A stretch of DNA of 24,000 nucleotides from Fodinicola acaciae (GCF_010993745.1 NZ_WOTN01000001.1:41235-65234); one strand, 5' to 3'; positions 1 through 24,000 are shown, counted from the stretch's first letter. The notes: a model not told the origin generated them from the sequence alone. Numbers and translations: made by a program.

Positions 1-1
1 G

Positions 2-601
2 AAGGACGCGCCCGGCGACGACGGCGTCAACCGCATCGACCTCGGCGCCATGCAGGTGCCGACGCCGCCGGAGGTCGAGCTCCGGCTGGAGGCCGACCCC
101 AACGGCCAGATCGTCACGGTCGCGCTGTTCCACGGCGTCAGCACCCTCAACCTCGGCGTGTTCGCCGCGCCGCGCAGCGAAGGCATCTGGGACGAGGTGC
201 GCGAGGACCTGCGCAACGGCATCCAGAACGACGGCGGCCGGGTCGAGGAGGTCGACGGCGACTACGGCATCGAGCTGTACGCGCAGGTGCCGACCCCCGA
301 CGGCCTGCAGCCGCTGCGGTTCGTCGGCGTCGACGGTCCGCGCTGGTTCGTCCGCGCGGTGTTCTCCGGCCACGCCGCCATCGATCCGGAGCAGACCGGT
401 CCGCTCGGCGAGGTGCTCGACAACCTGGTGGTCGTACGCGGCAACCAGCCGATGCCGGTGCGCGACCCGTTGCCGCTGCAGCTGCCGGCCGAGGTGGCCG
501 AGCAGGCCGCCGCCGCGCAGCAGGAGGCCGAGGACGACAGCGGCCGGCACCGCCACCTCGACCCGCCGCAGCGCGGTCCGGAGATCACCGAGATCCGCTG
601 A
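2..601 (+). CDS. DUF3710-family protein, 5'-truncated by the window edge
   Basis: The reading frame is open from base 2 (KDAPGDDGVNRIDLGAMQVP...) to TGA at 599-601. The DLGAxxVP, ELRLE and RFVGVDGPRWFVRAV strings match my memory of the actinobacterial DUF3710 family that usually follows dut. GC3 is high. Confidence 0.7.
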   Translation, partial: KDAPGDDGVNRIDLGAMQVPTPPEVELRLEADPNGQIVTVALFHGVSTLNLGVFAAPRSEGIWDEVREDLRNGIQNDGGRVEEVDGDYGIELYAQVPTPDGLQPLRFVGVDGPRWFVRAVFSGHAAIDPEQTGPLGEVLDNLVVVRGNQPMPVRDPLPLQLPAEVAEQAAAAQQEAEDDSGRHRHLDPPQRGPEITEIR

Positions 602-2255
602 CCGGCTCCACGCGCAGGTTGCGCCAGCTCGCGGTGGCGTTGAAGTCGCGTACGCCGACCGCGCCATGCGTGAAGGTGCAGTCCGTCGCGCTGGCGGCGG
701 TGCCGTCGACGGTGATCGTGCAGCCGTCGACGGTCACCGCGAGGTGATACCAGCTGCCGGCCGGCACGCTCGGGATCGGCGTGACCGAGAGCGGTGTCCA
801 GTTGTCGGCCTGCCGGCCGATCACGATCGAGTTCGCGGTCACGCCGACGTAGTAGCCGTCGAGGTTGTCGGTGCCGACGGTCGGATCCGTTGCGCGTACG
901 AGCAAACCTGCGTTGCCGTTGGTGCCGACGCTGTCCAGCCGTACGTCGGCGGACACCCGATAGGAGGTCCAGGCCGTCGATCCGGCGATCGCCTTGTTGC
1001 CGCCGGACCCGCCGGTGGTCTCGCCGTAGACGCCGTTCGCGGCGCTCCAGCTGCCGCCATAGCGGATCCAGCCGGGATCGCCGGCGCCGAAGTCCGCCGC
1101 GTAGGGCAGCACCCCGGCGTTGCTCTGGCCGGTCAGCTCCTGGCAGCCGTACGGTCCGGTGATCCCGGCCGCCGCATAGCGCACCGTCGTGCCGTCGGCC
1201 GACGGCAGCAGATCGGGGCTGTAGTTGGGATTGCAGTTGGACGTGCTGCCATTCCCGATCGGCACGGCGATCGGTGCCGGCATCCACGACCACGAGTCGC
1301 CGGTCGCGCTGCTCAGCACGATCTGGTGGTCTTCCGGCGCGCCGCCGCCGACCAGGGTCTCGCCATAACCGGTGAGCAGCAGCCGGCCGGCCGGGCTCCA
1401 CACGATCACCGGCGAGCCGTAGAGACCGCGTCCGTCGTCGGTGCGTACGGCGGTGCCGAGATCGCCGGCGTTCCAGGTCGCGCCGTCGGCCGAGGTCTTC
1501 ACTCTGACCGCGCAGTTTCCTGGTCCGCAGACCTCGAAACTCATAATGTAGCGGTCGGTCGCCGGCATGTACGCGACCGTGACCATCCCCGGCCGGTCCG
1601 CCTGCGTCGCCGACGCGACATCCTTGACCGGTGCCGCCGTCCAGCTGTCGCCACCGTCGGCCGACACGATGTGGCCGAGAAACTGGCTGTAGGTCGCCGA
1701 CTGCCGTTCGTCGGAGAAGTAAAGCAGCAGCCGGCCGGCGCGGTCGAGCATCGCGAAGGGTTCCCAGATGCCGCGCGGCGACGGTCCGCCAACCTGCGGC
1801 GCACCAACGTACGACCAGGTCGCGCCATGATCGTCACTGCGCCACTCGCGGATGGTCGTCGCCGTGCTGTTTTTGTCCACTGTCAAGCCAAAAAGCAGCA
1901 ACGTACCGGCTGGATGGCCACCAAGCTGCCGTGGCAGCTCGTACAGGAACGGCTGGAAGGAGTAGGTGTCGCCCGGCACCTCGGACAGCGTCGACCAGGT
2001 TGCTCCGTCGTCGTCACTCCGCCTGACAACGTACGACGAGACGCCACCGTTTCCGTCCCAGTGCTCGAAAGTCGCCAGCACCGTCCCGGTCGACAGCCGG
2101 ATCATCCGCGCATACGCCATGCCCTCACTGGCCGACGCCGGCGCGTACAACGGATCGCCTTGTACGTTCGCGACCGCTGCCTGCGCCCCACCGACGACCA
2201 GGAAGGCCGCCGCGGCCGCGATCACTACCCGCCAGAGTGCTAGTTTTGGCCGCAT
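585..2255 (-). CDS. Secreted BNR/Asp-box (sialidase-fold) glycosidase-like protein with a C-terminal concanavalin/LamG-like (DUF1080-type) jelly-roll domain
   Basis: 556-aa ORF. ATG at 2255 is preceded by GGAAGGG. Sec-type signal peptide (MRPKLALWRVVIAAAAAFLVVGGAQA). Four Asp-box motifs: SDDDGATW, SDDHGATW, SADGGDSW, SADGATW. The last ~170 aa (GGSWSAANGVY...NAGLLVRA...YYVGV...WYHLAVTVDG...WRNLRV) look like a lectin-type beta-sandwich. Confidence 0.75.
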   Translation of the reverse strand: MRPKLALWRVVIAAAAAFLVVGGAQAAVANVQGDPLYAPASASEGMAYARMIRLSTGTVLATFEHWDGNGGVSSYVVRRSDDDGATWSTLSEVPGDTYSFQPFLYELPRQLGGHPAGTLLLFGLTVDKNSTATTIREWRSDDHGATWSYVGAPQVGGPSPRGIWEPFAMLDRAGRLLLYFSDERQSATYSQFLGHIVSADGGDSWTAAPVKDVASATQADRPGMVTVAYMPATDRYIMSFEVCGPGNCAVRVKTSADGATWNAGDLGTAVRTDDGRGLYGSPVIVWSPAGRLLLTGYGETLVGGGAPEDHQIVLSSATGDSWSWMPAPIAVPIGNGSTSNCNPNYSPDLLPSADGTTVRYAAAGITGPYGCQELTGQSNAGVLPYAADFGAGDPGWIRYGGSWSAANGVYGETTGGSGGNKAIAGSTAWTSYRVSADVRLDSVGTNGNAGLLVRATDPTVGTDNLDGYYVGVTANSIVIGRQADNWTPLSVTPIPSVPAGSWYHLAVTVDGCTITVDGTAASATDCTFTHGAVGVRDFNATASWRNLRVEPVSGSR

Positions 2256-2408
2256 GACTACCCTTCCGGGGGATTTGGTCCGTTGAGAGCGTGGCCGGCG
2301 TTGGGTCCGTGGTCAAGAGCCGAAGCTGGCCGAGCGGCGATTTCGCGTGGCCGGCTTGTGCCGGCGGGGTGTGCCAGCGAGGTCGGGAGGAGGCGGGGAG
2401 AGGCTGCT

Positions 2409-3113
2409 GGGTTTTCCTGGTTGTTGCGTTGGGTGGGTGGTGGCGCCTGCGCGGCGGGCGCTCCTGCGCGGAGGGCGACCTCAAGGGGAGGGGTGCGCGG
2501 GGTTTGTTTGTGGTTGGGTTGGGTGCCGCGCGTGCGGTTTGGTCTGTGGTGTGGACCAGCAGTGTAGCTGGGGCGCCGGCGGTGCCGTGGCGTCCCGCCC
2601 TGTGGCGAGAAGGTCCACTATGTGGGACGCGAAGGTATGTGGAGCGCTAAATGTCCGGCTTGTGAGGGTCGCGGATGGCATGAATGTCGAGTTACTTGCG
2701 TTGGACGCAAGAAACAAGGCTCTCACGCCGCAGTGATCACTGGAGGCTGTGACGGGTGTGACTACTGAGGCTGACAATGCTGCTGTGATCGCCTGGCTGT
2801 AACAGACGTCCGTTTTGATGTTTTGTTAAACAAGTATTACGCAGTCAGCCGCCCCAGCAGGATCGTTTGGCGTCCAGACCGACGGGTTGCTTCCCATACG
2901 TGACCGAGCAAGCCTAGAGGACCCAGCCTCGCCCGCAAACCGCCGCCCGCACCCCTATGCACACCGATTGGCGGCCACGCGCCCCCTCCCTTGAGGTCGC
3001 CCTCCGCGCAGGAGCGCCCGCCGCGCAGGCGAAAACCAACCACCCACCCAACGCAACAAACAAGAGACGCGACCACCTTCCCAACGCAACAATCAGAAGT
3101 CGCAACCACACCC
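2409..3113. repeat. Copy 1 of a non-coding composite repeat with inverted arms, a lower-GC core and outer subrepeats
   Basis: The arms are L 2417-2500 and R 2975-3063, including a perfect 44-bp inverted match (2444-2487 vs 2988-3031). The core at about 2560-2900 is clearly homologous to 16527-16900. It contains an ungapped 164-nt block (2619-2782 vs 16582-16745) with 11 mismatches, and a 55-nt identical run (2978-3032 vs 16980-17034). No ORF has host-like codon bias. Confidence 0.85.
3048..3113. repeat. Two 33-bp tandem subrepeats (CCAACGCAACAAnCAGAA core) at the right edge of copy 1
   Basis: Units at 3048-3080 and 3081-3113 both start CCAACGCAACA. An inverted copy of the unit (TTGTTGCGTTGGG, 2421-2433) lies in the left arm. 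Confidence 0.7.
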
Positions 3114-3121
3114 CCTTCACC

Positions 3122-3733
3122 TCACCGCTGCAACCTATCCAACGCCACATTCACCCCCAACACATTCACCCCAGGATCCCCAACAAACCCCAACCCCCGA
3201 CCATACGAATTGTCGGCCACGACCTTCTCCACCTGAGCCACCGACAGTCCCCGCGCCTTGGCAACCCGATTGACCTGAATAGCCGCATACGCAGGACTGA
3301 TGTCGGGATCCAGTCCAGAACCACTGGCCGTCACCGCATCCGCCGGCACCAACGACTCCGGTACGCCGTTGAACTGCGCGACCTGCGTCCGCCGTTGCTT
3401 GATCGCCTTGACCAGGTCAGGGTTTGACGGGCCGAGGTTGGACGCGCCAGAGGACGTGGGGTCATAGCCGGTCTTGCCGGCGGCCGACGGTCGTGGCTGG
3501 AAATAGCGTGGCAGCGGGTTTCCCTTGTCGTCGGTGAAATTCTGGCCGATCAGCGCAGAGCCGACGACCTTGCCGTTGACCTCGACGCGGGAGCCGTTGG
3601 CGGCGCTGGGGAAGACGACCTGCGAAATGCCGGTCACCAACAGCGGATACGCCAGGCCGAGGATCACCGTGAAGACCAACAGTGCACGCAGAGCCGCGAC
3701 GTGCATGCGGATCCAGTTTGGCAGTGTACGCAT
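3122..3733 (-). CDS. kdpC: Potassium-transporting ATPase subunit KdpC
   Basis: 203 aa. N-terminal TM helix followed by the typical KdpC strings (LIGQNF, YFQPRPSA, ASGSGLDPDISP). It lies 7 nt downstream of the kdpB stop. Confidence 0.93.
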   Translation of the reverse strand: MRTLPNWIRMHVAALRALLVFTVILGLAYPLLVTGISQVVFPSAANGSRVEVNGKVVGSALIGQNFTDDKGNPLPRYFQPRPSAAGKTGYDPTSSGASNLGPSNPDLVKAIKQRRTQVAQFNGVPESLVPADAVTASGSGLDPDISPAYAAIQVNRVAKARGLSVAQVEKVVADNSYGRGLGFVGDPGVNVLGVNVALDRLQR

Positions 3734-3740
3734 GAGAAAA

Positions 3741-5858
<2,118 letters not shown>

Positions 5859-5869
5859 TCTCTCTCCTC

Positions 5870-7516
5870 TTACAGACCTTCGGCCAGCGGGCCGAGAGCC
5901 AGCGCCGGGAAGTACGTGAGGCCGACGACGATCAGGATCACGCCGACCAGCATCCCCACGAAGATGCCTTTGTGGGTCGCCAGCGTGCCGGCGGTCTCCG
6001 GCACGGCACCTTGTTGCGCCAGTGATCCGGCCAGCGCCAGCACGAAAACCATCGGCACGAACCGGCCGAGCACCATGCACAGCCCCAAAGCGGTGTTGTA
6101 GAACGGCGTGTTCACCGAGAGGCCGGCGAAAGCCGAGCCGTTGTTGTTGGACGCCGACGTGAACGCGTACAACACCTCGGAAAGTCCGTGCGCGCCGGGA
6201 TTCAGGATGCCGCTGGTTCCCCACGGAATGGCGATCGCCAGGCCGGTGCCGATCAACACCAGCGCCGGCGTGGTCAGGATGTAGAGCGAGGCCAGCTTGA
6301 TCTCGCGCGCACCGATCTTCTTCCGCAGATATTCCGGCGTACGGCCGACCATCAGACCCGCGACGAAAACCGTGACGATGGCCAGGACCAGCATGCCGTA
6401 CAGTCCGGATCCGGTGCCGCCAGGAGCGATCTCACCAAGCATCATGTTGAAAATCGCGATGCCGCCCCCGAGTGCCGTGTACGAGTCGTGGAAGGAGTTG
6501 ACCGCACCGGTCGAGGTCAGGGTGGTGGAGCTGGCGAACAGCGCGGATAGCGGTACGCCGAAACGCACTTCCTTGCCTTCCATGGCCGCACCGGCCAGCT
6601 GTGGCGCGAGCCCCGGATGCGCGGTCTCGACCCAGGTGAGCAGGCCGACCGAAGCGGCCCACAACGTCCCCATCACCGAGGCGATGGCAAAACCCTGCCG
6701 GTTGTCGCCGACCATTTTGCCAAACGTACGAGGCAACGCGAACGGGATCAGCAGGATGAGGAAGATCTCGAAAAGACTCGTCCAGGCACGCGGATCCTCG
6801 TACGGATGCGCCGAGTTGGCGTTGTAGAAACCGCCGCCGTTGGTGCCGAGCTCCTTGATGGCCTCCTGCGAGGCGACCGGACCACCGGTCAGATGCTGTG
6901 TGGCACCGGCGATCGTGTGCGCGTCCGTGCCGGACGACAGGTTCTGTACGGCGCCGCCGGCGACGAGCACGAGCGCGCCGACGAACGCGATCGGCAGCAA
7001 CACGCGCAGGCTCGCGCGCGTCAGGTCGACCCAGAAGTTGCCGAGCCGATTTGTCTTGGACCGCGCGAAACCGCGTACGAGTGCGACCGCGACCGCGATG
7101 CCGACGGCCGCCGACACGAAGTTCTGTACGGCAAGGCCGGCCATCTGCACGAGATGACCCATCGTCGACTCACCGGAATAGGACTGCCAGTTGGTGTTGG
7201 TGACGAAGCTGATCGCGGTGTTCCACGCCTGGTCCGGCGCCACCGGTCCGAATCCGAGCGACAGCCACAGCTTGTCCTGCAGCCGCTGGAAAAGATAGAG
7301 GAACAGCACCGAAACGGCGGAGAAGGCCAGCACACTGCGCAGATAGACCGGCCAGGTCATGTCCGCGTCGGCGTCGATGCCCATCACCCTGTAGAGCACG
7401 CGCTCCACACGATTGTGTTTGGCCGCGGTGAAAAGCCACGCCATGTAGTCGCCGAGCGGCTTGTAGAACGCGGCGACCGCCACCACCAGCACGATGACCT
7501 GCAGCCAGCCGGCCAT
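5870..7516 (-). CDS. kdpA: Potassium-transporting ATPase subunit KdpA
   Basis: 548-aa polytopic membrane protein with a typical KdpA N-terminus ([26 protein letters not shown]) and the [10 protein letters not shown] selectivity-region string. Its ATG overlaps the kdpF TGA (ATGA). Confidence 0.95.
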
Positions 7517-7614
7517 CAGAACTTCTCCGGAAACAGCAGCGCCACGATCAGATAACCGGTCAGCACGACGGCGACCGCCAGGCCGACGAGGTTGGCCACG
7601 AGTTGTACGGTCAC
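7516..7614 (-). CDS. kdpF: Potassium-transporting ATPase subunit KdpF (32 aa)
   Basis: GTG at 7614 gives [32 protein letters not shown], a single TM helix with the KdpF-like ending LLxPExF. There is an ATGA overlap with kdpA. Confidence 0.8.
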
Positions 7615-7694
7615 AGCCGCTCGACTCCTCTCGCCACCAGGGCGATCAGGGCGAACACCGCGACGGTGAGCACCACGAAGATCAGGTCGCTCAT
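7611..7694 (-). CDS. 27-aa hydrophobic micro-ORF translationally coupled to kdpF
   Basis: ATG at 7694 gives [27 protein letters not shown]. About 24 of 26 codons end in G/C, as in real genes here. AAGGGGG lies about 10 nt upstream. Its TGA overlaps the kdpF GTG (GTGA). Not reported in the ORF track as a separate ORF. Confidence 0.45.
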
Positions 7695-7873
7695 CAGCGA
7701 CCGACCCCCTTTCCAGAAGAAATTCCGACAGTGCCGACGTTAGAAAGCACCGGCGGGCGCGTACGGCTCGTTGACGGCTCCCATACGCCGCTCCAGACCG
7801 CGTTAACGTGTTCTTGACGGGGGCTGTGACGGGCCTCGCTAGCGGAGCCGGCCGGGCGCGGCACACTGATGGC

Positions 7874-10393
7874 ATGGCGCGCGGTCAGTTGCGGATCTAC
7901 CTCGGTGCGGCACCCGGGGTCGGCAAGACGTACGCGATGTTGGGGGAGGCCAGGCGGCGTCTGGACCGCGGCACCGACGTCGTGGTCGGCTTCGTGGAGA
8001 CGCACGGCCGCCAGCTCACCGCCGAGCGGTTGACCGGCCTGGAAACCGTCCGGCGCCGGACAGTCCACTACAAGGGCGCGTCATTCGAGGAGATGGACGT
8101 TGACGCGATCTTGACGCGGCGACCGGCGGTCGCGATCGTCGACGAGCTGGCGCATACGAACGTGCCAGGCATGCGCAACGAAAAGCGCTGGCAGGACGTC
8201 GAGGAGCTGCTGGACGCCGGAATAGAGGTGCTGACGACCGTCAACGTCCAACATCTGGAAAGCCTGAACGACGTCGTCGAGCAGATAACCGGTGTGCCGC
8301 AGCGCGAAACCGTGCCGGACGAGGTCGTACGCAAGGCAGACCAGATCGAGCTGGTCGACATGGCGCCGGAGGCGCTGCGGAAACGAATGGCGCACGGCAA
8401 CATCTATCCGGCCGAGCGGGTCGACGCGGCGCTGTCCAACTATTTCCGCGTCGGCAACCTGACCGCGTTACGCGAGCTCGCGTTGTTGTGGGTCGCCGAC
8501 CGCGTCGACGAGGTGCTCAACCGCTACAAGGCCGAGCACGACATCCGGCGTGTGTGGGAAGCGCGTGAGCGAGTCGTGGTGGCGCTGACCGGCGGCCCGG
8601 AGGGGGAGACGCTGATACGCCGTGCGGCCCGGATCGCCGCGCGATCGGCCGGTGGCGAGGTGCTGGCCGTACACGTGCTGCGCAGCGACGGCCTGACCGG
8701 CGCGTCGCCGGCCAAGCTGCGACGGCAGCGCGAACTCGTCGAAAGTGTCGGTGGCAGCTTCCACACTGTGGTGGGGGATGACGTTCCAGCGGCCCTGCTG
8801 GACTTCGCGAGGGGGGTGAACGCGACGCAGCTGGTCCTGGGTACGAGCCGGCGCTCGCGGCTCGCGCGTGCCTTCGCCGAAGGCATCGGCGCGACCGTCA
8901 CCGCCGCCTCCGGCGACATCGACGTACACATGGTGACGCACGCCGAGTCCGGCGGCTGGCGGCGCCGGCTGCCCCGGCTGACCGGTGGCCTCAACTGGCG
9001 TCGCCGGGTCGCCGCGCTGGTGGTGGCCGCCGTCGGCCTGCCGTTGCTCACCGAGCTGTTGCTGGCCTTCGGCGACGAGGTGACCAGCGCCAGCGTGCTG
9101 CTGTTGTTCCTGATCCTGGTCGTCGGTGTGGCGCTGATCGGTGGCCTCTATCCGGCGCTGATCGCCGCGGTCGCCGGTGGCCTGATCGTCAACTGGTTCT
9201 TCGTACCGCCGGTCGGCACGTTCACCATCGCCGAGCGCAACAACGTGGTCGCACTGTTGGTGTACGTGCTGGTGGCGGTCGCGGTGGCGACCGTCGTGGA
9301 CCGGTCGGCGCGGCGAGCGACCCAGGCCGCTCGCGGCCGCGCCGAGACCGCGATGCTCGCCTCGCTGTCGCGCAGCGTGCTGGCCGGCAACCGTGGCGTA
9401 CCAAGCCTGCTGGAGCAGATCAGGGAAGCGTTCGCGCTGACCTCGGTGACGATGCTGGAGCGCGACGGCGAGCGGTGGGCGGTCGCCGGGTTCGCCGGGC
9501 CCAACCCGTGCGAGAAAGGTGGTCAGGCCGACGAGGACATCCCGGTCACCGACGACCTGCGGCTGCTGCTGTGCGGCCGGGCACTGGCCGCCGCCGACCG
9601 GCGCGTACTCGTCTCCTTCGCCGAGCAGGCGGCGGTGGCGCTGCAGCGCGCGAGGCTGCTCCGGCAGGCGGCCGAGGCGGAGAAACTGGCCGAGGCCAAC
9701 AGGATGCGCACGGCGCTGCTGGCGGCGGTCAGCCATGACCTGCGTACGCCGCTGGCCTCCATCAAGGCGGCCATCGCCGGCCTGCGCGCCGAGGACATCG
9801 AGCTGGACGAGACCGACCGCAAGGAGCTGCTGGCCGCCGTCGACGAGTCGGCCGACCAGCTGACCTCGCTGGTGGCCAACCTGCTCGACATGAGCCGGCT
9901 GCACACCGGCACGGTGGCGCCGACCAGCCAGCCGGTCGGCTACGACGAGGTGGTCGCGCGAGCGCTTCGCGGTCTGGAGAAGGCCGAGCTGGCGCGGATC
10001 GAGGTGGACGTGCCGGACACCCTGCCGTCCGTACGAGCCGACCCCGGTTTGCTCGAGCGCGTGGTGGCCAACGTGGTGTCCAACGCCGTACGACATGCGC
10101 CGACCGGTCCGGTGAAGGTGTCGGCCAGCGTCCACCTCGACCAGATCGAGCTGCGCGTCATCGACCGCGGTCCCGGCATCCGGCCGGACGACCGGGAGAA
10201 GGTTTTCGCGCCGTTCCAGCGGCTCGGCGACCGCGACACCGGCACCGGTGTGGGGCTCGGTCTCGCGGTGGCGCGCGGTTTCACCGAGGCGATGGGTGGC
10301 ACGCTCACTCCGGAGGACACTCCCGGTGGCGGCGTGACGATGGTCATCGCTCTTCCGGCGGATTCGACAACCGCACCGGCCGTCGTACCCTGA
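7874..10393 (+). CDS. kdpD: Sensor histidine kinase KdpD
   Basis: Start chosen at ATG 7874 (MARGQLRIYLGAAPGVGKTYAML, the canonical KdpD N-terminus with P-loop). It has a Usp-like region, 4 TM helices, H-box AAVSHDLRTPL, and HATPase boxes (VVSNAVRHAP, DRGPGI, GTGVGLGLAVARG). Confidence 0.93.
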   Translation: MARGQLRIYLGAAPGVGKTYAMLGEARRRLDRGTDVVVGFVETHGRQLTAERLTGLETVRRRTVHYKGASFEEMDVDAILTRRPAVAIVDELAHTNVPGMRNEKRWQDVEELLDAGIEVLTTVNVQHLESLNDVVEQITGVPQRETVPDEVVRKADQIELVDMAPEALRKRMAHGNIYPAERVDAALSNYFRVGNLTALRELALLWVADRVDEVLNRYKAEHDIRRVWEARERVVVALTGGPEGETLIRRAARIAARSAGGEVLAVHVLRSDGLTGASPAKLRRQRELVESVGGSFHTVVGDDVPAALLDFARGVNATQLVLGTSRRSRLARAFAEGIGATVTAASGDIDVHMVTHAESGGWRRRLPRLTGGLNWRRRVAALVVAAVGLPLLTELLLAFGDEVTSASVLLLFLILVVGVALIGGLYPALIAAVAGGLIVNWFFVPPVGTFTIAERNNVVALLVYVLVAVAVATVVDRSARRATQAARGRAETAMLASLSRSVLAGNRGVPSLLEQIREAFALTSVTMLERDGERWAVAGFAGPNPCEKGGQADEDIPVTDDLRLLLCGRALAAADRRVLVSFAEQAAVALQRARLLRQAAEAEKLAEANRMRTALLAAVSHDLRTPLASIKAAIAGLRAEDIELDETDRKELLAAVDESADQLTSLVANLLDMSRLHTGTVAPTSQPVGYDEVVARALRGLEKAELARIEVDVPDTLPSVRADPGLLERVVANVVSNAVRHAPTGPVKVSASVHLDQIELRVIDRGPGIRPDDREKVFAPFQRLGDRDTGTGVGLGLAVARGFTEAMGGTLTPEDTPGGGVTMVIALPADSTTAPAVVP

Positions 10394-10445
10394 TGGCATC
10401 AGCCGGTGTGCGTGGCACTGGCGTCAGCAGGGGACGGGATTCGCT

Positions 10446-10817
10446 ATGGGCGGTCAGGGTTTGAAAGGCCTGCTCAGGAGGTTGACGGCGCCGGAGGAGG
10501 AGCTGGAGGCCGAGGATCTGCAGCGGGCCTGCGAGCAGACTGGCGCCACCCCGGTCGGCAACTGTTCGCGCGGCAGGCCGGTGACCGTTTCCGGCCGGCT
10601 GCGTTCCGTGCAGTACTGTCCGCGTAGCAACCTTCCGACGCTGGAGGCGGAGCTGTTCGACGGCACCGGCACGGTGTTGTTGGTGTGGCTCGGCCGGCGC
10701 AGCATCGTCGGCATCGAGCCGGGCCGGCCGATCCGGGCCAGCGGACGCCTGTCGGTGCGGGACGAGCGCAAGGTGATCTACAACCCCGAATACGAGCTGG
10801 AGCCGGCGATCAAGTGA
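10446..10817 (+). CDS. OB-fold nucleic-acid-binding domain protein (conserved actinobacterial partner of DUF3159)
   Basis: 123-aa ORF with high GC3. The core V-T-V-S-G-R-L ... LFDGTGTVLLVWLGRR ... ASGRL is as I recall for this family. Its stop overlaps the next start (GTGA). Confidence 0.7.
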   Translation: MGGQGLKGLLRRLTAPEEELEAEDLQRACEQTGATPVGNCSRGRPVTVSGRLRSVQYCPRSNLPTLEAELFDGTGTVLLVWLGRRSIVGIEPGRPIRASGRLSVRDERKVIYNPEYELEPAIK

Positions 10818-11554
10818 CATCAGGCGAGTCCAGGCTGGAGAAGCCGACCACGACCTCCGAGCCGGGCTCGGATCCGAATCCGGACGACATCTCGATCAGG
10901 GAGTACTTCGCCTCCGGCGAGTTCCGCCGCGAGGTGGCCCGCCAGCTCGGCGGCTGGACCGGCATCGCCGAGAGCGCGATCCCGGTCGTCGTGTTCGTCA
11001 TCGCCAACACGTTCCTGTCGCTCTATCCGGCGCTGATCGCCGCGGTCGCGGCGGCGCTGCTCATCGCCGGTTTCCGGCTGCTGCGCAAGCAGTCACCGCG
11101 GCAGGCGCTCAACGGCCTGGTCGGCATCGCGATCGCGGCGATCTGGGCCGCGCGGACCGGGCGCGCGCAGGACTTCTATCTGCCTGGCATCCTGATCAGC
11201 TACGCGTACACGCTGGTCATCGCCGGCTCGGTGCTGTTCCGGCGTCCGCTGGTCGGCGTGGTGTGGGCCTTCTTCGGCAACATCGGCTCGGAGTGGCGGC
11301 GCGACCGCGGCCACTACCGGATGTTCTTCTGGCTCACCCTGCTGTGGGCCGTGGTGTGGTTCGCCAAGGTCAGTGTGCAGGCCTGGCTGTACGTCGCCAA
11401 CGCGTCGGCGGCCGAGCTCGGCGTCGCGCGGATCATCTTCGGCAACCCGCCGATCGTGCTGCTGATCGTCGTCACCGCCTGGGTCGTACGCCGCCACAAC
11501 AAGCGCCACGGCATCCCCGAGCCGACACCCGAAACCCCCGCCGCCGAAGCCTGA
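10814..11554 (+). CDS. DUF3159 integral membrane protein
   Basis: Start taken at GTG 10814, coupled to the upstream stop; the tracked start at 10685 would overlap the OB-fold gene. Acidic/Pro-rich N-terminus followed by about 5-6 TM helices. Confidence 0.7.
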   Translation: MTSGESRLEKPTTTSEPGSDPNPDDISIREYFASGEFRREVARQLGGWTGIAESAIPVVVFVIANTFLSLYPALIAAVAAALLIAGFRLLRKQSPRQALNGLVGIAIAAIWAARTGRAQDFYLPGILISYAYTLVIAGSVLFRRPLVGVVWAFFGNIGSEWRRDRGHYRMFFWLTLLWAVVWFAKVSVQAWLYVANASAAELGVARIIFGNPPIVLLIVVTAWVVRRHNKRHGIPEPTPETPAAEA

Positions 11555-11569
11555 CCCGCCAGGTCAGGC
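11549..11569. terminator. Short hairpin between convergent genes, with both stop codons in its stem
   Basis: GCCTGACC-cgcca-GGTCAGGC, an 8-bp stem with a 5-nt loop. TGA of DUF3159 (11552-11554) and TCA, the complement of the trkA TGA stop (11564-11566), are paired with each other. No U-tract. Confidence 0.35.
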
Positions 11570-12229
11570 GGTGCGGCCGGAGACGGCGTTCTCGATGGCG
11601 TCCTCGTGTTCGCTGGTGGCCAGGAACATCAGCTCGTCGCCGGCCTCCAGCGGCTCGTCGCCGGACGGCACGATCACCCGGCCACCGCGCAGGATCGCCA
11701 CCATCGCGGTGTCCGGCGGCAGCGGTACGTCGCGCACCGGCCGGCCAGCCAGCGGCGAGTCGGCGGCCAGCGTGATCTCCACCAGGTTGGCCTGGCCGCG
11801 CCGGAAGGTCATCAGCCGGACCAGCTCGCCGACCGTCACCGCCTCCTCGACGAAGGCGGCCATCAGCCGGGGCTTGCTCACCGGCACGTCCACGCCCCAC
11901 TGCTCGGTGAACAGCCACTCGTTCTCGGCGCGGTTGACGCGCGCGACCGTGCGGCTGACCGCGAACTCGGTCTTGGCCAGCAGCGACACGACCAGGTTGA
12001 CCTTGTCGTCGCCGGTCGCCGCGACCATCACGTCGCAACCGGCGATGCCGGCCTCCTCCAGGCTGGACAGCTCGCAGGCGTCGGCGAGCAGCCAGTCGGC
12101 CTTGGGCACCAGCTTGGACTTCAGCGCCTCCGAGGAGCGCTCGATGAGCATCACGCTGTGGCCGTGCTCGATCAGCTCCGCGGCGATCGAGCGGCCGACG
12201 TTGCCGGCGCCAGCTATCGCGACTCGCAT
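11564..12229 (-). CDS. trkA: TrkA-family (RCK domain) potassium uptake regulator, CeoC-like
   Basis: 221 aa. Rossmann motif MRVAIAGAGNVGRS and a C-terminal TrkA_C region. The start abuts the stop of the upstream paralogue. Confidence 0.9.
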   Translation of the reverse strand: MRVAIAGAGNVGRSIAAELIEHGHSVMLIERSSEALKSKLVPKADWLLADACELSSLEEAGIAGCDVMVAATGDDKVNLVVSLLAKTEFAVSRTVARVNRAENEWLFTEQWGVDVPVSKPRLMAAFVEEAVTVGELVRLMTFRRGQANLVEITLAADSPLAGRPVRDVPLPPDTAMVAILRGGRVIVPSGDEPLEAGDELMFLATSEHEDAIENAVSGRTA

Positions 12230-12895
12230 TTACTCTCGCTCCTCCGGCGGTGCCGCCGCGATCGCGGTGACGCGGTCGACGATGTCGTCGGTGACCATCA
12301 TGAAGACCTGGTCACCGTCCTGGAAGACCGCCTTCAGCGTCGGCAGGATCCCCAGGCCGAAGCGCCAGACGTACGCGACGCGCGCGCCGGTCTCCAGCTC
12401 CAGCTGCTTGACCTTGTGCGCGACCCAGTCCTTGTGCAGCTCGATCTCCACGATCGCCACCACACCGGTCGGCTCGCGCCACACCTCGGCCGTGCCGTCC
12501 GGGTCGAGCGCGCGCAGCATCCGGTCGGAGGTCCACCGTACGGTCGCCACCGTCGGGATGCCGAGCCGCTCGTAGACGGCTGCGCGCTTCTGGTCGTAGA
12601 TGCGCGCCACGACCTTCTCCACGCCGAACGTCTCGCGTGCCACGCGCGCGGAGATGATGTTGGAGTTGTCGCCACTGGACACCGCCGCGAACGCGTCGGT
12701 GTGCTCGATGCCGGCCTCCAGCAGGACCTCGCGGTCATAGCCGATGCCGGCCACCGTCTGGCCCTTGAACTCCGGCTTGAGCCGGCGGAAGGCGTCCGGG
12801 TTCTGGTCGATCACCGAGACCGAGTGACCGCGGGCCTCCAGCAGGTGCGCGAGGGTGGAGCCGACCCGGCCGCACCCCATGATCACTACGTGCAA
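12230..12895 (-). CDS. trkA: TrkA-family (RCK domain) potassium uptake regulator, CeoB-like
   Basis: Start placed at TTG 12895 (giving MHVVIMGCGRVGS), preceded by GGGAGAGG. This gives 221 aa, the same length as its paralogue. The tracked start at 12973 is an extension. Confidence 0.88.
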   Translation of the reverse strand: MHVVIMGCGRVGSTLAHLLEARGHSVSVIDQNPDAFRRLKPEFKGQTVAGIGYDREVLLEAGIEHTDAFAAVSSGDNSNIISARVARETFGVEKVVARIYDQKRAAVYERLGIPTVATVRWTSDRMLRALDPDGTAEVWREPTGVVAIVEIELHKDWVAHKVKQLELETGARVAYVWRFGLGILPTLKAVFQDGDQVFMMVTDDIVDRVTAIAAAPPEERE

Positions 12896-12994
12896 CGCGC
12901 CTCTCCCGCTCGGATGACAACCTCGGAGGACGCACTTGGCCAGCCTCGTCCCCCCACGGTGGAAACGGTACACGGCACCGCGTGACGTGGGGGT

Positions 12995-15070
12995 GTGGTG
13001 CCGGGAAACGGTGTGGCGCTGCCGTACGCTCCCCGTGTGACCGCTCCGACCTCGCTGGTCAAACGACTGTTGCTGGGCCGGCCGTTCCGCAGCGACCGGC
13101 TGTCCGAGACCTTGCTGCCCAAGCGCATCGCGCTGCCGGTGTTCGCGTCCGACGCGATGTCGTCGGTGGCGTACGCGCCGGGCGAGATCCTGGCGACGCT
13201 GTCCGCGGCCGGCCTGTCCGCCTACCTGCTGTCCCCGTGGATCGGCATCGCGGTCGTCGTGGTGCTACTCACCGTGGTCGCGTCGTACCGGCAGAACGTG
13301 CACGCCTATCCGAGCGGCGGCGGCGACTACGAGGTGGTCACCACCAACCTCGGCGGAAAGTACGGCCTGGTGGTCGCGAGCGCGCTGCTGGTCGACTACG
13401 TGTTGACCGTGGCGGTGTCGGTGGCCTCCGGCATCCAGAACCTGGCGGCGGCGATTCCTTTCCTGCAGGGCAGGGAAATGATCGCGACGGTGACCGTGGT
13501 GGTCATCCTGACCGCGATGAACCTGCGCGGCCTGCGCGAGTCCGGGATCGCCTTCGCCATCCCGACGTACGCCTTCATGGTCGCCATCCTGGGCATGGTG
13601 GTCGTCGGTCTGTTCCGGATTTTCGCGCTGGGACAACATGTTCAGACAGCCAGCGCGCACTTCACCATGAAGCCGGAGGCCTCGTTCATCGGCCTGGCCT
13701 TCGTTTTCCTCCTGCTGCAGAGCTTTTCCTCCGGCTGCGCCGCGCTCACCGGTGTCGAGGCGATCAGCAACGGCGTGCCGGCGTTTCGTAAGCCGAAGAG
13801 CAAAAACGCGGCGACGACGCTGCTGATGCTGGGGCTGCTCGCGGTCGCGATGATGATGGGGACGCTCGCGCTCGCGCAGCTGACCGGTCTCAAATACGCC
13901 GACAACCCGCACGACCTGGTCGGCGCGCCGACCGGCTATGTCCAGAAGACGGTCATGGCGCAGCTGGGCGAGGCGGTGTTTTCCTGGTTCCCGCCGGGTT
14001 TCTACGTGGTCACCGCGGTCACCGCGCTGATCCTGGTGCTCGCCGCCAACACCGCCTTCAACGGTTTTCCGGTGCTCGGCTCGATCCTGGCGCAGGACCG
14101 CTATCTGCCGCGGCAGCTGCACACCCGCGGCGACCGGCTGGCGTTCAGCAACGGCATCCTGTTTCTGGCGATCTTCGCGATCGTGCTGCTGGTCTCGTTC
14201 AACGCCGACCCCAGCTCGCTGATCCACCTCTACATCGTCGGCGTCTTCGTTTCCTTTACGCTGAGCCAAATCGGCATGGTGTTGCACTGGACCCGGCACC
14301 TGAAGACCGAGACCGACCGGGCCGTACGCCGGCGGATGATCCGCTCGCGGGTCATCAACGCGTTCGGCTTCCTGATGACCGGCACGGTGTTGGTCATCGT
14401 GCTGATCACCAAGTTCCTCGAAGGCGCGTGGATCGCGATCGCCGCCATGGCGGTGATCTACGTGCTGATGGTCGGCATCCGGCGGCATTACGACGCGGTG
14501 GCGCGTGAGCTGGCGACCGACGAGGAACGGCCGGTGCTGCCGTCCCGTAACCACGCGATCGTCCTGCTGTCCAAGCTGCACCAGCCGGCCGTACGCGCGT
14601 TGGCATATGCGCGCGCCACTCGTCCCGACACGCTCAACGCGGTCACGGTGAACGTCGACGACGCCGACACGCGCGCTTTGCAGGCGGAGTGGGAACAACG
14701 TGACATCCCGATCCCGCTTGTCGTGGTTGACTCGCCTTATCGTGAGATCACCGGCCCGATTGTCCAGTATGTCAAGGGAATCCGCCGCGAGTCGCCGCGT
14801 GACGTGGTCACCGTGTTCATTCCCGAATACGTCGTCGGTCACTGGTGGGAGCACCTGCTGCACAACCAGAGCGCGTTGCGGCTGAAAGGTCGGCTGCTGT
14901 TCGAGCCGGGCGTGATGGTCACCAGCGTGCCGTGGCAGCTCAGCTCGTCCGAGCGGCTCAACCTCAACCGCCGCGACCGGATCGTCGGCGGCATCCGGCG
15001 CGGCATCGTGACCGCTCCGCTCGGTGGTCCGGTCGAGCGCCCGCGTAAAATCGAAGAAAGCAAGAAATGA
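12995..15070 (+). CDS. APC-superfamily permease with a ~200-aa cytoplasmic C-terminal extension
   Basis: The tracked ORF is 691 aa. It contains LLPKRIALPVFASDAMSSVAYAP, typical of this actinobacterial APC group, about 12 TM helices, then a soluble tail. The true start may be GTG 13037 (VTAPTSLVKRLLLGRP). It is divergent from the trkA pair. Confidence 0.85.
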   Translation: MVPGNGVALPYAPRVTAPTSLVKRLLLGRPFRSDRLSETLLPKRIALPVFASDAMSSVAYAPGEILATLSAAGLSAYLLSPWIGIAVVVVLLTVVASYRQNVHAYPSGGGDYEVVTTNLGGKYGLVVASALLVDYVLTVAVSVASGIQNLAAAIPFLQGREMIATVTVVVILTAMNLRGLRESGIAFAIPTYAFMVAILGMVVVGLFRIFALGQHVQTASAHFTMKPEASFIGLAFVFLLLQSFSSGCAALTGVEAISNGVPAFRKPKSKNAATTLLMLGLLAVAMMMGTLALAQLTGLKYADNPHDLVGAPTGYVQKTVMAQLGEAVFSWFPPGFYVVTAVTALILVLAANTAFNGFPVLGSILAQDRYLPRQLHTRGDRLAFSNGILFLAIFAIVLLVSFNADPSSLIHLYIVGVFVSFTLSQIGMVLHWTRHLKTETDRAVRRRMIRSRVINAFGFLMTGTVLVIVLITKFLEGAWIAIAAMAVIYVLMVGIRRHYDAVARELATDEERPVLPSRNHAIVLLSKLHQPAVRALAYARATRPDTLNAVTVNVDDADTRALQAEWEQRDIPIPLVVVDSPYREITGPIVQYVKGIRRESPRDVVTVFIPEYVVGHWWEHLLHNQSALRLKGRLLFEPGVMVTSVPWQLSSSERLNLNRRDRIVGGIRRGIVTAPLGGPVERPRKIEESKK

Positions 15071-16359
15071 CGGCAACCAAGGCACTTCCGGTCGGCTTCG
15101 AGGTGGAGGTCGAGGTCGGTCCGGTGGCGCACGGCGGCCACTGCGTGGCGCGCCACGACGGCCGGGTGATCTTCGTGCGGCATTCGTTGCCAGGTGAGCG
15201 CGTACGCGCGCGGATCACTTCTGACCGTGGAAAGGCGTACGCGCTGGCCGAGGCCGTCGAGGTGTTGCGGCCGTCGCCGGACCGAGTCACCCCGCCGTGC
15301 CCGTACTCGGGAGCCGGTGGCTGCGGCGGCTGCGACTGGCAGCACGCCGATCCGGCCGCCGTGCGACGCGGCAAGGCGACCGTTGTTCGCGAACAGCTGT
15401 TGCGTCTCGGCGGTCTGTCGACGGATCAGCTGGATGTGTTGGGACTGACCGAAAACACCGAGGCTGAGGCGTTGCCTGGCGGTCCGCTGGGTTGGCGCAC
15501 GCGCGTACGCTATGCCGTCGGCGACGATGGCCGCGCCGGTTTCCATCCACATCGTTCGAGCACTGTCCTGCCGATCGACGACTGTCTTTTGGCAACTGAC
15601 GACATCCGGCAGCTCGGCGTACTCGGCCGTCGTTATCCGGACCTGGCCGGCATCGACGTCGTATCGTCGTCGGCCGGCGACCACGCCGTGGTGCTGCGGC
15701 CGCAGGGTCAGGCGCACGTCGACGTCAGTGACTGGCCGGAAAACCTGGCGGTGCTCGACGGTGGCGCACATCCGGCCGTCGCCCGCCGAGGCCACAACCG
15801 CGTACGCGAAAACGCCGCCGGCCGCCGCTGGCTCGTCCACGCCGACGGCTTCTGGCAGGTCCACCCGGCCGCCGCGACCATCCTGTCCGACGCCGTGATC
15901 GCCGAAATCGACCCGCGCCCCGGCCAGACCGCACTCGACTTATACTGCGGCGTCGGTCTTTTCGCCGGCGCGCTCGGCATCCAGGTCGGCCGCCACGGCA
16001 AGGTCTACGCCGTAGAATCCGATCGGGCCGCCGCCGACAACGCCCGCCGCAACCTCCGCGACGTACCCGCCGTCGTGGTCTCCTCAGGCGGAGTCGGTGG
16101 CTGGCTGCGAAAAACCCAAATCGACAAACTCGACGCCGTCGTGCTCGACCCTCCCCGTACCGGCGCCGGCGCAGCGGTGTGCAAACAGCTCGCCGCGCTG
16201 GAGCCGCCAGTTATTTGTTACGTGGCTTGCGATCCGGCAGCATTGGCGCGCGATGTGAAAGTGTTGGCCGGGCAGGGCTATCGGCTCACCGCGCTTCGGG
16301 TTTTTGATGCGTTTCCTATGACTCATCATATCGAATGCGTGGCGACATTACGGGTTTGA
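15067..16359 (+). CDS. TRAM-domain, Fe-S cluster class I SAM-dependent RNA (uracil-5) methyltransferase (TrmA/RlmD family)
   Basis: 430 aa. N-terminal TRAM-like beta region, cysteine cluster CPYSGAGGCGGCDWQH, SAM-MTase strings LDLYCGVGLF and LDPPRTGAG, and catalytic-Cys region YVACDPAALARD. ATGA overlap with the permease stop. Confidence 0.88.
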   Translation: MTATKALPVGFEVEVEVGPVAHGGHCVARHDGRVIFVRHSLPGERVRARITSDRGKAYALAEAVEVLRPSPDRVTPPCPYSGAGGCGGCDWQHADPAAVRRGKATVVREQLLRLGGLSTDQLDVLGLTENTEAEALPGGPLGWRTRVRYAVGDDGRAGFHPHRSSTVLPIDDCLLATDDIRQLGVLGRRYPDLAGIDVVSSSAGDHAVVLRPQGQAHVDVSDWPENLAVLDGGAHPAVARRGHNRVRENAAGRRWLVHADGFWQVHPAAATILSDAVIAEIDPRPGQTALDLYCGVGLFAGALGIQVGRHGKVYAVESDRAAADNARRNLRDVPAVVVSSGGVGGWLRKTQIDKLDAVVLDPPRTGAGAAVCKQLAALEPPVICYVACDPAALARDVKVLAGQGYRLTALRVFDAFPMTHHIECVATLRV

Positions 16360-16366
16360 GCGGGTC

Positions 16367-17212
16367 GGGATTTCTGGTTGTTGCGTTGGGAGGGGCCGGG
16401 CTCTTCATTTTTGTTGCGTTTGGGGGGTTCGCCTTCGCGGCGGGCGCTCCTGCGCGGCAGGCCCGGCCAGAATGTGCTCAAGCAGAGCTCGCCGACGGGG
16501 GAGAACGGACAAACCGGACCGGGAGTGTGGCTGGGGCGCCGGAGCTGCGGTGGCGTCTCGGTGGGGGGCGTGAGGGTCCAGTATGTGGGATGCGAAGACG
16601 TGTGGAGCGCTAAATGTCCGGCTTGCGAGGGTCGCTGATGGCATGAATGTCGAGTTTCTTGCGTTGGACGCGAGAAACAAGGCTTTCACGCCGCAGCGAT
16701 CATTGGAGGCTGTGACGGGTGTGACTACTGAGGCTGACAATGCTGGTGTGGCTGCTGGGCTGCGCCAAATGTCCATTTTGATGTCTTGTTAAACAAGTAT
16801 TACGCAGCCGATCCGCCTCGCCTGCATTATCAGCCACAGCAGTCACACCATCACCCCCCGGCCGCTGTGATGGCGTGCATGCCGACGGGTTGCTTCCCAT
16901 AGGTGACCGAGCAAGCCCGGAAGACCCGACCCCGCACGCAACCGCCGCCCGCACCCCTATGCACACCGATTGGCGTTCCCGCGCCCCCTCCCTTGAGGTC
17001 GCCCTCCGCGCAGGAGCGCCCGCCGCGCAGGCGACAAACCCACCACCTACCCAACGCAACAGTCAGAAAACGCAACCGCCTCTCCACCGCAACAATCAGA
17101 AAACCCACGACCTCACCCACCGCAGCAATCAGAAAACCGACCACCCCGCCCAACGCACCAACCAAATCCCACCACTCGCCCAACGCAGCGAAGAAAACCG
17201 CAACCACCGCAG
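16367..17212. repeat. Copy 2 of the non-coding composite repeat (same orientation as copy 1)
   Basis: It aligns to copy 1 over the core and right arm (see copy 1). The left arm keeps only about 28 nt of the inverted match (16430-16457 vs 17006-17033). There is an extra ~40 nt after the ATTACGCAG landmark and a longer subrepeat array. It fills the gap between convergent genes. Confidence 0.85.
17051..17207. repeat. Five tandem subrepeats with periods 33, 33, 33, 30 and 28 bp and a CCA(A/C)CGCA core
   Basis: Units start at 17051, 17084, 17117, 17150 and 17180. The first three share CCAnCGCArCArTCAGAAAAC. Two inverted units lie on the left side (16375-16390 and 16408-16425, TTGTTGCGTT(T)GGG). 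Confidence 0.75.
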
Positions 17213-17239
17213 ACGTACAAATGGCAGAATCCGCCAACC

Positions 17240-18451
17240 TCACCCGACCGCCTTGATCTCCGGCGCGTCCGGCGGTACGAGCCGCTCCGGCTCACGCAAC
17301 ACCAGGGCCACCGCCCCAAGCACCTCCGCGCGTTCACCCAAAATCCCGGGCCCGACCGACATCGCCGCGACAGCCGCCGGCACTGCGGACCGCTGCAGGG
17401 AGGCGCTCAACGGATCCAGCAAGAGCGACCCCGCGCGGCCGAGTTCTCCGCCGATCAACACACGATCGGGGTTGATGAGGTTGACGATTCCGCCGAGTGC
17501 GACGCCGACGTGTCCGCCGGCGTCGGCGAGGAGGCGGCGGCAGGCGGCGTCCTCGTCCTCGGCGAGGCGTACGAGGTCGGTGAGGTCGGTGATTTCCGGT
17601 CGTGTCGGCTGTAAAGCGGTCACCAGTGCGGCGCCACTGGCGACCAGTTCAAGGCAGCCACGGTTGCCGCAGCGACAAATGTCGCCGTTGGTGTCGAGGC
17701 TGAGATGGCCGATCTCGCCGGCCGTGCCGCTCACGCCGCGGAAAAGTGCGCCGTCCAACACGATCCCGGCGCCGATTCCGGTGCCGAGCTTGACATAGAC
17801 GACCGCCTCATGACCTCGGCCGGCACCCCACAACGACTCGGAAAGCGCGCCGAGGTTCGCGTCGTTTTCCACGCACACCGGTACGCCGAGCCGCGCACCG
17901 AGTTCGTGTGTCGGTGTCAGTCCGGCCCAGCCGGGGAAAATGTTCGGCGAGCCGATCTGGCCGGCTGGATTCACGACCGGCGCAGGCAGGCCAAAACCGA
18001 TGCCGATGACGTCGGCAAGGCTGTGGCCGCAGCTGTCCAGCAACCGCTCGATGGCTCCGGCGGCGCGCTCCAACACGGCGGCGGCGTGCGTTTCTTCGCC
18101 TGGGACCGTACGTTCGGCCGCCTCAGCGACGATCGTGTGCGCCAGATCCGCGACGGCGACCCGCAAATGGCTGCGGCCGACGTCGACGCCGACGACGATG
18201 CCGGCCGACCGGTCGAGCTGTACGACCGCGGCGGGCCGGCCGCCGGACGGACCGGCCGGCGCCGTACCGCCGGGTTCGATCACCAGCCCGGAGCCGGTCA
18301 GCTCGCCGACGACCGCTGACACGGTCGCGCGCGACAGGCCGGTGGCCGAGATCAGCTCGGCACGCGTGGACGGACCGAGCACCCGCAACGTCTGGGCGAT
18401 GCGGGCTTGGTTGCCGGACAGCCGGCTCAGGGGATGGTCCGCCGAAGGCAT
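17240..18451 (-). CDS. ROK-family transcriptional regulator (N-terminal wHTH plus sugar-kinase-like domain)
   Basis: Start placed at ATG 18451 (MPSADHPLSRLSGNQARIAQTLRVLGPSTRAELISATGLSRATVS, a MarR-like HTH), giving 403 aa. ROK zinc motif CRCGNRGCLE. It is divergent from the xylF-like operon, as with rok7B7-xylFGH in Streptomyces coelicolor. Confidence 0.85.
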   Translation of the reverse strand: MPSADHPLSRLSGNQARIAQTLRVLGPSTRAELISATGLSRATVSAVVGELTGSGLVIEPGGTAPAGPSGGRPAAVVQLDRSAGIVVGVDVGRSHLRVAVADLAHTIVAEAAERTVPGEETHAAAVLERAAGAIERLLDSCGHSLADVIGIGFGLPAPVVNPAGQIGSPNIFPGWAGLTPTHELGARLGVPVCVENDANLGALSESLWGAGRGHEAVVYVKLGTGIGAGIVLDGALFRGVSGTAGEIGHLSLDTNGDICRCGNRGCLELVASGAALVTALQPTRPEITDLTDLVRLAEDEDAACRRLLADAGGHVGVALGGIVNLINPDRVLIGGELGRAGSLLLDPLSASLQRSAVPAAVAAMSVGPGILGERAEVLGAVALVLREPERLVPPDAPEIKAVG

Positions 18452-18457
18452 GCGGCG

Positions 18458-18486
18458 ATACTCGGCGACTCGCGCGGTTATGTCAA
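18458..18486 (-). promoter_or_regulatory. Candidate promoter giving a leaderless ROK mRNA
   Basis: On the minus strand: TTGACA (18486-18481), a 17-nt spacer, GAGTAT (18463-18458), then 6 nt to the A of the ATG at 18451. There is no SD-like sequence before that ATG. Confidence 0.35.
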
Positions 18487-18603
18487 TAGTTTGACTAACG
18501 GCGGCGTTGGCGGCCGGAAAACGATGTCGTTCGTATTGCAACCGCGTTTCTGATTCGATCCAGTCAACATAATTCGGACGACACGAAAAAGCACTTACGT
18601 CGA

Positions 18604-18636
18604 CCGGTTGACACAACCGGCCGGCAGGGCCAAGGT
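18604..18636 (+). promoter_or_regulatory. Palindromic operator candidate overlapping a candidate -35/-10 for the xylF-like operon
   Basis: CCGGTTG-aca-CAACCGG (18604-18620, perfect 7-bp arms) contains TTGACA (18608-18613). A 17-nt spacer follows, then CAAGGT (18631-18636). It lies about 85 nt upstream of the SBP start. Confidence 0.3.
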
Positions 18637-18702
18637 CGAGCCGATCGGGGTCGTGCGACATGGCGCACATGACAGTGGCCCGCTGGATGGAGGGGTACAA
18701 AC

Positions 18703-19830
18703 GTGAGGATCACTAGGCGTACCGGGATGCGGTCGGCGCTGACCGCCGTCGCGGTGGCGGCGCTCGCGCTCGCCTCCGGCTGTGGCCAGGCGCCGCAGTC
18801 CGGCGGCAACGCGAGCGGCTCCGCGGGTGCCGCGAGCATCGACCAGGGCTTCAAGATCGGCCTGCTGCTGCCCGAGTCGAAGACGGCACGGTACGAGAAG
18901 TTCGACCGGCCGCTAATCGAGCAGAACATCAAGAAGCTCTGCCCCAAGTGCACGATCCAGTACCTGAACGCCAACCAGCAGGCCAACACGCAGCAGCAGC
19001 AGGTCGACACGGTGCTGACCGCCGGCGTCAAGGTGCTGATCCTGGACTCGGTGAACTTCAAGTCCATCGCCAGCTCGGTCGCCAAGGCCAAGGCGCAGGG
19101 CGTGCCGGTGGTCGCGTACGACCGTCTCGCCGAAGGCCCGATCTCGGCCTACACCTCGTTCGACAACGAGAACATCGGCAAGCTGCAGGGCCAGGCCTTC
19201 CTCGCCGCGGTGTCCAAGGGCGGCAACCCCAAACGCGGCAAGGTCGTGCTGATCAACGGCTCGCCGGACGACCCGAACGCGGCCCAGTTCAAGAAGGGCA
19301 TGCACTCGGTGCTCGACGGCAAGGTCGACGTCGGCGCCGAGTACGACACGCCGGACTGGAGCCCCGACCAGGCGCAGACCGAGGCGGCCGGTGCCATCAC
19401 CAAGCTCGGCGTCAAGAACGTCATCGGCATCTACGCCGCCAACGACGGCACCGCCGGCGGCGCGATCGCCGCGCTGAAGGCCGCCAACGCCAGCCCGCTG
19501 CCGCCGGTGACCGGCCAGGACGCCGAGGTGGCCGGCCTGCAGCGGATCGTCACCGGTGACCAGTACGCGACGATCTACAAGTCGATCAAGCCGCAGGCAG
19601 AGGCGGCCGCCGGCTTCGCGGTCGCGCTGGCGACCGGCAAGAAGTACGACAAGGCGACCAGCACGGTCAGCAGCGGCAGTGCGCAGAACGTACCGGCCGT
19701 CATCGTGCCGGCCGTGACGGTGACCAAGGACAACATCAAGGACACCGTGGTCAAGGACGGCTACTGGACCGTCCAGGAGATCTGCACTCCGCAGTACGCC
19801 GCTGCCTGCAAGGCGGCCGGCCTGACCTGA
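18703..19830 (+). CDS. xylF: D-xylose-type ABC transporter substrate-binding lipoprotein
   Basis: GTG 18703 is preceded by GGAGGGG (ATG 18727 is an alternative start). Lipobox LASGC. There are many strings shared with E. coli XylF as I recall it (AYDR, SFDNExxGxLQ, ANDGTAGGAIAAL, GQDAEVAGLQRI, IYKSI, KDNIKDTVVKDGY). Confidence 0.8.
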   Translation: MRITRRTGMRSALTAVAVAALALASGCGQAPQSGGNASGSAGAASIDQGFKIGLLLPESKTARYEKFDRPLIEQNIKKLCPKCTIQYLNANQQANTQQQQVDTVLTAGVKVLILDSVNFKSIASSVAKAKAQGVPVVAYDRLAEGPISAYTSFDNENIGKLQGQAFLAAVSKGGNPKRGKVVLINGSPDDPNAAQFKKGMHSVLDGKVDVGAEYDTPDWSPDQAQTEAAGAITKLGVKNVIGIYAANDGTAGGAIAALKAANASPLPPVTGQDAEVAGLQRIVTGDQYATIYKSIKPQAEAAAGFAVALATGKKYDKATSTVSSGSAQNVPAVIVPAVTVTKDNIKDTVVKDGYWTVQEICTPQYAAACKAAGLT

Positions 19831-19839
19831 TCCGGCCTC

Positions 19840-19875
19840 GCGGCGGTGGCTGTCCGACCAGACGGCCACCGCCGC
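19840..19875 (+). promoter_or_regulatory. Intercistronic stem-loop between the SBP gene and the ATPase gene
   Basis: 15-bp stem (19840-19854 paired with 19861-19875; 14 Watson-Crick pairs plus one G-U) with a 6-nt loop. No U-tract follows. Confidence 0.5.
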
Positions 19876-19918
19876 TGCCGTGACCACGACCGTTCCCCAC
19901 ACCAGTGAGGTGGAGTTG

Positions 19919-20739
19919 ATGTCGACGAACCTGGAGAAGGACCGGCCGGCGGACCGTCCGACCCCGGACCGCTCAGGGCCGCCGGTGCTGAAGCTGACCG
20001 GGATCTCCAAACGCTTCGGCGCCGTGCAGGCCCTGACCGAGGTCGACCTGGACGTGCACCAAGGCGAGGTGCTGGCCCTGGTCGGTGACAACGGTGCCGG
20101 CAAGTCGACGCTGATCAAGGTGATCGCCGGCGTCAACCCGCCGGACAACGGCACGGTCGAGTTCGCCGGCAGGACCGTACACATCAACCGGCCGCACGAC
20201 GCGCAGCTGCTCGGCATCGCCACCGTCTACCAGGACCTGGCGCTGGCCGACAACCTCGACGTGGTCGGCAACCTGTTCCTCGGCAACGAGCTCTATCGCT
20301 TCGGCCTGCTCGACGAGGTCGGCATGGAGAAACGCTCGCGGCAGCTGCTGGACACGCTGTCGATCAAGATCCCGAGCGTACGGATCCCGGTCGCCTCGCT
20401 GTCCGGTGGCCAGCGCCAGGTGGTGGCGATCGCCCGGTCGCTGCTCGGCCAGCCGAAGCTGGTCGTACTGGACGAGCCGACCGCCGCGCTCGGTGTGGAA
20501 CAGACGGCGCAGGTGCTCGACCTGATCGAGCGGCTCCGGTCGCAGGGCCTGGCGGTCATCGTCATCAGCCACAACATGGAGGACGTACGCGCGGTCGCTG
20601 ACCGCGTCGCGGTGCTGCGGCTGGGCCGTAACAACGGCGTCTTCGAGGTCAGGGACACGTCCCAGGAGCAGATCATCGCCGCCATCACAGGCGCGACCGA
20701 CAACGCGGTGACCCGTCGGGCCGCGCGGGAAGGTGCAAA

Positions 20740-20743
<4 letters not shown>
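19919..20743 (+). CDS. Sugar ABC transporter ATP-binding protein with a single NBD (274 aa)
   Basis: ATG 19919 lies 4 nt after GAGGTGGAG. Walker A GDNGAGKST, Q-loop VYQD, signature LSGGQRQ, Walker B LVVLDEPTAAL, H-loop ISHN. Only one nucleotide-binding domain is present. Confidence 0.88.
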
Positions 20744-22017
<1,274 letters not shown>

Positions 22018-22025
22018 CCGTCTTG

Positions 22026-22076
22026 GTCGCATGGCCCCCATGCGTGCGTTGGATGCACGCATGGGGGCCATGCGAC
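22026..22076. terminator. Perfect 22-bp-stem hairpin between convergent genes (bidirectional terminator candidate)
   Basis: GTCGCATGGCCCCCATGCGTGC (22026-22047), loop gttggat, GCACGCATGGGGGCCATGCGAC (22055-22076). It is followed by only TTT on the plus strand. Confidence 0.6.
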
Positions 22077-22080
22077 TTTC

Positions 22081-22803
22081 CTAGCGCGCGAAGGCAGGCG
22101 TGCTGTTGAGGAGCGCGAAGACGTACGGCATCGCGCCGAACTGCCAGAGCGCGAGGGTGACGCCGACGATCGCCAGTGGCACGGCCACGAACCACTGCTC
22201 GCGCAGGCCACCGGTCGGCATGTTGCTGCCGCGGAAGCGCTTTTTGCTCAGTGGATAGAAAAGCGGCACGCCTTCCGTGGTCATGACGTCCCCGGAGATG
22301 TGCGCGGCCACGCCGAGCGCGTAGCTGGCGCCGACCCAGGCCCAGTGGACACCGGCCAGGGTCGCGGCGACCGTGAGACCGGTGCAGGCCACGAACGTAC
22401 CCACGTTGGCGATGACTCCGCTGCGCGTCCAGCCGAGGCCGCGCGCGCCGAGTCCGACCGCGAGTACGACAGCGATCGTTGGCAGATAAGGGATCCACTG
22501 GCCGCCGATGACCATCAGCTGGGCGAGGATGCCGGTGATCGGCACGGCCCAGATCGCGTGCGTGCCTTTCCGGTGGCCACCGGAAAGGCACGCGATGCCG
22601 CGCGCCAGCAGCCGTGTCGGCCAGCCAAACGTACGCGCCACGGTCGCCGACGGATGGTCGAGATCGGGCAGCAGCGCCGCGCCGGCGGTCACGACCGCGC
22701 CGGCGGCCAGCTCTGCCGGTCCGAGGTGGACGACCTGCGTCAGCAGCGGCGCGGCGGCCAGCCACACCGCCGCGCCGCTGATCGCATGCGTGTGGCCCAT
22801 CAT
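22081..22803 (-). CDS. Membrane-bound metal-dependent hydrolase, DUF457/YdjM-like
   Basis: Start placed at ATG 22803 (MMGHTHAISGAAVW), preceded by GGGAGGAG, giving 240 aa. Multiple TM helices with conserved His/Asp (LLPDLDHP, GHRKGTH, HISGD). Confidence 0.75.
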   Translation of the reverse strand: MMGHTHAISGAAVWLAAAPLLTQVVHLGPAELAAGAVVTAGAALLPDLDHPSATVARTFGWPTRLLARGIACLSGGHRKGTHAIWAVPITGILAQLMVIGGQWIPYLPTIAVVLAVGLGARGLGWTRSGVIANVGTFVACTGLTVAATLAGVHWAWVGASYALGVAAHISGDVMTTEGVPLFYPLSKKRFRGSNMPTGGLREQWFVAVPLAIVGVTLALWQFGAMPYVFALLNSTPAFAR

Positions 22804-23107
22804 CGAAGCCGGCTCCTCCCGTTGGCGGCCGAAAACGTACAACGGGACGGCGTCGTGGACGCGTGCGCCGCACCGAGCGGGTGGGTGTTGCGGTCGTCAC
22901 GGCCGGTTTTATCGGGTCATAACGGAAACCCAGCGGCATTGGTCCCGAGAAAGGTGGGGCCCCGACCACATCGGCGGACCTACCTTTTGCGTGATCCACA
23001 TCGCCGCATCAGGCTGAAGGGGCACGTGCGGTGGTGATCGGTCATCCTCGCGTAGGACGACGGATTAGACTCGCGTGTTGCAAACCAAGGACTGAGGAGG
23101 CCCGCTG

Positions 23108-24000
23108 GTGGAGCAGCAACGAAGCTTGCTCGAACAGATCGCCGGACCACGAGACCTACGCCGCCTGCCGGCCAGCGACCTGCCGGCCCTGGCCAGCGAG
23201 ATTCGTGAGTTCCTCGTCCAGAAGGTCTCCAGGACCGGTGGCCACCTCGGTCCCAACCTCGGTGTCGTCGAGCTGACGCTGGCCATCCACCGGGTCTTCT
23301 GCTCGCCGGCCGACCGCGTGCTCTTCGACACCGGCCACCAGGCGTACGTGCACAAGATGCTCACCGGGCGGCAGGCCGGCTTCGACGAGCTGCGCCGCCG
23401 CGGCGGGCTGTCCGGCTATCCGAACCAGGCCGAGAGCGCGCACGACGTCATCGAGAACTCGCACGCCTCGACGGCCCTGTCGTACGCGGACGGCCTGGCC
23501 AAGGCGTACGCGCTGACCGGCCAGGGCCGGCACGTGGTCGCGGTCGTCGGCGACGGCGCGCTGACCGGTGGCATGTGCTGGGAGGCGCTGAACAACATCG
23601 CCGCCGGCAAGGACCGCCGGCTGGTGATCGTGGTCAACGACAACGGCCGGTCGTACGCGCCGACCATCGGCGGCCTGGCCGACCACCTCGCGACGCTGCG
23701 GCTGACGCCGGGCTACGAGCGCGCGCTGGACATGATCCGTGACGTGCTCGACCACACGCCGCTGGTCGGACCTCCGCTTTTCGAGGCACTGCACGGCATC
23801 AAGAAGGGCCTCAAGGACGTCGTCGCGCCGCAGGGGATGTTCGAGGACCTGGGGCTGAAGTACATCGGCCCGATCGACGGCCACGACACGGCGGCGATGG
23901 AGTCGGCGCTGCGCCGCGCCAAGCGCTTCGGCGGACCGGTGCTCGTACACGCGGTGACGACGAAGGGCCAGGGCTACGCGCCGGCCGAGCAGGACGCCGA
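23108..24000 (+). CDS. dxs: 1-deoxy-D-xylulose-5-phosphate synthase, 3'-truncated by the window edge
   Basis: GTG 23108 lies 7 nt after GAGGAGG. The frame is open to the window end, so it is absent from the ORF track. Hallmark strings [33 protein letters not shown] and the TPP-binding GDGALTGGM...NDN. Confidence 0.92.

Follow-up and report, generated by a model that had tools for sequence, protein, structure and literature searches.

A non-coding element of foldback-like architecture in two intergenic spacers of Fodinicola acaciae

What occupies the 866 nt that separate kdpC (stop at 3122) from the BNR/GH16-type gene (start at 2255) in Fodinicola acaciae, a soil/plant actinomycete, and how did it come to lie there? 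We analyzed this gap within a stretch of 24,000 nucleotides (the window), from whose first letter all positions are counted. An earlier note on the same DNA had regarded the gap not as ordinary spacer but as a composite, non-coding unit that occurs twice, and had offered two readings: a MITE-like non-autonomous element or a large structured RNA with a long closing helix.

Anatomy of the two copies

The element is present in two copies in the same orientation, 14 kb apart, each just past gene ends. Copy 1 measures about 730 bp (2403-3131) and copy 2 about 860 bp (16360-17215), and the architecture is common to both (Table 1). Imperfect inverted arms of about 78-150 nt enclose a core of 45-58% GC, with 45-55% in its middle, compared with 67.7% for the 24-kb window. 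In copy 1, the arms at 2423-2500 and 2975-3052 (78 nt, 82% complementary, 474 nt apart) contain a perfect core, 2444-2487 versus 2988-3031, of exactly 44 bp with no possible extension. An outer inverted pair lies at 2417-2448 and 3065-3096, and weaker pairing continues inward to about 2552 and 2915. The motif CCGCGCAGG occurs about twice per GC-rich arm, and seven of its nine occurrences in the window fall inside the arms of the two copies. At the AT-rich block (2812-2844) the skew of the + strand flips from G/T-rich to C/A-rich.

At the outer extremes lies a tandem 33-nt minisatellite whose left (G/T-rich) and right (C/A-rich) arrays mirror each other. Unit numbers are 1 left and 2.2 right in copy 1, and 2 left and 3.8-5.5 right in copy 2. 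The unit core TTGTTGCGTTGGGTGGG, with up to three mismatches allowed, was found eight times in the window against 0.03 expected, always within the two copies; together with a fold z-score of about -11 on either strand, this count indicates that the architecture is not due to chance. In the inward direction from either end, each unit reads as a small G-rich hairpin with a T-run behind it. Of the four element ends, three face a gene 3' end, and inward-facing sites of hairpin plus T-run follow the stop codons of the methyltransferase and ROK genes; the strand read from kdpC showed no terminator-like site. Because the arrays decay outward, the element has no sharp ends, and no common terminus can be defined for inverted repeats capped in this way. 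No direct repeat of at least 6 bp, as a target-site duplication, was detected across the plausible end windows of either copy; shorter duplications are not judgeable with ends so unsharp.

The copies align over 2553-2844 and 16516-16807 with 87% identity, over 2868-2938 (copy 1) with 85%, and over 2938-3035 with 96%. Copy 2 retains a 34-nt remnant of the GC-rich arm pair, and its inner left arm has diverged, with indels, beyond gapless alignment. What appears in copy 2 as a 39-nt 'insertion' is the right half of a 145-nt palindrome (16712-16856) that is deleted in copy 1. The gap is therefore as unusual as the earlier note had said: its inverted repeat with the perfect 44-bp core, the low-GC middle of about 475 nt, the weaker inward complementarity, the recurrence of the unit at a second site (about 16360-17215) and its composite nature were all recovered. 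That description was right for the repeat and the core, but it had missed the 33-nt arrays, the degraded left arm of copy 2 and the 145-nt hairpin.

Table 1. Positions of the parts of the element in the window, and identity between the copies by block (copy 1 coordinates).
Feature	Position	Strand	Remarks
Copy 1, left outer end	2403..2443	+	one G/T-rich 33-nt unit (TTGTTGCGTTGGGTGGG core), with a degenerate partial unit outward
Copy 1, left GC-rich arm	2444..2552	.	perfect 44-bp core 2444-2487, then weaker inner arm; CCGCGCAGG twice, CCTCAAGG
Copy 1, core	2553..2937	+	45-58% GC; common to copy 2; coding-type substitution in no frame
Copy 1, hairpin A	2636..2768	+	best-kept core block, 94% between copies; about 12 G.U pairs
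Copy 1, AT-rich block GTTTTGATGTTTTGTTAAACAAGTATTACGCAG	2812..2844	+	94% between copies; at the switch of GC/AT skew
Mini-palindrome	inside 2812-2844	+	TTGTT-A-AACAA
Copy 1, AAGTATTAC	2832-2840	+	inside the AT-rich block
Copy 1, right inner and GC-rich arm	2938..3035	.	96% versus copy 2; perfect core 2988-3031
Copy 1, right outer end	3033..3131	-	C/A-rich 33-nt repeats, 2.2 units (TRF, 3037-3109)
Copy 1, third, degenerate right unit	overlaps kdpC stop codon 3122-3124	-	
Copy 2, left outer end	16360..16427	+	two G/T-rich 33-nt units directly after the methyltransferase stop 16357-16359
Copy 2, left terminator-like hairpin and T-run	16390-16416		within the + strand G/T-rich end
Copy 2, left arm	16428..16515	.	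pairing with the right arm persists over 34 nt (16429-16462, 91%); rest diverged with indels
Copy 2, core	16516..16939	+	hairpins A and B, AT-rich block
Copy 2, hairpin A	16599-16731	+	homologue of copy 1 2636-2768
Copy 2, hairpin B	16712-16856	both strands alike	145-nt palindrome
Copy 2, AT-rich block	16775-16807	+	AAGTATTAC at 16795-16803
Copy 2, right inner and GC-rich arm	16940..17035	.	inverted-repeat alignment
Copy 2, right outer end	17036..17215	-	3.8 clear 33-nt units (17036-17161), then about 1.5 decayed
Copy 2, right terminator-like sites	17125-17105, 17212-17198	-	downstream of the ROK stop (17240)
Identity of copies	2553-2639		78%
Identity of copies	2640-2783		94% (hairpin A)
Identity of copies	2784-2811		64%
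Identity of copies	2812-2844		94% (AT-rich block)
Identity of copies	2868-2937		84%
Identity of copies	2938-3035		96%
Identity of copies	2976-3032		98%

Coding capacity, folding and uneven conservation

The element is non-coding, as had been claimed. Its 39 substitutions in the gapless 292-nt core alignment are spread 14/13/12 over the codon positions, and neither the longest pseudo-ORF nor a six-frame chimera has a homologue among 5.8 billion protein clusters. A hidden protein gene was rejected on account of these two results. A conserved 22-aa ORF (2684-2752), in which three of five changes are synonymous, was dropped as well (p of about 0.1 before correction for six frames). In Rfam, nothing in the 24-kb window reached the gathering threshold; at E<=10 copy 1 had no match, and the copy 2 hits, to a snoRNA, isrG and two models of plant microRNA precursors, all stayed below threshold (9.7-26 bits versus thresholds of 35-245). 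A known RNA family was rejected on these searches, in agreement with the earlier failure to recognize one. Sigma-70-type promoters were found on neither strand.

The arms and hairpin A behave differently when they are folded. For copies 1 and 2, G.T and A.C mismatches in the arms number 4:1 and 2:10, which amounts to no wobble bias; the two strands fold equally well, and the closing helix is largely lost from copy 2. The long helix is therefore an inverted repeat at the DNA level and not a conserved RNA stem, and the reading as a large structured RNA closed by that helix was rejected. In hairpin A, folding as RNA reaches -55.2 and -70.2 kcal/mol on the + strand of copies 1 and 2 (z -3.9 and -7.2), compared with -34.6 and -36.9 kcal/mol on the - strand (z -2.1 and -2.8), and the consensus fold is -97 versus -49 kcal/mol. 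It contains about 12 G.U pairs, and its G.T to A.C mismatches number 8:2 in copy 1 (p = 0.11) and 10:1 in copy 2 (p = 0.012). With DNA parameters the strand asymmetry is weak (copy 2, z -2.75 versus -2.09) and not significant for copy 1. Hairpin B of copy 2 folds alike on the two strands (-74 and -78 kcal/mol). These predictions suggest that hairpin A, unlike the outer arms, may fold in a strand-specific, RNA-type manner.

Identity between the copies is patchy (Table 1). Hairpin A, the AT-rich block with AAGTATTAC and the right arm are well kept (94-98%), and the contrast of hairpin A with its neighbours is significant (Fisher p = 7e-7). In the poorly kept stretches, divergence has reached the level of neutral sites between species, which indicates that the duplication is old. 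Blocks of 94-98% identity in copies of such age require either selection or gene conversion between direct repeats, two causes that a pair of sequences is too small a sample to separate. Patchy conservation is not normal for individual dead transposon copies. The strong conservation of the three blocks suggests that they are recognized in some form, be it as an RNA fold, a protein-binding site or a nick site, and they offer a tractable small target for RNA-seq, binding or nicking assays.

Relatives and the search for further copies

KdpC, KdpA, TrkA and ROK as encoded in the window are identical to RefSeq proteins of F. acaciae. The F. acaciae genome (8.86 Mb in 4 contigs, 67.81% G+C) has an ANI of 77.9% to that of F. 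feengrottensis (PMC7232338). A 21-kb syntenic stretch of F. feengrottensis (L034) is collinear with the window, block by block. Between the same two genes, methyltransferase and ROK, both intact and the latter 92% identical in amino acids, the spacer measures 880 nt in F. acaciae, where it holds copy 2, whereas F. feengrottensis has 26 nt there. In the sister species the site of copy 2 is thus clean and empty, and the two species differ by an insertion-type event, as the MITE-like reading had implied. A 7.2-kb block (602-7800) that comprises the GH16/BNR gene, copy 1 and kdpCBA is absent from the F. feengrottensis locus, so that the copy-1 site has no counterpart there for comparison.

A third Fodinicola species was found in Logan assemblies, with a methyltransferase 91% identical in amino acids and 84% in nucleotides. 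Directly after its stop codon there is a G/T-rich 33-nt array, and all five contigs (from at least seven sequencing runs) end 135 nt past the stop, as expected at a repeat. This tail is 63% identical to the window, compared with 64% at third codon positions of the adjacent gene, which suggests that the array evolves at about the neutral rate. Since the site is empty in F. feengrottensis and carries the array in the third species, the element, or at least its end, was gained between those two splits.

Other foldback-like DNA was seen in this genus. A strain similar to F. feengrottensis (metagenome 3300048999) has, downstream of the same ROK gene, a gene-poor foldback of about 1 kb (L042, 3604-4590) with 227-nt arms that are 78% complementary, a perfect central hairpin and three CCTCAAGG motifs. 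The F. feengrottensis stretch L034 itself contains an 800-nt spacer rich in repeats and hairpins. Homology of the F. acaciae element to either was rejected, as nhmmer gave nothing significant, and the 8-mer CCTCAAGG is the sole sequence shared with them. By analogy, these cases suggest that Fodinicola spacers may repeatedly acquire foldback-like non-coding DNA.

Searches farther afield gave no additional copy. Blastn in its 'distant' setting matched no plasmid or phage record, and five patterns scanned against viral contigs matched none, so a plasmid or phage origin was rejected. The 22-mer common to all four arms had eight isolated chance matches in 185,579 GTDB representative genomes, each 22-36 nt long and in unrelated phyla, and a 21-mer of the core was not found in JGI metagenomes; a dispersed family in other genomes was rejected on these two results. 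A metagenome search by KdpC for the orthologous site of copy 1 returned relatives of at most 66% identity over most of the protein, and these lack the element. Within the 24-kb window there is no transposase, related autonomous element, Rep, relaxase or Y1 transposase, and the large ORFs are all syntenic housekeeping genes. The known copies are two in the window plus one orthologous, vertically inherited trace, a tally in which the F. acaciae genome beyond the window has uncertain coverage. The earlier note had held that two copies, with none in relatives, would point to a local duplication and not to an element family; the outcome leans towards a rare or old event, now with an orthologous trace in a third species.

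Origin of the element and comparison with known systems

Our best explanation, held tentatively and at somewhat less than even confidence, is a lineage-restricted, protein-less, foldback-type non-autonomous DNA element of Fodinicola, or the relic of one. In this model, an element whose long GC-rich inverted arms, each capped outside by a mirror-oriented 33-nt array, enclose a lower-GC core with long hairpins of its own would have arrived, once F. feengrottensis had split off, by insertion-type events in short spacers just past gene 3' ends. A long divergence of the two copies would have followed. An enzyme encoded elsewhere may move the element in trans, recognizing the arms or the repeat arrays, and the present effect on the host would be at most that of a structured 3'-end module, perhaps a terminator or insulator. 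Against mobility stand the two known copies, the lack of a target-site duplication of at least 6 bp, the fading ends and the absence of a transposase from the window.

The low copy number, the lack of such a duplication and the fading ends would also fit a structured intergenic segment that was copied just once to a second spacer, at a distance of 14 kb. Templated repair of a break at a palindrome could have done this, and gene conversion would later have homogenized the two copies in part. Such an ectopic duplication is in our view unlikely, though not far-fetched. It agrees with two copies in the same orientation, with the absence of matches in plasmids, phages, viral contigs, representative genomes and metagenomes, and with the patchy identity of 64-98%, as expected of intermittent gene conversion between nearby direct repeats. 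However, each copy lies precisely between two intact genes, the sister species has a clean spacer of 26 nt where copy 2 would be, and transposon ends typically have long inverted arms with subterminal repeat arrays. An unrelated second foldback at the same hot spot in another strain also speaks against a single accident, and the conserved blocks are 94-98% and not 100% identical, so that any conversion must be old. Were the duplication the whole story, the element would be a minor curiosity, a marker of rearrangement around the kdp/trk potassium cluster. We are more doubtful about a structured non-coding RNA encoded on the + strand of the conserved core (hairpin A, possibly with the AT-rich and right-hand blocks), to which the outer arms would be incidental. 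The far stronger + strand fold of hairpin A, its consensus fold, its G.U pairs and mismatch ratios, and its 94% identity beside neighbours of 64-78% all fit an RNA. On the other hand, neither strand has a promoter-like site, there is no Rfam match, no compensatory double change is seen, and three of the seven differences in hairpin A break a copy 1 pair; two sequences give almost no power for covariation. A G/T-rich region by itself favours G.U pairs on the + strand, and the + strand of copy 1 is antisense to both neighbouring genes.

Two further readings turn on the nonanucleotide AAGTATTAC. In one, which we regard as improbable, the element would be the cis-acting target of an HUH endonuclease that works on single-stranded DNA, be it a rolling-circle Rep, a relaxase or a Y1 transposase. 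AAGTATTAC would be the nick site, exposed beside hairpins, and the whole a non-autonomous origin or 'satellite' mobilized in trans. The sequence fits NANTATTAC, the nick nonanucleotide of CRESS-DNA virus Rep proteins (PMC4683175); its sole occurrences in the window, at 2832 and 16795, are homologous positions in a 94%-conserved block, and it is absent from seven related loci (about 44 kb). On the 145-nt hairpin of copy 2 it occupies the 3' edge of the apical loop, with TATTA unpaired in the single-stranded DNA fold. The strand specificity of hairpin A would also fit, and HUH-mobilized elements are expected to lack target-site duplications. Nevertheless, the motif match is post hoc, with a chance of about 0.02 per motif class and several classes recognizable. 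The loop of about 38 nt is closed by a 7-bp stem in copy 2, compared with loops of 9-13 nt, the enclosing stem of copy 1 is nearly gone, and there are no iterons by the stem. No gene in the window encodes a Rep, relaxase or Y1 transposase, DNA energy parameters leave hairpin A with a weak strand asymmetry, and long inverted arms are not a feature of HUH-mobilized elements. The other reading, to which we give a very slim chance, is a chromosomal 'satellite' origin with a circovirus/nanovirus-type nick sequence, AAGTATTAC, mobilized or replicated in trans, from which the K+-homeostasis block might be released as a circle: initiation at one copy and termination at the other could free the kdpFABC, kdpD and trkA genes. 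A candidate single-stranded substrate for HUH nicking is CAAGTATTACGCAG. The AT-rich block and GGGTGTG were also inspected by eye for a dif/Xer site and relaxase nic sites; the look-alikes there matched weakly and in part, and were dropped.

The foldback-type element that we prefer can be set beside several known systems. Prokaryotic MITEs are typically shorter than 500 bp, with TIRs of about 4-30 bp and target-site duplications that fade with age (PMC10969869). Like the Correia, QMITE1/2 and Chunjie elements described there, the Fodinicola element is non-coding, intergenic, bounded by inverted repeats and near gene ends, with a predicted transcript that folds into a stable stem-loop, and it is present or absent between related genomes (880 versus 26 nt). 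Unlike them, it measures 730-860 bp, its arms are 78-150 nt long with decaying caps and are GC-rich rather than AT-rich, no target-site duplication of at least 6 bp was detected, and it has two copies and no known parent IS. The MITE-like reading of the earlier note thus holds for the non-coding nature and for the insertion relative to the sister species, but not for sharp ends, size or arm length; no target-site duplication of at least 6 bp was seen in the end windows, and a multi-copy MITE family is not supported by the copies found. Subterminal hairpins without TIRs, as in IS200/IS605-derived PATEs, are not what is seen here, as long terminal inverted arms are present. The BrickBuilt MITE of Porphyromonas gingivalis is likewise non-coding, intergenic and species-restricted and has a spacer-less minisatellite whose unit number varies between copies, with units of 23 nt as compared with 33 nt here (PMC4596501). 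The body of BrickBuilt, however, consists of the minisatellite itself, flanked by a leader and a tail with small inverted ends, and each genome has 19 copies. The Fodinicola element instead has two mirror end arrays around a unique body of about 600 nt, and two copies were seen.

There is also a resemblance to virus-type stem-loop origins: as in CRESS-DNA viruses (PMC4683175, PMC8780604), an exact NANTATTAC match, AAGTATTAC, lies by a hairpin apex and is kept in both copies. Its loop is far larger, however: in copy 2 the nonanucleotide is at the 3' edge of a loop of about 38 nt on a 7-bp stem, and the stem of copy 1 is marginal. There are no adjacent iterons or other short direct repeats by the stem and no Rep-like gene in the window, the setting is chromosomal, and long inverted arms flank the site; we see resemblance only.

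REP, BIME and REPIN sequences are small GC-rich palindromes in inverted arrangement that lie after gene 3' ends and between convergent genes and are mobilized by RAYT, an HUH Y1 enzyme. REP units are 20-40 nt long, occur tens to hundreds of times per genome and may act as terminators or mRNA stabilizers. The repeated unit in Fodinicola is not a short palindrome but measures about 0.8 kb with a unique core, and its arm 22-mer was not met elsewhere beyond the eight chance matches; clusters of REP/RAYT type are also mentioned in PMC3184786.

The closest architectural match, with no homology implied, is to the Foldback (FB) elements. In Drosophila and other eukaryotes, these have long TIRs that consist in part of tandem short subrepeats, whose number varies between arms and between copies, around a central non-repeated loop, often without coding capacity; they are usually much larger and multi-copy. 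To our knowledge, no FB-like family has been established in prokaryotes. Should the F. acaciae element prove to be a mobile one of foldback type, it would extend to prokaryotes a design described mainly in eukaryotes. It would also offer a way into the mobilome, as yet almost unstudied, of an actinomycete genus that branches deep and is rarely sampled.

The hairpin A ORF and DNA downstream of ROK

Within hairpin A, the best-conserved core block of the foldback element, a 22-codon ORF is unbroken in both element copies (MSSYLRWTQETRLSRRSDHWRL vs MSSFLRWTRETRLSRRSDHWRL). Three of the five nucleotide differences between the two ORFs are synonymous, a proportion that is not significant once six frames are allowed for. 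The 5' foot of hairpin A (2646-2655 and 16609-16618) carries the 10-mer CGCTAAATGT, which is also found in a third Fodinicola species (L035-L041). There, the DNA 1-118 nt past the ROK stop is an AT-richer stretch, not the C/A-rich 33-nt array; this stretch bears CGCTAAATGT and is followed by a terminator-like hairpin, AATCCGCCC...GGGCGGATT.

In the F. feengrottensis-like metagenome strain, a foldback of ~1 kb lies 3' of the ROK orthologue (L042 3604-4590). It contains three copies of the motif CCTCAAGG, and its sequence is unrelated to that of the F. acaciae element. The methyltransferase-ROK interval of this strain (L009 plus L042) also holds MarR and short-chain dehydrogenase genes.

Other differences from F. 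feengrottensis

The DUF3159-trkA spacer is 67 nt in F. acaciae, whereas in F. feengrottensis it spans ~800 nt without genes (L034 5660-6463), including three 70-nt tandem repeats, two 36-nt repeats and several CTCAAGG-type motifs. Window 22014-22975 represents ~960 nt of additional DNA relative to F. feengrottensis.

Coordinates and properties of features in the window and in related loci
Feature	Position	Strand	Remarks
22-codon ORF, copy 1	window 2684-2752	+	within hairpin A
22-codon ORF, copy 2	window 16647-16715	+	within hairpin A
F. acaciae counterpart of L034 5660-6463	window 11509-11575		
Long GC-rich hairpin	window, about 22030-22075		directly past ABC permease gene, in extra ~960 nt
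YdjM-family inner-membrane protein gene	window 22081-22842	-	in extra ~960 nt
Perfect hairpins of DUF3159-trkA spacer	L034 5906-5950 and 6016-6078		
Foldback arms	L042 3657-3875 / 4326-4546		227 nt, 78% complementary
Foldback perfect hairpin	L042 4027-4085		

The potassium-homeostasis block between the element copies

The syntenic F. feengrottensis locus lacks the block at window 602-7800, on which the GH16/BNR gene, element copy 1 and kdpCBA lie; in its place, the DUF3710 gene is followed by 67 nt and then kdpD. This implies either a loss or relocation of kdpFABC in one species or acquisition of the 602-7800 block by the other. The two element copies (2403-3131 and 16360-17215) have the same orientation and flank a block of 13 kb that carries genes for potassium homeostasis (kdpCBA, kdpD, two trkA genes and a permease gene). 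As direct repeats, they could mediate deletion or amplification of this block.
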